Part shown: piece after piece, positions 1 through 64,000 of the stretch
How positions within the stretch are numbered: the first letter of the stretch is position 1
Layout of the letters: every line of letters begins with the position of its first letter
Assembly: GCA_963810095.1 (NCBI GenBank)
Contig: CAWEMM010000010.1
Location: 96,001 to 160,000 of the forward strand
Source of the DNA: an uncultured Chloroflexia bacterium
Lineage (GTDB): Bacteria; Chloroflexota; Anaerolineae; CG2-30-64-16
Length of the DNA stretch: 64,000 nucleotides
Reading direction: 5' to 3'
Notes under the pieces: generated by a model
Seen by the model: the letters and a program-made list of their open reading frames with translations, nothing else
What the model was told of the DNA's origin: nothing
The model's database searches: none
Program-made: the position numbers and the translations under genes

Positions 1-216
1 TGTTCACGACACTGTCTCCTTGCTCGCCGAACGAGCGCTCGCTGCGCCGCGAGCCCTATTCTCTGCTGACAGTCAAGGTGCGCCTTCGAACCAATTGCCG
101 TGCGTAGCCAGTGCAACTATTCTACAATACGATTACAAAGAGCGCAAGCGGGAACCGAGGCCGGTTAGCGGGCGTTCTCACAAACAGAGTTGTATTGAGC
201 GAAGGGGAAGTGAGCT

Positions 217-1470
217 GTGCGGAAGTTAGGGCGGCTGCTAGCAGTTGTGTCGTTGGGGATGGCGCTTATGGCAAGGCGCAGGGTGCGCTGGGGCAGCCTC
301 GATCCGAGCCTTTTGCCCTATACCGGAAAGCTGATGGCGCAGGCTTTGTCGCCGGTGTGGACCACTGTGGGCGCGCTGGCGGCAATCATCGGGCTGATTG
401 CCGGCGACAAGGCGGCCGCAGTGGGCGGCGTACTGGGTACGGCGATCGTCGCCGACACGATGCGGCGGGTGTTGGCGCCGCATCACGGGTTCGAGCAGGC
501 GTTTGGGCCGGCGTGGGACGAGCGCATTCCTGCGGCGCGCAAGGCGCATCTCCCGCGTCGTTGGAACGGCTATCTGCGGCCCGTGCGCACGGCCGGTGTC
601 CACCGCGACGTCCCCTACGCCGTGCTGCCGGGCGGGCGGCAGTTGTTGTGCGATATCTGGCAGCCGCCGGCCGGGGTCGAGACGTCCGGCGTTGCCATGG
701 TCTACCTGCACGGCGGGGGCTGGCAGGCGATGGACAAGGACTCGGGCACTCGGCCGTTCTTCCGCCACCTGGCCGCCCAGGGACACGTCATCATGGACGT
801 GTCCTACCGCCTGTGTCCTGAGACAGATTTGCAGGGCATGGTCGGCGACGTCAAGCGGGCAGTGGCGTGGATGCGAGTGCATGCGTTTGAGTACGGCGCC
901 GACCCGGACCGCATCGTGCTGGCCGGCGCCTCGGCCGGTGGGCACCTGGCCTTGCTGGGGGCTTATACGGCCGGCGTGCGGGCGCTGTCTCCATTCGAAA
1001 ATTTCGCGGACGCGGCGGTTCGCGGGGTTATTGCGTGGTATGCCCCCGCAGACCTGACCCGTTATTCGGGGGACCGGTTTCCGCGTGATTGGCCGCTGTT
1101 CGTCCGGGTGGCCCACCGGCTGGGCATGATCAATTCGCCCGACCACCTGAGTTGGGTTGACCTTGAGCGTAAGCTGCTGGGTGCGCCGATCCGGGAGGCC
1201 CGCGAGCAGGTCGCGCTGCTCTCGCCGATCACTTACGTGGGCCCACATTGTCCGCCGACGCTCATGATCTATGGCACCCACGACGGCTTGATCCCCATCG
1301 AGGACCCGCGCAGCCTGTACGCCGCGCTGCAGGAGTGCAAGGTGCCCGCCGTGTACCTGGAATTGCCGTGGGTCGATCACGCGTTTGACATGGCGGCGCC
1401 GCATTTGTCGCCTGCCGCGCAGGCCGCGTATCAAGACGTGGAGCAGTTCCTGGCGCTGATGGCGGGCTAA
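217..1470 (+). CDS. Membrane-anchored alpha/beta hydrolase (HSL-like esterase)
   Basis: HGGG oxyanion motif, GASAG nucleophile elbow, downstream Asp (HDGLIP) and His (DHAFD); hydrophobic N-terminus. Confidence 0.85.
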   Translation: MRKLGRLLAVVSLGMALMARRRVRWGSLDPSLLPYTGKLMAQALSPVWTTVGALAAIIGLIAGDKAAAVGGVLGTAIVADTMRRVLAPHHGFEQAFGPAWDERIPAARKAHLPRRWNGYLRPVRTAGVHRDVPYAVLPGGRQLLCDIWQPPAGVETSGVAMVYLHGGGWQAMDKDSGTRPFFRHLAAQGHVIMDVSYRLCPETDLQGMVGDVKRAVAWMRVHAFEYGADPDRIVLAGASAGGHLALLGAYTAGVRALSPFENFADAAVRGVIAWYAPADLTRYSGDRFPRDWPLFVRVAHRLGMINSPDHLSWVDLERKLLGAPIREAREQVALLSPITYVGPHCPPTLMIYGTHDGLIPIEDPRSLYAALQECKVPAVYLELPWVDHAFDMAAPHLSPAAQAAYQDVEQFLALMAG

Positions 1471-3221
1471 GCGGGATCCGAGTCGGGGTTAGGTCGGAGG
1501 GGGAGTCTGACTTCAGGCTGCAGCACGGGCAGCCAGAGATAGAACGTGGTGCCCTTGTCGAGCTCCGACTCGACGGTGATCTGCCCGCCCGCCCGCTCGA
1601 CGATCTCCTTGACGATCGACAGGCCCAGGCCGGTGCCCATGCGCGAAACCGACTTGGCGTTGTCTGCCCGGAAGAACTCGGAGAAGAGGCGGGTCATCGC
1701 CTCTTTAGGGATGCCGATGCCGGTGTCGGCGACGCCGGCGATCAGGCGGTCGCCCTCGCGGGCGAGGGTCACCGTGACGTTTCCTCCATCGCGGTTGTAC
1801 TTAATCGCGTTACTGACCAGGTTGTTCCAGAGGCTCCTGATCTGATCGGGGTTGGCCAGCACCGGAGGCAGGTCGGATCCGATATGGGTTTCGACCGTAA
1901 TGCCCCGTTCCTTGGCGCTGCCGGTTAGCAGTTCTACCTGTTCGCACAAAAGTTTCTCGATCTGGATCGGCTGGACGAGCCCGCGGGCATCTGCAGAGCC
2001 AATCCGGCCGAGTTCGAGCAGGTCGGCGATGAGGGCCAGTTGCTCCATCGCCCGGCGCTCGGCCTTTTCGAGGGTTTCGCGGACCTTGTTTTGCGGGACA
2101 TAGCCTTCGAGGATGAGCTTGAGGTAGCTCTGGATGGCCGCCACCGGCGCGCGCAACTCGTGCGTCGTGAGCAGGGTGAACTGGGCACGAACGTCTTCGA
2201 GCTCGCGGAGCTTTCGGTTGGCCAACGCCAACTCGTCGTTGAGGCGTTCGAGCTCGTGCCGCCGGGCGCTGCACTCGGCATTCGCGGCCCGCAGCAGATC
2301 GTTGAGGTCGGCCATGTGGCTGCTGCGCGTCTCCAGGCGATCGAGCGCTTCCCGCAGCCGGGCGTTGACCTGCGCCAACTCCTCGCGCCGGGCCTTACAC
2401 TCGGCATTTGCAACCCGGAGCTGCTCGTTCAATTCGCTCATGTGGCTCGACCGGTTCTGAAGCCGGTCGTATGCGGTTTGGAGTTCCGCGTAGGCTGCAT
2501 CGAGGTGCGCCCGGCTGTGGTGCAGTTCTTCATTCGCCGCCCGCAGCTGTTCGTTCAGGTGGCGCATCTCGGCCGCTCGCTCTTCCGCCCGCACCTGGTT
2601 TTCCTCCAGGTCACGAGTGCGCGAGTGGAGCATGCCGACCAGGGCACTGGTTCCCGCGGCGGCCAGGAAGGTCGTCACCGCGACGGCAACGCATTGTGCG
2701 AACGCGTAAGCGGCCGCCTCAGAGACCGCCGTTGGTTGGGGCATGAGGGGGTGATGTGGCAGCAGGCCGGCCCATTCAGAGATGACGACGGCGGAGTATA
2801 GGGCCGTGGCAAGGCCTGCCGCTCCCAGCGCCGCGCCTCGGCCGAGCAGGACAGCAGCGACAATGACGGGGAACGCATACAACGGGTAGAAGGGATTCTC
2901 CGCCCCGCCCGCAAAGTGGATGACCAAGGTCAGTCCCACGACGTCGGCGAATACCTGGAGGGCGGTGAGGCGCACCCGGGCCGCGGGGCCCGGCTCACGC
3001 GCTGCTCCATTCGAGGGCCGCATGTAAGCGAGGATGCCCAGGCTGAGGGCGGCCAGCAGGCCGAGCGTCAGCGCGAGGGGGGCCAGTTCAAGGGCAGGCG
3101 AAACCTGCGCGACGACCACGGCCAGGAGAAGCGCACCCGCCAATATAATGAGCCGCGCGATGGCAAGCCAGCGCAGTCGAGCCGCCGGAATGGAGGCCGC
3201 GCCAGGAGTGGTCTGAGTCAT
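1467..3221 (-). CDS. Membrane sensor histidine kinase with long coiled-coil linker
   Basis: Several N-terminal TM helices; H-box THELRAP, N-box NLVSNAIKY, G boxes DTGIG and GTGLGL. Confidence 0.93.
   Translation of the reverse strand: MTQTTPGAASIPAARLRWLAIARLIILAGALLLAVVVAQVSPALELAPLALTLGLLAALSLGILAYMRPSNGAAREPGPAARVRLTALQVFADVVGLTLVIHFAGGAENPFYPLYAFPVIVAAVLLGRGAALGAAGLATALYSAVVISEWAGLLPHHPLMPQPTAVSEAAAYAFAQCVAVAVTTFLAAAGTSALVGMLHSRTRDLEENQVRAEERAAEMRHLNEQLRAANEELHHSRAHLDAAYAELQTAYDRLQNRSSHMSELNEQLRVANAECKARREELAQVNARLREALDRLETRSSHMADLNDLLRAANAECSARRHELERLNDELALANRKLRELEDVRAQFTLLTTHELRAPVAAIQSYLKLILEGYVPQNKVRETLEKAERRAMEQLALIADLLELGRIGSADARGLVQPIQIEKLLCEQVELLTGSAKERGITVETHIGSDLPPVLANPDQIRSLWNNLVSNAIKYNRDGGNVTVTLAREGDRLIAGVADTGIGIPKEAMTRLFSEFFRADNAKSVSRMGTGLGLSIVKEIVERAGGQITVESELDKGTTFYLWLPVLQPEVRLPLRPNPDSDPA
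2208..2585 (-). repeat. Three in-frame 126-bp (42-aa) coiled-coil repeats within the kinase
   Basis: EMRHLNEQLRAANEEL / HMSELNEQLRVANAEC / HMADLNDLLRAANAEC at an exact 42-residue period. Confidence 0.85.
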
Positions 3222-3249
3222 CGGATCATCCGGGGGGGCAATGCTGCCA

Positions 3250-3726
3250 TCAAGGCACGTCGAACTGCTCGCAGATGGCCGCGTACGCCTCCTTCAAGTC
3301 AGAAAGGGCAATGATACAGTTGACCGTCGAGATCGAGGTGCTGATTGCCAGGATGTTGATGCCACGGGCCGCCAGCGTACGAAACATCCGCCCTGCGATG
3401 CCCGGGCGCTCGCGGAAGTCAGGACCGAAGATGGCGATGGATGCTACCTCGGGTCGGGGCTCGAGTGCGGCGGGCTGCATCTCAGGACGCAGCGCCTCGA
3501 CGGCGGCCAGGGCGTTCGGCAGGTCACCCCGGTCGACACACAACACCATCTGGTCGTGCTGCTCGTGATCGATCACCTGCACCACAAACTGCACGTTCAG
3601 CCCGCGCTCGCCGAGGGCATCGAGCACGGCGGCGGCGATCCCCGGCCGGTCCTTCACCGCCAGCACGCTCACACTGGCCAATTGGTCGTTCTGAATGACC
3701 CCACCCACTTTGATCTTGTCGGTCAT
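3250..3726 (-). CDS. Stand-alone tandem ACT-domain protein (aspartokinase beta-like)
   Basis: Two ACT motifs, DRPGIAAAVLDAL and ERPGIAGRMFRTLAARGINILAISTS; no kinase domain. Confidence 0.85.
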   Translation of the reverse strand: MTDKIKVGGVIQNDQLASVSVLAVKDRPGIAAAVLDALGERGLNVQFVVQVIDHEQHDQMVLCVDRGDLPNALAAVEALRPEMQPAALEPRPEVASIAIFGPDFRERPGIAGRMFRTLAARGINILAISTSISTVNCIIALSDLKEAYAAICEQFDVP

Positions 3727-3740
3727 TTTACCTCACTGCA

Positions 3741-4133
3741 CTAGGCGGCTGTCAGCGCGAGCAGGCGGTCGACCTGCCGCAGCAGCTCGGCCGGCGCGAT
3801 GGGCTTGGTCAGGAACGCATCGATGTGGATGCTTTCGTCGGTCGGGAACAACGCCAGGTAGTCGGTGTTCGCAATCGAGGTGACCATGACCACGGGCACG
3901 TGCTTGTAGTCGGGATCGTCCGCCATCCGCTGGCTCATGCTCAGCCCGTCGAGCACCGAGGACATGATCACGTCCAGCACGACCAGGTCCGGCTTCTCGC
4001 GGCCCAGCACTAGCATGCCCTGGTCGCTATTTCCCGCGCTCACCACCTGATAATCGGCTTTTTCGAGCACAAGTCGCGAGTATTCTACAAAGTCCGGGTC
4101 GTCGTCGACGATGAGGATTTTGGCCTTCGACAT
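3741..4133 (-). CDS. Single-domain response regulator (receiver)
   Basis: ILIVDDDPDF, PDLVVLD, FLTKP; start placed at ATG 4133. Confidence 0.9.
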   Translation of the reverse strand: MSKAKILIVDDDPDFVEYSRLVLEKADYQVVSAGNSDQGMLVLGREKPDLVVLDVIMSSVLDGLSMSQRMADDPDYKHVPVVMVTSIANTDYLALFPTDESIHIDAFLTKPIAPAELLRQVDRLLALTAA

Positions 4134-4299
4134 TTGTCCACTCCCGCCGCTCGCGCGGTTTCTCAGTTGAGATGCTAGCGCCCGGAGGGGCACGCCTCGC
4201 AGCCTTTGCCGAGGCCGGGCCCCGCAAGCTCTACACGGTCCTTCTTGAACAGCCCCGGTCAATTAGTCTTATCTGTTCAATCAGTGTCCCATTTTTGAT

Positions 4300-5568
4300 T
4301 CAGTTGGCATGGATGCGCGCGACGAACTCGCTGCGGAAACGGTTTAGGCCCGAGCTGACGGGCTCGCACATCCCCGTGCCCATCGGGCAGAACGTGACAC
4401 CGGCAATGCCGCGCGTCAGTTCTTCGAGCTTGGTCAGCTCGCGACTCGTGCCGCGCCCGGCCGCGATCGTCTCCAGCGTGCGTAGCAGCTGTTCTCCGCC
4501 GACCCGGCACGGCGTGCAGCCGCCGCACGACTCGTGCACGAAGAAGCTCGTGATGCGCCGGGCCACCTCGACCATGTCGGTGGTTTCATCCATAACGATC
4601 ACGGCGCCGGTGCCCAATGCAGAGCCCGCGGCCTGGAGCGTTTCGAACGCCATAGGCGTGTCCAGTTGGTCGGCGGTCATAATCGGCGTGGACGCACCAC
4701 CGGGAATTACGGCTTTGACATTCCGGCCGAGTCGGACGCCGCCGGCATGCTCGTAAATCACCTCGCGCAGCGTGACCCCAAGCGGCAGCTCATAGTTGCC
4801 GGGGCGGTTTACATGGCCGCTCACGCAGAAGATCTTGGGCCCCTTGCTCTGGCTGGTGCCGATCGTTGTATACCACTCGGCGCCACAGCGGATGATGTGG
4901 GGGATGTTGGCCAGCGTTTCGACGTTCTGAACGAGCGTCGGTTGGCCCCACAGCCCCACCTGGGCGGGATACGGCGGCTTGAGGCGCGGCTGCCCGCGGC
5001 TGCCCTCGAGCGACTCGATCATGGCCGTCTCTTCGCCACAAATATACGCGCCCGCGCCGCGATGCACCGAGACGTCCAAGTCAAACCCGCTCCCAAGGAT
5101 GTTCTTCCCCAAAAAGCCGTGCTGATATGCGTCGGCAATGGCCTTGATCCAGCGCTTGACCCCCAGGAAGAACTCGCCCCGGATATAGACGAACGCCCGC
5201 CGCGCACCGATGGCGTATGCAGCAATGATGACGCCTTCGAGGATCGAGTGCGGATCGCGCTCGACGATCAAACGATCCTTGAATGTGCCGGGCTCGCCCT
5301 CATCCGTGTTCACGGCCAGGTACTTCACCGGGGCATCCTTCGGGATGAACCCCCACTTCGTGCCCGTGGGAAAGCCAGCGCCCCCACGGCCTCGCAGGCC
5401 TGACGCCTTGACCTCCGCAATGATCTGGTCAGGCGACATCGTCAGCGCCTTGCGCAGGGCTTCGTACCCGCCGGTCTGCAGGTAGGTAGTTATCTTCTCC
5501 GAGTTGGGCTTCGTGACCCGTGAGAGGAGCACGGGGGCCCACTGCGCCGCGCCATTGGCAGATGCCAT
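4300..5568 (-). CDS. nuoF: NuoF/HoxF-like FMN/NADH-binding subunit
   Basis: GRGGAGFPTG, DEGEPG, GAGAYICGEE; [4Fe-4S] motif CGGCTPC...C. Confidence 0.9.
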   Translation of the reverse strand: MASANGAAQWAPVLLSRVTKPNSEKITTYLQTGGYEALRKALTMSPDQIIAEVKASGLRGRGGAGFPTGTKWGFIPKDAPVKYLAVNTDEGEPGTFKDRLIVERDPHSILEGVIIAAYAIGARRAFVYIRGEFFLGVKRWIKAIADAYQHGFLGKNILGSGFDLDVSVHRGAGAYICGEETAMIESLEGSRGQPRLKPPYPAQVGLWGQPTLVQNVETLANIPHIIRCGAEWYTTIGTSQSKGPKIFCVSGHVNRPGNYELPLGVTLREVIYEHAGGVRLGRNVKAVIPGGASTPIMTADQLDTPMAFETLQAAGSALGTGAVIVMDETTDMVEVARRITSFFVHESCGGCTPCRVGGEQLLRTLETIAAGRGTSRELTKLEELTRGIAGVTFCPMGTGMCEPVSSGLNRFRSEFVARIHAN

Positions 5569-5569
5569 A

Positions 5570-6043
5570 TCACACCTCCCCCATCAGCCGTTCGAGGATG
5601 GCGTCGATCGCCGCGGGTGTCAGATTCTCGTACAGTTGATCGTTGACGCGCATGGCCGGCGCGGTGCCGCACGAGGCCAGGCACTGGACCATTTCGAGCG
5701 TGAAGCGTCCATCGGGGGTCGACTCGCCGGGGCTCAAGCTGAGCTTGGTGCCCACGTAGTCGGCGACCCTTTCCGCACCCTCGCAGAGGTAGCATGACAG
5801 GCCGTCACACACCTGGATCACGTAGCGGCCGACGGGCTCCGTGCGAAACAAGGTGTAGAAGCTGGCCGTGCTGTAGACGTCGCCTGCACGCAATCCCAGC
5901 CGCTTGGCAACCCGCTCGACGGCCTCTTTCGTGAGGTAACCCTTTTGCTCCTGCGCGATATAGAGCGCGGCCAGCAACACCGACTGCTTGGCGGGGTCGA
6001 CAATCGCCGATCCCACCGGTCTCGCTTGGGCGTCCCCGTTCAT
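5570..6043 (-). CDS. nuoE: NuoE/HoxE-like [2Fe-2S] subunit
   Basis: TASFYTLF, CDGLSC and CLASCGTAP. Confidence 0.9.
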   Translation of the reverse strand: MNGDAQARPVGSAIVDPAKQSVLLAALYIAQEQKGYLTKEAVERVAKRLGLRAGDVYSTASFYTLFRTEPVGRYVIQVCDGLSCYLCEGAERVADYVGTKLSLSPGESTPDGRFTLEMVQCLASCGTAPAMRVNDQLYENLTPAAIDAILERLMGEV

Positions 6044-6122
6044 CTGGACTCCTCTCTCCTCGGCGCACCGGGCAAAACGAGCGTGTCGTTGCAGGTGCCG
6101 GGACTATGCGGCTGGCTTGGAC

Positions 6123-6563
6123 TCAGGCTCCTCCCGCGGACGATCCGCCTGGAGATGGCGCCGGTCCCGAATTGCCCAAAATGCTGGCGACCTGGGCCAG
6201 TAATTCATCAGGGCTGATGGGTTTGCTGAGAAAGCGATCGACCATGGCCCGTTCGTCGGTGGGCAGAAAGCGGTCTTCGTCCTCACTGAGGACGGCGGAG
6301 ATTAGAATCAGGGGGATGTGGGCCAACTGGGGGTCGGTGCGCACGGAACGGATCATGCCTACGCCCGCCAATTCGTAGGACATCATGGCGTCGAGGAGGA
6401 CAAGATCGGGCGCGGTGGCATGCATGAGGGCCAGGCCTTCCATCGCATTGTGGGCCTCGTGGACCTCATACCCGTGCGCTTCCAGGACGATGTGCACGAA
6501 CTCACGAAAGTCCGGGTCGTCGTCGACAATGACGATCGACTGCGTCAACTTGGACACGGTCAA
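6123..6563 (-). CDS. Single-domain response regulator (receiver)
   Basis: IVDDDPDF, PDLVLLD, FLSKP. Confidence 0.88.
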   Translation of the reverse strand: MTVSKLTQSIVIVDDDPDFREFVHIVLEAHGYEVHEAHNAMEGLALMHATAPDLVLLDAMMSYELAGVGMIRSVRTDPQLAHIPLILISAVLSEDEDRFLPTDERAMVDRFLSKPISPDELLAQVASILGNSGPAPSPGGSSAGGA

Positions 6564-6574
6564 CTCCGCGGCGC

Positions 6575-6955
6575 TTAGTTTAGTAACTCGGCCACCTTGT
6601 TCAGCAGCACCTTGGGATCCACCGGCTTCGACAGCCAGGCGTCCATGTGCGGCTGCTGTTCCATGGGGAAGACGTGTGCGTAGGGCGTTTCGGCTATGGA
6701 CGACACCATGATTACCGGCATGAAGCGGGCGTCAGGGTCTTGGGACAGCTTCTCGCTTACATCCAGCCCGTCGAGCACCGTGGACATCATGATATCGAGG
6801 ATCATGAGGTCGGGCCGCAGGGCCTTGACCTGAGCCATGGCCTGGTTGCCATTGGCCGCGGTTACAACCTGGTAATCGTTCGATTCGAGGATCGTCCGCA
6901 TGATTTCGACGAAGTCGGGATCATCGTCGACGACGAGGATTTTGGCAGAAGACAT
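6575..6955 (-). CDS. Single-domain response regulator (receiver)
   Basis: ILVVDDDPDF, PDLMILD, WLSKP; the start may lie slightly further upstream. Confidence 0.88.
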   Translation of the reverse strand: MSSAKILVVDDDPDFVEIMRTILESNDYQVVTAANGNQAMAQVKALRPDLMILDIMMSTVLDGLDVSEKLSQDPDARFMPVIMVSSIAETPYAHVFPMEQQPHMDAWLSKPVDPKVLLNKVAELLN

Positions 6956-7064
6956 CTCTGGCTTGCTCCTTGCGATATTGCGATAGTCTACCATATTATG
7001 CCACCTGTCACAAGCTCCATGCAATGACGGGCATCAGGATTGCGGGGGATCAAAGTGGATGCTG

Positions 7065-7135
7065 ACCACAAAGGCTCGAAGACACGAAGCCACACGAAGC
7101 CTTTGTGAACCTTAGTGTCTCCGAGCCTTTGTGGT
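7065..7135. repeat. Intergenic palindrome, family A (CACAAAG(A/G)CAC(A/G)AAG)
   Basis: accacaaaggctcgaagacac ... gtgtctccgagcctttgtggt inverted repeat. Confidence 0.75.
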
Positions 7136-7187
7136 TAACCGCTTCGCACGTCGAGGCATGATAAAATGGCGGACGGGAGGGGATCCG

Positions 7188-7619
7188 ATGGAAGAGGAAT
7201 TGTTGGCCGTGCTCGACGCGCACCTGAAGAGCATCTGGGCCGGTGATCTGACGGCGTATCGAGCGACGACCGCAGAGGACGTCACGTTTTTCGAGTGGTA
7301 CATCAGCACCCAGCGCATCGATGGACTGGACTTTCACCTGCGTGAGACCGCGGCCCAGTTCCGGGCGGCGGAGGACCGGCGGCGTTCGGGCCAGCGTTAC
7401 GAGATCGAGCACGAGGTGCTGCAGCCCAAGATTCAAGTGTACGGCGACGTCGCGATCGTCACTTATACGCTGCTGATGCGCTACACGTCGTCCGACGTCG
7501 TGCGGCATACCGAACATAACGAAACACGGGTGTTTCACCGCCGGGCCGCGGGCTGGCAGCTCGTGCACTGCCACAAGTCGCCGATGTGGCCCGCCCCACA
7601 TGCACCGTCAGGCAGGTAG
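7188..7619 (+). CDS. NTF2/SnoaL-fold protein resembling the CaMKII association (hub) domain
   Basis: DGLDFH and ETRVFHRRAAGWQLVHCHKS resemble the hub signatures; SD GGGAGG precedes ATG 7188. Confidence 0.8.
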   Translation: MEEELLAVLDAHLKSIWAGDLTAYRATTAEDVTFFEWYISTQRIDGLDFHLRETAAQFRAAEDRRRSGQRYEIEHEVLQPKIQVYGDVAIVTYTLLMRYTSSDVVRHTEHNETRVFHRRAAGWQLVHCHKSPMWPAPHAPSGR

Positions 7620-7623
7620 GTCC

Positions 7624-8387
7624 ATGTCACAACTTGCGCTTATCACGGGCGCGTCGAGCGGCATCGGCGAGGAGTTCGGCCGGCAGCTCGCCGCCCGGGG
7701 ATACGATCTCGATCTTAACTGCGCGGCGTGCGGAGCGACTGGCTGCTCTCGCCACAGAGCTGACGCAAAAGCATGGGGTGCGGGTGGAGACGCTGCCCGC
7801 GGATCTCTCCATTCCCGATTGCATTGCGGCCGTGGCAGCACGGGCGCACGCGGGCGACGTCGACCTCCTGGTGAATAACGCCGGGTTCGGCATCGGAAAG
7901 AAGTTCGCCCACGCAGGGCTCGGCGGACAGGAGGCGATGCTGTCTGTTCATATCCAGGCGCCCATGCAGCTGATGCACGCCGTCCTGCCGGCCATGATCG
8001 AGCGCCACCGAGGCGGTGTGATTAATGTCGCCTCGCTCGCGGCCTATTTCTCACTTCCGACCGAGGCCAATTACACCGCGACGAAGGCATACCTGGTGCG
8101 CTTTTCGCGGGCGGTCCACGGCGAAGTGCGGCGCACGGGAGTGACGGTGCAAGCGCTCTGCCCCGGCTTCACCGTGTCTGAAATGCACATCGATCGCCAG
8201 ACGGGCGCAATTCAAGCGGCAGGGTCCTGCGTTTCTCTGGTCAGAGGCAAGCGAGGTTGTCGGCGCGTCGCTGCATGCGTTCGATCGCCGCAAGTCGCTC
8301 TGCGTGCCCGGAGGAATCAACAAGCTGGTTTACTGGATCGGGAAGCTCGGCGTGGCCGATGTCTTTCTGCCGTACTTCCTGCGCTAG
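7624..8387 (+). CDS. Short-chain dehydrogenase/reductase (frameshifted in this assembly)
   Basis: TGASSGIG, NNAG and YxxxK (YTATK) are spread over adjacent frames. Confidence 0.8.
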
Positions 8388-8395
8388 CGGATTGT

Positions 8396-8424
8396 TTGAC
8401 GCCGGCCCGCTCCGCTTCTATAAT
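8396..8424 (+). promoter_or_regulatory. Sigma70-type promoter for the PqqD/rSAM unit
   Basis: TTGACG-17 nt-TATAAT. Confidence 0.75.
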
Positions 8425-8494
8425 TATCGAACCTGCTCGGCAAGGGCTGCCGCAAAATCCCGCCGTTCATCGACCGGTCACTCAGGAGTAGTAG

Positions 8495-8776
8495 ATGTCC
8501 TCTCGCGATTTGCGCACGCCCGTGCGTAACCCTGCGACCGCTTCACGCGTCTTCAGTGGTGAGGCCGTCATTATCACACCCACAGAGAACACTGTTCGGA
8601 TGCTGAATGGGGTGGGCTCGCGCATCTGGGAGCTGGTTGACGGTGAGCGCACGGTCGAGCAAATCGGGGCCGTGTTGGCGGCCGAGTACGATATTCCGGC
8701 CGGCGACGCGACCGACAGCGCCGGACGCTTTGTCGACGAGCTCCTCGCCAAGGGGCTGCTCGAGCTCGCGGCCTGA
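8495..8776 (+). CDS. PqqD-family / RiPP recognition element protein
   Basis: 93 aa; LNGVGSRIWELVDGERTVEQI...FVDELLAKGLL winged-helix pattern; SD AGGAG. Confidence 0.92.
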   Translation: MSSRDLRTPVRNPATASRVFSGEAVIITPTENTVRMLNGVGSRIWELVDGERTVEQIGAVLAAEYDIPAGDATDSAGRFVDELLAKGLLELAA

Positions 8777-8791
8777 AGCCGGCGGAGCTGC

Positions 8792-9969
8792 ATGGACGCT
8801 TTCATCCCCTTGGAGTCCGTAACGACCGGCCCGCGCCCGTTCGAGCGTGACTACGCGGGGTGCGCGCCGGTGGAGGCGCCGGCCAACGGGTACGACACGC
8901 TGATGGCGCGGCTGCGCCGAGAGCACGTGCCCTACTCGGTCTTGTGGGAGCTGACGCACCGCTGCAATCTGAAGTGCGTGATGTGTTTCAACGAGGCGCT
9001 GGCCGAGCAAGAGCTGAGCACGGACGAATGTCTCGGCGTTCTGCGCCAGCTTGCCCAAGCCGGCGCGCTCCGGCTGACCTTCACCGGCGGGGAGATCCTG
9101 ACACGGCCCGACTTTTTTACGATTGCGCAGGCGGCGCGCGAACTCGGCTTTGCGCTCGACCTCAAGACGAACGGCACGCTGATCACGCCGGAGACCGCCG
9201 TCAGAATCGGCCGGCTCGCACCGGTACAGGTCGATATCAGCCTGCTCGGGGCTACCTCTGAAACCTTTGATGCGTTGGCCGGGATGCCGCACACGCTCGA
9301 CCGTGCGCTGCGGGGTGTCGGGTTGCTGATAGAGCAGGGCGTGCGGGTTAAGCTCAATACCCTGTTAATGACAGCGAATTTGTCAGAACAGCGGGCCATG
9401 GTTGACGTTGCCAATAAGTTGGGTGTATACTATGAGTCGGTTCTCAAGGTATCTCCGACCGATAGTGGACAGCCAAAAGCCGAGCGACACCAGTTATCGC
9501 GCGACCAGATGGTTGAGGCTGTTGTCGCGGACCAAACGCCCTTTGTTCCCAAGCCGCGCTCCGAGGAATCACGCACCTGTGGTGTCGGGTTATCGTCGTG
9601 CCTGATTAGCCCGTACGGCATCGTTTATCCCTGTATTGAGTTGCGCGTGCCCGCGGGCGACCTGCGCAAACAGAAGTTCAGCGAGATCTGGCGTAGTGCG
9701 CCGGTCTTCGTCGAACTTCGCGAGCGGCACGTCTTCGGCAACCTGCCCGATTGCCAGCGCTGCCGCTGCAGACGTACTGCGAGGGCCGGTGCGCAGGTAT
9801 TGCGCAGAAGAATCACGGCGACCTGTACGGCGGGCATACGCTGGCGTGTTGGCAGGCGCAGGCGCGCTTCATGCAGCAGCATCCCGGGGCGCCCGTCCCG
9901 ACGACGCCGTTGCTCGAACGGCAGCAGTCGTCGGACGGCAAAGCCAAGAACGGTGATATTCACGAATGA
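8792..9969 (+). CDS. Radical SAM/SPASM peptide maturase (1-nt frameshift at about 9764)
   Basis: CNLKCVMC and TGGE; SPASM C...C...GIVYPC, and after frame repair CQRCPLQTYCEGRC...C (Cx2Cx5Cx3Cx18C). Confidence 0.9.
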
Positions 9970-10062
9970 CCGTTGTAACCGGCGGGCTATCGACGGTCGG
10001 TCGTCATCTGTGTTGTAAGCTGGCAGCGTTATCGTCGACGAGATTCGTCGGGGAGGTAAGTC

Positions 10063-10278
10063 ATGGATCAAGCCCTGCAAGTCGCCCATCAATCTGCGCC
10101 TGAGACTCGCAAGCCCTGGGAAGAGCCCTGCATCGTGCTCGAACGCCTGCTCCTGGTTTCTGCGCAGGACGGGGGCGGGAAGGGCGAGTCCGGCATCTTC
10201 AATCCCGGCCAGAGCGGACCCGGCGGCCCGAGCTTCATGGGCCCCCTCGGCACATCCGGGGGTAGCGGCAACTGCTAA
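10063..10278 (+). CDS. Putative RiPP precursor peptide (71 aa)
   Basis: Strong SD GGGGAGG; KPWEEPCI leader-like motif; Gly/Ser/Pro-rich C-terminal half ending in Cys; lies next to PqqD and rSAM. Confidence 0.75.
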   Translation: MDQALQVAHQSAPETRKPWEEPCIVLERLLLVSAQDGGGKGESGIFNPGQSGPGGPSFMGPLGTSGGSGNC

Positions 10279-10303
10279 CCTCAGAATCCTTAAGCCAACC
10301 GCC

Positions 10304-13300
10304 TTGAGTTCAGAGTCGCGGGCATGGAGTAGTCTATTGAGAGCGCCTTCGCTGCGGTGGCTTTCCGCATTGCTAGTCGTATTCGGTCTCGTACTGCCCA
10401 GTCAGTCTGTTTTTGCCGGGCCTACCGAGACCGAATTTTTGTTTGAGGTCACAACGCCTACCTTTAGCATCGGGTCCGATAACATAACCGTTCCCGGTTA
10501 TGCGTCCAACGATGCCCCCGGCGCGCCTGCCCTGCCCCTTCCAGGTCAAAACCATCGAACTCCCCTTCGACGGTGACTGGAAGGTCAGCTATGAACTCCT
10601 CGAAAGCCAGACTCTGCCCGAGAAACTCGCTGTGCGCTCGGTTCCGGTCGCAGACCTGCCGGTCGAAGGTCCGCAAAGCATCCAAAGCCGGCCCGATTGG
10701 CCCAGCGAGGCGCCCGTGGTGACGCGCCGGACCCGGCCATTTACGGCCACGACACGTATTACCCAGAGGCCCCGGTTCAGCCCGGCACAGAGGGCTGTCA
10801 ACGCGGCAGGCGCCTCCTGCCCGTCCGCGTGTTCCCGTTCCAATATAACCCGGCCGCGCAGACGGTGCTGTACCACCCCCACGTCAAGGTGGTCGTTCGT
10901 GTGAGCGGCTCGGCGCAGGGCTCGTGCAGCCAAGGAGCGGCGCCCAGCACGGGTGTTGCCGGCGCGGAGGCTATCGGGGCAGAGGCGGGTGCCCTATTGG
11001 TACGCACTGCGGAGCGCGGCATGTACGGTCTGACGTACGCCGATCTTCAAACCGCAGGCGTGCCGCTCGACACGGTCGATCCCGCAAGCTTTCGCATGAC
11101 GCTGGGAGGCCAGGCGGTTCGCCTGCAAGTGCAAACGCAGACGGCCGGCCACTTCGCGCAGGGCGACCTGGTCATCTTCTACGCCGAACCCTATACGGGC
11201 CGCTGGTCTACGACGAACGTCTATCGCTTCAGTTGGGGCCCCGACGCCGCACCGGCTGAGTCGCGCATGCTGACACGCGGGGCAGCCAAGACCGGGCCGG
11301 TTCTGACCACGGTCATCCAGTCACTGCACGTCGAGCGAAACTACGACTATTACAGCACCTACCCGGCGTCCGTCGAGGCCGACCACTTTTTCGACGCGCC
11401 ACTCAGCCTTTCGCAGAGCACGCCGTCCGCGTCCGCATCATACGATCTCGCGCTGGACGACCCCCTGCAGACGGGTACGGTCAAGATCAGCGGGTTGGTT
11501 TACGGTGGCAAGAGCCAGGCTGCGAATCCCGACCAGTCGTTCGAGCTCAAGCTGAACAGCCAGGCTGCCGGGGTGCAGCAATGGGACGGGCGAGTCGGCT
11601 ACCAGTTCTCGACGAGCGTGACCGCGTCGGCTCTGCTGCCGACCGGCAATAAGCTCTCCGTGACTGCCGCTCTCTCGCAGCTACCCGCACTGACCGACTA
11701 TTACATCTATCCCGATAGCTTCGACCTCCTGTATCCTGCATCGAGCGAGGTGGAGACCGACCGCGTCTTTGTTGCGGGGCTCGACACTAGCGCCACCGCG
11801 GTTCAGATGCAGTTCACCGGTTTCACCGGCTCCACCGTGCGGGCTTACGACGTCCGCGACCCCAAGTCCCCGGTCATACTCACAACGGTCGAAGCAGGTG
11901 CGTCGGGCCCGCCCTACAGCGTCAACGTGTGGGACTCCTGGAATGCGTTGGACAGCGCGCCGCGTATGCGCTCACCACGGACGCCGCGCTTCTCAAGCCG
12001 GCGTCGATCGAACGCGACTGGCCCAGCAACCTGAAGTCAATGACGAACTCGTACGATTACATCGCCATCGTGCACCGCAGCCTTTCCGAGCCCATTCAGC
12101 CGCTGCTCGACCGGAGGGCCCGGCACGGGCTCCGGGTCACGAAGGTTGACGTGCAGGACATCTACGATGAGTTCAACTACGGTATGCCGCATCAGCAGGC
12201 GATCCGCGACTTCCTGAACTATGCCTATCACTACTGGAACCAAGGCGAGGCGAATCGTCCGCGCTACGTCCTGCTGGTCGGCGACGGGCATTACGATTTC
12301 AAGAATGTGTTGAACAAGCCGGTGCCGAACCTCGTGCCGCCGTTCCTGATCAACGTCGATCCGTGGATCGGCGAGACTGCCGCCGACAACCGCTTTGTCT
12401 CGGTGGATGGTGCTGACGACTATCTGCCCGATATGGCCATTGGCCGAATACCGGCGTGGAATGCTGCGGACGTAGCGAGCGTGATCGCTAAGATCGTGGC
12501 GTATGAGGACGAAAATGCGCCACCGGATGCTGCCTGGCAGCGGCGTGCCGTCTTTGTGGCAGACGACGAAGAGACCGGCGCCGGCAACTTCCACGCCTTC
12601 AGCGACGAGATCATCGCCAACTGGTTGCCGCCGGCCTACGACAGCTCTAAGATCTATTATAACCCGAACAATATGCCTGTGGGGGTCGGATACACGACTG
12701 TCAGCGACATGAAGACCAACGTCAAGCAGGCCTTCAACCAGGGCGCCCTGCTGATGCAGTGGTTCGGTCACGCGTCCAAGTTCAGATGGGGGTCGTTCAA
12801 CAACCTGTGGAAGGTGTGGGATCTGCGAACGCTCGACGCCAACGTGCACCTGCCCCTGGTGCTCTCATACTCGTGCTGGTCCGGTTACTTCGTGAACCTT
12901 TTCGGGTATACGGACGGTTCGCCGGATGGCTCGGCATGGTATCAGTCGCTCGGCGAGACGGACTTGCTTCAGCCAGGCCGTGGAGCTATCGCTGACCTTT
13001 CGCCGAGCGGGCAACACGTCGGGCAGGCGCTGCAGGTGCTGAACCAGGGACTGACGAAGACGATCTTCCAGGATCGGGTCGTCGGCTTGGGCGAGGCCGT
13101 GGACGCCGCCAAGCTGTACTACTTCAGCCACAGCACCGCGTATCCTGACGTCATCGACACTTCCATCCTTTTCGGCGATCCCACGCTTAAGCTGCGTCTG
13201 CCATACCGCGCCTCTGGGCTCTCCCGAGCCGCCCGATGTCGACATCGCGCCGAAAGACGCGGCTTCGGTCCACCTCTTCTGGCGGCATCTGTCTGAGAAC

Positions 13301-13588
13301 AGCGGCTACGAGGTCTATAGGGCCGTGCGTCCCTACTTCCAACCCGGCGACAGCGGCGTCAACCCCATCGCCTACATCGACGCCGCGCCCTACGGTCCTG
13401 ACTCAGAGATTCCATACGACGACTCTGGGTACGATTACGACCCCGCTGGGGGTACGCAGCCCCGGGTACAGGTCGTTGGTGACGTGGCCAACAACTACTT
13501 TTGGGGTGTCGAGGGCCGCGCCGGCACCGGCTCGGGCATCATTAACTGGGTAGGCGAGTTCGACTTCGCGCTCACGAAGGGCAATTAA
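10304..13588 (+). CDS. Secreted gingipain-like C25 cysteine peptidase (about 4 frameshifts in this assembly)
   Basis: Signal peptide; propeptide-like GAPALP and FPFQYNP; YVLLVGDG, PDMAIGRIP, catalytic GH (12769) and SC (12874), LFGDP; C-terminal domain ends VGEFDFALTKGN. Confidence 0.85.
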
Positions 13589-13633
13589 AGGTTTAGGCCG
13601 GAGAAACCGCCCCGGTTCCTCCGGCCTAAACCT
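13589..13633. terminator. Hairpin closing the C25 operon
   Basis: 15-bp perfect inverted repeat aggtttaggccggag/ctccggcctaaacct directly after the stop codon. Confidence 0.7.
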
Positions 13634-13918
13634 GACCCTTCCTCAACCCCTCAATCCCCTACCGATTCGCTTGAGCTACCCCGGTCCGTCCCATCACCAG
13701 CAATCCAAGGAGACTCAACCCACCTCACAAACTCACTCAATCGATCAACCCGTACTCACAACTACCAGACGCCCACATCGCTTAGTTCGATCCGCTCAAT
13801 ACGACTCACTTACGCATGCATTCTTTACAACGGCCATTACAACCAATAAACGCTCAAATAACCACACTTACGGCTTCGTTCGATACACGAGTCAATACAA
13901 AGTTCTGATCTGTCCTGT

Positions 13919-13952
13919 GCCTGCTCCCCCCTTACTTAGCGGAGGAGCAGGC
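13919..13952 (-). terminator. Hairpin downstream of the GlsB/YeaQ gene
   Basis: gcctgctcc/ggagcaggc inverted repeat. Confidence 0.45.
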
Positions 13953-13985
13953 CGGTGCTTCCAGGCTAGCTGGCGCACTGTTTGC

Positions 13986-14258
13986 TTAGCGCACAGTGCC
14001 CCGGCGCAGCAGGTTGACGATAGCCAACAAAACAACGGCGCCCAAGAGGGAGACCAACAGCCCAGAGAGGCTGAAGTCGCCCTGATTAATGTTGCCGCCG
14101 CCGATCAGCGGGTTGAGAATCAGGCCGGCCAGGAAGGCGCCGACGATACCGACGATGATGTTCAGCAGGGGACCCTGCTGCGCATCGGTCCGCATGATCA
14201 TGCTGGCAATCCAGCCCAACAGACCACCCACGATAATCCACACGATGAAGTTAATCAT
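13986..14258 (-). CDS. GlsB/YeaQ/YmgE family small stress membrane protein
   Basis: WIIVGGLLGWIASMIM...NIIVGIVGAFLAG...SLLGAVVLL. Confidence 0.9.
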   Translation of the reverse strand: MINFIVWIIVGGLLGWIASMIMRTDAQQGPLLNIIVGIVGAFLAGLILNPLIGGGNINQGDFSLSGLLVSLLGAVVLLAIVNLLRRGTVR

Positions 14259-14487
14259 GCTCTCTACTCTCCTTATGTTCGACTCTCGACTCACTTACGA
14301 TACTTCGCTTGAGCTCACTCAAGCTTATGTGCCAAGTATACTGCGCTCGCCAGGCTTTGGGTATCAGCAAATGCCGTAGCGTTTCATCGGCATTGCGCCT
14401 ACTCCCGTGTCAGACAAATCTTACATGTGCCGGAAAACAAATCGACCGGGCGCCGCCCGGTCGATTTGTTTTCCACCCCGCTTGTTA

Positions 14488-14877
14488 TCAAGCCTGCAAC
14501 CCGTACTGCGCCACCCGGTCCAGCAGCTGCTCGAACTCGCTGGACTTGTCATAGAAATAGTCGGCTCCGGCCTTCTGACACTCCGAACGATAGCGTTCGG
14601 TCGCGTGGTTGGTTAACATGATGACCTTGGTCTCCGGATGCGTGCCCTTGACTTTGCGCAGGACGTCAATGCCGTTTTGCACAACGCCAACGCCCGGCAC
14701 CTTGATATCTAGGATTGCGATGTCAGGCTCGTGCTCGTCGACCAGGCGCAACGCGGACGCGGCATCCTCGGCCTGAATAACATTCTCGACCGAGTCAATC
14801 TCTGCCAGCATGGCCGCAAGCAAGCTGCGCACCACGGCGGCGTCGTCCATGACCAGCACGGTGAAGCGTTTCGACAT
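14488..14877 (-). CDS. Single-domain response regulator
   Basis: VLVMDD, PDIAILDI, VIMLT, GADYFYDK. Confidence 0.85.
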   Translation of the reverse strand: MSKRFTVLVMDDAAVVRSLLAAMLAEIDSVENVIQAEDAASALRLVDEHEPDIAILDIKVPGVGVVQNGIDVLRKVKGTHPETKVIMLTNHATERYRSECQKAGADYFYDKSSEFEQLLDRVAQYGLQA

Positions 14878-15023
14878 CCGATTACCAAAATCCATCATGC
14901 ATGAATAATAAGCCCGTCTATCCCTTAGAAGTAGCAGAAGAACACTGATAAGACAATCATCTCTCGTCCTATCGGCTTGTCCGGTTTTGTCCGACAATGC
15001 ACGCGGCTTGTGCCTTAGATGGC

Positions 15024-16908
15024 CTAGGCGGGCTGATGAGGGGGCGGGCTTTCGATGCTGTACTGCCTGAGCGGCAGGCGCATCTCGACCAGCACGCCCT
15101 GGTCGGGCCCGTTGAGCACGGTGACCGAACCCCCCAACTGCCGCGCTCGCTCGCGCATCCCGACCAGCCCCAGGGAGCGGCGCCCGGGGTCGACCTGTAA
15201 GCCCTTGCCATTGTCCAGCACCTTCAGAACGAGGTCGCTGTCCGTCGTGACCATGTCCACTCGCACTTCGGTCGCTTCCGCATGCCGGGCGATGTTAGTC
15301 AGCGCTTCCTGCAAGACACGGAAGGCCGCGGTGCTCATATCCTTCGACAAGCGCTCTTCGACCACTTCGGTTTCGAGCGTTACTGCCAGGCCCGTCCGTT
15401 CGCGAAACTGCTGCAGTTGCCATTCGACCGCAGCCTCGAGGCCGAAGTCGTCCAGGATGCCGGGGCGCAAGTCGGACAGCGATGCGCCGGATTGTCTTGA
15501 TCGTTTCGTCGACCAGCGCGAAAGTCTCGCTGAGCCGTTCGCCCACCTTCTCCGGATTCGCGCGTTGCCAGCCGCTCGATCGTGCGCAGCTCCATCTTGA
15601 TGGCCGTGAGGAGCTGGCCAAGCTGGTCGTGAATCTCGCGCGAGATGCGCATGCGCTCCTGTTCCGTGCTGCGCATGAGTTCCTCGGAGAGCCGGCGCAG
15701 GTCGGCCTGGGTCTCCAGGAGCTTCGTGTTACTGATCTGCAGTTGCTCGGTGCGCTTGATGACCCGGCTTTCCAGCTCCGCGTTACAGCTGCTGCATCTG
15801 GTTGATCAGCCGGGCGTTCTCTTCGTCGCGCTCCTGCAAGGCGGCGGCCATCGAGTCGAAGGTCTGCGCCAACTGCCCCATCTCGCTGCTGTCGCCTAGC
15901 AGTCCCACCCGGGCCGAGAAGTCGCCGGCGCGCATCCGCAGCGCCGCATCGACAACCCTTTCGGTGCGACGGACGATCATGACCTCGGCGCTAATCCAGG
16001 CTGACGCCAGCGCGGCCAGCCCAATGACGGCGAGGCCGCCCAGGCTGAGGCGCAGCATCCGATCGACGCCCGAGTAGATGTAGTCTGTCGTCAGGCCGGC
16101 AAACGCATACAGATCGGGGTCCGTTCGCGAGCCGACGGGCGTAAACGAGAAGAGCCGCCGGTTGCCGCTGAGGCCGGGCGCGACGATCCAGCCCTCCTTT
16201 TCGCCTTTGGCAGCCTGGAAGATGGCGGTGCCGGCAACATCCTGCCCGACGAAGCGCTCCGGGTCGGGGTGGCGCAGCACGACGGTCCCATTCCGATCGA
16301 TCAAGATCAATGAGGCGTACTGGTAGAACTGGTTGGCGCCGATGCGCTGGGCGAGCGCGTCAACATTCAGGCCCGCGCCAATGACGGCTTGCACATGGCC
16401 ATTCGCTTCCAGCACCGGCAGCCCCACGGCAAGATTGGGGCGGCCCGAGGCAGGGCCGATTTGTACATTACCCACGGCGAACGTCTTGCTGGCGATGGCC
16501 CGCTCAAAATAGAGCTGTCCGGCAGCGGAGATCGTGCCGGACAGCGGGCGCAGCGACGGCCACGCAGCGGATCGTTCCGTCCGGTGCGGCCACACTCAGT
16601 CCCAGGAACTGCTTGCTCGTGTTAAAGAATGCCTGGAGCCGGTCTGAGCACGCGGCCGGGTCGGCGCCGGTGATCTCGGGCGTTTGGGCCAACCAGGTGA
16701 GCGAATTCTCTGTGTTGCTGATGACCTCCTGGTACTGCGTCGCCAGCAGTTGAGCCAGCGCCATGCTCTCGAGCCGGGCGCTCTCCTCGGCGCGCGTGCG
16801 CTCGAAGGCTGCAATCGTGATCACCAGGACAAAAGCGGGCAGGAGCGCGAGGAAGATGACCGCCACGAGACGGGTGCGCAGGTTGGGCAGGATGTGTCGG
16901 GTTAGCAT
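15024..16908 (-). CDS. Cache-HAMP-HisKA_3 (NarX-type) sensor kinase (frameshifted)
   Basis: TM-Cache-TM-HAMP; ERMRISREIHDQLGQ, RPGILDDFGL, QEALTNIARHA, LGLVGMRER across several frames. Confidence 0.85.
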
Positions 16909-16974
16909 GGACGCCCTCTAGTTGTCAATCATAGCACAAAACGCCGCGGCTCACTACCGAGCTGAGCTGAACTA

Positions 16975-17061
16975 GGACGCTGATGCAACTGATTAACCTG
17001 ATCTACACTGTCCTTTGGCTGAAGATCGTGATGATCAGTCCCATCCGTTCAATCAGTGTCC
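16975..17061. repeat. Intergenic palindrome, family B
   Basis: ggacgctgat..actgat..ctgat / atcag..gttcaatcagtgtcc; related copies at 4271-4291 (half) and 22210-22307. Confidence 0.6.
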
Positions 17062-17106
17062 GATTTCATGCGGCGTTTGGCGTAGGCGCCATATCAGGCT
17101 CCGCAT

Positions 17107-17132
17107 GTAGGGCGAGCTTCAGCTCGCCCCTA
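17107..17132. repeat. GTAG-type REP
   Basis: gtagggcgagcttcagctcgccc; a similar element lies at 34238-34273. Confidence 0.55.
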
Positions 17133-17180
17133 TGTAGCCAGCCCGCCCTTTCCACTCGAAGGGCGCACGGTTTTCGAGCA

Positions 17181-17209
17181 TTGACGGGTCGACGGAATGC
17201 CTGTATAAT
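17181..17209 (+). promoter_or_regulatory. Sigma70 promoter of the LIV operon
   Basis: TTGACG-17 nt-TATAAT. Confidence 0.75.
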
Positions 17210-17445
17210 CGCCCCATCTTCGCCTGTAGCCCTGATGGCACCATTGCTTTTTCCGGCGCATGGTCTGCGCCGATCCCATCCGACAGCACCCTACTCCTTG
17301 TGCGAAAGGGGGTGACGCTCCAAAAACGACCAACGCTCCCGTCGACTGTTTCGGCTCCAGTAGTCTAGCTTCGTGTTTCAACCGAAATGGCCCATTGGGC
17401 ACGGACCCACTTGGAAAGGCCCTATCATAAGGAGGAGCGATCACT

Positions 17446-18612
17446 ATGAAGCGTCTGTTCGTACTACTGTTTGTCGTCATGCTGGTGACCGGGCTTGCCG
17501 GCTGTGCAGCGCCGGGCGCCGGCACGGGCGGCGACACCATCAAGATTGGCCTGGAAGCACCGCTGACCGGCGACTATGCCTACGAGGGTAAGGGCATGCA
17601 GAAGGCCGTGCAACTGCTGGTGGACCAGGCGAATGCTGCCGGCGGCATCAACGGCAAGAAAGTGGAGTTGCTCGTCGAGGACGATAAGGGCGATCCGAAG
17701 GAAGCCGCCCTGGTCGCCGACCGCATGGTGTCCAACAAGGTCGCGGCGGTCATCGGCGCCTACAACTCCAGCGCGACCGAGCCCGCCTCCGTCACCTACA
17801 ACAAGAACAACATCCTCCACATCACGCCCTCTTCGACCCGCGTCAGCCTGACGGAAAAAGGCTTCAAGCAGTTCTTCCGCACTTGTTTCCTCGACGACCG
17901 CCAGGGCCTCTTCGCCGCCAACTTCATGAAACAGGTGCTTGGCAACAAGACCATCGGCATCCTGCATGACAACTCGACGTACGCCCAGGGCCTCGCGGAA
18001 GAGACCAAGAAGTACGCGGAGCAGTTGGGGCTGAATATCGTCTTCTACGATGCCATCAACCCGAAGGACCAGGACTTCACCCCCGTCTTGACGAAGATCA
18101 AGGCCGCGAACCCCGAGACGGTCTACTTTACCGGCTACCACGCGCAGGCCGGGCAGTTGCTCAAGCAGGCAAAGGGCGTCGGCCTGCAAACGCAGTGGCT
18201 GGGTGGCAACGCCTCGAACAACAAGGAGATCATCGACATTGCCGGGCTCGACAATGCCAAGGGCATGATGTTCACGACCGAGCCGCTGCCGAAGGACCTT
18301 GACTATCCCGAGGCGAAGCAGTTCCTGGCCGACTACAAGGCGAAGTACAACGAGGAGGCGGAGAGCGTGTGGTGGGTCATGGCGGCCGATGCCTTCCGCG
18401 TCGTCAAGAACGCCATGGAGCAGACAAAAGGCACCGATACGACCAAGATGGCCGAATACCTCCACACCAACTTCAAGGATTTCCCGGGCATCACCGGTCC
18501 CATCATCGGCTTTGACGAGAAGGGCGACCGCCTGGGCAGCATCCACAAGGCGTATGTGATCACCGACGCCGGCGAGATTGTGCCGTACCCGAAGCAACCG
18601 GCCGTTCAGTAA
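17446..18612 (+). CDS. livK: Branched-chain amino acid ABC substrate-binding lipoprotein
   Basis: Lipobox LAGC; PLTG, NAAGGING, DDKGDP. Confidence 0.9.
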   Translation: MKRLFVLLFVVMLVTGLAGCAAPGAGTGGDTIKIGLEAPLTGDYAYEGKGMQKAVQLLVDQANAAGGINGKKVELLVEDDKGDPKEAALVADRMVSNKVAAVIGAYNSSATEPASVTYNKNNILHITPSSTRVSLTEKGFKQFFRTCFLDDRQGLFAANFMKQVLGNKTIGILHDNSTYAQGLAEETKKYAEQLGLNIVFYDAINPKDQDFTPVLTKIKAANPETVYFTGYHAQAGQLLKQAKGVGLQTQWLGGNASNNKEIIDIAGLDNAKGMMFTTEPLPKDLDYPEAKQFLADYKAKYNEEAESVWWVMAADAFRVVKNAMEQTKGTDTTKMAEYLHTNFKDFPGITGPIIGFDEKGDRLGSIHKAYVITDAGEIVPYPKQPAVQ

Positions 18613-18627
18613 ACCTCGAATTAGACA

Positions 18628-18701
18628 CTGTTTGCGCTGCTCTGACTGATAAACGATGCCATCGGCAAGTTCGTCAGAGTCAATCAGAGCAGCGCAAACA
18701 G
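18628..18701. other. Intercistronic stem-loop after the binding-protein gene
   Basis: 18-bp perfect inverted repeat ctgtttgcgctgctctga/tcagagcagcgcaaacag. Confidence 0.7.
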
Positions 18702-18732
18702 AGTCCCTTTCTGAGTTCCCAGAGGGGTGCTT

Positions 18733-19646
18733 ATGGAGCAGTTGGCTCAGAGCTTGCTGAACGGGCTGACTATCGGCGCGTTCTATGCCCTGGTGGCACT
18801 CGGGTACACCATGGTGTACGGTGTCCTTAAGCTGATCAACTTCGCGCACGGCGACCTGTTCATGTGGGGCGCGTACCTGGGCTGGACGTTCCTGACCCTG
18901 GCGTCCTTCCTGGTGGCGAAGGCCGGCCCGTTCGCACTCGTGCCTGCGGTAATCTTCGTCATGATCACGGTCGGCCTGATCGGCGTGCTACTCGAACGCG
19001 TCGCTTACCGGCCGCTGCGCGGGCGGGCCGCTTGCCCCCCATCATCTCCGCATTGGGCGCGGCCTTCATCCTGGAAAGCGTGGCTCGCAACCTGTACGGG
19101 GCCAGCTACCTGGTCTATCCGGAAGCCGTGAACGTGCCCGGTCGCTTTCAACTGGTCGGGAGCGTGACCGGCAGCTTCACTCAGGGCTTCGTGCTGATCG
19201 CGTCGATTGCGTTGATGGCGCTGCTGTACGTCTTTGTGAACTACACGCGCACGGGCACGGCGATGCGTGCGGTCTCGCTCGACCATGACACCTCGCGGCT
19301 GATGGGCATCGACGTCAATCGCATTATTGGCATCGTCTTCTTCATCGGCCCCGCGCTGGGCGGCGCGGCAGGCATGCTCGTCGCGCTGCATTACGGCTCG
19401 TTCAACTACACCCTCGGCTGGACGTTCGGCCTCAAGGCCTTCATTGCTGCAATTCTGGGCGGCATCGGCAATATTCCGGGCGCTATGCTGGGCGGCATTC
19501 TCCTCGGCCTGGTCGAGAGCATGGGCGCGGTCTATTTGCCTGGCGGCGCGCAATGGAAGGACGTGATCGCTTACGTGATCCTCGTGCTGATCCTGATCGT
19601 CCGTCCCACGGGTATCCTGGGCGAACGCGTTGCGGAGAAGCTGTAA
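18733..19646 (+). CDS. livH: BCAA ABC permease (frameshift at about 19020)
   Basis: YALVALGYTMVYGVLKLINFAHG; LKAFIAAILGGIG. Confidence 0.9.
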
Positions 19647-19679
19647 CGAATCCCAAGCATCCCAGTCAAGGGGGGAAGT

Positions 19680-20682
19680 GTGGCGCGAACGTCATCACTG
19701 GCGACGAGGCTGCGGCGGGTGAAGCCGGTTTATTGGGCGTTGGCCAGCCTGGCCATTGCCGTCTTGCTGCCGCTGCCCATCGGTGATTATCTGCGGTCGG
19801 TGCTCTGGCTGATCGGCATCTACGTGCTGCTCGGGCTCGGCCTCAACATCATTGTCGGCTACGCGGGCCTTTTTCAACTGGGCCATGCGGCGTTCTATGC
19901 CATCGGCGCGTATACCGCGGGCCTCCTTAACCTTTAAGCTTGGAATCCCCTTGCTGGCGACGATGCCGGTCGCCATTATCGTCGCGGGCGCAGCCGGGTT
20001 TATCGTGAGCCGGCCCATCCTGCACCTGCGCGGCGACTATCTGGCCATCGTCACCATCGCTTTCGGCGAGATCTTGCGCATGCTGCTGGTGAACAACGTG
20101 GGCGGCGTTACCGGCGGCGCGAATGGGCTTTTTGGGATCGACTCGATCGAGGTGTTCGGCTACAGCTTCGACTCCGTCCTCAGCAACTATTACCTGGTCC
20201 TCTTCTTCATTATCATTACGATCTTCGCCGTCAACCGCCTGGAGAACTCACGGCTGGGTCGGGCATGGATGTACGTCCGCGAGGATGAGACCGCGGCCGC
20301 AGCGATGGGCATCAATACGGTCCAGATCAAGGCGATCGCGTTCGTGCTCGGCTCGGCGTGGGCCGGGCTGGCGGGCGTGCTGTATGCCAGCCGCATCGGT
20401 TCCATTTCACCCGACCTGGGCAGCTTCCTCGAGTCGGTGATCATGTTCTCGATCGTGGTGCTCGGCGGCGTGGGCTCCATCCCCGGCGTCATCGTCGGCG
20501 CCATCGGCATGATCGGGCTGCCCGAGCTCTTCCGGTTCGTCAAGGACTGGCGCGATGGTTTCGTGGGCCTGGCGATGGTTCTGATGATGATCTTCCGGCC
20601 TGCCGGTCTCTTGCCCAGCCGGCGCGTCGTAGAAGAGCTCGAAACGCACGAAGTGGCTGCGCAGCAGTCCGGCGTGGTCTGA
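19680..20682 (+). CDS. livM: BCAA ABC permease (frameshift at about 19930)
   Basis: GLNIIVGYAG, LGHAAFYAIGAY, LRGDYLAIVT. Confidence 0.9.
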
Positions 20683-20695
20683 GGAGTGTCAACAC

Positions 20696-21466
20696 ATGGC
20701 GTTGCTTGAGGTGAACGGCCTGACGCGCTCCTTCGGCGGGTTGATGGCCGTGTCGGCCGTCGACCTGCGCATCGAGCGCGGAGAGATTATGGGCATGATT
20801 GGCCCGAATGGGGCCGGCAAGACGACCGTCTTTAACCTGCTCACCGGCATCTACCGGCCCGACAAGGGGACGGTGGTGTTTGACGGCCGCGGCCTGGTTG
20901 GGCTGAAGCCGCACGCCATTGCCGCTTCAGGCATGGCGCGTACCTTTCAGACCATCCGCTTGTTCCCCAACATGACCGTGCTGGAGAACGTGATGTCGGG
21001 CCGCCACTGCCGGACACGGGCGGGCGTATTTGGTGCGCTGATCCGGCCGTCGTCGCAGCGGTCAGAGGAACAGGCCATCCGCAGCGAGGCCGAGCGACAC
21101 CTGAAATTCATGAACATCTGGCATTTCCGCAACGAGCTGGCGAAGAACCTGCCCTACGGCGACCAGCGCCGGGTGGAGATTGCCCGGGCTCTGGCAACGG
21201 ATCCGAAACTGCTGGTCCTCGACGAACCGGCGGCCGGCCTTAACGAGCACGAGAGCGCTGAGCTGATGACCCTGATTCGCGGCATCCGTGACATGGGTGT
21301 GACCGTCTTTTTGATCGAGCATGACATGAAGGTGGTCATGGGGGTGTCAGACCGGGTGATGGTGCTGGATAATGGGCAGAAGATCGCGGAGGGGACACCT
21401 GTCGAGGTGCAGGCGAACCCCCGGGTGATCGAGGCCTACCTGGGCCGTGAGGAGGAGGAGAACTAG
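20696..21466 (+). CDS. livG: BCAA ABC ATPase
   Basis: GPNGAGKT, LPYGDQRRVE, LDEPAAG. Confidence 0.93.
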   Translation: MALLEVNGLTRSFGGLMAVSAVDLRIERGEIMGMIGPNGAGKTTVFNLLTGIYRPDKGTVVFDGRGLVGLKPHAIAASGMARTFQTIRLFPNMTVLENVMSGRHCRTRAGVFGALIRPSSQRSEEQAIRSEAERHLKFMNIWHFRNELAKNLPYGDQRRVEIARALATDPKLLVLDEPAAGLNEHESAELMTLIRGIRDMGVTVFLIEHDMKVVMGVSDRVMVLDNGQKIAEGTPVEVQANPRVIEAYLGREEEEN

Positions 21467-21470
21467 CCCC

Positions 21471-22208
<738 letters not shown>

Positions 22209-22209
22209 C

Positions 22210-22307
22210 GAATGGGACGCAGAGCCGACTGATCGACCTGATTTGCTGGATGTTTCGCGGAAAGGATCAGGGAAATCAGTCCGGCCAGTTCAATCTGCGT
22301 CCCATTC
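22210..22307. repeat. Intergenic palindrome, family B, between convergent genes
   Basis: gaatgggacgcaga ... tctgcgtcccattc. Confidence 0.65.
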
Positions 22308-22311
22308 TTGT

Positions 22312-23286
22312 TTACAACTCCAGCCAGGTCCCGATCCCACGCTCCAACGCCCGGCGGTAGACGATGGGTGCGGTGGCCATGTCGTCCAGCGCCAGGCCCA
22401 GGTTGCAGCCAATCGTCCGCTCGGTCGCCGTCTCGCGGCCCGGCTTCTGCCCGGTGACCAACTCGCCGAGGCTGGCGTAGATGGGCGGGATGGACTGGAA
22501 GTAGCCGTGTTCGCGGTAGTACTCCAACTGCGGGACGTCGTCCGTGCAGAATTTGTCCACCTCCTGCAGCGCCGCACCGTCCCAGTAAGAATCGTAGTCC
22601 ACCAGTGAGGCAAACGCGCCCGGCTCCAGCCAGCCCGACTGGATGGTTGCATGAGGTTGCCGCAGAATCGGGCCGGCCGTCACCACCATGTCGCACCCGC
22701 TCACGGCGTCCCGCGGGTTGGTGACCACGGTCACCTCGAGCCCCAGACGATCCCGCATTTCTTGTGCATAGTGCACTGCGCTCTCCGGCTTGCTGTCGTA
22801 GGCCATCACCTGCCTGACCGGGAACGCACACTTGAGCGCTTCGAGATTCGTGCGGCCCTGCACCCCGCAGCCCAGGATGCCTACGGTCGAGGACTCGGGC
22901 CGCGCCAGGTAGCGGGCCGCGAGGGCGCTCGCCGCTCCGGTTCGCATGCCGGTGATCCAGGTGCAGTCCATCACCGCCAGCGGCAGGCCCGTCTCATCGT
23001 CGTTGAGGATGAGCAGCCCGCTAATATAGGGCAACCCCTTCGCCTGGTTGGTCGGGTAGCCGCTGACCCACTTCATGCCAATGGCATGGAGCGCAGGGAT
23101 ATAGGCCGGCATCGCGTGGATGAACGCGTCCGGTTGCGAATGCACGCCGGGCTTCGGGGGCATTTCCGCATGCCCGAGCCCGTGCTCGTGGAATGCGACG
23201 GCGAGTGCATCGATGATCTCGGGCATCGTGACGCCCGCGGCTTCGACGTCCGCACGTGACAGGTACAGGAGTTTTGTGGCAGACAT
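22312..23286 (-). CDS. Ornithine cyclodeaminase/mu-crystallin family protein
   Basis: HAMPA, GMKWV, ITGMRTGAAS, GCGVQG, GLALDD. Confidence 0.9.
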   Translation of the reverse strand: MSATKLLYLSRADVEAAGVTMPEIIDALAVAFHEHGLGHAEMPPKPGVHSQPDAFIHAMPAYIPALHAIGMKWVSGYPTNQAKGLPYISGLLILNDDETGLPLAVMDCTWITGMRTGAASALAARYLARPESSTVGILGCGVQGRTNLEALKCAFPVRQVMAYDSKPESAVHYAQEMRDRLGLEVTVVTNPRDAVSGCDMVVTAGPILRQPHATIQSGWLEPGAFASLVDYDSYWDGAALQEVDKFCTDDVPQLEYYREHGYFQSIPPIYASLGELVTGQKPGRETATERTIGCNLGLALDDMATAPIVYRRALERGIGTWLEL

Positions 23287-23408
23287 AGGGACTCCTTGGG
23301 GTTGTTAGGGCGAGGAAGCCTGCGGCGAAGACCGAGGCTGGCTCGCCCCTGCTGCATGGGCCAGAAGGTATTGTATCGTAACTCGGAGAGCCGTGTATAA
23401 TCGCTCGC

Positions 23409-24344
23409 ATGTCCCAGTCGCGCCCATCCCCGTCCCACGCCGCCGAACCCTCCCGCACCCTGCGTGGATATTTACTCGTACTGCTCGCCGCGACCATGTG
23501 GGCCTCGATCGGCGTGTTCTACAAGTTCCTGATCGACGAGCACGGCATGCAGCCACTCGCGGCCGCCGCGCTGCGCGGCGTGGCCGGCGGCCTGATCCTG
23601 CTGTTGACGCTGCTTGTGCTGCGGGCTAACCTGCGTGTTCCCCGCCGCGAATGGCCCGGGTTCCTTGCCTATGGGGTTTTCGGCGTGGCCCTGTTCTTTA
23701 TCTGCTACGTGAACGCCATTAACCTCACCGGCGTCGCGGTTGCCGCGGTGCTCATGTACACGTCGCCGGCCTGGGTCGCCGCGATCTCGTGGCGATGGAT
23801 GGGGGAGAATTTGGGCCGGCGCGGCCTGGCTGCCCTGGGCCTGGCGCTGCTCGGTGCGGCGCTCGTCGCCCAGGTCTACGACATCGCCCAGCTGCAGTTG
23901 AACTGGCTGGGCGTGCTCTTCGGGCTGGCGGCCGGCCTGACCTACGGCCTGTACAGCGTCTTCAACAAGGTGCTCGTGCGGCATAACCGGCCGTGGGTGG
24001 TGCAAGTGTACGGCTTGCTGATCGGCGCAGCCGTGCTCCTGCCGCTCACCTCGCCCGTCCAGATGGCAAAGGGGCTGGCGAGCACCGACACGCTGCTCCT
24101 GGTGATTGGGATGGGGATCGTTCCGACGCTGCTGGCGAGCATGGCCTTTGCGTTCGGGGTGCAGTGGGTGCCCGTGAGCGTCGCGGCCATCGTGGCGACC
24201 TTCGAGCCGGTCGTCGCCACGTTCTTCGGGTATGTGTTGTTTGGCGAGCGCCTGGATCCGCTGCAGTGGGTGGGGACGGCCTGCATCGTCAGCGCCGTCC
24301 TGCTGCTCCGGCCATCTCAACGGGCCGACTCAGCCGTGGCTTAA
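23409..24344 (+). CDS. EamA/DMT family transporter
   Basis: About 10 TM helices in two repeats; TFEPVVA...LFGERL. Confidence 0.88.
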   Translation: MSQSRPSPSHAAEPSRTLRGYLLVLLAATMWASIGVFYKFLIDEHGMQPLAAAALRGVAGGLILLLTLLVLRANLRVPRREWPGFLAYGVFGVALFFICYVNAINLTGVAVAAVLMYTSPAWVAAISWRWMGENLGRRGLAALGLALLGAALVAQVYDIAQLQLNWLGVLFGLAAGLTYGLYSVFNKVLVRHNRPWVVQVYGLLIGAAVLLPLTSPVQMAKGLASTDTLLLVIGMGIVPTLLASMAFAFGVQWVPVSVAAIVATFEPVVATFFGYVLFGERLDPLQWVGTACIVSAVLLLRPSQRADSAVA

Positions 24345-24378
24345 GAGGATTCCCCCGGTTCTTTCGTCCCCGCGCCGG

Positions 24379-25287
24379 TTACGGCGCAAACTCCCAGATG
24401 AGGGCCATTGCCGCAATGGTGATGAGCGCGTACTCCACCACGATGCGCCGGCGAACGCGGCCGTGCAGCGCGTGCTGCGACAGGCCGACCACGTCGTAAA
24501 ACAGGACGAGCAAGACCAGGCCCCCCGTGAGGCTGTCGAGCCGCCAGTAGTTCAGCGCCCAGGTGGCTTGCCCCAGCACCAGTCCGGTGATGCCGGCATA
24601 GAGTGCCACCATGATCGTGGGCCGATCGCTGCCCCGGAGCAGTTCCAGCGCCAGCAGGCTGCTGACGAGCAGCACTTCCGTGGCCGAGAGGACGCTGCGC
24701 GTGCGCGTGCGGTACACGACGAGGAACAGCAGCAGCGCGAGGGCATAGGTGAGGGCGTTCATGCCCAGGCGCGCCCGGCGGTAACCGCGCTGGAATGGAT
24801 CGATCGTGTAATAGATTCCTGCAAGCGCCAGCCCCAGGGTGACCCCGGCGCCAATCAGGCCCAGTACCCAGTACACTGCGGAGGGCGCAAGCGGCAGCAG
24901 GAAGATCGCGACGAGGATCAGTGCGACGGGCGCACCCCAATAGATCCAGTGACTCTGGCCGACGAGTGCCGCCCGTTCTTGCGCATCCAGCGGGTGCGGC
25001 GCGACCGGCGTTGCGCTGCTCCCGTACTCCCGCCTGCGGGCGCGACGGGTGGGCGCAGGTTCGCCCTTAGGATGTGCGCGCACCACCGCCTCCGTGCCCG
25101 AGGCCGCCAGGCCGGTCAGGAGGACGGCGAGGATCGTATTGGCCGTGATGGTCAGCGTGATCGGCGAGCCGAAGATTTCTGACGTGAAGCCGCGTTCGGG
25201 TAGGACGAGGAACTGCTGCGCTGCGAGGCCCATGAGAACGACCCAGATCATAACACTGGCGCGGTCCCGATAGTCGGTTAATGACAT
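24379..25287 (-). CDS. Multi-pass membrane protein of unknown function (DUF5656-like)
   Basis: Long hydrophobic ORF; the family name is recalled from WALNYW-type motifs and not verified. Confidence 0.65.
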   Translation of the reverse strand: MSLTDYRDRASVMIWVVLMGLAAQQFLVLPERGFTSEIFGSPITLTITANTILAVLLTGLAASGTEAVVRAHPKGEPAPTRRARRREYGSSATPVAPHPLDAQERAALVGQSHWIYWGAPVALILVAIFLLPLAPSAVYWVLGLIGAGVTLGLALAGIYYTIDPFQRGYRRARLGMNALTYALALLLFLVVYRTRTRSVLSATEVLLVSSLLALELLRGSDRPTIMVALYAGITGLVLGQATWALNYWRLDSLTGGLVLLVLFYDVVGLSQHALHGRVRRRIVVEYALITIAAMALIWEFAP

Positions 25288-25493
25288 TGGAGATGGTTCC
25301 CTCAGAGGCTTCATTTTATCCGGCGGTCAGACCTTTGTCAAAGCAGCCGTGCTGTGACCTGGTTCGTTTGGAACAGGTGCTTGACAAGCTCTTCGAAAGC
25401 GTGATACAAAGTCTGAGGGCCAACCGGCGCGGCTCAAGATCGCCCTAAAAGGGTGGACGTCGCGGCGGGTTTGCTTCGCTAAGGAGGGCTGTT

Positions 25494-27538
25494 ATGCAGG
25501 CAAGTCTCACACCCGGGAAGCGTGCGCTCCTCATCGGCATCAACCAATATCCTAACCTCGCACCGCGGTTTCAGCTTAACGGCTGCGTCAACGATGCCTT
25601 GCTGCTGCAGAGCATTCTCACAGATCGTTTTGGCTTTGCAACCGAGCACATCCGACTGTTGTCTGACGAAAAGGCGACCCGCGACGCAATCCTGGCCGCA
25701 ATGGATGCCTTGGCCGACGAGACACAGCCGGACGATATTGTCGTGCTGAGTTATAGTGGGCACGGCTCTCAGATCCGGGATCGTGAGGGCGACGAGGCGG
25801 ACGGGCTCGACGAGACGATCGTCCCCTACGACAGCGGCCGCAGCCCGTACCCCAACCGCGACATTACGGATGACGAGATCTACCTGCGGCTGCTGCGCCT
25901 GAGCCAGAAGACGGCGAACATTACGATGATCTTCGATTGCTGCCATTCCGGGACGATTAACCGGGATGCGTTCGGCGAGGGCTCGCGCTGGGTCGACCCG
26001 GACCTCCGGGACGACGACATGCTGCCCCCGCCCACTCAGCTCGCCCCCGAGATGCTGGCAGGACTGCGCCGGGACGTGGATTCGGCCGCAGGCTGGCTCC
26101 CGGTGGCCAATCGCTATGTCCTGGTTGCAGGCTGCCGTGATGACCAGAGCTCCTACGAGTACGAAGACCGCCAGCCCGACGGGCAGCGGACGCCGCACGG
26201 TGCGCTCAGCTTCTTCCTGGGCCGCGAGATGACGGCCGCCGAACCGGGCGTCACCTATCGGGATGTGTTCGAGCGGGCCAGCATCCAGGTGACTGCGGTA
26301 CGGCCCTACCAGAACCCGCAGATGGAGGGTGCGATCGACCGCGAGCTCTTCGGCGTGCGCGACATCCAGCCCATGCGCTATGTGTCCGTCCTGCAGCGGG
26401 GCTCGAACCGGGTCACGCTGGCGGCCGGCGCAGCACACGGGATCACAACCGGGTCCACCTTCGCCGTCTACCCCGAGGGCACACGGGGAACGGCCGGCGA
26501 GGCAGCCGGGACGGTTAAGGTGACCCAGGTGCTCGCGGCCACGTCGATGGCCGACATCATGCAGGAAAGCAGCACCATGAAGATCGCGGCCGGCGCCCGG
26601 GCGGTGGAGCAAACCCACGTCTACGACGCGATGCGGCTGGGGGTCCAGGTCAGCGCTCCGGCAGGCTACGAGCGGGCAGTCCAGGAGCTCGCGGACCAGA
26701 TCAAGGCATCCGCTTCCCTGCAGTTGGCGTCCAACGAGGCCGACGCCGACATGCGGGCGTATGTCATCGCGCCCCGCCAGGCGGCGAGCGCGAGCGACCC
26801 TGCACCGCAGCTGGGCGCAGTCCGCGAAGCGACGTGGGCAGTAGTGGGACGCGATGGGCGGGTTGCGATGCCGCTGCACGCGGTGAGCGAGCCCGACGTG
26901 GCCCCTGTGCTGGTGGAGAACCTGGAGAAGATCAGCCGTTACCGAGCTGCGCTGGCACTGCGGAACCCGAACCTCAACAGCGGGCTGAAGGGGAAGATCG
27001 CGTTCACGCTGCTGCGGCAGGGGCTGGACGGGTCGTGGGAAGAGGCGCAGGCTGCGGAGGTGGGCGGAAGCGTTACGTTCCAGCAAGGCCAGAGCGCGGC
27101 CTTCCGGATCACGAGCCGGCATAACGCGCCGGTTTACTTCAGCGTGCTCGACTTCGGGCTGTCCGGCGCAATCAGCCTGCTACATCCCTACAACGCACCG
27201 AGCGCCGAGTTAGCGCCGGGGCAGACGATCGAGATCGGCACGCGACCGGGTGAGCAGATCGAGCTTTACATGCCCGACAATTTCCCGTTCATCCCCGACC
27301 CCGTGCTTGGGACCGTCACGTCCGGGGCCGAGACGTTCAAGTTGTTCGTCACGTCGCAGCGCTCGAGTTTCCAGTCGCTCATCCAGGGTGGAACCGCGAG
27401 GCCCGCGATCTCAATCCGCTCGAGAGCCTGCTGGGCATGGCGCTGACCGGCCAAGGCACGCGCGACGCGCGGCCCTTGAGCATGGGCCCGGGCGACGACT
27501 GGACCACCGCTGAGTGCTCGTTCGTGTTGACCTGTTGA
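25494..27538 (+). CDS. Caspase-family (peptidase C14) protein with C-terminal DUF4384-like domain (frameshift at about 27400)
   Basis: ALLIGINQY, LNGCVND, SGHG and DCCHSG dyad; SD AAGGAGG; the repaired C-terminus ends DDWTTAECSFVLTC. Confidence 0.88.
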
Positions 27539-27580
27539 CCGTCGTTGGAGGTATGACGACCTGCCGCTATAATGGCCGGC

Positions 27581-27949
27581 ATGGAACTTGATGAGTTTGC
27601 CGAGCTCGTGACCGAGGCAGTGGACCTGCTGCCCGATCAGTTTAAGGAAGCGCTCGACAATGTCGAGATCGTGATTGAGGACTGGCCTTCATGGAACACC
27701 ATGCGGCTGGCCCACGTGCGCTCGAAGTACGAGTTGTTGGGGTTTTACCACGGGGTGCCCAAGACTGTGCGAAACTCGGGGTATAACCTGGTATCGCCGG
27801 ACAAGATCAGCATCTATCAAGGGCCGATTGAGGCCCAGTGCAGCTCGCCGGAAGAGGTGCGGGAGATGGCGCACCGGGTGGTGCTTCACGAGCTGGCCCA
27901 CCATTTCGGGATCGACGACGACCGGCTCCATGAACTGGGGGCGTACTGA
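27581..27949 (+). CDS. Minimal zincin (Zincin_1-like) metallopeptidase
   Basis: LLGFYHGVP, PDKISIY, VLHELAHHFGIDD. Confidence 0.88.
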   Translation: MELDEFAELVTEAVDLLPDQFKEALDNVEIVIEDWPSWNTMRLAHVRSKYELLGFYHGVPKTVRNSGYNLVSPDKISIYQGPIEAQCSSPEEVREMAHRVVLHELAHHFGIDDDRLHELGAY

Positions 27950-27983
27950 GGTCGCCTGACCAGCTCCCACGGATGACCGAATA

Positions 27984-28033
27984 AGAAACCCGGTTTCTGC
28001 ACCGCCAGCCACGCTGGGGCGAAACCGGGTTTC
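27984..28033. repeat. Intergenic palindrome, family C (GAAACCSGGTTTC)
   Basis: agaaacccggtttct ... gaaaccgggtttc; a related copy lies at 31371-31401. Confidence 0.6.
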
Positions 28034-28054
28034 CTTATCCTGCCGGCAATTGTC

Positions 28055-29950
28055 TTACGGCGTCGCGGACGTTGTCTTCCCCGGCACGTTCGTCCCCGGA
28101 CCGTACAGGTACACGGCTTGCCACGGCCGGTACTTGCTGACCAGCTTGTCCGCTTTCACCGTCCCGTCCCCGTAGCGAATGGTTCGGGTGACGACCGCGT
28201 CCATGCCTTCCTTGGCCCAGTCCACCTGCTTGATCTGCCCCGACTTCAGCGACGCGTCCTGCTGATAAGAAGGCGGCGGAGCGGGCTGCCGGTTACTGAT
28301 CACCGGCTCTGATATCTCCACCGTGCGATCTGGCTTGGTCCCGTAGATGGAGAACGTCAGGGTTCCTTTAGCCTCGTTCCAACTCGACTTGACCAGGATG
28401 AAATGCCCCGTGTCGTTCTTGAAGCGGAAGTCGACGTTGGGTGTGAAAATACTGGCATCCAGCCCCGGCTTGCCATACCATCCGACGACATAGCCGTGCG
28501 CCCAGCGCTCCACGATCGGGAAGCCGCCCGTGTAAGCTGCGCGGAACGCCGTGGTGGACACCTGGCAAACGCCGCCGCCGATGCCGACGGCGGTCCGGTC
28601 GCCGGCGATGACCAAGGCATCGATGAAGCCGTTGGCGGCATTAACGTCGCCGACGACGCGGTTGAACGAGAAGTCTTCGCCCGGAGCGACAACTGCATGG
28701 CCGAACTTGCCGGCTGCGTTCAGGACGTTATGAACGCGTTCGGGCGGCGAGCCCTTGTACGTGCTCGTGCCTTCGGCAACTAATTCGACGATGCCCATTT
28801 CGTCGACCCGGGTCGTGTCGATTTTCGGCTGCACGGGCGTGACGGGCAGCACGACTTCTTGCTGGGCCGGCGCGCCGTTTTCAGTTGCCTGCACGGGCGA
28901 ACTCAAGGCCGCGATCACGGCAGCGGCGCCCGCGTCAGCGTCCGCTTTCTGGCCGCGCTCGCTCGCCTGCAGGACCACGACCTTGGCGGCCTCCCGGTCC
29001 CAGTCGACGCTGCCGTCGAATGCGGGGCGGTCCAACTGCTTGGCGACTCCGGCAACGAACGCCTTGACCTGCTCCTCGTCCAGCTTGATCTCGAGGTCGA
29101 CCGACCCGTCGGGCAGTGTCGTGGGGGTGAGCGTGAGCCAGCCGCGCACCCGAGCCGCGTCCGCGGAGAATAGCTGTGGACCGCTTAGGGTATCGGCTTT
29201 GAGGACAACCGAGCGGCCGAGCACGGTCTTGGCTTTCGCCACGGCTGCGTCGACTGAGAGGATGGCCGGCCGCCGTTCTTGCCACGGCACGTCGACCACC
29301 TCGCCCCTGCCGCCGCGTACCGCTTGAGCAAGCGCCGTGCGGGTGCCTTCGATGTCCATGACTCTGCCCAGGCGACCGGGCGTGCCGGTCACCTGGAGCC
29401 CGTCGATGGTCAGCTTGCCTTCGACGGGCGCAATGTTGACTTCTTCGGCGATGCGGGCCACCACCTGGGCCTGCAGGTCCTCGTTGCGCGCCAGGACAGG
29501 CTGCACCGCAACCCCGCCCCGCATGGCCTCCCACTGGTCTGCCATGTCGCGCTGCAGCCCGTCGAACATTGCGAGCACGGACCCCGTACCGTTCGACGCC
29601 AGGCCGTGACGTCCGACGGCAAATGCCTGGCTGGCGGTCGCGCTGGTGTCTACCGAGACGCCGAGGTCCCCGGCAGAAAGGATCCACTGCTGATCGCCAA
29701 AGCGCAGTGTGACGTCCGGTCCGGGATAGGGGGTGAGCGCGTCATGCACGACCGACTCGGCCTCGTCGACGGTCAACCCGCCCAGCGGGACGCCGCCGAC
29801 GCTCACACCGGGGTAAATCTTGTCGGCATAGTGCCATTGATACCACGCGAGCAGGCTGATCGCGGCCAGCACAAGCAGGCCCGCGCTCATTACTATCGGG
29901 AAGAGACAACCTAGGCGCGCCTGGCGCCTGGGCATTGGAGTATTTGCCAT
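28055..29950 (-). CDS. VanW-family protein with PG_binding_4-like repeats
   Basis: N-terminal TM; IYPGVSVGGV; FSFN, GGGVCQVSTT, FRFKND. Confidence 0.9.
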   Translation of the reverse strand: MANTPMPRRQARLGCLFPIVMSAGLLVLAAISLLAWYQWHYADKIYPGVSVGGVPLGGLTVDEAESVVHDALTPYPGPDVTLRFGDQQWILSAGDLGVSVDTSATASQAFAVGRHGLASNGTGSVLAMFDGLQRDMADQWEAMRGGVAVQPVLARNEDLQAQVVARIAEEVNIAPVEGKLTIDGLQVTGTPGRLGRVMDIEGTRTALAQAVRGGRGEVVDVPWQERRPAILSVDAAVAKAKTVLGRSVVLKADTLSGPQLFSADAARVRGWLTLTPTTLPDGSVDLEIKLDEEQVKAFVAGVAKQLDRPAFDGSVDWDREAAKVVVLQASERGQKADADAGAAAVIAALSSPVQATENGAPAQQEVVLPVTPVQPKIDTTRVDEMGIVELVAEGTSTYKGSPPERVHNVLNAAGKFGHAVVAPGEDFSFNRVVGDVNAANGFIDALVIAGDRTAVGIGGGVCQVSTTAFRAAYTGGFPIVERWAHGYVVGWYGKPGLDASIFTPNVDFRFKNDTGHFILVKSSWNEAKGTLTFSIYGTKPDRTVEISEPVISNRQPAPPPSYQQDASLKSGQIKQVDWAKEGMDAVVTRTIRYGDGTVKADKLVSKYRPWQAVYLYGPGTNVPGKTTSATP

Positions 29951-30084
29951 AACGCTCCCTGGACGTCTCGCGCCGCCAATTGGTTTCAGCGGCGGGCGTT
30001 ATTGCTGGCGATGCTAATGGCTAATTGTATCATAGCGGGGATTATTTGACAAGAGGCGTTCTGCAAAACGCGTGGGTAACTTTA

Positions 30085-30147
30085 ACCACAAAGACACGAA
30101 GGACCACAAAGTCTTTGCGCGACTTTGTGTCTTCGTGTCTTTGTGGT
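30085..30147. repeat. Intergenic palindrome, family A
   Basis: 17-bp perfect inverted repeat accacaaagacacgaag/cttcgtgtctttgtggt. Confidence 0.8.
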
Positions 30148-30176
30148 GCAAACCTAAGATCGCGCGTGAGCGCGTC

Positions 30177-30563
30177 TTACTTGACCTCGACCTCGGCGCC
30201 TTCGGCCTCGAGCTTCGCCTTCGCGTCGCCGGCGGCGGCCTTGGAGACGGCGGTCAGCACGGGCGCGGGCGCGCCCTCGACCAGGTCCTTGGCTTCCTTG
30301 AGGCCCAGGTTGGTCAGTGCGCGGACGGCCTTGATGACGTTGATCTTGTTGGCGCCGAAGCTCTTCAGCACGACGTCGAACTCGGTCTGCTCCTCAACCG
30401 GGGCAGCAGCCTCGGCCGCGGGGGCCGCGCCGGCGGGCATCGCACCCATCATCATGGGGGCCGCAGCGGTGACGCCCCAGCGGGCTTCCAGATCCTTAAC
30501 GAGCTGGGAAAGCTCGAGGACGGTCATCTTATCGAGTTCGGCCAACAACTCATCACGAGACAT
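30177..30563 (-). CDS. rplL: 50S ribosomal protein L7/L12
   Basis: [30 protein letters not shown]. Confidence 0.98.
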
Positions 30564-30602
30564 GAGATATCCTCCTGGTATAGTAACTGGTGTTTGATTA
30601 GC

Positions 30603-31136
30603 TTATGCTGACGGTTGCTCGAGCTGCGCAGCGCGCGCGTTGAGCACGTTCATCAACCCGCGGAGATTGCCGGCCAACACGTTGACCAGCCCGCTCATCG
30701 GGGACTGCAGGGTGCCGACGACCTGGGCTCGCAGCTGATCCTTAGTGGGCAGCTCCGTCAGGCTCTGGACACCGGCCGAATCGAATACCGACTGGCCCAG
30801 CAAGCCGCCGCGCAGCACCATGATCTTGCTGTCTTTGGCGAACTTGGTTAGCACCTTGGCCGGGGCCGCCACCTCGTCATAGCAGAAGGCGATGGCGACT
30901 GGGCCGGTGAGCAGCTCTTCGGGGGCGGGCAAGCCGACCTCGACGAGCGCACGGGCAATCAGGGTGTTCTTCGACACCGCCAGCTCGCTGTGGGCGCCGC
31001 GCAGATCACGGCGCAAGCCCTGAATCTGCTTCGTGGTCAGCCCGCGATACTCGCCGACGATGACCGCCTGGCTACGTCGTAGTTTTTCGACGTACTCGTT
31101 GACGATCGTTTCTTTCTTCTCGCGTGAGATTGCCAA
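30603..31136 (-). CDS. rplJ: 50S ribosomal protein L10
   Basis: YRGLT, KNTL, LPTKDQL; synteny. Confidence 0.97.
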   Translation of the reverse strand: MAISREKKETIVNEYVEKLRRSQAVIVGEYRGLTTKQIQGLRRDLRGAHSELAVSKNTLIARALVEVGLPAPEELLTGPVAIAFCYDEVAAPAKVLTKFAKDSKIMVLRGGLLGQSVFDSAGVQSLTELPTKDQLRAQVVGTLQSPMSGLVNVLAGNLRGLMNVLNARAAQLEQPSA

Positions 31137-31203
31137 GCGACATTCCTCCCTTCATCAGGTCCTTGTCTGTTTGTGCTGCCAGGCAGCAGAAACAGAACCG
31201 GTG

Positions 31204-31333
31204 AAAACAAAAAAGCCCTCGCGCTGTGGGCAGGCGCGAGGGCTTTGAAATACAAGTTTCAAGCACTCGGTTACCGGCCTCGGCAGGCTCCCGCAGACGG
31301 GAATTAGGTCAGAGACACCTGCTGTCTTCAGCG
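31204..31333 (-). promoter_or_regulatory. L10 leader (attenuator)
   Basis: Minus strand GAAGACAGCAGG...CCTGCCGAGG followed by a GC hairpin and U-tract upstream of rplJ. Confidence 0.8.
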
Positions 31334-31412
31334 CTTCGAGCGTTTTTCGATTGTAAAATCCACACCCTGGAGAGCCAGGCTTCTGCTTGAAACCGGGTTT
31401 CGCTACGGTGCT

Positions 31413-32132
31413 TTACGCAGCGGTGGGCTTCATGGCCGAAGCGGCCAGGGTGTCGAGGCGAATGCCCGGCGCCATGGTGCTCGTCAGCGTCACACGCTTG
31501 ATGTAGATGCCCTTTGCGCCGGTGGGCTTGGCCCGGTTAACCGCGTCCATTAGCGCCGACAGGTTGTCCAGGATTTGCTCTTGCGTGAACTCGACCTTCC
31601 CGATGGGCACGTGGAGGTTGCCGGTCTTGTCGACCTTGAACTCCACACGGCCCTGCCGCGCTTCCTTGATCGCGCGGGGCAGGTCGTCGGGCTGCACGAT
31701 CGTGCCGGCCTTCGGATTCGGCATGAGGCCCCGGGTGCCCAGGACGCGGCCGAGACGGCCAACCTTACCCATGACCTGCGGCGTGGCGATCGCCATGTCG
31801 AAATCAAGCCAGCCGCCCTGAATCTTGGCAATCATGTCGTCGAGGCCGACAAAATCTGCCCCGGCCTGCTCGGCAAGCCGAGCGCCGTCGCCTTCCGCGA
31901 ACACGAGGATGCGGACGGTCTTGCCCAGGCCGGCAGGCAGCAGAACGGTGCTGCGGACCTGCTGGTCGGCGTGGCGGGGATCGACGCCCAAGCGGAAATG
32001 GACCTCGATGGTGCTGTTGAACTTAGGGTACGAGACCTGCTTCAGCAGGTCGACCGCCTCAGTCGGCGCATAATCCTTCATGCGGTCGACCAGCTTGGCG
32101 GCGTCCGTGTACTTCTTACCGTGCTGTGCCAT
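31413..32132 (-). CDS. rplA: 50S ribosomal protein L1
   Basis: [23 protein letters not shown]. Confidence 0.98.
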
Positions 32133-32165
32133 TGTGACTCCCTTTACCCGGTTCAGCGGCCGGGC

Positions 32166-32233
32166 CTGGTATTAGCGGATGGTGCGCCACCTGTGGTGGC
32201 GCCTCGCCAGCGAAGCTGGCGCATCCTCCCAAA
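32166..32233 (-). promoter_or_regulatory. Putative L1-binding autoregulatory site
   Basis: UGGGAGGAUG...CAUCCGCUAAUACCA in the rplK-rplA spacer. Confidence 0.55.
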
Positions 32234-32330
32234 GTGGGCACGCCTCTATGGACCAGAGGTCCGCCGAGGCGTTGGCGCCGTTTGCGCCTCCGGCTTCGAC
32301 CGGCCAAAGCCGACGGAGCCGCCCGCACCG

Positions 32331-32756
32331 TTAATCGGTGACGGTGATGCCCATGCTGCGTGCAGTGCCCTCGACCATGCGCATCGCCATATCAACGTCA
32401 TACGCGTTGAGGTCTTTGAGCTTCAGCTCGGCGATCTCGCGCACCTGCTTGCGGGTCAGCTTGCCGGCCTTCTCCGAGTTCGGTTTGCCGGAACCCTTGG
32501 GCACACCAGCGGCCTGCTTGATGAGGTCGGGCGCCGGCGGGGTCTTGGTGACGAACGTGAAGGACCCGTCAGTGAAGATCGTGATCTCAGCGGGGATCAC
32601 CTGACCGGCCTGGTTCGCCGTCCGGGCATTGTACTCCTTGCAGAACCCCATGATGTTGACACCATGCTGGCCGAGCGCCGGGCCGACCGGCGGCGCGGGA
32701 TTTGCCTTCCCGGCCATGATCTGCAACTTGACGATTGCCTTTACTTTCTTCGCCAT
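32331..32756 (-). CDS. rplK: 50S ribosomal protein L11
   Basis: [19 protein letters not shown]. Confidence 0.98.
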
Positions 32757-32791
32757 GAAAATGACTCCTATACTATCTCATTGGCGTAGAT

Positions 32792-32824
32792 AAACCTCCG
32801 AGGTTTTGGAAACCTCGGAGGTTT
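32792..32824. repeat. Intergenic palindrome, family D (ACCTCCGAGGT)
   Basis: aaacctccgaggttttggaaacctcggaggttt; second copy at 41458-41492. Confidence 0.7.
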
Positions 32825-32861
32825 CGCCGGCCTCGGACGCCAAGACGCCAACAAAAACGCG

Positions 32862-33578
32862 CTATAGTCGTTCGATTTGCAGTAGGTCGACTTCGACGGG
32901 CGTCTCGCGATTGAAGAACGACACCAGCACCCGCGCCTTGCCCTTGTCGGGATAGACTTCGTCCACCGTGCCGGTAAAGTCCAGGAAGTTGCCTTCCACA
33001 ATGCGGACCTTGTCGCCGACTTTGACCTTGACCTGGGCGACCGGCTCTTCGGCTTCCATACGGCGCATGATGCGGTCGACCTCTTCCTGGCGCAGCGGGG
33101 TCGGCTTGTTGCCAATGCCCACGAAACCCGTCACGCCCGGCGTATTGCGCACCACGTACCAGGACTCTTCGTCCAAAATCATCTTGACCAGGACGTAGCC
33201 TGGGTAGATGCGGCGTTCGACGACCCGGCGCTGCCCTTCTTTGAGCTCAACCTGTTCTTCGGTCGGAACGATCACTTCGAGGATGTAGTTGGTCATGCCC
33301 ATGGACTCGGCACGATGCTCAAGGTTCTTTTTGACCTTGTTCTCGTAGCCCGAGTAACAATGCACGACATACCACGCCGGCTTAATTTGCCCGGCTTCAG
33401 GCGTAGCTTCCTCGTCTTCGGGCGCCTGGTCCTCGTATGGCTCTTCGGCGCCGAGGTCGGCCCCGAGCGCGTCTGAATTGCCCGCGTCGAAAGAACCACG
33501 GTCCAGGTCATACTCAGGGCTGGAGTCTTCGTTCTCGAAGGCCTCGTTCCCGAAATCCTCGTGCATACTTGGCGCCAC
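32862..33578 (-). CDS. nusG: Transcription factor NusG with acidic N-terminal extension
   Basis: WYVVHCYSGYE, YPGYVLV, VRNTPGVTGFVG, KOW domain. Confidence 0.97.
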   Translation of the reverse strand: MAPSMHEDFGNEAFENEDSSPEYDLDRGSFDAGNSDALGADLGAEEPYEDQAPEDEEATPEAGQIKPAWYVVHCYSGYENKVKKNLEHRAESMGMTNYILEVIVPTEEQVELKEGQRRVVERRIYPGYVLVKMILDEESWYVVRNTPGVTGFVGIGNKPTPLRQEEVDRIMRRMEAEEPVAQVKVKVGDKVRIVEGNFLDFTGTVDEVYPDKGKARVLVSFFNRETPVEVDLLQIERL

Positions 33579-33599
33579 ACGATCTTCCTTTACGCCCGC

Positions 33600-33836
33600 C
33601 TACAGGCTGACGATGAACCTGATGAGCTGCGCGAACACAAAGTCCAGGGCGCCCAGGAACGCCGCCATCACGACAGTGACCGCGAGCACGATCAAGGTCA
33701 GGTTTGTCGCCTGCTCGCGGGTGGGCCAGCTCGTCTTGCGGAGCTCGCCGCGCGTGTCCTTGAGATACTCGGTTAGCCGGTCGATCAGCCGCTTGAACGC
33801 GTTGGGCTTCGACTCCTGCGTAAGTTCTTTGCTCAC
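33600..33836 (-). CDS. secE: Preprotein translocase SecE
   Basis: ELRKTSWPTR plus a single TM; synteny. Confidence 0.95.
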   Translation of the reverse strand: MSKELTQESKPNAFKRLIDRLTEYLKDTRGELRKTSWPTREQATNLTLIVLAVTVVMAAFLGALDFVFAQLIRFIVSL

Positions 33837-33952
33837 GATTCCTCCACAGGTCCCTTACGATTCAAGACACCGTTCCGGGTCGGCCGTCTGTTCAACCGCA
33901 TCCAGAGAGCCGCACCGTGACGGTGTCTTGATCATGGAACCGTATGTTCAGA

Positions 33953-34025
33953 CAGGCGTGGCAGGACTTGAACCCGCAACCCCCGCTTTTGGAGAGCGGT
34001 GCTCTGCCAATTGAGCTACACGCCT
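33953..34025 (-). tRNA. tRNA-Trp (CCA)
   Basis: Cloverleaf AGGCGTG...; loop CTCCAAA; GGTTCAAG. Confidence 0.96.
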
Positions 34026-34055
34026 TGGCGCCTGTTTCCAGGCAGGTAAACCCTG

Positions 34056-34226
34056 TTACCGGGTCTCGCGATGCTGCTGATGCTTGCGGCAGCGCGGGCA
34101 GTACTTCATGATTTCCAGGCGACCCTGGGTGTTCTTGCGATTCTTCTCGGTCGCGTACGTCCGCTCCTTGCACTCAGTGCAAGCGAGGGTGACGGTCAAC
34201 CGGTTTGCTTTCTTTGCGGTAGCCAT
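34056..34226 (-). CDS. rpmG: 50S ribosomal protein L33, Zn-binding form (absent from the ORF track)
   Basis: [56 protein letters not shown]. Confidence 0.96.
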
Positions 34227-34237
34227 AGTAATTCCTC

Positions 34238-34273
34238 ATGTAGGGGCCGTGCTTGCAAGCACAGCCCCTACAT
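34238..34273. repeat. GTAG-type REP / hairpin after tuf
   Basis: atgtaggggc...gcccctacat. Confidence 0.6.
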
Positions 34274-34282
34274 TATGATTGG

Positions 34283-35482
<1,200 letters not shown>

Positions 35483-35598
35483 GAGTGGCAACCTCCCGCG
35501 GATAAGTGACCAGTGAGCGATAAGTCGCCGCCAGGTGTGCCTTCGACGCTATGCGCGAGGCCCATTCATGGCGGCGATAAAGTCCCGATAGCCAAGGA

Positions 35599-35671
35599 AG
35601 CCCACGATCAGATTTGAACTGATGACCCCGTTCTTACCAAGAACGTGCTCTACCGACTGAGCTACGTGGGC
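35599..35671 (-). tRNA. tRNA-Thr (GGT)
   Basis: Cloverleaf; loop TTGGTAA. Confidence 0.95.
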
Positions 35672-35747
35672 AGCCGATACGATTGAAGATCTCGGATTGA
35701 GATGGATCGATGTTCGCCACCTTCAATCTTTGATTCTCAATCGTCCA

Positions 35748-35830
35748 TGGGCAGGGAAGGATTCGAACCTCCGAAGGCTAATGCCATCTGATTTACAGTC
35801 AGCTTCCTTTGGCCGCTTGGATACCTGCCC
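35748..35830 (-). tRNA. tRNA-Tyr (GTA)
   Basis: Long variable arm; loop CTGTAAA. Confidence 0.95.
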
Positions 35831-35857
35831 ATTCAGTTATCAAATGCACCGGGTCGA

Positions 35858-35930
35858 AGCCGACGGCCGGAATCGAACCGGCAACCCTCGACTTACAAGG
35901 TCGATGCTCTGCCGATTGAGCTACGTCGGC
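35858..35930 (-). tRNA. tRNA-Thr (TGT)
   Basis: Cloverleaf; loop CTTGTAA. Confidence 0.95.
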
Positions 35931-36181
35931 TGGTTCGCCCCAGAAGGGCGATACGTTCACCAGACAGCAAGGCCGTCTGCAGGCGGCCGATCGGCGAAAG
36001 CAACCCATTTCCCGGCGCTGCGAAGCACCAGTATATGCGGAGGGGGGCCAAAAGTCAAATATGCGGCCCGGTTTCGCGCGAAAAGGCGCACGCACGCGGC
36101 TCAAGCGACCTTGATCCAGATGTGACGAGGCGGTATTGTACCCGATTGACGCCCAGGCTACAAAAGCAGGGGGTGGTCTTC

Positions 36182-37210
36182 TTAGGGCGTCGTGTTGGCT
36201 TCCCGCTGCAGGCGGGCCTGCCGCGCCGCGGCCAGCACAATGGACCCCGCCACAGCCGCATTGAGCGACTCAACCTTCCCGACCATCGGGATTTGGACCA
36301 GCCAATCGCACCGCTCGCGGGCCAGCCGAGACAAGCCCGCGCCTTCTGCCCCGACGACGAGAACGAGCGGGCCGGTCAAGTCCACCTGCCCCAGTGGTTT
36401 GGCTTCAGGCACGGCATCGAGGCCCGCCACCCAAACCCCGTCGTCCTTCAGCATCTCGAGCGCCTGCACCAGGTTGCCGACAAGGGCAATCTTGAGGTGC
36501 TCGACCGCGCCCGACGACGCGTTTACGACGGCGGGGGTCACCCCCGCCGAACGCCGGCCTGGCAGGATGACGCCCGTAACCCCCATTGCTTCGGCCGTTC
36601 GCAGCAGCGTGCCCAGGTTCTGCACATCCTGCAGGTGGTCGAGCGCCAGGTATAGCCGGTCATCCGGCGCGCCCTGTGCGGCCGAGCCCGTCGCGCGCCC
36701 GGCCGGCGCCTGGAGTTGGTCGAGGGTGACGTAAGGATATTCGGCCGCTTGGGCCACCACGCCCTGGTGGTTGCCGCCCACTGCCTCGTCAAGTCGCTCG
36801 CGCGGGGTTTCGATAACCGGGCAGCCGATCAGCCGGGCGGCGGCGACGATCTCGGCCAGCGTGCCGGTGCGGTCGACGCCTTGCGCAAGCAAGATGCGGC
36901 GCACGTGCCGTCGTCCCGCCCGTAACGCCTCGGCCACCGCATGGCGGCCGTAGAGCAGGTCTTCTTCGTGCCCTGCAACCAGCCGCCCTTCGCGGGGCGT
37001 GGCCGTGCTCGCCGGCCGCGGTTCGCGCGCCCGGCTTTTCGCCGGCGGTCGGGACGCGGACGGCCGGTCCGAAGCCCTCGCGTCCGGTTTGCCGCTGCCG
37101 CCCTTGGGCGCCGGTGCGGGCTCGCGCCGCGCTTTGCCTGCCGGCTTGTCGGCGGGTTTACCCCCGCCTTTCTTCGGCGGTCGCGGTGAAGACGGTTTTT
37201 GATCTGCCAC
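36182..37210 (-). CDS. rlmB: 23S rRNA Gm2251 methyltransferase with K/R/P-rich N-terminal tail
   Basis: LYGRHAV, HQGVVA, NLGTLLR, GAEG, ESLNAAVA. Confidence 0.92.
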   Translation of the reverse strand: MADQKPSSPRPPKKGGGKPADKPAGKARREPAPAPKGGSGKPDARASDRPSASRPPAKSRAREPRPASTATPREGRLVAGHEEDLLYGRHAVAEALRAGRRHVRRILLAQGVDRTGTLAEIVAAARLIGCPVIETPRERLDEAVGGNHQGVVAQAAEYPYVTLDQLQAPAGRATGSAAQGAPDDRLYLALDHLQDVQNLGTLLRTAEAMGVTGVILPGRRSAGVTPAVVNASSGAVEHLKIALVGNLVQALEMLKDDGVWVAGLDAVPEAKPLGQVDLTGPLVLVVGAEGAGLSRLARERCDWLVQIPMVGKVESLNAAVAGSIVLAAARQARLQREANTTP

Positions 37211-37238
37211 AGTCTACCCTGCTATTCGTCGCCCGCGC

Positions 37239-38636
37239 CTACCCCAGCCGCCAGGTGCTGCCCTGCGGCGAGTCCTCGACGATCACGCCGAGCGCCTTGA
37301 GTTCGTCGCGGATCTTGTCGCCCAGCGCCCACTGCTTGGCCTTGCGGAGATCCTGGCGCACCGTCAGCAGCAGGTCGACGAACGGCGCGATCGACTGCGC
37401 CCCGCCCCCGGCCGCCTCAAGCTTGAGCCCCAGCACGTCTGTCAGCGAGCGCAGTGCGGCCTGCGCGCCGGCGAACGGTTCGCCGCTCACGCCCGCGTCG
37501 CGTGCGGCGTTGATTGCGCGCACAAAGTCGAAGATCGCAGCCAGGCCGCCGGCGGTATTGAAATCGCTGTCCATGGCCGCTTCGAAAGCCGCGCGCGCCT
37601 GTGCCACCTGTGCCGCCAGCGTCTCGACCGCGGAGCCTTCGGTCAGCTGCCCTGTGGCGGGCCGCAGCGCGGAACGCAAGCGCTCCAGTGCGCGTTCCCC
37701 ATCAGCGATGACGTCTTCGTTGAAGATCAAGGGCTTGCGGTAGCCGCTGCCCGCGATGACCAGCCGCAGCACGTCTGGCCCGTGGTCGGCCAGGAACTCG
37801 TCGATGGTCACCAGGTTGCCCAGGCTCTTCGACATCTTCTCGCCCTTCAGCTGCAGCATGCCGTTGTGCATCCAGTAGCGCGCGAAGGGCTTGCCCGTGA
37901 AGCATTCGGTCTGTGCGATCTCATTCTCGTGGTGTGGGAAGATCAGGTCGTTGCCGCCGCCATGAATGTCGATCTGTTCGCCCAGGTAAACCAGGTTCAT
38001 CGCCGAGCACTCGATATGCCAGCCCGGCCGCCCTTCGCCCCAGGGGCTCGGCCACTTGGGCTCGCCCGGCTTGGCCGCTTTCCAGAGCGCGAAGTCGCCT
38101 TCCTCGATCTTGACCTCGCTCACCGCGACCCGGGTGCCCGAGACGGCTTCCTCCAGCTTGCGCCGCGAGAGCTTACCGTAGTCCTCGTCGGCATGCACGC
38201 GGAAATATACGTCGCCGCCGGCGACCGGGTAGGCGTAACCCTTGTCCACCAGGCCCTGGATCATCTCGATGATCTCGGGGATCGTCTGCGAGACACGGGG
38301 GAGCGCGGTCGGCGGCAGCACATTCAGCGCCTTGAGCTGCTCCTGGTACTTTTCCGCGTAGTGGCTCGCCAGGTCTGCCGCATCCTGGCCGCTCTTCGCA
38401 GCCCGGGCGATGATCTTGTCGTCGACGTCGGTGAAGTTCATGACGTGGCGAACGTCATAGCCTTTGTATTCCAGATAGCGCCGGATGAAGTCGAAGACGA
38501 TCGACGACATCGCGTGACCAACGTGCGCCTCCGAGTAGACGGTCGGACCGCAGACGTACATGCGGACCTTGCCCGGCTCCAGGGTCTCGAACGGCTCGGT
38601 GGTGCGGGTGAGAGTGTTGAAAACAACCAGCGACAT
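37239..38636 (-). CDS. cysS: Cysteine--tRNA ligase
   Basis: CGPTVY, HVGH, PGWHIEC, FPHHENE, KMSKS. Confidence 0.98.
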
Positions 38637-38655
38637 GCTTCTTACTCCGGAAATG

Positions 38656-39372
38656 CTAAAGCGAATCAGGTTCAGGCGCTGCTGTCGCGGCGGCGCCGGG
38701 TGCGGCCTGCTCGGGGCCGCCACCCACGCCCTGCGCGGCACGGATGACCAACTCGACCGCATCGGCCTGTGCTACCAGGCCCGTGTTGATCACCAAGTGA
38801 TAGAGCAGCGGATCGAGCCAGCGGACGCCATGGTAGCGCGCCAGGTAATCGGTGCGCGACTCGTCCGCGCCGCGCACCCGGCGCCGCGCCTCGCGAGGTG
38901 TCAGATTATGCCAGCGCGCCAGGTTGGCGACCCGCAACTCGACGGGCGCCACAAAGAGCAGGTGGCACACCCCCGGCTGATCCTGCAGCAGCGCCTGCCC
39001 GCCCTGGCCGATGATCATGACGTTGCCCCGCGCCGCGATGCTCTTGATGATGCCACCGATCACTTTCGCCGCGTCCTGCAGGCTGATCGCGTCCATCGAG
39101 ACCGGCGGCGCGTAAACGCCCAACAGCGGATTTCCCGCTGCCGTCACCGCCACCTCGGGGGTCACGCTGCCAAGCGGCTGGATGATCTCGTCGGCCACGT
39201 TGCGCGGGCCCACATACATGAGCCGCTTCAAAAGGTCGGCAGGAATCCCCGCTTGCAGGGCGCTCGCGCGAATCGTGTCGCGATCGACCACTGCCAGGCC
39301 CAGCCGGGCGGCCGCTGCCCGGGCGATCGACTCGCCATCGCTCCCGAGCTGCCGTGATACGGTGAGAATCAT
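38656..39372 (-). CDS. Cytidylate kinase-like family protein
   Basis: [24 protein letters not shown]. Confidence 0.85.
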
Positions 39373-39424
39373 ACTTCCTCGTTTAGCCTGGCATGCGGAC
39401 CGGCGAGCTGCGCTGAGGCGATAC

Positions 39425-40495
39425 TCACTTGTTCGGCGCGGCAAAGATCATGCGTCCCACGTTCGTCTGCAGCACCTTGGTGACCAGCACGTCCACCTCG
39501 GCGTCGATGTAGCGGCGACCATTCTCGATCACCACCATCGTGCCGTCGTCCAGGTAGGCGATGCCCTGGTTGACCTCTTTGCCTTCCTGGATGACGCGCA
39601 CGGTCATCGCCTCGCCCGGCAGGACCACCGACTTCACCGCGTTGCTCAGCTCGTTGATGTTCAGCACCTGCACACCTTGCAGGCCCGCAACCCTGTTCAG
39701 GTTGTAATCGTTCGTCACAATGGGCGCGTTGAGCAGGCGGGCTAGCTGGACGAGCTTGGCGTCCACCTGGCGCACGCCGTCCACGTCCTGGTCGATGATT
39801 TTGATCGGGACGGGGGAGTCTTTTTGCATCCGGTTGAGCATTTCCAGCCCCCGGCGGCCCCGGTTCCGGCGCAAGGAATCCGCCGAATCCGCAATGTACT
39901 GCAGTTCGGCCAGGACAAAACGCGGCACGAGCATCGTGGAGCGGATGAAGCCGGTGTGAGCGACGTCGGCGATACGGCCGTCGATGATGACGCTGGTGTC
40001 CAGAAGGAGCGTCTCTTCCTTTGGACCGGTGCCGTTGGCCCCACCGTGGGCCTCAGGATTATCGTCGCCCGCGTCACGCCGGCGAAAGAGCGCAAAGATC
40101 TCGCGCTGGCGCAGCACCATGACCGTGATGCCCAGATAACCAAACACGATAGCAGTAATGGTGGGCAGGATGCTGCTGAAGGGCGGCGGGAGAAACGAAA
40201 GCGGAAAAGCCGCGAGCGCGGCAATAGCCAGGCCGACGACCAAGCCAAGGCTGGCCGCAAGCAATTGGACGACCGTCAGCTCGTTGATGACGCGCCTGAC
40301 CCAGGCGGCGGGCCGCGTGGTCAGCCAGGGGGCAATCAGGGCGCCGATGACGGCGCCGGCGATGGTTAAGGGCAGAATATACCGCGCAGACTGCGCGTTG
40401 AGCGTTGTGGTATCTGCCAGCACTGTGCCGATTAACCAACCGATGATGCCAAAAAGAATGAATCCAAGAATACGGAAAATGATATCGGCAGCCAT
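39425..40495 (-). CDS. Membrane PIN/TRAM domain protein (YacL-like)
   Basis: LDTSVIIDGRI, RGRRGL, TNDYNL, YLDDGTMVV. Confidence 0.92.
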   Translation of the reverse strand: MAADIIFRILGFILFGIIGWLIGTVLADTTTLNAQSARYILPLTIAGAVIGALIAPWLTTRPAAWVRRVINELTVVQLLAASLGLVVGLAIAALAAFPLSFLPPPFSSILPTITAIVFGYLGITVMVLRQREIFALFRRRDAGDDNPEAHGGANGTGPKEETLLLDTSVIIDGRIADVAHTGFIRSTMLVPRFVLAELQYIADSADSLRRNRGRRGLEMLNRMQKDSPVPIKIIDQDVDGVRQVDAKLVQLARLLNAPIVTNDYNLNRVAGLQGVQVLNINELSNAVKSVVLPGEAMTVRVIQEGKEVNQGIAYLDDGTMVVIENGRRYIDAEVDVLVTKVLQTNVGRMIFAAPNK

Positions 40496-40640
40496 TTGGG
40501 CTCACCTCCCTATTCGGTTGAACATGCTCCGTTGCCACTGCACCCGGTAAGAGTAGGACCTCCTTCTGCATGGGATGTATGCACGACGATCGCTTGCCAG
40601 AGCTTTATGATACACGCTCTGTCCCGCGTTTGCAATGGGC

Positions 40641-41441
40641 TTAACGAACGATTCGTACGTCCCCCGGACCGCGCCGCTGGCGTGCGACCTCGAACATCAG
40701 CACGCCCGCCGCGATTGCGGCGTTCAGCGATTCGACCGGGCCGGCCATGGGGATCATCACCCGGCCGGCTGCCAGCCGGTGCGCCTCGGGGCTGAAGCCG
40801 GCGGCCTCGCTTCCGATGCCAAGCGCACATGGGCCTGTCCAATCCAGTTTGTCGTATGCCTCGGCGTCGTGCGCCTCGGCCAACCAGAGGGGCAGCCCGC
40901 CCAGGGCCGTGCTCACCTCATCCCAACTGGCAAGCGCCGCGAGCGGCAGCCGGAAATGCGCGCCCATGCCGCTGCGCACGACTTTCGGGTTCCATGGATC
41001 GACGCAGCCGGGCGCCAGGATGACCTGCTCGACGCCTGCGGCTTCCGCGCTGCGGAGGATGGTTCCGAGGTTGCCGGGGTCACGCAGTTGATCCAGCATT
41101 AAGGCAAACGTGATGCGGGGCGGCGGGGATACGCCGGGAATGGGCAGGACCGCGATGATGCCTTGGGGCGTGACGGTGTCTGTCAGCGTGCCAAAGACCC
41201 GGCTGTTGAGCTCGAGCACGGTTGCGCCGCGGCGCTCGGCCTCGGCCAGCAATTCGGCCGCGCGCGGCTGACCGCGCACCTGCCCGACGAAAAAGAGGAG
41301 CGCGGGGGTTGCGCCTGCTTTCATGGCCTCTTCGACCAGCCGCACGCCCTCGACCAGGCAGCGTCCTTGCTCGCGGCGGCCCTTTGGCTCCAGCAGCGCC
41401 CGCGCCTGCTTCACCGTTGCGTTGTCCGGACTGGTAATCAT
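40641..41441 (-). CDS. TrmH/SpoU family RNA methyltransferase
   Basis: DPGNLGTILR, GSEAAG, ESLNAA. Confidence 0.9.
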   Translation of the reverse strand: MITSPDNATVKQARALLEPKGRREQGRCLVEGVRLVEEAMKAGATPALLFFVGQVRGQPRAAELLAEAERRGATVLELNSRVFGTLTDTVTPQGIIAVLPIPGVSPPPRITFALMLDQLRDPGNLGTILRSAEAAGVEQVILAPGCVDPWNPKVVRSGMGAHFRLPLAALASWDEVSTALGGLPLWLAEAHDAEAYDKLDWTGPCALGIGSEAAGFSPEAHRLAAGRVMIPMAGPVESLNAAIAAGVLMFEVARQRRGPGDVRIVR

Positions 41442-41457
41442 CGGTCGCTTAAAGTAA

Positions 41458-41492
41458 AGACCTCCGGGGTTTCTTGAAAACCTCGGAGGTCT
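41458..41492. repeat. Intergenic palindrome, family D
   Basis: agacctccggggtttcttgaaaacctcggaggtct. Confidence 0.7.
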
Positions 41493-41505
41493 GGGAAGTC
41501 CACGA

Positions 41506-41862
41506 TTACGCCACGGCGGACTTGGCGACCTCGACCACACGGGCAAACGCCTGTGGATCGCGCACGGCCAGGTCGGCGAGGACCTTGCGGTCAAGCGCGA
41601 TGTCGGCGACCTTGAGCGCGTGCTGAAGGCGGCTGTAGGTGATGCCGTTCAGGCGGGCGGCCGCGTTGATGCGGGCAATCCACAGGCGGCGGATGTCGCG
41701 CTTCTTGTTGCGGCGATCGCGGGTGGCGTAGAACAGCGACTTCAGCATCGCTTCATTCGCCCGATGGAACAGCAGTCGCCGGGACATGCGCTGACCCTTG
41801 GTCAGCTTCAAAATCTTGTTGTGACGTCGGCGGAGGACAACTCCACCCTTAGCTCGAGGCAT
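41506..41862 (-). CDS. rplT: 50S ribosomal protein L20
   Basis: [22 protein letters not shown]. Confidence 0.97.
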
Positions 41863-41987
41863 CTAAAGTATCTCCCTCTGATGGCGGCCGGTTAACCGGC
41901 ACTTCATAGTGGCCATGAGCGTCCGACCTGCGGGACGCGATTCTCAGGTACACGATGCGGCCAGCATCGTGCCGTTTGAGCCATGAC

Positions 41988-42191
41988 TCAGTCGATGTAC
42001 GGCGCGAGCTTCTCGACGCGTGCGGATGCCGCGCTCGCCTCAATCACCTTGGTCACGCGGTACTTGCGCAGCGTGCGTGGGGCCTTGTGGCGCCGCAGGT
42101 GACCGCGGCCCTGGTGCATGGCAACCAACTTGCCAGTGCCAGTGCGGCGGAACCGCTTCGCGGTGCTCTTGTGGGTCTTGATCTTAGGCAC
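41988..42191 (-). CDS. rpmI: 50S ribosomal protein L35
   Basis: PKIKTHKSTAKRF. Confidence 0.95.
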   Translation of the reverse strand: MPKIKTHKSTAKRFRRTGTGKLVAMHQGRGHLRRHKAPRTLRKYRVTKVIEASAASARVEKLAPYID

Positions 42192-42209
42192 AGGACTTCC
42201 TCCGAAATC

Positions 42210-42764
42210 TCACCCGGCCGCCGGCTTTTCCGGCTTTTTGTTGGCCGGATTGGGGCCGAGCATCATAAACAGGTTCTTGCCTTCCAGCAGCGGGGTTGCC
42301 TCGATAATGGCGGCGGCACCCACCTTGGTGGCGAATTCCTCAAGTTGGTCGCGCGCAATCTCCGGATGGGTGATCTCCCGGCCGCGGAAGCGGACGGTCA
42401 CCTTCACCTTGCTGCCTTCGTCCAGAAACGACAGCGCCTGGCGCACCTTGGTGTCGAGATCGTGCTCGCCCGTCCGCGGGCGCAGCCGGATTTCCTTGAT
42501 CTCAACGATCTTCTGGGCCTTGCGCGCCTCGCGTTCCTTCTTTTGCTTGTCGAACTGGTACTTGCCGAAGTCGAGCAAGCGGCAGACCGGCGGTATGGCG
42601 TTGGGCGCGACCTCAACCAGGTCCAAATTGCGCTCGAAGGCCAGCCGCAGTGCGTCCTGAATCTGATAGACGCCGAGCTGGTTGCCCTCTTCGTCGATGA
42701 CCCGCACTTCGCGGACCCGGATCTGCTGATTGACGCGAGTGGATTTAGTTGTTACGGTAGTAAT
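42210..42764 (-). CDS. infC: Translation initiation factor IF-3 (ATT start)
   Basis: VNQQIRVREVRVI, LDLVEVAP, FRGRE; SD GAGGTG lies 7 nt before an in-frame ATT. Confidence 0.95.
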   Translation of the reverse strand: MTTVTTKSTRVNQQIRVREVRVIDEEGNQLGVYQIQDALRLAFERNLDLVEVAPNAIPPVCRLLDFGKYQFDKQKKEREARKAQKIVEIKEIRLRPRTGEHDLDTKVRQALSFLDEGSKVKVTVRFRGREITHPEIARDQLEEFATKVGAAAIIEATPLLEGKNLFMMLGPNPANKKPEKPAAG

Positions 42765-42862
42765 ACGAACACACCTCAGGCAAACTGGGGCCGCCAGGAC
42801 GGCCGGGACCAAACGCGCGCTGTCGCCCGCGACGCACATGCGTTACACGGCGACGAAACGCA

Positions 42863-42891
42863 ACTATAACATAACGGGGGTGGGGTGTCAA
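42863..42891 (-). promoter_or_regulatory. infC promoter
   Basis: TTGACA-17 nt-TATAGT with extended TG. Confidence 0.7.
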
Positions 42892-42925
42892 AAAGAGGGC
42901 GGCTTTTCGTTGCTCAGCCACCCCT

Positions 42926-42983
42926 AACACAAAGACACAAGGGCACGAGGAATTTCCCTTCGTGTCTTTGTGTCTTTGTGGTT
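42926..42983. repeat. Intergenic palindrome, family A
   Basis: aacacaaagacacaagggcacga ... tcgtgtctttgtgtctttgtggtt. Confidence 0.8.
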
Positions 42984-42990
42984 ACATCGT

Positions 42991-44821
<1,831 letters not shown>

Positions 44822-44847
44822 AGTGGCCTCCTTCCTGTACGATCCGC

Positions 44848-45183
44848 TCAAGAAATGGCCCTCAAAAGGGTGCCGACAATAATCGAAATCACGCCGAGCA
44901 GTGCCAGCGTGCCTCACATCGGTGGCTGCAACGCGAAAGAGCAGGACCAAAACTAGCGCCGCCGCCAACAGCGCGGCCCCGAGATATTGGAAAAGCGCCC
45001 ACGACCGCCCCACCACCACCTGCCAGGGTGTCTTCTTTGTCGTCTGCGCCACCACCTGCGGGCCGGAAGGGAGATGTCGCCGCCTTCCACAGACATTCAG
45101 CAGAAAACCATAAAAGCCGCCACCAACACCAGCCCAACGCCCGCCAGAAACGACACCGGGTCCAACCCGAACGGTAGTTGCAT
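44848..45183 (-). CDS. Small hypothetical membrane protein (frameshifted)
   Basis: SD GAGGGAG followed by [23 protein letters not shown]...; a second hydrophobic stretch lies in another frame. Confidence 0.35.
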
Positions 45184-45274
45184 CAGCTCCCTCGCATTTG
45201 GAACTTCTGTTCGGATATGCTAGACTTTGCCCGTATCCACCATGGAGGCGTTGACAATGGCCTAACTGCTTGAC

Positions 45275-45754
45275 GTGCTTGCCTCCTTTGACCTGATCAG
45301 CCGAATCGAGGGCTTCATTTCGACATTCGGCTACGCCGACTGGAAGAACGCTGCCCGGACGGCGGGTCCTGCCGGCATCGCGACCGAGTTTGCTCGCAGC
45401 CTGGGCGGCGCCAACCGCTGGCGCTTCTGGGTGCACCGGGATGCAGGCTGGAGCGGCATCGAGATCGAGCGCTTTCTGCGCAAGTACGGCGTCGTCGTCT
45501 GGGATCGCGGATTCGTGGGCGACGACTACTTCTTCTGCGTCAAGGCCCGCCAGGCCAACTGGGCCGAGTATCTCCTGCTCCGTCGCGGCATCCCGATCAC
45601 GGGCTCGCTGTACAACCCCGCTAACGGTGATTACGGCGCCGCGCATGCGCCCGGGGACGCCCCCCCGGCCTGGGTTGACCGGGGTCGGGCCCCTGGCCGA
45701 TGCGATCGACAAGCCTGGCCGACTGGCTGTAACGACCCTCGGCGACTGCTCTGA
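45275..45754 (+). CDS. Hypothetical protein
   Basis: Coding-like GC3 bias; [15 protein letters not shown]...[13 protein letters not shown]. Confidence 0.65.
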
Positions 45755-45761
45755 TTGTTAA

Positions 45762-46027
45762 ACGAAAAGGCCCCTCGAATTATGGGACGAGGGGCCTCGT
45801 GGTTCCACCCAATTTTGCCGGGGCGGGCTGCACCCGTGCGGCATCTCAACGGGCCTGTAACGGGGCCGGCCGTGAATCCATACTCTCAGTTCCGGATTCC
45901 GCTCCCGGGGGGTTTTCCGTCTTGCCGTGCGAGGCGGTTCTCAGCTCTGGAATGGCTGCTGGTGCGCCACTCCCCGCCCTCTCTGACGCCGTTGCGCAAC
46001 GTACTCGTCCCGGTCAACGCTTTTTCG
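45762..46027 (-). promoter_or_regulatory. T-box riboswitch, probable Thr (ACC) specifier
   Basis: AATTGGGTGGAACCACG T-box, terminator hairpin with U-run, stem I motifs (GAGTA, AGAGA, GCTGAGA), GAAA-ACC specifier, CCGTTA. Confidence 0.9.
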
Positions 46028-46038
46028 TATTGCCGCTC

Positions 46039-46066
46039 ATTATATGCCCGCCGCTTCTCTTGTCAA
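46039..46066 (-). promoter_or_regulatory. Promoter of the T-box leader
   Basis: TTGACA-16 nt-TATAAT. Confidence 0.75.
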
Positions 46067-46083
46067 GCGCCGGACCGGAAATG

Positions 46084-46111
46084 AAAAAACAGCCAGTCTT
46101 CCGACTGGCTG
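46084..46111 (-). terminator. Intrinsic terminator after tRNA-Val
   Basis: cagccagtc/gactggctg stem plus T6 on the minus strand. Confidence 0.8.
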
Positions 46112-46114
46112 CGA

Positions 46115-46188
46115 TGGGCGGTAGAGGGCTTGAACCTCTGACCTCAGCGATGTCAACGCTGCGCTCTAGCCAACTGAGCTAACCGCCC
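46115..46188 (-). tRNA. tRNA-Val (GAC)
   Basis: Cloverleaf; loop TTGACAT. Confidence 0.95.
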
Positions 46189-46244
46189 GAACAGTGCAAC
46201 ATTATACGGATGGAAGCGGCTTTGTGCAAATTGCCGCTCCGCGT

Positions 46245-46484
46245 TCATCTGGCGGCGGGCGGGGCGTCGAGGTTGAGGGCTTGCAGCAGGCGGGTCTTCA
46301 CGTCGTCTGGCAGCGGCTCGTGCCCGTGCTCGTGATACAGCGTGACGGTGCGCGTCAGTGTGTCGACCACGATCCGGCAGTTCTCGCAGCACGCGAGGTG
46401 CTCCTCGATCTCCGCGCACAAGTCAGCTTCGAGCTCGCCGTCGATATAGTCGGATAGGTTCCCCAACATGTCTCTGCATCCCAC
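46245..46484 (-). CDS. Zinc-binding anti-sigma factor (zf-HC2)
   Basis: C...LSDYIDGEL...EEHLACCENC; SD AAGGAGG before GTG. Confidence 0.88.
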   Translation of the reverse strand: MGCRDMLGNLSDYIDGELEADLCAEIEEHLACCENCRIVVDTLTRTVTLYHEHGHEPLPDDVKTRLLQALNLDAPPAAR

Positions 46485-46485
46485 C

Positions 46486-47145
46486 TTATCGTTCCTCCTT
46501 TGCCGCTCCCGCCCTCTCGCTTCCGGCCCGCTCGCGCGTCCCAGTGCTCGGCGCCAGGCCGTCATGCGCAAAGTAGCCGGTCAGCCGCTCGCGCAGCGCC
46601 AAGCGCGCCCGGTGCAGGCGCACCTTGGCGTTGGTCTCGGTGAGCCCGAGCGCCGCGGCGGTCTCGGCGGTCGACAGGCCCTCGATGTCGCGCAGCACGA
46701 ATACCGTGCGCAGCGATTCGGGGAGCGTTTCGAGCGCGGCGTCGAGCACGGTGCGAAGCTCCCGATTCAAAAGCAGTTGGTCGGGGAGCGAACCCCAATC
46801 GACCAGCTCACGCGGCAGCGTGTCGCCCTCTTCGGTCGTCACAGGCTCGTCGAGCGAATCGGTGGGCGGCCGGCGCTTGCGCAGCCGCATCATCGCCGCG
46901 TTGTAGCCGATGCGATACAGCCACGTGCCCAGCTGGCTGCGTCCTTCGAACCTTGGCAGCGCCTTGAACGCGCTGATGAAGGTTTCCTGCAGCACTTCCT
47001 CGGCCTCGTGCGGGTCCTGCATGAGCCGCAGCGCCAGGTTGTAAACGACCGGCGAGTGGCGTTCCACGATCTCGGTAAAAGCGTCCTGCCGGCCGGCCTG
47101 TGCGGCTGCCACCAGTTCTTCTTCGGTACGGTAGACAGTAGCCGT
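46486..47145 (-). CDS. ECF RNA polymerase sigma factor
   Basis: AEEVLQETF, TWLYRI, VKVRLHRAR-like region 4; start uncertain (ACG 47145 or GTG 47112). Confidence 0.92.
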   Translation of the reverse strand, partial: TATVYRTEEELVAAAQAGRQDAFTEIVERHSPVVYNLALRLMQDPHEAEEVLQETFISAFKALPRFEGRSQLGTWLYRIGYNAAMMRLRKRRPPTDSLDEPVTTEEGDTLPRELVDWGSLPDQLLLNRELRTVLDAALETLPESLRTVFVLRDIEGLSTAETAAALGLTETNAKVRLHRARLALRERLTGYFAHDGLAPSTGTRERAGSERAGAAKEER

Positions 47146-47203
47146 AGTACGCTCCTTTCGATGCGCGCTGGCGCGACAAGGTTACGACGCAGCCCTGAGT
47201 TTA

Positions 47204-47266
47204 AACACAAAGGCACAAAGACACAAGGAGCCCGGCGGGCCCGGATGCTTGTGCCTCTGTGCCTTC
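47204..47266. repeat. Intergenic palindrome, family A
   Basis: aacacaaaggcacaaagacacaag ... cttgtgcctctgtgcctt. Confidence 0.72.
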
Positions 47267-47293
47267 AGCTTGAAAGCGTGTGCGCTTGCGCGC

Positions 47294-47689
47294 TTACGCG
47301 AGCAGGCGCTCCATCTTGTTCTTGAGCGTGCCGTACTGCGTGACGCCCACGATGCGGTCCACTTCCTGGCCGCCCTTGAAGTAGATCAGGGTGGGGATGC
47401 CCATGATGCCGTAGCGCGACAGGATGTCGGGGCACTCGTCGGCGTCGATCTTTGCCACCAGCGCGCGGCCGGCATACTCGTTCGCCAGCTTGGCCACCGA
47501 CGGTGCGATCGCGTGGCACGGCCCGCACCACTCGGCCCAGAAGTCGACGACCACCGGCTGCTCGGCCTGGAGCACCTGCGTCTCGAATTCGTCGCACGTC
47601 AAGTGCCGGGGCTCAGTTGCGGCCGGCTTGTCGCCCGCAGCAGCCGTCTCTTCCTTCTCACTACCCATGATCCGCTTAAGCAAATCCAT
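47294..47689 (-). CDS. trxA: Thioredoxin
   Basis: DFWAEWCGPC, GIPTL. Confidence 0.93.
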   Translation of the reverse strand: MDLLKRIMGSEKEETAAAGDKPAATEPRHLTCDEFETQVLQAEQPVVVDFWAEWCGPCHAIAPSVAKLANEYAGRALVAKIDADECPDILSRYGIMGIPTLIYFKGGQEVDRIVGVTQYGTLKNKMERLLA

Positions 47690-47707
47690 GACGCATCTCC
47701 TCTGTAA

Positions 47708-47977
47708 TTATTCCAGCTTCTTGAGCGTGGCCATCAGTTGGTCCAGCATGGCGTCCATCTCGCCATTCGCCGGCTCGAGCATGCACCGTTCGGCATAAGC
47801 GCGCGCCAGGACGAGGCTGGCGTGATGCACCGCCGAACGGATGGCCGACATCTGCTGCAGGATGGCTCCGCAATCGCGTTCCTCCTGGACCATCTTCTCG
47901 ACCCCACGCACCTGGCCCTCGATCCGGTGCAAACGTGCAGTGAGGTCTGCCTTGATCTCCGGCGATCTTAATTCCAT
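47708..47977 (-). CDS. CsoR/RcnR-family repressor
   Basis: RLHRIEGQVRGVEKM...DC..ILQQMSAIRSA. Confidence 0.9.
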   Translation of the reverse strand: MELRSPEIKADLTARLHRIEGQVRGVEKMVQEERDCGAILQQMSAIRSAVHHASLVLARAYAERCMLEPANGEMDAMLDQLMATLKKLE

Positions 47978-48016
47978 AAGCCCTCGTCCCGATTTGACAT
48001 GCCCTGCTCGAACTAC

Positions 48017-48057
48017 TATACTCCCCTATAGTATATGCAACCGGGTATGGTTGTCAA
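48017..48057 (-). promoter_or_regulatory. Promoter and CsoR-type operator
   Basis: TTGACA-16 nt-TATACT overlapping the palindrome TATACT-cccctat-AGTATA with a C-tract. Confidence 0.65.
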
Positions 48058-48070
48058 ATAGCGAGGGCAG

Positions 48071-48265
48071 ATGGCGACGAGCAGCGGCAAGCAACTGAAC
48101 ATCGGCGTACCGCTCACGGCGGAAGAGGTCGTCGAACTGAAGATGATCGCGCAGGACGAGGATGCGGCTGCCGCGCTGGACTTCGTCCGGCGGCTGCGGC
48201 GGAAGGTGCAGGAAATCGAGCGCCGGCACTGCGGCGATCCGGACAAGTTGCCGGGGATGAATTAG
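48071..48265 (+). CDS. Small hypothetical protein (64 aa)
   Basis: SD GAGGG; coding-like codon bias. Confidence 0.55.
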   Translation: MATSSGKQLNIGVPLTAEEVVELKMIAQDEDAAAALDFVRRLRRKVQEIERRHCGDPDKLPGMN

Positions 48266-48271
48266 TGTCCG

Positions 48272-48333
48272 CAACACAAAGACACAAAGGCACGAAGTAT
48301 CCCAGTTGCTCGTGTCTTTGTGTCTTTGTGTTG
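48272..48333. repeat. Intergenic palindrome, family A
   Basis: caacacaaagacacaaaggcacga ... tcgtgtctttgtgtctttgtgttg. Confidence 0.8.
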
Positions 48334-48335
48334 AG

Positions 48336-48983
48336 CTAAAGCAGCGCGTTCAGCCGCTCGCGTGACTCCTCGAAAAGCTTCTCGTGCAGGCTTACGCCGT
48401 GCGAGTCCATGGTGACGACGGCCGGGAAGCCCTCGACGCGGACGACCCAGAAGGCTTCGGGAACGCCGAGCTCTTCCTTTTTGTAGACCGCAACGACTTC
48501 CTTCACGTAGCTGGCGATCAGGGTCGCGGCGCCCCCCACGGCATGCAGGTAGACCGCGCCGTACTGTTGGCAGGCTGCGAGGGTCTTGGGGCCCATGCCG
48601 CCTTTGCCGATCACGGCCCGCAGTCCAAAGTGCTGGATCACGCCGGCCTCATAGGGTTCCTCGCGTGTGCTCGTCGTCGGGCCGGCGGACACGAAGTGCC
48701 ACTTGCCTGCTTCATCTCTGCTTACCACGGGCCCGCAGTGGTACATCACTCCGCCCTGCCACAGCCGCGCCAGTTCGTCGTGAATCGGCTGGTCGGCTGG
48801 GGGAATTGGGCCGTGGAAGAAGGTGTCCTTCATGTACTTGTGCGCCGCGTCGCGTGCGGTCACGACGAGGCCGTGGAGCCGCACCTGGTCGCCCACGTGC
48901 AGGTTGCGAATTGCTGCTTCACTGATGGGGATTTGCAGGTCGAAACCGGCGGGTTGGTTGGTTGCCATGGGACCCTCACTCAA
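48336..48983 (-). CDS. Class I fumarate hydratase, beta subunit
   Basis: TARDAAH, HCGP, AGPTTS, IGKGGM, DSHG. Confidence 0.9.
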   Translation of the reverse strand: MSEGPMATNQPAGFDLQIPISEAAIRNLHVGDQVRLHGLVVTARDAAHKYMKDTFFHGPIPPADQPIHDELARLWQGGVMYHCGPVVSRDEAGKWHFVSAGPTTSTREEPYEAGVIQHFGLRAVIGKGGMGPKTLAACQQYGAVYLHAVGGAATLIASYVKEVVAVYKKEELGVPEAFWVVRVEGFPAVVTMDSHGVSLHEKLFEESRERLNALL

Positions 48984-49846
48984 TCGTTACCTGGCCGTCG
49001 CGGTAGATCAGCGTCCGCCGGCGGTCGGCCCAGCACATGTAGGATGCGGTGACGAAGTAGGAGGCCGGGAGGCGCTCCAGCGAATCGATCTTCACCGACA
49101 GCACCGTCGTTTTGCCGCCAAAGCCCATCGGTCCGATCCCGAGTGTGTTCGCCTCTTGCGTCAGCCGCTGCTCCAGCGCGGCCAGCTTGGGATCCGCGTT
49201 GACATCGTCGAGCGGCCGGTAGAACTGCTCTTTCGATTTGATGTAGCTCGAGCCACGATCGCCGCCGACGGCTACCCCAATGACCGCGGGCGCGCAGCCC
49301 ATGCCTTGCGCCTGGTGTACCGCATCCAGCACGGCCCGGCGCACCCCTTCCAGGTCCCGGTTCGCGTCGAGCCGCGCGGTCCGGCAGGCTGTACTGGGCC
49401 CCCACGTTCTCACACCCGCCGCCCTTCAGCATCAAGTCCACCTGCAGATAGGGCTGTTCCCACTCTTCGAAGTGAAAGTATGGGAAGTCCTCGCCGAGGT
49501 TGTTCCCAGGATTCTTGCCCGTGAGCGTGTCGACCGAGTTGGGCCGGAGATAAGATTTGGCCGTCGCAGTCTCCACTGCCTCGCGGACTTGTTTCTTCAG
49601 CGCCAAGGTCGACCAGCCCGTTGGGTAGTAAACATAAAAGATGGGCGTCCCGGTGTCCTGACAGATGGGGGTCGAGCCGGCGCGCGAGAGGCGGACGTTC
49701 TCGAGGATCGAGTCGAATGTGGTTTGGGCAGCCGAGCCGGCTTCTTCGCCGTCGCGTGCCTTGTGCAGCGCGGCCTCGATGTCGGCCGGCAAATCCGTGG
49801 ATGCACGCCGTATTAGTTCGATGAAGTGCGGAACGAGGTTTTCCAT
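48980..49846 (-). CDS. Class I fumarate hydratase, alpha subunit (frameshift at about 49380)
   Basis: PICQDTG, YLRPN, KGGGCEN, GIGPMGFGG, MCWADRR. Confidence 0.9.
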   Translation of the reverse strand: MENLVPHFIELIRRASTDLPADIEAALHKARDGEEAGSAAQTTFDSILENVRLSRAGSTPICQDTGTPIFYVYYPTGWSTLALKKQVREAVETATAKSYLRPNSVDTLTGKNPGNNLGEDFPYFHFEEWEQPYLQVDLMLKGGGCENVGAQYSLPDRAARREPGPGRGAPGRAGCGTPGARHGLRARGHWGSRRRRSWLELHQIERAVLPAARRCQRGSQAGRAGAAADARGEHTRDRTDGLWRQNDGAVGEDRFAGAPPGLLLRHRILHVLGRPPADADLPRRPGND

Positions 49847-50124
49847 GGGCCTCCTTCGGGATAAGCCAGGGGGATGCAACCGCCCTAACAGATCAGCCGA
49901 GGCGCACGTGAAACACGGTCTCGCGTTCGCCCCGCTCGCCGGTGAACTATAGCACGTGGGCCCGAGCGCGTCAACGCGCCCCTCGCCCCCTTGCCCCGCG
50001 CCTCTCGGGAAGGGGCGCGGGGCGCAGACAAACTCCTTGACCGCCCATCTCGCGGGCTGATATAATCGTTGAATCATCGGGACAAGCTTGTCATCTGCAG
50101 CCGCAGCAGCATAAGGAGGCCGGC

Positions 50125-50457
50125 ATGGAGTTTTCGTCGAAAGAGATGAAGCGATGCGAAATCGCCCATATCAGCGGTCGCGTCGACAGCAGCACGGCGC
50201 CTGAGATGCAGGAGTATCTCAACGGCCTCCTCAAGCGCGGGCGTTACAATCTGGTCTTGAACCTGCGTGACGTCTCCTTCCTCAGCAGCGCGGGTCTGCG
50301 GGCCCTGCTCACCACGCTGCAGGCGTGCAAGAAACACGGCGGCGACGTTCGCCTCTCGGAGGTGTCGGACCAGGTGGCGCGGGTGCTGGAGCTGACCAGC
50401 TTTGACGTCTACTTCAAGTGCTTTACGAGCGACACGGAGGCCGTGGGCAGTTACTAG
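50125..50457 (+). CDS. STAS anti-sigma-factor antagonist
   Basis: GRVDS, VSFLSSAGLRAL; promoter TTGACC-18-TATAAT at 50037-50066. Confidence 0.9.
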   Translation: MEFSSKEMKRCEIAHISGRVDSSTAPEMQEYLNGLLKRGRYNLVLNLRDVSFLSSAGLRALLTTLQACKKHGGDVRLSEVSDQVARVLELTSFDVYFKCFTSDTEAVGSY

Positions 50458-50480
50458 CAAGCAGTGAGAGGAGCGTGTTA

Positions 50481-51758
50481 GTGGCCTCACTCCCGCCCGA
50501 GATCATCACTCGCCTGCCCGTATTCGCTTCGCTTTCCGCAAAGGAGGCGGACCGGCTCGCCCTTGCCATGGAAGAAGTAGAGACCGAGCCCGGCCAGACC
50601 CTATTCGTTGAAGGTGCGCCGGGCGATGGCTTCTTCATGGTGCTCGACGGGCAGGTCGAGATCGTGAAAGCTGTGGGCACGGCCGAGGAACGCGTGCTGA
50701 CGGTGCGCGGCGCGGGCGATTACTTCGGCGAGATGAGCCTGCTGGACCCGGCCGGCATGCGCACGGCATCTGCGCGCACGCCCGTCGCCACTCGCCTGCT
50801 ATTCCTCTGCCGCGACGACTTTCTGGAGCTGCTCCTGGCCCACCCGACGCTCGCATACGAGATGGTGCGTGTTCTCACCCTCCAACTCCGGGACAGCAAC
50901 AACGCGACGATTTCAGACTTGCGGCGGAAGAATCATGACCTGTCGGTTGCCTATGCGGAGTTGAAAGCGGCGCAGGCGCAAATCATCGAGAAGGAGAAGC
51001 TCGAGCAGGAGCTGCGCACTGCCCAGCGTATCCAGATGAGCATTTTGCCGAGCGGGCTTCCGACACTGACCGGCTACGATTTCGGGGCTGTCCTGATGCC
51101 CGCCCGCTCGGTGGGCGGCGACCTGTACGACTTCATTGAGTTGGGCGGCCGGCGGCTTGGCATTGCCGTGGGAGATGTGTCGGACAAGGGTGTGCCCGCA
51201 GCGATCTTTATGGCGTTGACTCGCAGCCTGCTGCGCGCCGAGGCAACCAGGGGCACCGCCGGCGAGCCCGTTGGGCCGCAGCAGGCGCTCGAACGTGTCA
51301 ACCGTCTCTTGCTCGACATGAATGAAGAGGGCATGTTCGTGACCCTCTTGTACGGCATCCTGGATGCCGACACCTGTACCTTTGCGTATGCCCGGGCGGG
51401 CCACGAGCTGCCGCTCCTGTTGCGGTCGGCGCATGCCGCCGACGGCCCGTGCGCCCGGCTCGCCGCCCAGGGACTGGGCGCGCCACTGGGGCTCTTCCCA
51501 ACCGTCGCGATCGACGAACAGGTCATTCAGCTTCTACCGCATGATACGCTGCTGCTCTACACCGATGGCGCGACAGATATGACAGACGGGCAGAACGAAG
51601 CGTACGGTATGGAGCGGCTGCAGGGCAGCACGTGTTCTGCCGTCGATGCGGGCAGCGCCCAAGGATTTTGCGAGCGGATCTGGCGTGACCTGGCGGCGTA
51701 CCAGGGGCATGCGGTGCAGGCCGACGACGTCGCGCTCGTGGCGCTGCGGGTGGGGTAG
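50481..51758 (+). CDS. cNMP-binding domain plus SpoIIE/PP2C phosphatase
   Basis: FGEMSLL...RTASA; VGGDLYD, GDVSDKG, YTDG, DDVA. Confidence 0.92.
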   Translation: MASLPPEIITRLPVFASLSAKEADRLALAMEEVETEPGQTLFVEGAPGDGFFMVLDGQVEIVKAVGTAEERVLTVRGAGDYFGEMSLLDPAGMRTASARTPVATRLLFLCRDDFLELLLAHPTLAYEMVRVLTLQLRDSNNATISDLRRKNHDLSVAYAELKAAQAQIIEKEKLEQELRTAQRIQMSILPSGLPTLTGYDFGAVLMPARSVGGDLYDFIELGGRRLGIAVGDVSDKGVPAAIFMALTRSLLRAEATRGTAGEPVGPQQALERVNRLLLDMNEEGMFVTLLYGILDADTCTFAYARAGHELPLLLRSAHAADGPCARLAAQGLGAPLGLFPTVAIDEQVIQLLPHDTLLLYTDGATDMTDGQNEAYGMERLQGSTCSAVDAGSAQGFCERIWRDLAAYQGHAVQADDVALVALRVG

Positions 51759-51847
51759 GACGACCGGAGTTCTGCGCTTGCTTGTGCTTTGCCGCGGTCC
51801 TTGTGCTAGAATCGTTCCGAGACTGGAGCCCTGAGGAGAGGTAGCGC

Positions 51848-52072
51848 GTGCGCCCGACGCTTTACGTGGACCCGGCCCTTTGCAAGACCTGTTCGTCGTG
51901 CTCGGCACGGCGGGCGTGCCGGCCGCGCGCCATCCTGCAGATGGATCGGGGCGAGCTGCCGGCCGTGGACGCGTCCCGCTGCCTCGGCTGCAAGGCCTGC
52001 ATGGCGTCCTGCCCCCACGGCGCACTGTCGATCATGGAAGAGCGCCCCGCCGCGAACCCCGAATCGCGCTAG
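51848..52072 (+). CDS. 4Fe-4S dicluster ferredoxin
   Basis: CKTCSSC...C and CLGCKACMASCP. Confidence 0.85.
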   Translation: MRPTLYVDPALCKTCSSCSARRACRPRAILQMDRGELPAVDASRCLGCKACMASCPHGALSIMEERPAANPESR

Positions 52073-52095
52073 CTGACCCTTCGAGCCGGCCAGGC

Positions 52096-53019
52096 TCAGG
52101 CCCGGGCGAGGCTCCCCAAACGTTCCGTTTCCGCGGCCAGCGCGAAATCCCAGAATGCCTGCTGCAGCGGCGTGGCCGTCCGCCTGAGGTGGCGCACGAG
52201 GTAGATTCCCCTTGTCAGGCTAAGCCCCTCCACCGGTACTTCCACGACCCGACCCAGGGCCAATCCGCGCGCAGCGGCCAACCGCGAGACGAATGCCGCT
52301 CCGATCCCTGCCTCAACCGACATCTCGACCGCTTCAGCACTCGCCAGGGTCAGCACTGTTCGCAGTTGCCCGATTTCAAGTCCGTGGCTCGCCAAGCCCT
52401 CGGCCAGCACCTCGTTTGACGCGGCGGTGCTCTCGCGCAGGATAAACGGCTCGCCGAGCAGGTCCACGGGCGCGACGACCCGGCCATCGGCCCAGGGGTG
52501 ATCGGCCGCAACGATCAGGACAATGTTGTCGCGCACCAGCGGCTCGTAGGCCAGTTCGGCGTGATTTGCCCGGCCCCCCGCTACGGCGAGCTCCGAACGG
52601 CCTGCCAACAGCCATTCGATCGCCAAGCGCCGGCTGGTCAGGTTGACGGATACCCGAACCTGCGGGTAGCAGTGGCGAAAGCCTGCCACGAGGCGGGGCA
52701 GAACGTACTTGCCCACCGTCGTACTGCATGCAATGGTGAGATCGCCCGTGACCACGCCCCGCAGGCCCGACATCGTTTCTTCGATGTGCTTGCCATGTCG
52801 CAGCGCGTCTTGCGCCATGGGCAACAGCACGCGCCCGGCGTCGCTGAGCTGGATCGTGCGCCCGTTGCGGTGGAATAATTCGATCCCCAGCTGCTTTTCC
52901 AGGTTACCGATGTGCAGGCTCACGGCCGGCTGGCTGAGGTACAAGCGCCGCGCAGCGACCGAGAAGTTCTGGGCAAGCGCGGCTTCGACAAAGACGTTGA
53001 GTTCGTGGAGGTTGAGCAA
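52096..53019 (-). CDS. LysR-family transcriptional regulator
   Basis: NFSVAARRLYLSQPAVS...LEKQLG.ELF.R. Confidence 0.93.
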   Translation of the reverse strand: MLNLHELNVFVEAALAQNFSVAARRLYLSQPAVSLHIGNLEKQLGIELFHRNGRTIQLSDAGRVLLPMAQDALRHGKHIEETMSGLRGVVTGDLTIACSTTVGKYVLPRLVAGFRHCYPQVRVSVNLTSRRLAIEWLLAGRSELAVAGGRANHAELAYEPLVRDNIVLIVAADHPWADGRVVAPVDLLGEPFILRESTAASNEVLAEGLASHGLEIGQLRTVLTLASAEAVEMSVEAGIGAAFVSRLAAARGLALGRVVEVPVEGLSLTRGIYLVRHLRRTATPLQQAFWDFALAAETERLGSLARA

Positions 53020-53203
53020 GATGAGGCCTCGGCAAGAAATCAGCGGAGCACCGGCTGGAGTCCGATGGCACTATAACTCGCGCCAATGACGGCCGCCATG
53101 ATGACCATCATGTCTCATATAACAAAAGTGGTGGGGTGAGCCGAACCGCCGTTATACTGGCCTCGCAGGCAGTTTGCTGCCATTTCATCCTCGGAGGCCG
53201 CCC

Positions 53204-55137
53204 ATGATGCGCCGGCTGTTCGTTGCCCTGCTCGCGTTCCTGTGCCTGTCCATCGCCGCACCCGGTGTCCAGGCTCAAGCTGCGCCGCCCCACCGTCTCT
53301 ACTTGCCCCTCGTGCTCCGCGAGCCGCTCCCCGTCCTGATCGCCGCGCTGCACTACGACGGCATCATCTCCGGTGAGCCCGACGAGGGGTTTCAACTCTA
53401 CAACCCAAACGAGTACTCGATCACGCTGGCAGGCTGGCAGGTGCGCAGCGGCAGCCGCACGGTCACCTTTCCGCCGGGGATGTCCATCAGCGCGCGGTCG
53501 GCCTTCTGGTGCGGCCGCGAGGCGGTCGCGTTCGGCCGGTCGTTCGGCCATCCACCTTCCTGCGAGTGGGCGGCCGACACTAACCCCAACGTGCCAAACC
53601 TTACCGGCACCGGCCTCACCTTCTCCAATGCGGGCGCGGCCGTGGTCCTGCTGCGCCCCGACGGCACGGCGAGCGACGTCCTCGTCTACAAGGCGGGCGC
53701 AATTCCGCCGGAAGGCGGCTGGCAAGGGCCAGCGCTCTATCCGTACAAGCCTTCGTCGGCATTTCACGAGCAGGGCCAGGTGCTCTACCGCAAGCTGAAG
53801 CCGCACATCTACCGCTGGCTGGACACCTACACTGCCGAGCCGCAAGGCGACACGAACATCCGGGCCGACTGGGCGAGCGAGCCGGACGACGTGCTGGAGG
53901 GCCGCCGGGTGCGCTATGCGGGCTGGGACCTCGTGCACTTCCTCGAGCCGGTCCGGCAGGCCGGCGTATTCCTGCAAGTCTTTGTCGCGCCCGACAACTC
54001 CTACGCCGCGCTCCGCGATCGCCTGGCTGGCGCGACACGGAGCATCACGTTCCTGGGCTACACCTTCGAGAGCGCGCCGCTGGCCCAGTTGATCGCGGAG
54101 CGGGCGCGCGCCGGGGTCGAGGTGATTATGCTGCTGGAGGGCGCGCCGCCCGGCGGCGTGTCCGACCAGCAGCGGTGGGCCGTGCAACGGATGGCGGAGG
54201 CGGGCGCGCAGATCTACTACATCGCGCGGCGACAGCGCGGCCGGCGTCCACGACCGCTATGCCAACTTGCACGCCAAGGCCTGGGTGATCGACTACGAGT
54301 TGGCCCTGATCGGCAGCGAAAACCCCAGCCCCGATTCCTTCCCCAACGATGACAAGGCGGACGGCACGACGGGTCGCCGGGGGGTGTACCTCGCGACCAA
54401 TGCCCCCGCGGTGGTCGACCGGGTGGAATCGATCATGGATCGTTCAATCGTCGCATATGACCGGGCGGTCGCTTTGCGGACATCTGGACCTATGACCCCG
54501 CGGACCCCGACCTCGGCGCGCCGCCCCCTGACTTCACGCCCGTCCTGACGAGCGGCGGCAGCACGTACCGCGTCCGCGTGCCCGAGCCGCTCACCGCCAC
54601 CGGCGAGTTCGAGTTTGAGCTGTGCCAGGCGCCCGAGCACGCGGTCACGCGCGAATCTGTGCGTGCTGGGGCTCGTGAATCGGGCCGGCGCGGGCGACAC
54701 GGTGCTCGTTGAGCAACTGGACGAGCCGCCCTTCTGGGGCCCGTCGGACGGGACGGTCGAAAGCGACCCGAATCCCCGTGCTCCAGGCATACATGGCTGC
54801 GGCACGCCGCGGGGCAAGGGTCCGCATCCTGCTCGACTCGTTCTTTGACGACCTTACGAGCAGCCGCAGCAACCTCCGGACGGAGGAGTACCTTACGTCG
54901 ATGGCCCGGCTCGAAGGGCTGGACTTGGAGGTGCGCCGCGGCAACCCGACAGGACTTGGGCCTGCACAATAAGATGGTGCTGGCCCAGATCGGCGGGCAC
55001 GGGCTGGGTCGATGGCGGGCAGCCTGAACGGCGGGGAGGCATCCGCGAAGCTCAACCGGGAGTTGAGCCTGGTGGTGCAGTCGGACGAAGCATACGGGTA
55101 TCTTGCCGCCATGTTCTGGGGCGATTGGGGCGGGTAA
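53204..55137 (+). CDS. Secreted lamin-tail + phospholipase D-family protein (several frameshifts)
   Basis: Signal peptide; LTD-like EGFQLYNP...LAGW; HAKAWVID...GSEN and HNKMVL...GSLN. Confidence 0.8.
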
Positions 55138-55253
55138 CCGAGCCGGCGCGCCGTCCGGGGCGGATTGACGCGAGCGAGCATCTGGCTATACTGGTAGATA
55201 CTTGGTCCGCCAGCCCGCCACCATTCCCCACCCGGCTCAATGAGGAACCTGCC

Positions 55254-56838
55254 GTGCCCTACAAGGCTTTTTTCGTCGAGGATGAGATCGAAATCCGCGA
55301 AGGAATCCGCGACAACGTCGATTGGGCCGCGCACGGCTTCGAGTTCTGCGGCGAAGCTCCGGACGGCGAGCTGGCCCTGCCGCTCATCCAGGCTGCAAAA
55401 CCCGATCTCCTGATCACCGATATCCGAATGCCTTTCATGGACGGCCTGCAGCTCAGCCAGATCGTTCGGGAGCGGCTGCCGCGCACGAAAATCGTCATCC
55501 TCAGCGGCCATGACGAGTTCGAGTATGCCCAGCGAGCGGTCAAGCTAGGCGTCTTCGAGTACCTGCTGAAGCCTGTCTCACTGCAAGATCTCCATCACGT
55601 CCTCGATAAGGTCGCACTCGAGTTGGATCAGGAGCGCGACGAGCAAAGCGGCGCTGGAGCGGTTGCGCGACCAGGTCGAACAGAATCGGGCCGCGCTCCG
55701 CGAACGATTCCTGCTCAGGCTCGTCACCGGAGTCGCTTCGGCGGCCGAGACGATTGAGAAAGGTCACCTCGTGGGCGCCGAACTGGTGGCCCAGAGCTAT
55801 CTCGTCGTCGCGATCCGGCTCGAAACGGACCGGTCAGAGCCGCCCGATCTTCCCCGGCTCAAGCGAATGGAGCAGTTCGCCTCGTCCCTCGTCGAGGCTA
55901 ACCCCGACACATTCCTCGTGCGCAGAGACCTGCGCGAGCTGGTCGTCCTGCTCAAAGGAAGCTCGGAGCAGAGCCTGCTCGAGGAGCGCGATCTGCTCCT
56001 GGCGCGCTTGCGGCAGGCGGCGCACGATCTGGAGTGTAAGCTGATCGTGGGGTCTGGCAGGCCCCAGACGGCGCGTCAGCGACATCGATAAGTCCTTCCT
56101 CGAGGCGACCGATGCGCTGCGGGCCGCAACGGGCGCGTGGGACAGCGCCCGCAAGCGTTGCGACTGAAGAGATCAGCCTGCTCGGGGTGGACAGGTCGAT
56201 TCTGGAAGACTACCTGCGGTCCGGGAACGGTGGAGGGCTTCGACGGCTTTTTTGAAGCGTTCAGCCGTCCGCTTGGCGAACGTGCGCTTGCTTCCACGGT
56301 GGCGAAGAGTTACGTTTTCACGGATATCGTGCTGGCCAGCGCCCGGTTCGTCGACGAAATGGGCGGCAATGCGGATGCAGTCGTTCCTGAGCTGGGCCAG
56401 GTCGAGGGGATCCTGGCGCGCATCGAGACGATGGAACACCTTCGCGAGCACACGCGCAGGGTTCTTGCCGCGGCCTTGAGCTTCAGAGATAACCTTGTCA
56501 CCCGCCAGTACGCCGGCGTCGTCCGCCAGGCCCAGGAATACATGGAGCGCCGCTATGCCGACCCACAGCTGTCGTTGAACGAGGTGGCAGCGCAGGTCAG
56601 CCTGAGTGCGGGTCATTTCAGTACGGTGTTCAGCCAGGAAGCGGGCCAAACTTTCAAGGAGTATCTGACCGAGGTGCGGCTCAAGAGGGCCAAGGAACTG
56701 CTGCGCACGACGACGCTGAAGGCGTTCGAGATCAGCGATCAGGTCGGGTACAACGACCCGCACTATTTCAGTCACGTCTTCCACAAGCACACGGGTCTGA
56801 CGCCCATGGAGTTCAGGCTCCAGGTGCAGGCGATCTGA
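55254..56838 (+). CDS. YesN-type response regulator (receiver + AraC HTH; frameshifted)
   Basis: VEDE, PDLLITDIRMP, YLLKP; C-terminal VGYNDPHYFSHVF...TPMEF. Confidence 0.9.
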
Positions 56839-56919
56839 AGGGAGCCTGGAACGTGAGAAGAGCGGCTTCCTCTGGTTACACGGGCGGTTCGGGCCGCCGC
56901 GTTTCGGTCTGGGGGGCCG

Positions 56920-58405
56920 GTGCGACAAGCCTTCCGGCGGGCCGCCGCGCCTGTCGTCGAGCTGGGGGCGCGGTTGGGCCTGTCTGTGCGGACCAAGATC
57001 CTGCTGTCGCTCGCCATGGTGATCCTGATCATGAGCCTCACGAACGTCTTTCTGGTCGTCCAGGTGCTCAACTACGGCCGCCAGTACGACGCTATCATCG
57101 CCAACATCACGGCCGCCAACAGCATCGGCGGACACATCAAGGCGGACATCGACACCGAGATGTGGCGGATTGTGGCGGGCAAGATCGAGTTTCGCGAGGG
57201 CAGGCAGTACGACATCATCAACGAGGCGAACACCACGCTCCGCCAGATGATGCAAAACACCGACTCGCCCCGTTCCAACGTCAAGCTCGAAGGCATCCTG
57301 AGAACCTTGCTGACCCTGACTTACGAAGTGGACCGGATGGGGCAACAGATCACCCGGGGCAGCACGACCGCGGAGAACGAGGCGGTGCTGGAAAACATCC
57401 GGTTCGTCTCTGGCGTCGTGGAGGACGTGGTGCAGGACTACGCGCTGTACGAGGTGCAGCGGACCAGCACCCAGTACCAACACATGCGCGAGGGGTTTCG
57501 GCGGTGGGAGACCATCTACCTGGTGGTCATGGTCAGCGCGGTCGGTTTTTCGCTATTGGCGGCGTGGGGCATCTCCCGCGGGGTCTACATCCCCATCAAG
57601 AAGCTCCACGACATGACCGCCACCATCACGCGCAACGACCTCCAGGCGTTGGTCACCCACGACAACGTGGACGAGATCACCGAGTTGGGCCTCAGCTTCA
57701 ACATCATGGTCGGGCGGATCCGCGAGCTCCTGGATGCGAAGGTCAAGGAGCAGGAGAACCTGAAGAAGGCCGAGCTCCGCGCGCTGCAGGCGCAGATCAA
57801 CCCACACTTCCTCTACAACACCCTCGACACGATTATCTGGATGACCGAGTCGAAGAAGACCGAGCAGGTGATCGAGATAGTCAGGGCGCTTTCGAGTTTC
57901 TTCCGGCTGAGCCTCAGTAAGGGACGGGACTGGATCACCATCGCCGAAGAAGTCGAGCGGACGCGGAACTATCTGACGATCCAGAAGATGCGCTACCGGG
58001 AAATCCTGGACTACCGGATCGAACTGGACGAGAGCGTGATGAGCAACACGGTCCTGAAGCTCATCCTGCAGCCGCTCGTCGAGAATGCGCTCTACCACGG
58101 CATTAAGAACAGGCGGGAAGGCGGCGCCATCGTCGTGCGCGCGCTTCAGCGCAGCCCGGGCGAGATCTTGTTGCAGGTCGAGGACAACGGCATTGGCTTT
58201 GCGCCCGACAGGCTGGCGTGCGTGCGGCGCGAGCTCGATGAGGACTCGGGCGAGATCAGGCTCGAAAGCGGGTATGGGATCGGCAACGTCAACCAAGCGG
58301 ATCCGGCTGTACTACGGCAAACAGTACGGCGTGTCCATCGAGAGCGAATACCAGGTGGGCACGTGCGTCTCGGTCGTCATTCCCGCATCCCGCGGCGAGA
58401 CGTAG
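56920..58405 (+). CDS. YesM/LytS-type sensor histidine kinase (frameshift at about 58295)
   Basis: Two TMs, HAMP, LQAQINPHFLYNTL, LQPLVENA, DNGIG. Confidence 0.92.
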
Positions 58406-58420
58406 AAGCGAGGAGGGTCG

Positions 58421-59504
58421 ATGAAGCACAAGCTGCCCGGCCTGATGGGCGGAGCGAGCGGGAATCTCGGCATGCGATCTGCCCCACGACCACCGCGCCC
58501 CATGCGCCTGGCCCTTCGCTGGGTCGCGTTTCTCGCCATCCTCCTGGCGCTCGCCGGATGTCGTGGCGCCGTTGCACCCCCCCTGGCAGGTGCCCCAACC
58601 CCCGCGCCAGGGGGCCCGATGAAAAAAACCTACAAGGACCTGATCGTGGGCTACGCTCAATTGGGCGCAGAGAGCGAGTGGCGCTCGGCTAACACCACCT
58701 CCGTCAAAGAAGCGGCCGAAGCGGTGGGGGTCGAGCTGAAGTTCTCGGACGCGCAGCAAAAGCAGGAAAACCAGATCAAGGCGATCCGGTCACTTATCGC
58801 CCAGCGTGTCGACGTGATCGGGGTGGCACCCCTGGTCGAGACGGGCTGGGACGAGGTTTTTCAGGAAGCGAAGGACGCCGGCATCCCCATCATCCTGGTC
58901 GACCGCCGGGCGGACGTGCCCCCCGACCTCTACGCCGCGTTCATGGGTTCGGATTTTCTCGAAGAGGGCCGCAACGCGGCGCGGGCGCTGGCTCGGCTGA
59001 CAAACGGCCAGGCGCGCATCGTCGAGTTGGTCGGCACGCCCGACTCGACCCCGGCCAACGATCGTTACAAGGGCTTCCGGGAGGTTTTGAAGGACTACCC
59101 CGGGCATGGAGATTATCGGCTCGCAGGCCGGCGATTTCACCGCATCACAGGGCAAAGAAATCATGCAGGCGATGCTCAAAGAGCACGGCGCCGCCATCAC
59201 CGCGGTGTACGCCCATAACGACGATATGGCACTGGGCGCGATCAAGGCAATCGAAGCCTACGGTCTCCGGCCCGGCGTGGACATTAAGATCGTTTCCGTC
59301 GACGCCGCCCGCGGCGCCTTCGAGGCGATGATTGCCGGCAAGCTGAACGCGACCGTGGAGTGCAACCCGTTGCTCGGCCCGAAGTTCATGGAACTGGCGC
59401 TCAAGGTGGCAAACGACGAGCCGGTGCCAAAGTGGGTGCCGTCGGAGGAAGGGGTCTTCTTCCCCGAGAACGCTGCGGACATCCTGCCAACGCGCAAATA
59501 CTAA
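58421..59504 (+). CDS. Sugar-binding lipoprotein (YtfQ-like), next to the kinase (frameshift at about 59105)
   Basis: LAGC; GAESEWR, DAQQKQENQI, HNDDMA, ECNPLLGP. Confidence 0.88.
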
Positions 59505-59547
59505 TCAGTGCAACCACAGTGAATCTGTTGCACCATGACGCTCGGCA

Positions 59548-59655
59548 CCCTTCGACTGCGTGCGTCCCTTCGGGACGCTCATCCGCTCAGGCTGCCTGCG
59601 CTTGAAGCATCCTGAGCGGAGGCGCCAGCGCAGCTGGCGTGCCGCAGTCGAAGGA
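59548..59655. repeat. Intergenic palindrome, family E
   Basis: ccttcgactgcg...ccgctcagg / cctgagcgg...cgcagtcgaagg nested inverted repeats. Confidence 0.65.
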
Positions 59656-59939
59656 TGCGACCCGACAGAATGAGTGTGCTTGTTAGCCCAGCCTCGGCCC
59701 CTATCTCGTGCTGCGCGGAAGAAACTTAACCACATCCGAAGAATCTGCACCCGGATTCTCTCGGAGGGCCGCCACGGCAACCGGACGGCGTTCAGATTTC
59801 GCCCATCGCCTGAGGAAAACGCATTGACTCTGCCCCACCGGGCGGCGTACCATCTTTACGGCGTGTTGCATTTCTTACCGGGAGAAATGTGTCCCGTCAC
59901 CTTCAAAACCAAGAACCGCAGACAGAAGGAGACAATGAA

Positions 59940-60950
59940 GTGAAATCCTCAGCCCTCACGTTCTTCGTTGCCGCACTGTTGATCCTCGGCACACTCGCCG
60001 CGTGCGCGCCCGCCGCGGCCCCTGCGCCCGCCGCCGCGCCGACCCAGGCCGCGGCTGCTGCCGCCCCCGCTGCCGCTGCTAAGACCTACAAAGACATGAC
60101 CTTGTGCTACCCGCAGCTGGGCGCCGAAAGCGACTGGCGAACTGCCAACACCGCTTCTTTCAAAGAGACCGCCGAGAAGCTCGGGGTCAAGCTGATCTTC
60201 TCGGATGCGCAGCAGAAGCAGGAAAACCAGATCTCCGCAATCCGCTCTTGCATCCAGCAGGGTGTGAACGTCATCGCGCTGCCGCCTGTCGTCGAGACGG
60301 GCTGGGACGCGGTGCTGCAGGAAGCCAAGGACGCGAAGATCCCCGTTATCGTCGTCGACCGTTCCGTGACGGCAGATCCTTCGATGTACGCCGCGCACAT
60401 CGGCTCTGACATGGTCATCGAAGGCAAGCGCGCGGCAGCGGAAATCAACAAGATGCTGCCCAACGGCGGCAACATCGTCGAGTTGTCGGGCACGACCGGC
60501 TCGGGCGCTGCGGTTGGCCGCGCCAAGGGCTTCCGCGAGGCCCTGAATCCCAACATCAAGATCCTCGATTCCCAAACGGGTAACTTCACCCGGGCCGAGG
60601 GCAAGCCGGTCATGGAAGCCTTCCTGAAGAAGTACGGCGACCAGATCAACGGCGTCTTCTTCCACAATGACGACATGGCGATCGGTGCGGTCGAAGCCAT
60701 CAAGGCGGCCGGCATCAAACCCGGCGACCTGAAGATGGTCTCGGTGGACGGCACCCGCGGCGGCTTCCAGTTGATGATCGACGGCTGGTTGGGGGCCGAC
60801 GTCGAGTGCAATCCCCTCCTGGGTCCCCAGGTCATGGACCTCGGCCTTAAGCTGATGAACGGCCAGGAAATTGCCAAGGAAGCCCTGACCGACGAGGCCG
60901 TGTTCTACCCGGACAAGGCGAAGGAACTGCTGCCGACCCGCAAGTACTAA
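59940..60950 (+). CDS. ytfQ: Sugar ABC substrate-binding lipoprotein (galactofuranose YtfQ-like)
   Basis: LAAC plus Ala/Pro linker; GAESDWR, DAQQKQENQI, ECNPLLGP. Confidence 0.85.
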   Translation: MKSSALTFFVAALLILGTLAACAPAAAPAPAAAPTQAAAAAAPAAAAKTYKDMTLCYPQLGAESDWRTANTASFKETAEKLGVKLIFSDAQQKQENQISAIRSCIQQGVNVIALPPVVETGWDAVLQEAKDAKIPVIVVDRSVTADPSMYAAHIGSDMVIEGKRAAAEINKMLPNGGNIVELSGTTGSGAAVGRAKGFREALNPNIKILDSQTGNFTRAEGKPVMEAFLKKYGDQINGVFFHNDDMAIGAVEAIKAAGIKPGDLKMVSVDGTRGGFQLMIDGWLGADVECNPLLGPQVMDLGLKLMNGQEIAKEALTDEAVFYPDKAKELLPTRKY

Positions 60951-60989
60951 AGGCTCCTCCAGGCCCGTGAATGTCGACGGGTGAGAGGA

Positions 60990-61033
60990 CGAGGTTGAGA
61001 AGGGGCGTCCCGGAACGCTCCTTCTCAACCTCG
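60990..61033. other. Intercistronic hairpin after the binding-protein gene
   Basis: cgaggttgagaagg/ccttctcaacctcg. Confidence 0.7.
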
Positions 61034-61069
61034 AAAGGAATCGTGCAACTCTCCCAAGGGGCAGATCTC

Positions 61070-62588
61070 ATGACAAACCCAGAGGACCTTGTCTTGGCCA
61101 TGAAGGCCATCTCCAAGAGTTTTCCAGGCGTCCAAGCCCTGGAAAACGTCGATTTCTCGTTGCGGAGGGGTGAGATCCACGCCCTGGTGGGCGAAAACGG
61201 GGCCGGCAAGTCCACCCTCATTAAGGTGCTGACCGGGGTCGAGCCGCCCGATAGTGGTTCGATCGAATACGACGGAAAGGTGGTGGAGGTCCGGTCGCCC
61301 CAGAATGCGCAGGACATCGGGATTTCGACGGTCTATCAGGAGGTCAACCTCTGCACGAACATCTCGGTGGCCGAGAATATCATGCTCGGCCGCGAGCCCC
61401 GGCGGTTCGGCAGCATTCATTGGCGGCAACTCAATGCCGCGAGCCCGGCAGGCGCTGCACAAGCTCTCGGTCGATATCGACGTCGCGCAGCCCCTGGAAA
61501 ACTACTCCATCGCCATTCAGCAAATGACGGCGATTGCGCGGTCACTCGAAATCTCATCGGCGAAAATCCTCATCCTCGACGAGCCCACCTCCAGCCTTGA
61601 TGCCAACGAAACCAATCTTCTTTTTGACGTCATGCAGAAGCTGAAGGCCGAAGGCATCGGTATTATCTTCATCACGCACTTCCTGGACCAGGTGTACCGC
61701 ATCGCCGACCGCATCACGGTGCTCCGCAACGGCCGGTTGGTGGGGACGTACGAGAGCGCTTCGCTCCCGCGCGTCGAGCTCGTCGCCAAAATGCTCGGGC
61801 GCACCATGACGGAGCTGGCGGCGGTGGCAAAGACTAAGGTCGAGCGGGCCGAGGTCGAAGGCCGGGAGCCGTTTCTGAAGGCCGCCGGCTTGGGCCGCAC
61901 CGGTTCTCTGCAGCCGGTCGACGTGGTGCTGAATTCGGGCGAAGTCGTCGGGGTCGCCGGCCTGTTGGGGTCGGGGCGCACCGAGTTGGCGAACTTGCTG
62001 TTCGGCATCGACACCCCTGACACGGGCTCTCTCACGGTCGGCGGCAAGAAGGTCGAGCGTTTCTCGCCCCAGGAATCGCTCCGCAACGGGATCGCACTGT
62101 GCCCCGAAGACCGCAAGGCGGAAGGGATCGTCGGCGACTTGACGATCCGCGAGAACATCGTCCTGGCCCTGCAGGCGCGTTACGGCTGGTTCAAATATCT
62201 TGGGGCGCAGAAGCAGTATGAAATCGCGGAGAAGTACATCCGTCTGCTTGCGATCAGCACGCCCTCGGCCGACCAGTTGGTCAAGAACCTGAGCGGCGGC
62301 AACCAGCAGAAGGTGATCCTTGCGCGCTGGCTGGCGACCGAGCCCCGTCTCCTGATCCTCGACGAGCCGACCAAGGGCGTCGACGTGGGCGCGAAAGCAG
62401 AAATCCAGAAGCTTGTGCTCGACCTTGCCGACGAGGGCAAGTCGTGCATCTTCATCTCTTCCGAGCTGGAAGAGGTCTTGCGCACCAGCCATCGGATCAT
62501 CGTGATGCGCGACCAGAAGATGGCGGCCGAGTACCCGGGCGACGTGGACGACCAGACCATTATTCAGACAATGGCGGGCAATCTATGA
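61070..62588 (+). CDS. ytfR: Sugar ABC ATPase, tandem domains (frameshift at about 61440)
   Basis: GENGAGKS, LDEPTSSL, LSGGNQQKV. Confidence 0.88.
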
Positions 62589-63664
62589 GAGACAGATATG
62601 CTTTCCTGAAGCGCGTACGAGAAAGCCGGCTGTTCTGGCCCCTGACGGCGTTGGCCTTGATCCTCATCGCCGACGCCATCTTTGCGCCCGGTTTCTTCAA
62701 GATCGGCATCCTGGACGGCCACCTCTACGGCAATCTGATCGACGTGGTCAACAATGCCGCGCCTTTGATGCTGGTCGCGATGGGCATGACCCTCGTGATT
62801 GCGACCGGCGGCATTGACCTGTCGGTGGGCGCGGTCATTGCGATTTCTGCTGCCATGGGTGCGGTCCTCATTAACCCGGCGCTGGGCCAAAAACTGATCT
62901 CGAACGACATCCTGACGAAGGACGCCACCAACACGCCGCTGCCGCTGGTGGTCCTTGCCACCCTGACGGCCGGCACCCTCTGCGGACTCTGGAACGGGAT
63001 GCTGGTTTCGCGGGGCAAAATCCAACCGATGGTCGCCACGCTGATCCTGATGGTGGCCGGCCGCGGCATTGCCCAGCTCATCACCAACGGGCAGATCATG
63101 ACCATCTATTACACGCCGTACTTCTGGTTCGGCAACGGGTTCATCCTGGGGCTGCCGGTCTCGGTCTACATCGTCGGATTGATCTTTGTGCTGGCCTGGC
63201 TGCTGGTGCGGAAGACCTCGATCGGCCTCTTCATCGAGTCGGTCGGGATCAACGCCAAGTCAACCTACTACAGCGGCATCAGCGAGAAAAACATCAAGCT
63301 GCTCGCGTATGTCTTTTGCGGCTTCTGCGCCGCCATGGCCGGCCTGATCCTGAGTTCCTACGTCCACAGCGCGGATGGCAACAACAACGGCCTGAACTAC
63401 GAGCTGGACGCGATCCTGGCGGTCGTCATCGGTGGAACACTGATGACGGGCGGCCGCTTCTCGCTGTTTGCCAGCATCATCGGCGCACTGGTCATCTGGA
63501 CTTTCACAATCTCAATGTACACCTTCGGCGTTCCCGCCAATGCCCTCATGGCGGGCCGGGCCGTGCTCGTTCTCGTGGTGATCCTGCTCTACTCGGACTA
63601 CTCTCGGCGCCTGCTGAACAGGTTGTTTGAACGGAAAGGGTCCCAACATGGCGCAGCAAACTGA
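62585..63664 (+). CDS. ytfT: Sugar ABC permease
   Basis: GMTLVIATGGIDLSVG, ELDAILAVVIGG. Confidence 0.85.
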   Translation: MRDRYAFLKRVRESRLFWPLTALALILIADAIFAPGFFKIGILDGHLYGNLIDVVNNAAPLMLVAMGMTLVIATGGIDLSVGAVIAISAAMGAVLINPALGQKLISNDILTKDATNTPLPLVVLATLTAGTLCGLWNGMLVSRGKIQPMVATLILMVAGRGIAQLITNGQIMTIYYTPYFWFGNGFILGLPVSVYIVGLIFVLAWLLVRKTSIGLFIESVGINAKSTYYSGISEKNIKLLAYVFCGFCAAMAGLILSSYVHSADGNNNGLNYELDAILAVVIGGTLMTGGRFSLFASIIGALVIWTFTISMYTFGVPANALMAGRAVLVLVVILLYSDYSRRLLNRLFERKGSQHGAAN

Positions 63665-64000
63665 GCCTTTCCCGCTCCCACACAAGTCTTCAGAGCAGGG
63701 CACCGGCGCGCGCTTCAGGCAGTGGCTGCGGCCCTTCGTGCTCAAGAACGGGCCGATGCTGATCACGATCGGCGTGTTCATTATCCTTTACTTCATCGGC
63801 ACGCGCCTCTATCCCGCGATGCAGAAACCGCAGGTGTTCTTCAACCTGTTCATCAACACGGCCAGCTTGCTGATCGTTTCGATCGGGATGACGTTCGTGA
63901 TCCTCTCGAAAGGGATCGATCTCTCTGTGGCGGGCATGATCGCGCTCACCTCGGCTGCGTCGGCCTCGCTGCTGCGCGACGGCGCGAGCCCGTTCCTGGT
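63648..64000 (+). CDS. Second sugar ABC permease (runs off the window)
   Basis: GMTFVILSKGIDLSV. Confidence 0.82.
   Translation, partial: MAQQTEPFPLPHKSSEQGTGARFRQWLRPFVLKNGPMLITIGVFIILYFIGTRLYPAMQKPQVFFNLFINTASLLIVSIGMTFVILSKGIDLSVAGMIALTSAASASLLRDGASPFL

Follow-up and report, generated by a model that had tools for sequence, protein, structure and literature searches.

The window (the whole 64,000-nucleotide stretch analysed here, from an uncultured Chloroflexia bacterium) carries four genes that form a real, conserved Anaerolineae pathway for modifying a small ribosomal peptide: an RRE, a radical SAM/SPASM enzyme, a precursor peptide and a C25 peptidase (Table 1). The RRE-dependent peptide-modification system named in the original prediction is genuine; its peptide and C25 genes are conserved and its radical SAM enzyme reaches no family cut-off. 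The “undescribed class” proposed with it was too strong a claim, since several of the parts match those of the linear polyphosphorylated peptide (LPP) pathway (Popov et al., 2026; PMC13381572). Judged by its sequence, the cassette is a Chloroflexota relative of that pathway rather than a wholly new class. It seems probable, if well short of certain, that the operon supplies half of an Anaerolineae RiPP pathway of the LPP type, to which a radical SAM/SPASM enzyme has been added and which is coupled to a secreted C25 peptidase resembling PorU.

Table 1. Features of the cassette, and single-nucleotide differences between the window and public short-read contigs.
Feature	Position	Strand	Details
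Sigma-70-type promoter-like site	8396..8424	+	TTGACG-17-TATAAT; 11/12 consensus positions matched
PqqD-type RRE gene	8495..8776	+	93 aa
Radical SAM/SPASM gene	8792..9969	+	Pfam Radical_SAM + SPASM; window one base short near 9763
Precursor peptide gene	10063..10278	+	71 aa
C25 peptidase gene	from 10304 or 10340 to 13588	+	~1080 aa; likely start 10340
Hairpin closing the operon	13590..13632	.	20 pairs, -37.1 kcal/mol
Indel site	9763		+G; 1 public contig; radical SAM frame restored
Indel site	10313		-1; 3 public runs; upstream of likely C25 start
Indel site	10726		+C; 1 public contig; C25 frame break mended
Indel site	13206		-1; 2 public runs; C25 frame break mended

The layout originally described (a promoter, four co-oriented genes, short gaps and an end hairpin) was found in full. 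The intergenic gaps are 15, 93 and 25–61 bp, and the gene starts are preceded by GGAG-type ribosome-binding sites: the peptide gene has a GGGGAGG box 7 nt 5' of its start, and 9 of the 14 related peptide genes listed have a GGAGG or GGGAGG box. Two promoter-like sites of such quality occur across the whole 6-kb region against 1.4 expected from shuffles, a count that is not significant alone; of 16 related loci with the RRE gene in first place, 8 have a comparable site (10 or more matches out of 12) no more than about 330 nt upstream of that gene. The hairpin is far more stable than chance (z −6.85, with equal folding in none of 200 shuffles), and, as its T-run is on the minus-strand side, the convergent gene at 13986–14294 may also end there.

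Orthologues of the radical SAM enzyme were found at 57–67% identity in 12 of 40 relatives, and at 51% identity or more in 36 of the 401 sampled genomes of the class; the peptide profile also matched in 35 of those 36, and in the lone exception the contig ends 105 bp past the radical SAM gene. Both the small ORF and the C25 gene stay beside these orthologues, as the original prediction would have it: the peptide is present at 34 of 35 such loci and is followed by C25 at 29 of the 31 that could be judged, although these counts, like the others for loci, come from related, non-independent genomes and overstate the support. The RRE gene is present at all 35, and the order RRE, radical SAM, peptide, C25 is kept across the fetched loci. 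Eleven further loci lack the radical SAM gene; most of them retain the RRE (10 of 11), kinase, peptide and C25 genes, with peptide followed by C25 at 9 of 10. At three loci (L017, L037 and L038) the peptide and C25 genes lie together, apart from a radical SAM gene located elsewhere in the same genome, and adjacency of these two genes spans at least seven families of the class. Our search of the literature on radical SAM, C25, gingipain or PorU in RiPPs returned no paper on a form that combines radical SAM and C25.

The first gene encodes a discrete RiPP recognition element of the PqqD family (Pfam PqqD, 1.1e-16), of the lasso-B1/LppB-like kind. None of the NCBIfam PqqD-type models matched it at cut-off; among solved structures it is closest to the lasso RRE TbiB1 (4.9e-9) and to two 2026 PqqD-family chains, PqqD itself reaching only 1.4e-4 in the same search. 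The precursor has a leader (residues 1–34) with the motifs W19-x-x-P22-x-I-V-L-E-R28 and V32-S-A34, and a core (Q35–C71) that ends in G-P-L-G-T-S65-G-G-S-G-N-C71; a variable Pro/Gly-rich spacer lies between the leader and this conserved C-terminal motif. Its relatives in a big protein collection fall into 236 clusters, every one unnamed and without a Pfam domain. Of the best 120 of these 236, all 120 have the W, P, E, R and L as well as the core Ser, 119 have the tail Cys, and 101 have Gly at core position 3. The precursor has no signal peptide, which, set against a secreted C25, counts against the explanation we prefer. A predicted complex of RRE and leader scored 0.60 (best of three controls, 0.00), on a scale where 116 of 157 solved complexes reach the pass mark, as do 2 of 215 mismatched pairs. 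Only 18 of the 157 solved complexes score 0.60 or less, and so do both of the mismatches that pass. At least 92% of the contacts agree across runs, with partner pLDDT of at least 59. The model lends weak support to binding of the leader by the RRE, and likeness to solved RRE–leader complexes may explain its pass.

The radical SAM enzyme (Pfam Radical_SAM 4.7e-19, SPASM 4.2e-10) has a CxxxCxxC motif and the full seven-Cys SPASM pattern; some of the SPASM cysteines are invariant among 17 aligned sequences and the rest are kept in at least 90%. None of the curated radical SAM families was matched at cut-off, the best being AhbD (158 bits against 500), a result in line with the original prediction; the nearest solved chains are PqqE (103.6 bits), then SkfB and SuiB. 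The enzyme and the C-terminal Cys tail of the peptide go together: the tail is present in 36 of 37 peptides at radical SAM loci and in 0 of 12 at the 11 loci without the enzyme. Because it is absent from all of the latter, Cys71 would most likely be the target of the radical SAM enzyme. A more distant radical SAM subfamily (38–42% identity) accompanies two-Cys peptides. The C25 genes of the loci without radical SAM fall in four separate places within one C25 clade, on a quick tree whose branches supported at 95% or more require no fewer than two changes.

“Self-contained,” as the operon was first called, does not fit: relatives join the cassette to genes for an HprK-like kinase, an NTP_transf_5 enzyme, an S26/SEC11-like peptidase and Wzz/tyrosine-kinase proteins, and in this genome all of these lie on another contig (C9, 638003–642085). 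The HprK-like gene occurs at 19 of 35 radical SAM loci, where NTP_transf_5, S26-like and Wzz/tyrosine-kinase genes are also frequent neighbours. The S26-like gene was seen at only about a dozen loci, and the kinase family assignments are far under curated cut-offs. Three motifs of the S26-like protein (G-x-S-M-x-P, H-R and G-D) are invariant, its profile matches SEC11C (4.7e-4), and its predicted model (pLDDT 91.7) resembles the folds of signal peptidases and LexA. The cassette lies within polysaccharide loci carrying Bac_transf, glycosyltransferase and Wzz/tyrosine-kinase genes. No ABC_membrane gene was found on the window's own contig (C10) or within 100 kb of the C9 module, nor any conserved exporter or immunity gene near the cassette.

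These partners recall LPP, in which LppK phosphorylates a Ser at core position 3 and the SpI-like LppS (catalytic S29, H68 and D93) cuts the leader only with the RRE; the clusters sit inside polysaccharide loci and were called restricted to Bacillota (Popov et al., 2026; PMC13381572). NTP_transf_5 is listed in Supplementary Data 2 of that paper. The terms “radical SAM,” “C25” and “Chloroflex” do not occur in its main text; the labels Peptidase_C25, Radical_SAM and TIGR04545 appear once each in Supplementary Data 2, in a passage that does not tie them to a particular cluster. Precedent from LPP, together with conservation of the residues at -3 and -1, favours an LppS-like cut between V-S-A and Q, so that the leader is more likely to be removed by the S26-like peptidase than, as first proposed, by C25.

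From these parts we infer the following chemistry, export and C25 substrate. The RRE would bind the 71-aa precursor through the W19xxPxIVLER28 leader and hand it to the radical SAM/SPASM enzyme, which would act on the C-terminal tail, most likely linking Cys71 through a thioether to one of the residues in the conserved segment GF[LIM]GPLGTSGG; the nearest curated or solved relatives (AhbD, NirJ2, MftC and PqqE) are not thioether makers, which speaks against this step. The RRE would also present the precursor to three C9-encoded proteins: the HprK-like kinase, which would phosphorylate a Ser (invariant Ser65 is a candidate, but the site is a guess because the position used in LPP is Gly here), the LppN-like NTP_transf_5 enzyme, and the soluble SEC11-like peptidase, which would cut the leader after V32-S-A34. 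Finally, once the peptide has been exported, C25 may meet it outside the cell, in a setting of polysaccharide and cell surface, and trim or transfer it.

The C25 protein (Peptidase_C25 2.9e-80; Propeptide_C25 weak) reads as having an N-terminal Sec signal peptide, and all 13 sequences compared have the His and Cys that correspond to the catalytic pair of gingipains. This secretion and intact catalytic pair, together with its strict adjacency to the peptide, would also suit a protease for leader removal or final processing of a bioactive peptide secreted as an antimicrobial or a signal, its polysaccharide context being incidental. For class I lanthipeptides it is established that the leader is removed outside the cell once the peptide has been exported, and NisP acts so for nisin. 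We nevertheless hold this to be unlikely, as an LppS-like leader peptidase is already part of the system, the neighbourhood has no conserved exporter or immunity gene, and the stretch from leader to motif is a variable spacer without a conserved core.

That leader removal is already served also leaves room for a PorU-like transpeptidase for which the acceptor or anchor in attaching surface proteins would be the modified peptide, perhaps in phospho-glycosylated form and borne on exopolysaccharide or together with it. C25 is closer to PorU (6za2, 1.6e-13, its best solved relative) than to gingipains (RgpB, 6.6e-7), its NCBIfam matches are PorU-type models only, the cassette is housed in polysaccharide loci, and peptide genes, orphan copies included, adjoin large secreted proteins with C-terminal tags (at L017, L020, L021, L025, L029, L030, L033 and L037). 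The score against the PorU equivalog is, however, 189 bits for a cut-off of 420, no tagged protein adjoins the C25 gene in the window, and tagged proteins are only modestly enriched (4 PNA-type tails in the 657 kb of fetched loci against 4 credible ones, from 6 raw motif matches, in 6.1 Mb of this genome); we regard this role as quite improbable. Still less likely is it that C25 merely shares a cell-surface island with the cassette, without mutual action: the same genome does have C25 paralogues without peptides (C10:292990, C7 and C6), and the first of these nests inside the cassette C25 clade along with a tandem second copy in L025, but the adjacency outlasts rearrangement, loss of radical SAM and spread over at least seven families, and at L017, L037 and L038 the peptide travels with C25 and not with radical SAM.

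The reading frames are broken once in the radical SAM gene and four times within the C25 gene (near 10545, 10726, 11960 and 13206). In contigs from four public short-read runs, four sites show 1-nt indels relative to the window, and at three of these sites the contigs mend the frames, so that the indels in the window look like assembly errors; the contigs covered the breaks near 9763, 10726 and 13206, those near 10545 and 11960 lying outside coverage. The five breaks could mark a decaying pseudogene cluster with real frameshifts, which we find barely credible given that independent contigs (95–100% alike) mended all three covered breaks and that unrelated genes, the adjacent SDR gene (7586–8491) and the HprK-like gene, are broken too, as fits consensus errors in a 16-contig assembly.

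Among known systems, PorU (the type IX secretion C25 sortase) is, like the C25 described here, a large secreted protein of several domains with a conserved His/Cys pair; here the host is a member of the Chloroflexota, the equivalog score falls below cut-off, and the regular partner appears to be a small modified peptide. The combination of a free RRE, a full-SPASM radical SAM enzyme and a short precursor is that of PqqD/PqqE, SkfB, SuiB, CteB, MftC and SynChlorMet ScmD/E/F, but every curated model compared scored far under cut-off, no pqqB/C or mft genes are present, and the single conserved Cys suggests another reaction. In the phosphorylated and phosphoglycosylated lasso peptides paeninodin and pseudomycoidin, according to a review (PMC8498205), an HPr-kinase homologue phosphorylates a precursor Ser, a nucleotidyltransferase puts hexoses on the phosphate, and recognition is RRE-dependent; all three components recur in our system, which has no lasso cyclase or B2 peptidase and has radical SAM and C25 in addition. 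LPP (LppA, LppB, LppK, LppS, LppN and LppD; PMC13381572) differs in its Bacillota hosts; the system described here adds the radical SAM/SPASM enzyme with the Cys tail and the pairing with secreted C25 (29/31 judgeable loci), has no linked MsbA-like exporter, has Gly in place of the phosphorylated Ser at core position 3, and is split over two contigs. Both systems, in turn, have a discrete lasso-type RRE, the [Y/W]xxPx[LVI] leader motif, an HprK-like kinase with NTP_transf_5, a soluble S26 peptidase of the archaeal/ER type that carries a Ser/His/Asp set, and a setting in polysaccharide loci with an adjacent tyrosine autokinase.

The promoter-like site, the four co-oriented genes with short gaps and the terminal hairpin of the original prediction are all found at 8396-13633 and make up a cassette of RRE, radical SAM/SPASM (rSAM), peptide and C25 peptidase genes, with intergenic gaps of 15, 93 and 25-61 bp and a GGAG-type box before every start codon. 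Promoter-like sites are not above chance across the cassette region (2, with 1.4 expected); of the 16 related loci headed by the RRE gene, 8 have a site before it that matches at 10 or more of the 12 consensus positions.

Coordinates of the features described. Positions without a prefix are those of the window; C6, C9 and C10 are contigs of this genome (L042 and L044 are fetched loci on its C9 and C6), and the other L numbers are fetched loci, mostly of relatives.
Feature	Position	Strand	Remarks
SDR gene	7586-8491		Upstream of the cassette; split over two frames
Promoter-like site, TTGACG-17 nt-TATAAT	8396-8424	+	11 of 12 consensus positions
PqqD-family RRE gene, 93 aa	8495-8776	+	Pfam PqqD, 1.1e-16
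Radical SAM/SPASM gene	8792-9969	+	CxxxCxxC and seven-Cys SPASM pattern
Peptide ORF, 71 codons	10063-10278	+	No Pfam or NCBIfam model
C25 peptidase gene, ~1080 codons	10304 or 10340 to 13588	+	Peptidase_C25, 2.9e-80
End domain of C25, last ~90 residues	13325-13588		Ends V-G-E-F-D-F-A-L; no Pfam or NCBIfam match
Hairpin, 20 pairs	13590-13632		-37.1 kcal/mol, z -6.85
Response regulator and histidine kinase genes	14488-16595	-	Just downstream of the cassette
Companion module	C9:638003-642085		Wzz, NTP_transf_5, S26-like and HprK-like genes together
S26-like gene	C9:640850-641248		Outside the window
HprK-like homologue	C9:641305-642085		Frame-broken
Alpha-2-macroglobulin-type protein, 1923 aa	C9:642141-647912 (L042 12141-17912)		Directly after the HprK-like gene
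Second, smaller system	C6:848292-849640 (L044 6242-7639)		HprK-like, RRE, 42-aa peptide
P-N-A-[VL] tails, this genome	C6:843057-843782; C9:557680-558669; C9:559116-559832; C10:296131-299865
C25 end domain as a separate small gene	L014 12570-13076; L015 4280-4843; L020 92-862		Right after C25, in close relatives
574-aa protein	L053 11148-12875		Between RRE and rSAM
Distant two-Cys subfamily	L026 7692-7907; L027 2569-2730; L075

As assembled, the rSAM frame is lost from ~9763 and the C25 frame is broken at ~10545, ~10726, ~11960 and ~13206. The frames were checked against contigs of four public metagenome runs, 95-100% like the window, which carry an additional G at 9763 that restores the Cys-rich SPASM reading and an additional C at 10726; one base fewer is seen at 13206 in two of the runs and at 10313, upstream of the likely C25 start at 10340, in three, and the public contigs reach neither the ~10545 nor the ~11960 break. 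We read the frame breaks of the cassette as consensus errors of a 16-contig, 88.5% complete assembly and not as gene decay. The distant HprK-like gene on C9 is likewise frame-broken, and the split SDR gene fits assembly indels throughout the window. The response regulator and histidine kinase pair downstream is syntenic in the related locus L015 and lies between rSAM and peptide in L017; it may regulate the cassette.

The cassette is widespread in Anaerolineae. Of 40 relatives, 12 carry an orthologue of the rSAM at 57-67% identity, and in a sample of 401 genomes of the class the peptide profile was found in 46 genomes and the rSAM in 65 at E <=1e-40. Orthologues (at least 51% identity) are present in 36 of these 65 and are accompanied by the peptide in 35; in the lone genome without it the contig stops 105 bp past the rSAM. 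Conservation of the small ORF and the C25 gene beside the rSAM, on which the original prediction had staked itself, is clear: the peptide is present in 34 of the 35 fetched rSAM loci, and of the 31 whose sequence runs on for 1 kb or more past the peptide, 29 have C25 next. Another secreted protein comes after the peptide in L021 and L024, and then the contig ends. Peptide and C25 are 7 kb away from the rSAM in L017; L037 and L038 have the two by themselves next to a Wzz gene, and the rSAM sits on a different contig of the genome. All named records are Chloroflexota, Anaerolineae or Anaerolineales MAGs, and in a 401-genome sample of the phylum the profile found only this genome and one of the same family, with no match outside the class. 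Literature searches on SynChlorMet, for an Anaerolineae RiPP with a radical SAM/SPASM enzyme, and for HPr kinase, PqqD, radical SAM and nucleotidyltransferase together, returned nothing relevant, and the cassette is absent from searchable papers.

The operon had been described as self-contained, which does not hold: in many relatives the cassette is flanked by further conserved genes, for an HprK-like protein, an NTP_transf_5 protein, a small protein of ~160 codons and a Wzz/tyrosine autokinase, often joined by glycosyltransferases and a priming sugar transferase. The HprK-like gene is present in 19 of the 35 rSAM loci, usually directly upstream of the RRE gene; matches of its orthologues to HprK_rel_A and ScmC (5e-7 to 1e-12) fall far short of the curated cut-offs. 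In this genome the companions lie on contig C9, in a module that holds no RRE or peptide. Because the operon is incomplete, expression work must include the kinase, the transferase and the S26 peptidase that are encoded elsewhere. Two further neighbours were seen. An alpha-2-macroglobulin-type protein (a protease-trapping family) comes directly after the HprK-like gene on C9, and loci of one family of the class (L053, and likewise L057 and L067) have, between RRE and rSAM, a 574-aa protein that is predicted to form seven membrane helices and matches nothing in Pfam, with a priming sugar transferase and a glycosyltransferase just upstream.

The RRE profile is closest to lasso-type RREs (TbiB1, 4.9e-9), followed by two PqqD-family chains; PqqD itself is matched at 1.4e-4. 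Fifteen copies of the peptide from neighbouring genes align well, and a large protein collection holds 236 clusters related to it, all hypothetical and none with a Pfam domain. In the best 120 of these 236 the leader follows the pattern R-[KQ]-x-W-[EQ]-x-P-x-I-V-L-E-R-x-L-x-V-S-A-Q, with its W, P, E, R and L kept in every sequence; a variable Pro/Gly-rich spacer follows, and the same 120 peptides end in G-F-[LIM]-G-P-L-[GS]-[TA]-S-G-G-x-G-x-C plus 0-6 residues, the Ser of this motif being kept in all 120 and the Cys in 119. Modelled together, the RRE and peptide residues 1-42 give weak support for their pairing: the predicted complex scored 0.60 (best of three controls, 0.00), with contact agreement of at least 92% between runs and a partner pLDDT of at least 59. 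Among 157 solved complexes 116 attain the pass mark for such scores, as do 2 of 215 mismatched pairs; scores of 0.60 or less belong to only 18 of the 157 and to both passing mismatches. Since RRE-leader complexes like this one have already been solved, the prediction shows likeness more than proof.

The small companion protein carries invariant G-x-S-M-x-P, H-R and G-D motifs, with an invariant Ser, His and Asp. It has no Pfam match at 0.001 and is identified by profile and fold alone: the profile matches SEC11C (4.7e-4), SEC11A, bacterial signal peptidases and LexA, and the model (pLDDT 91.7) matches the S24/S26 folds of SipA, SpsB, LexA and SEC11C. We therefore regard it as a predicted S26-type peptidase. 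When the leader motifs are aligned, the cleavage site of linear polyphosphorylated peptides (LPPs) falls after A34 of the window peptide, and the peptides conserve V/A/T at -3 and A/G at -1, which fits a site of the signal-peptidase type; by analogy, the leader would be cut after A34.

The CxxxCxxC and SPASM cysteines of the rSAM are in part invariant and otherwise at least 90% kept among 17 sequences, and its nearest solved chains are PqqE, SkfB and SuiB. It belongs to none of the curated families (PqqE, MftC, AlbA, SkfB, StsB, ScmE/F, AhbD, NirJ), all 25 listed NCBIfam models scoring below cut-off: AhbD, the best, gave 158 bits (cut-off 500), MftC 126.4 (265), PqqE 100.5 (381), ScmE 84.8 (400) and ScmF 74 (400), with 35.6 (100) for ScmD. 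This comparison, including the SynChlorMet, PqqE and MftC models, had been proposed at the outset, and the rSAM comes out of it as a member of no characterised family. A SynChlorMet pathway is set aside on the ScmD, ScmE and ScmF scores and on the single rSAM, where that system has two; PQQ and mycofactocin on the scores of PqqE and MftC and on flanks that, as first noted, hold no pqqB/C or mft genes. A lasso peptide is set aside because there is no cyclase.

What the rSAM acts on is suggested by loci that do without it. We surveyed all 11 genomes with a peptide match and no rSAM orthologue. The 11 rSAM-less loci comprise one in each of ten genomes and a second locus in G124, a genome that carries both rSAM and rSAM-less loci; the eleventh genome, G026, has a distant two-Cys type instead. 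Their content is (NTP_transf_5), HprK-like, RRE, peptide and C25, with the kinase in 8 of 11 and C25 in 9 of the 10 that could be judged. The 12 peptides at these loci keep the leader and (F)LGP[LF] and end at, or shortly after, Ser or Thr; none of the 12 has the Cys tail, as against 36 of 37 peptides at rSAM loci, the lone Cys-less one being a truncated second copy in L020. As rSAM and Cys tail are gained and lost together, a clean natural experiment on the enzyme's target, we take Cys71 to be the residue on which the rSAM acts. A Cys that tracks the rSAM is what would be expected of the core of a thioether RiPP of the sacti- or ranthipeptide type, and for a SPASM enzyme faced with a single conserved Cys a thioether would be the most economical guess; since the nearest rSAM relatives make no thioethers, we put this at roughly an even chance. 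Peptides with two Cys in the core and a leader of the same kind accompany a more distant rSAM subfamily (38-42% identity); in one genome an S26-like gene comes directly after.

The C25 protein carries a Peptidase_C25 domain (270.8 bits, cut-off 23) and is nearer PorU (6za2, 1.6e-13) than gingipain R, at 189.1 bits for the PorU equivalog (T9SS sortase), whose cut-off is 420. Its His and Cys, which we take to be the catalytic residues, align with the gingipain R pair and are unchanged in all 13 sequences compared, and its N-terminus reads as a Sec signal peptide. C25 is the peptide's constant partner and, judged by its sequence, secreted and catalytically intact. Its catalytic domain was placed in a quick maximum-likelihood tree of 41 rows, rooted at the midpoint. 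The cassette C25s fall together there in a group of 38 (SH-aLRT 97%), within which the rSAM-less C25s occupy four positions that follow host family; parsimony puts gain or loss of the rSAM at 4 changes on this tree, and branches with support of 95% or more force at least 2. The paralogues on contigs C7 and C6 of this genome lie outside the group; inside it but unpaired with a peptide are C10:292990 of this genome and the tandem second copy of L025. The end domain of the window C25 is a separate small gene in close relatives.

The original prediction offered C25 either as the enzyme that removes the leader or as a PorU-like transpeptidase. The first role is doubtful, because an S26-like leader peptidase already exists. 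C25 may cleave close to GF[LIM]GPL, a conserved motif that is common to all variants of the peptide and for which the other enzymes do not account, or it may instead transfer the peptide or take it as an acceptor, much as PorU does with its substrates. A further scheme, which we consider improbable, is that a cross-linked, phospho-glycosylated peptide is exported along with the exopolysaccharide machinery and then acts as an acceptor or anchor to which the PorU-like C25 fixes tagged surface proteins; if true, Chloroflexota would anchor proteins by means of a RiPP, for which no equivalent is known there. Searches of the literature found no report of a C25/PorU-type peptidase or gingipain as a RiPP partner or beside a radical SAM enzyme, which agrees with the initial remark that such peptidases are not established in RiPP processing, and nothing relevant on Chloroflexi C25 and sorting. 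PorU with radical SAM led to a single paper, on PQQ in Ktedonobacteria, which has no bearing on the cassette.

Two kinds of C-terminal tail were seen in this genome. The tag [YFW]-L-P-[LVIMS]-[ILVM]-x-[RKQH] ends 28 of its long reading frames (0.7 by chance), and [YFW]-L-P tags also end two C25 paralogues, some cassette C25s and several neighbours of the peptide gene (related loci L020, L021, L022, L029, L030, L035, L058, L059 and L077). Three-part tails consist of P-N-A-[VL], ~12 residues, a membrane helix and an Arg cluster; they occur at four places in this genome, one on an ExeM/NucH nuclease that adjoins a C25 paralogue and another adjoining the small C6 system, and in loci L017, L025, L033 and L037. 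This tail looks like a sortase-type sorting signal. Nine tagged neighbours matched no named sorting-motif model of NCBIfam at E <=1, only a generic LPXTG-type membrane tail; the P-N-A motif matched no NCBIfam model, and three bearers of the [YFW]-L-P tag returned no model for it.

The nearest described system is that of the LPPs, whose clusters are defined by an SpI-like peptidase LppS, a discrete RRE LppB, an HprK-like LppK, an NTP transferase LppN (given as the domain NTP_transf_5 in Supplementary Data 2) and an MsbA-like LppD, and which sit inside capsular polysaccharide loci (Popov et al., 2026; PMC13381572). Their leaders have a YxxPxVL-type motif, core Ser3 receives several phosphates from LppK, and leader cleavage by LppS needs LppB and residues S29, H68 and D93 (PMC13381572). 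The terms "radical SAM," "SPASM," "C25," "gingipain" and "Chloroflex" are absent from the main text of that report; the labels Peptidase_C25, Radical_SAM and TIGR04545 appear once each in Supplementary Data 2, in a cluster not identifiable from it (PMC13381572). A review describes, for lasso peptides, the same kinase/nucleotidyltransferase pair as phosphorylating and then glycosylating a Ser (PMC8498205). This genome also holds, on C6, a second, smaller system made up of a frame-broken HprK-like gene, an RRE of the PqqD type and a 42-aa peptide that lacks Cys and has a K-P-Y-E-E-P leader, followed by a secreted alpha-amylase-family protein; the leader has Tyr at the position of the window peptide's Trp, a difference that in the LPP report separates co-resident pathways (PMC13381572).

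Set against the LPPs, the cassette shows differences. There is no linked MsbA-like exporter of the LppD kind (ABC_membrane was found neither on contig C10, nor within 100 kb of the C9 module, nor among the scanned neighbours), and core position 3 is Gly, not Ser (101 of the best 120 peptides), the invariant Ser lying near the C-terminus, unlike that of the LPPs. There are likenesses too: a discrete RRE, a W-E-x-P-x-I-V-L leader of the LPP form [Y/W]xxPx[L/V/I/F/A], an S26-like peptidase of the LppS type and an NTP_transf_5 protein (PF14907, 4.2e-29) corresponding to LppN are all encoded in this genome. We read the cassette as a pathway of the LPP type to which a radical SAM step and a PorU-like peptidase have been added; of the undescribed RiPP class first proposed, the underlying pathway would then be a known one, and the two additions what is new. 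The constant link to polysaccharide loci, together with a secreted peptidase, points to a testable function at the cell surface or in the matrix. The LPPs, called restricted to Bacillota (PMC13381572), would be extended by this cassette to Chloroflexota, where the pathway would acquire a new partner enzyme in the C25/PorU-type peptidase.
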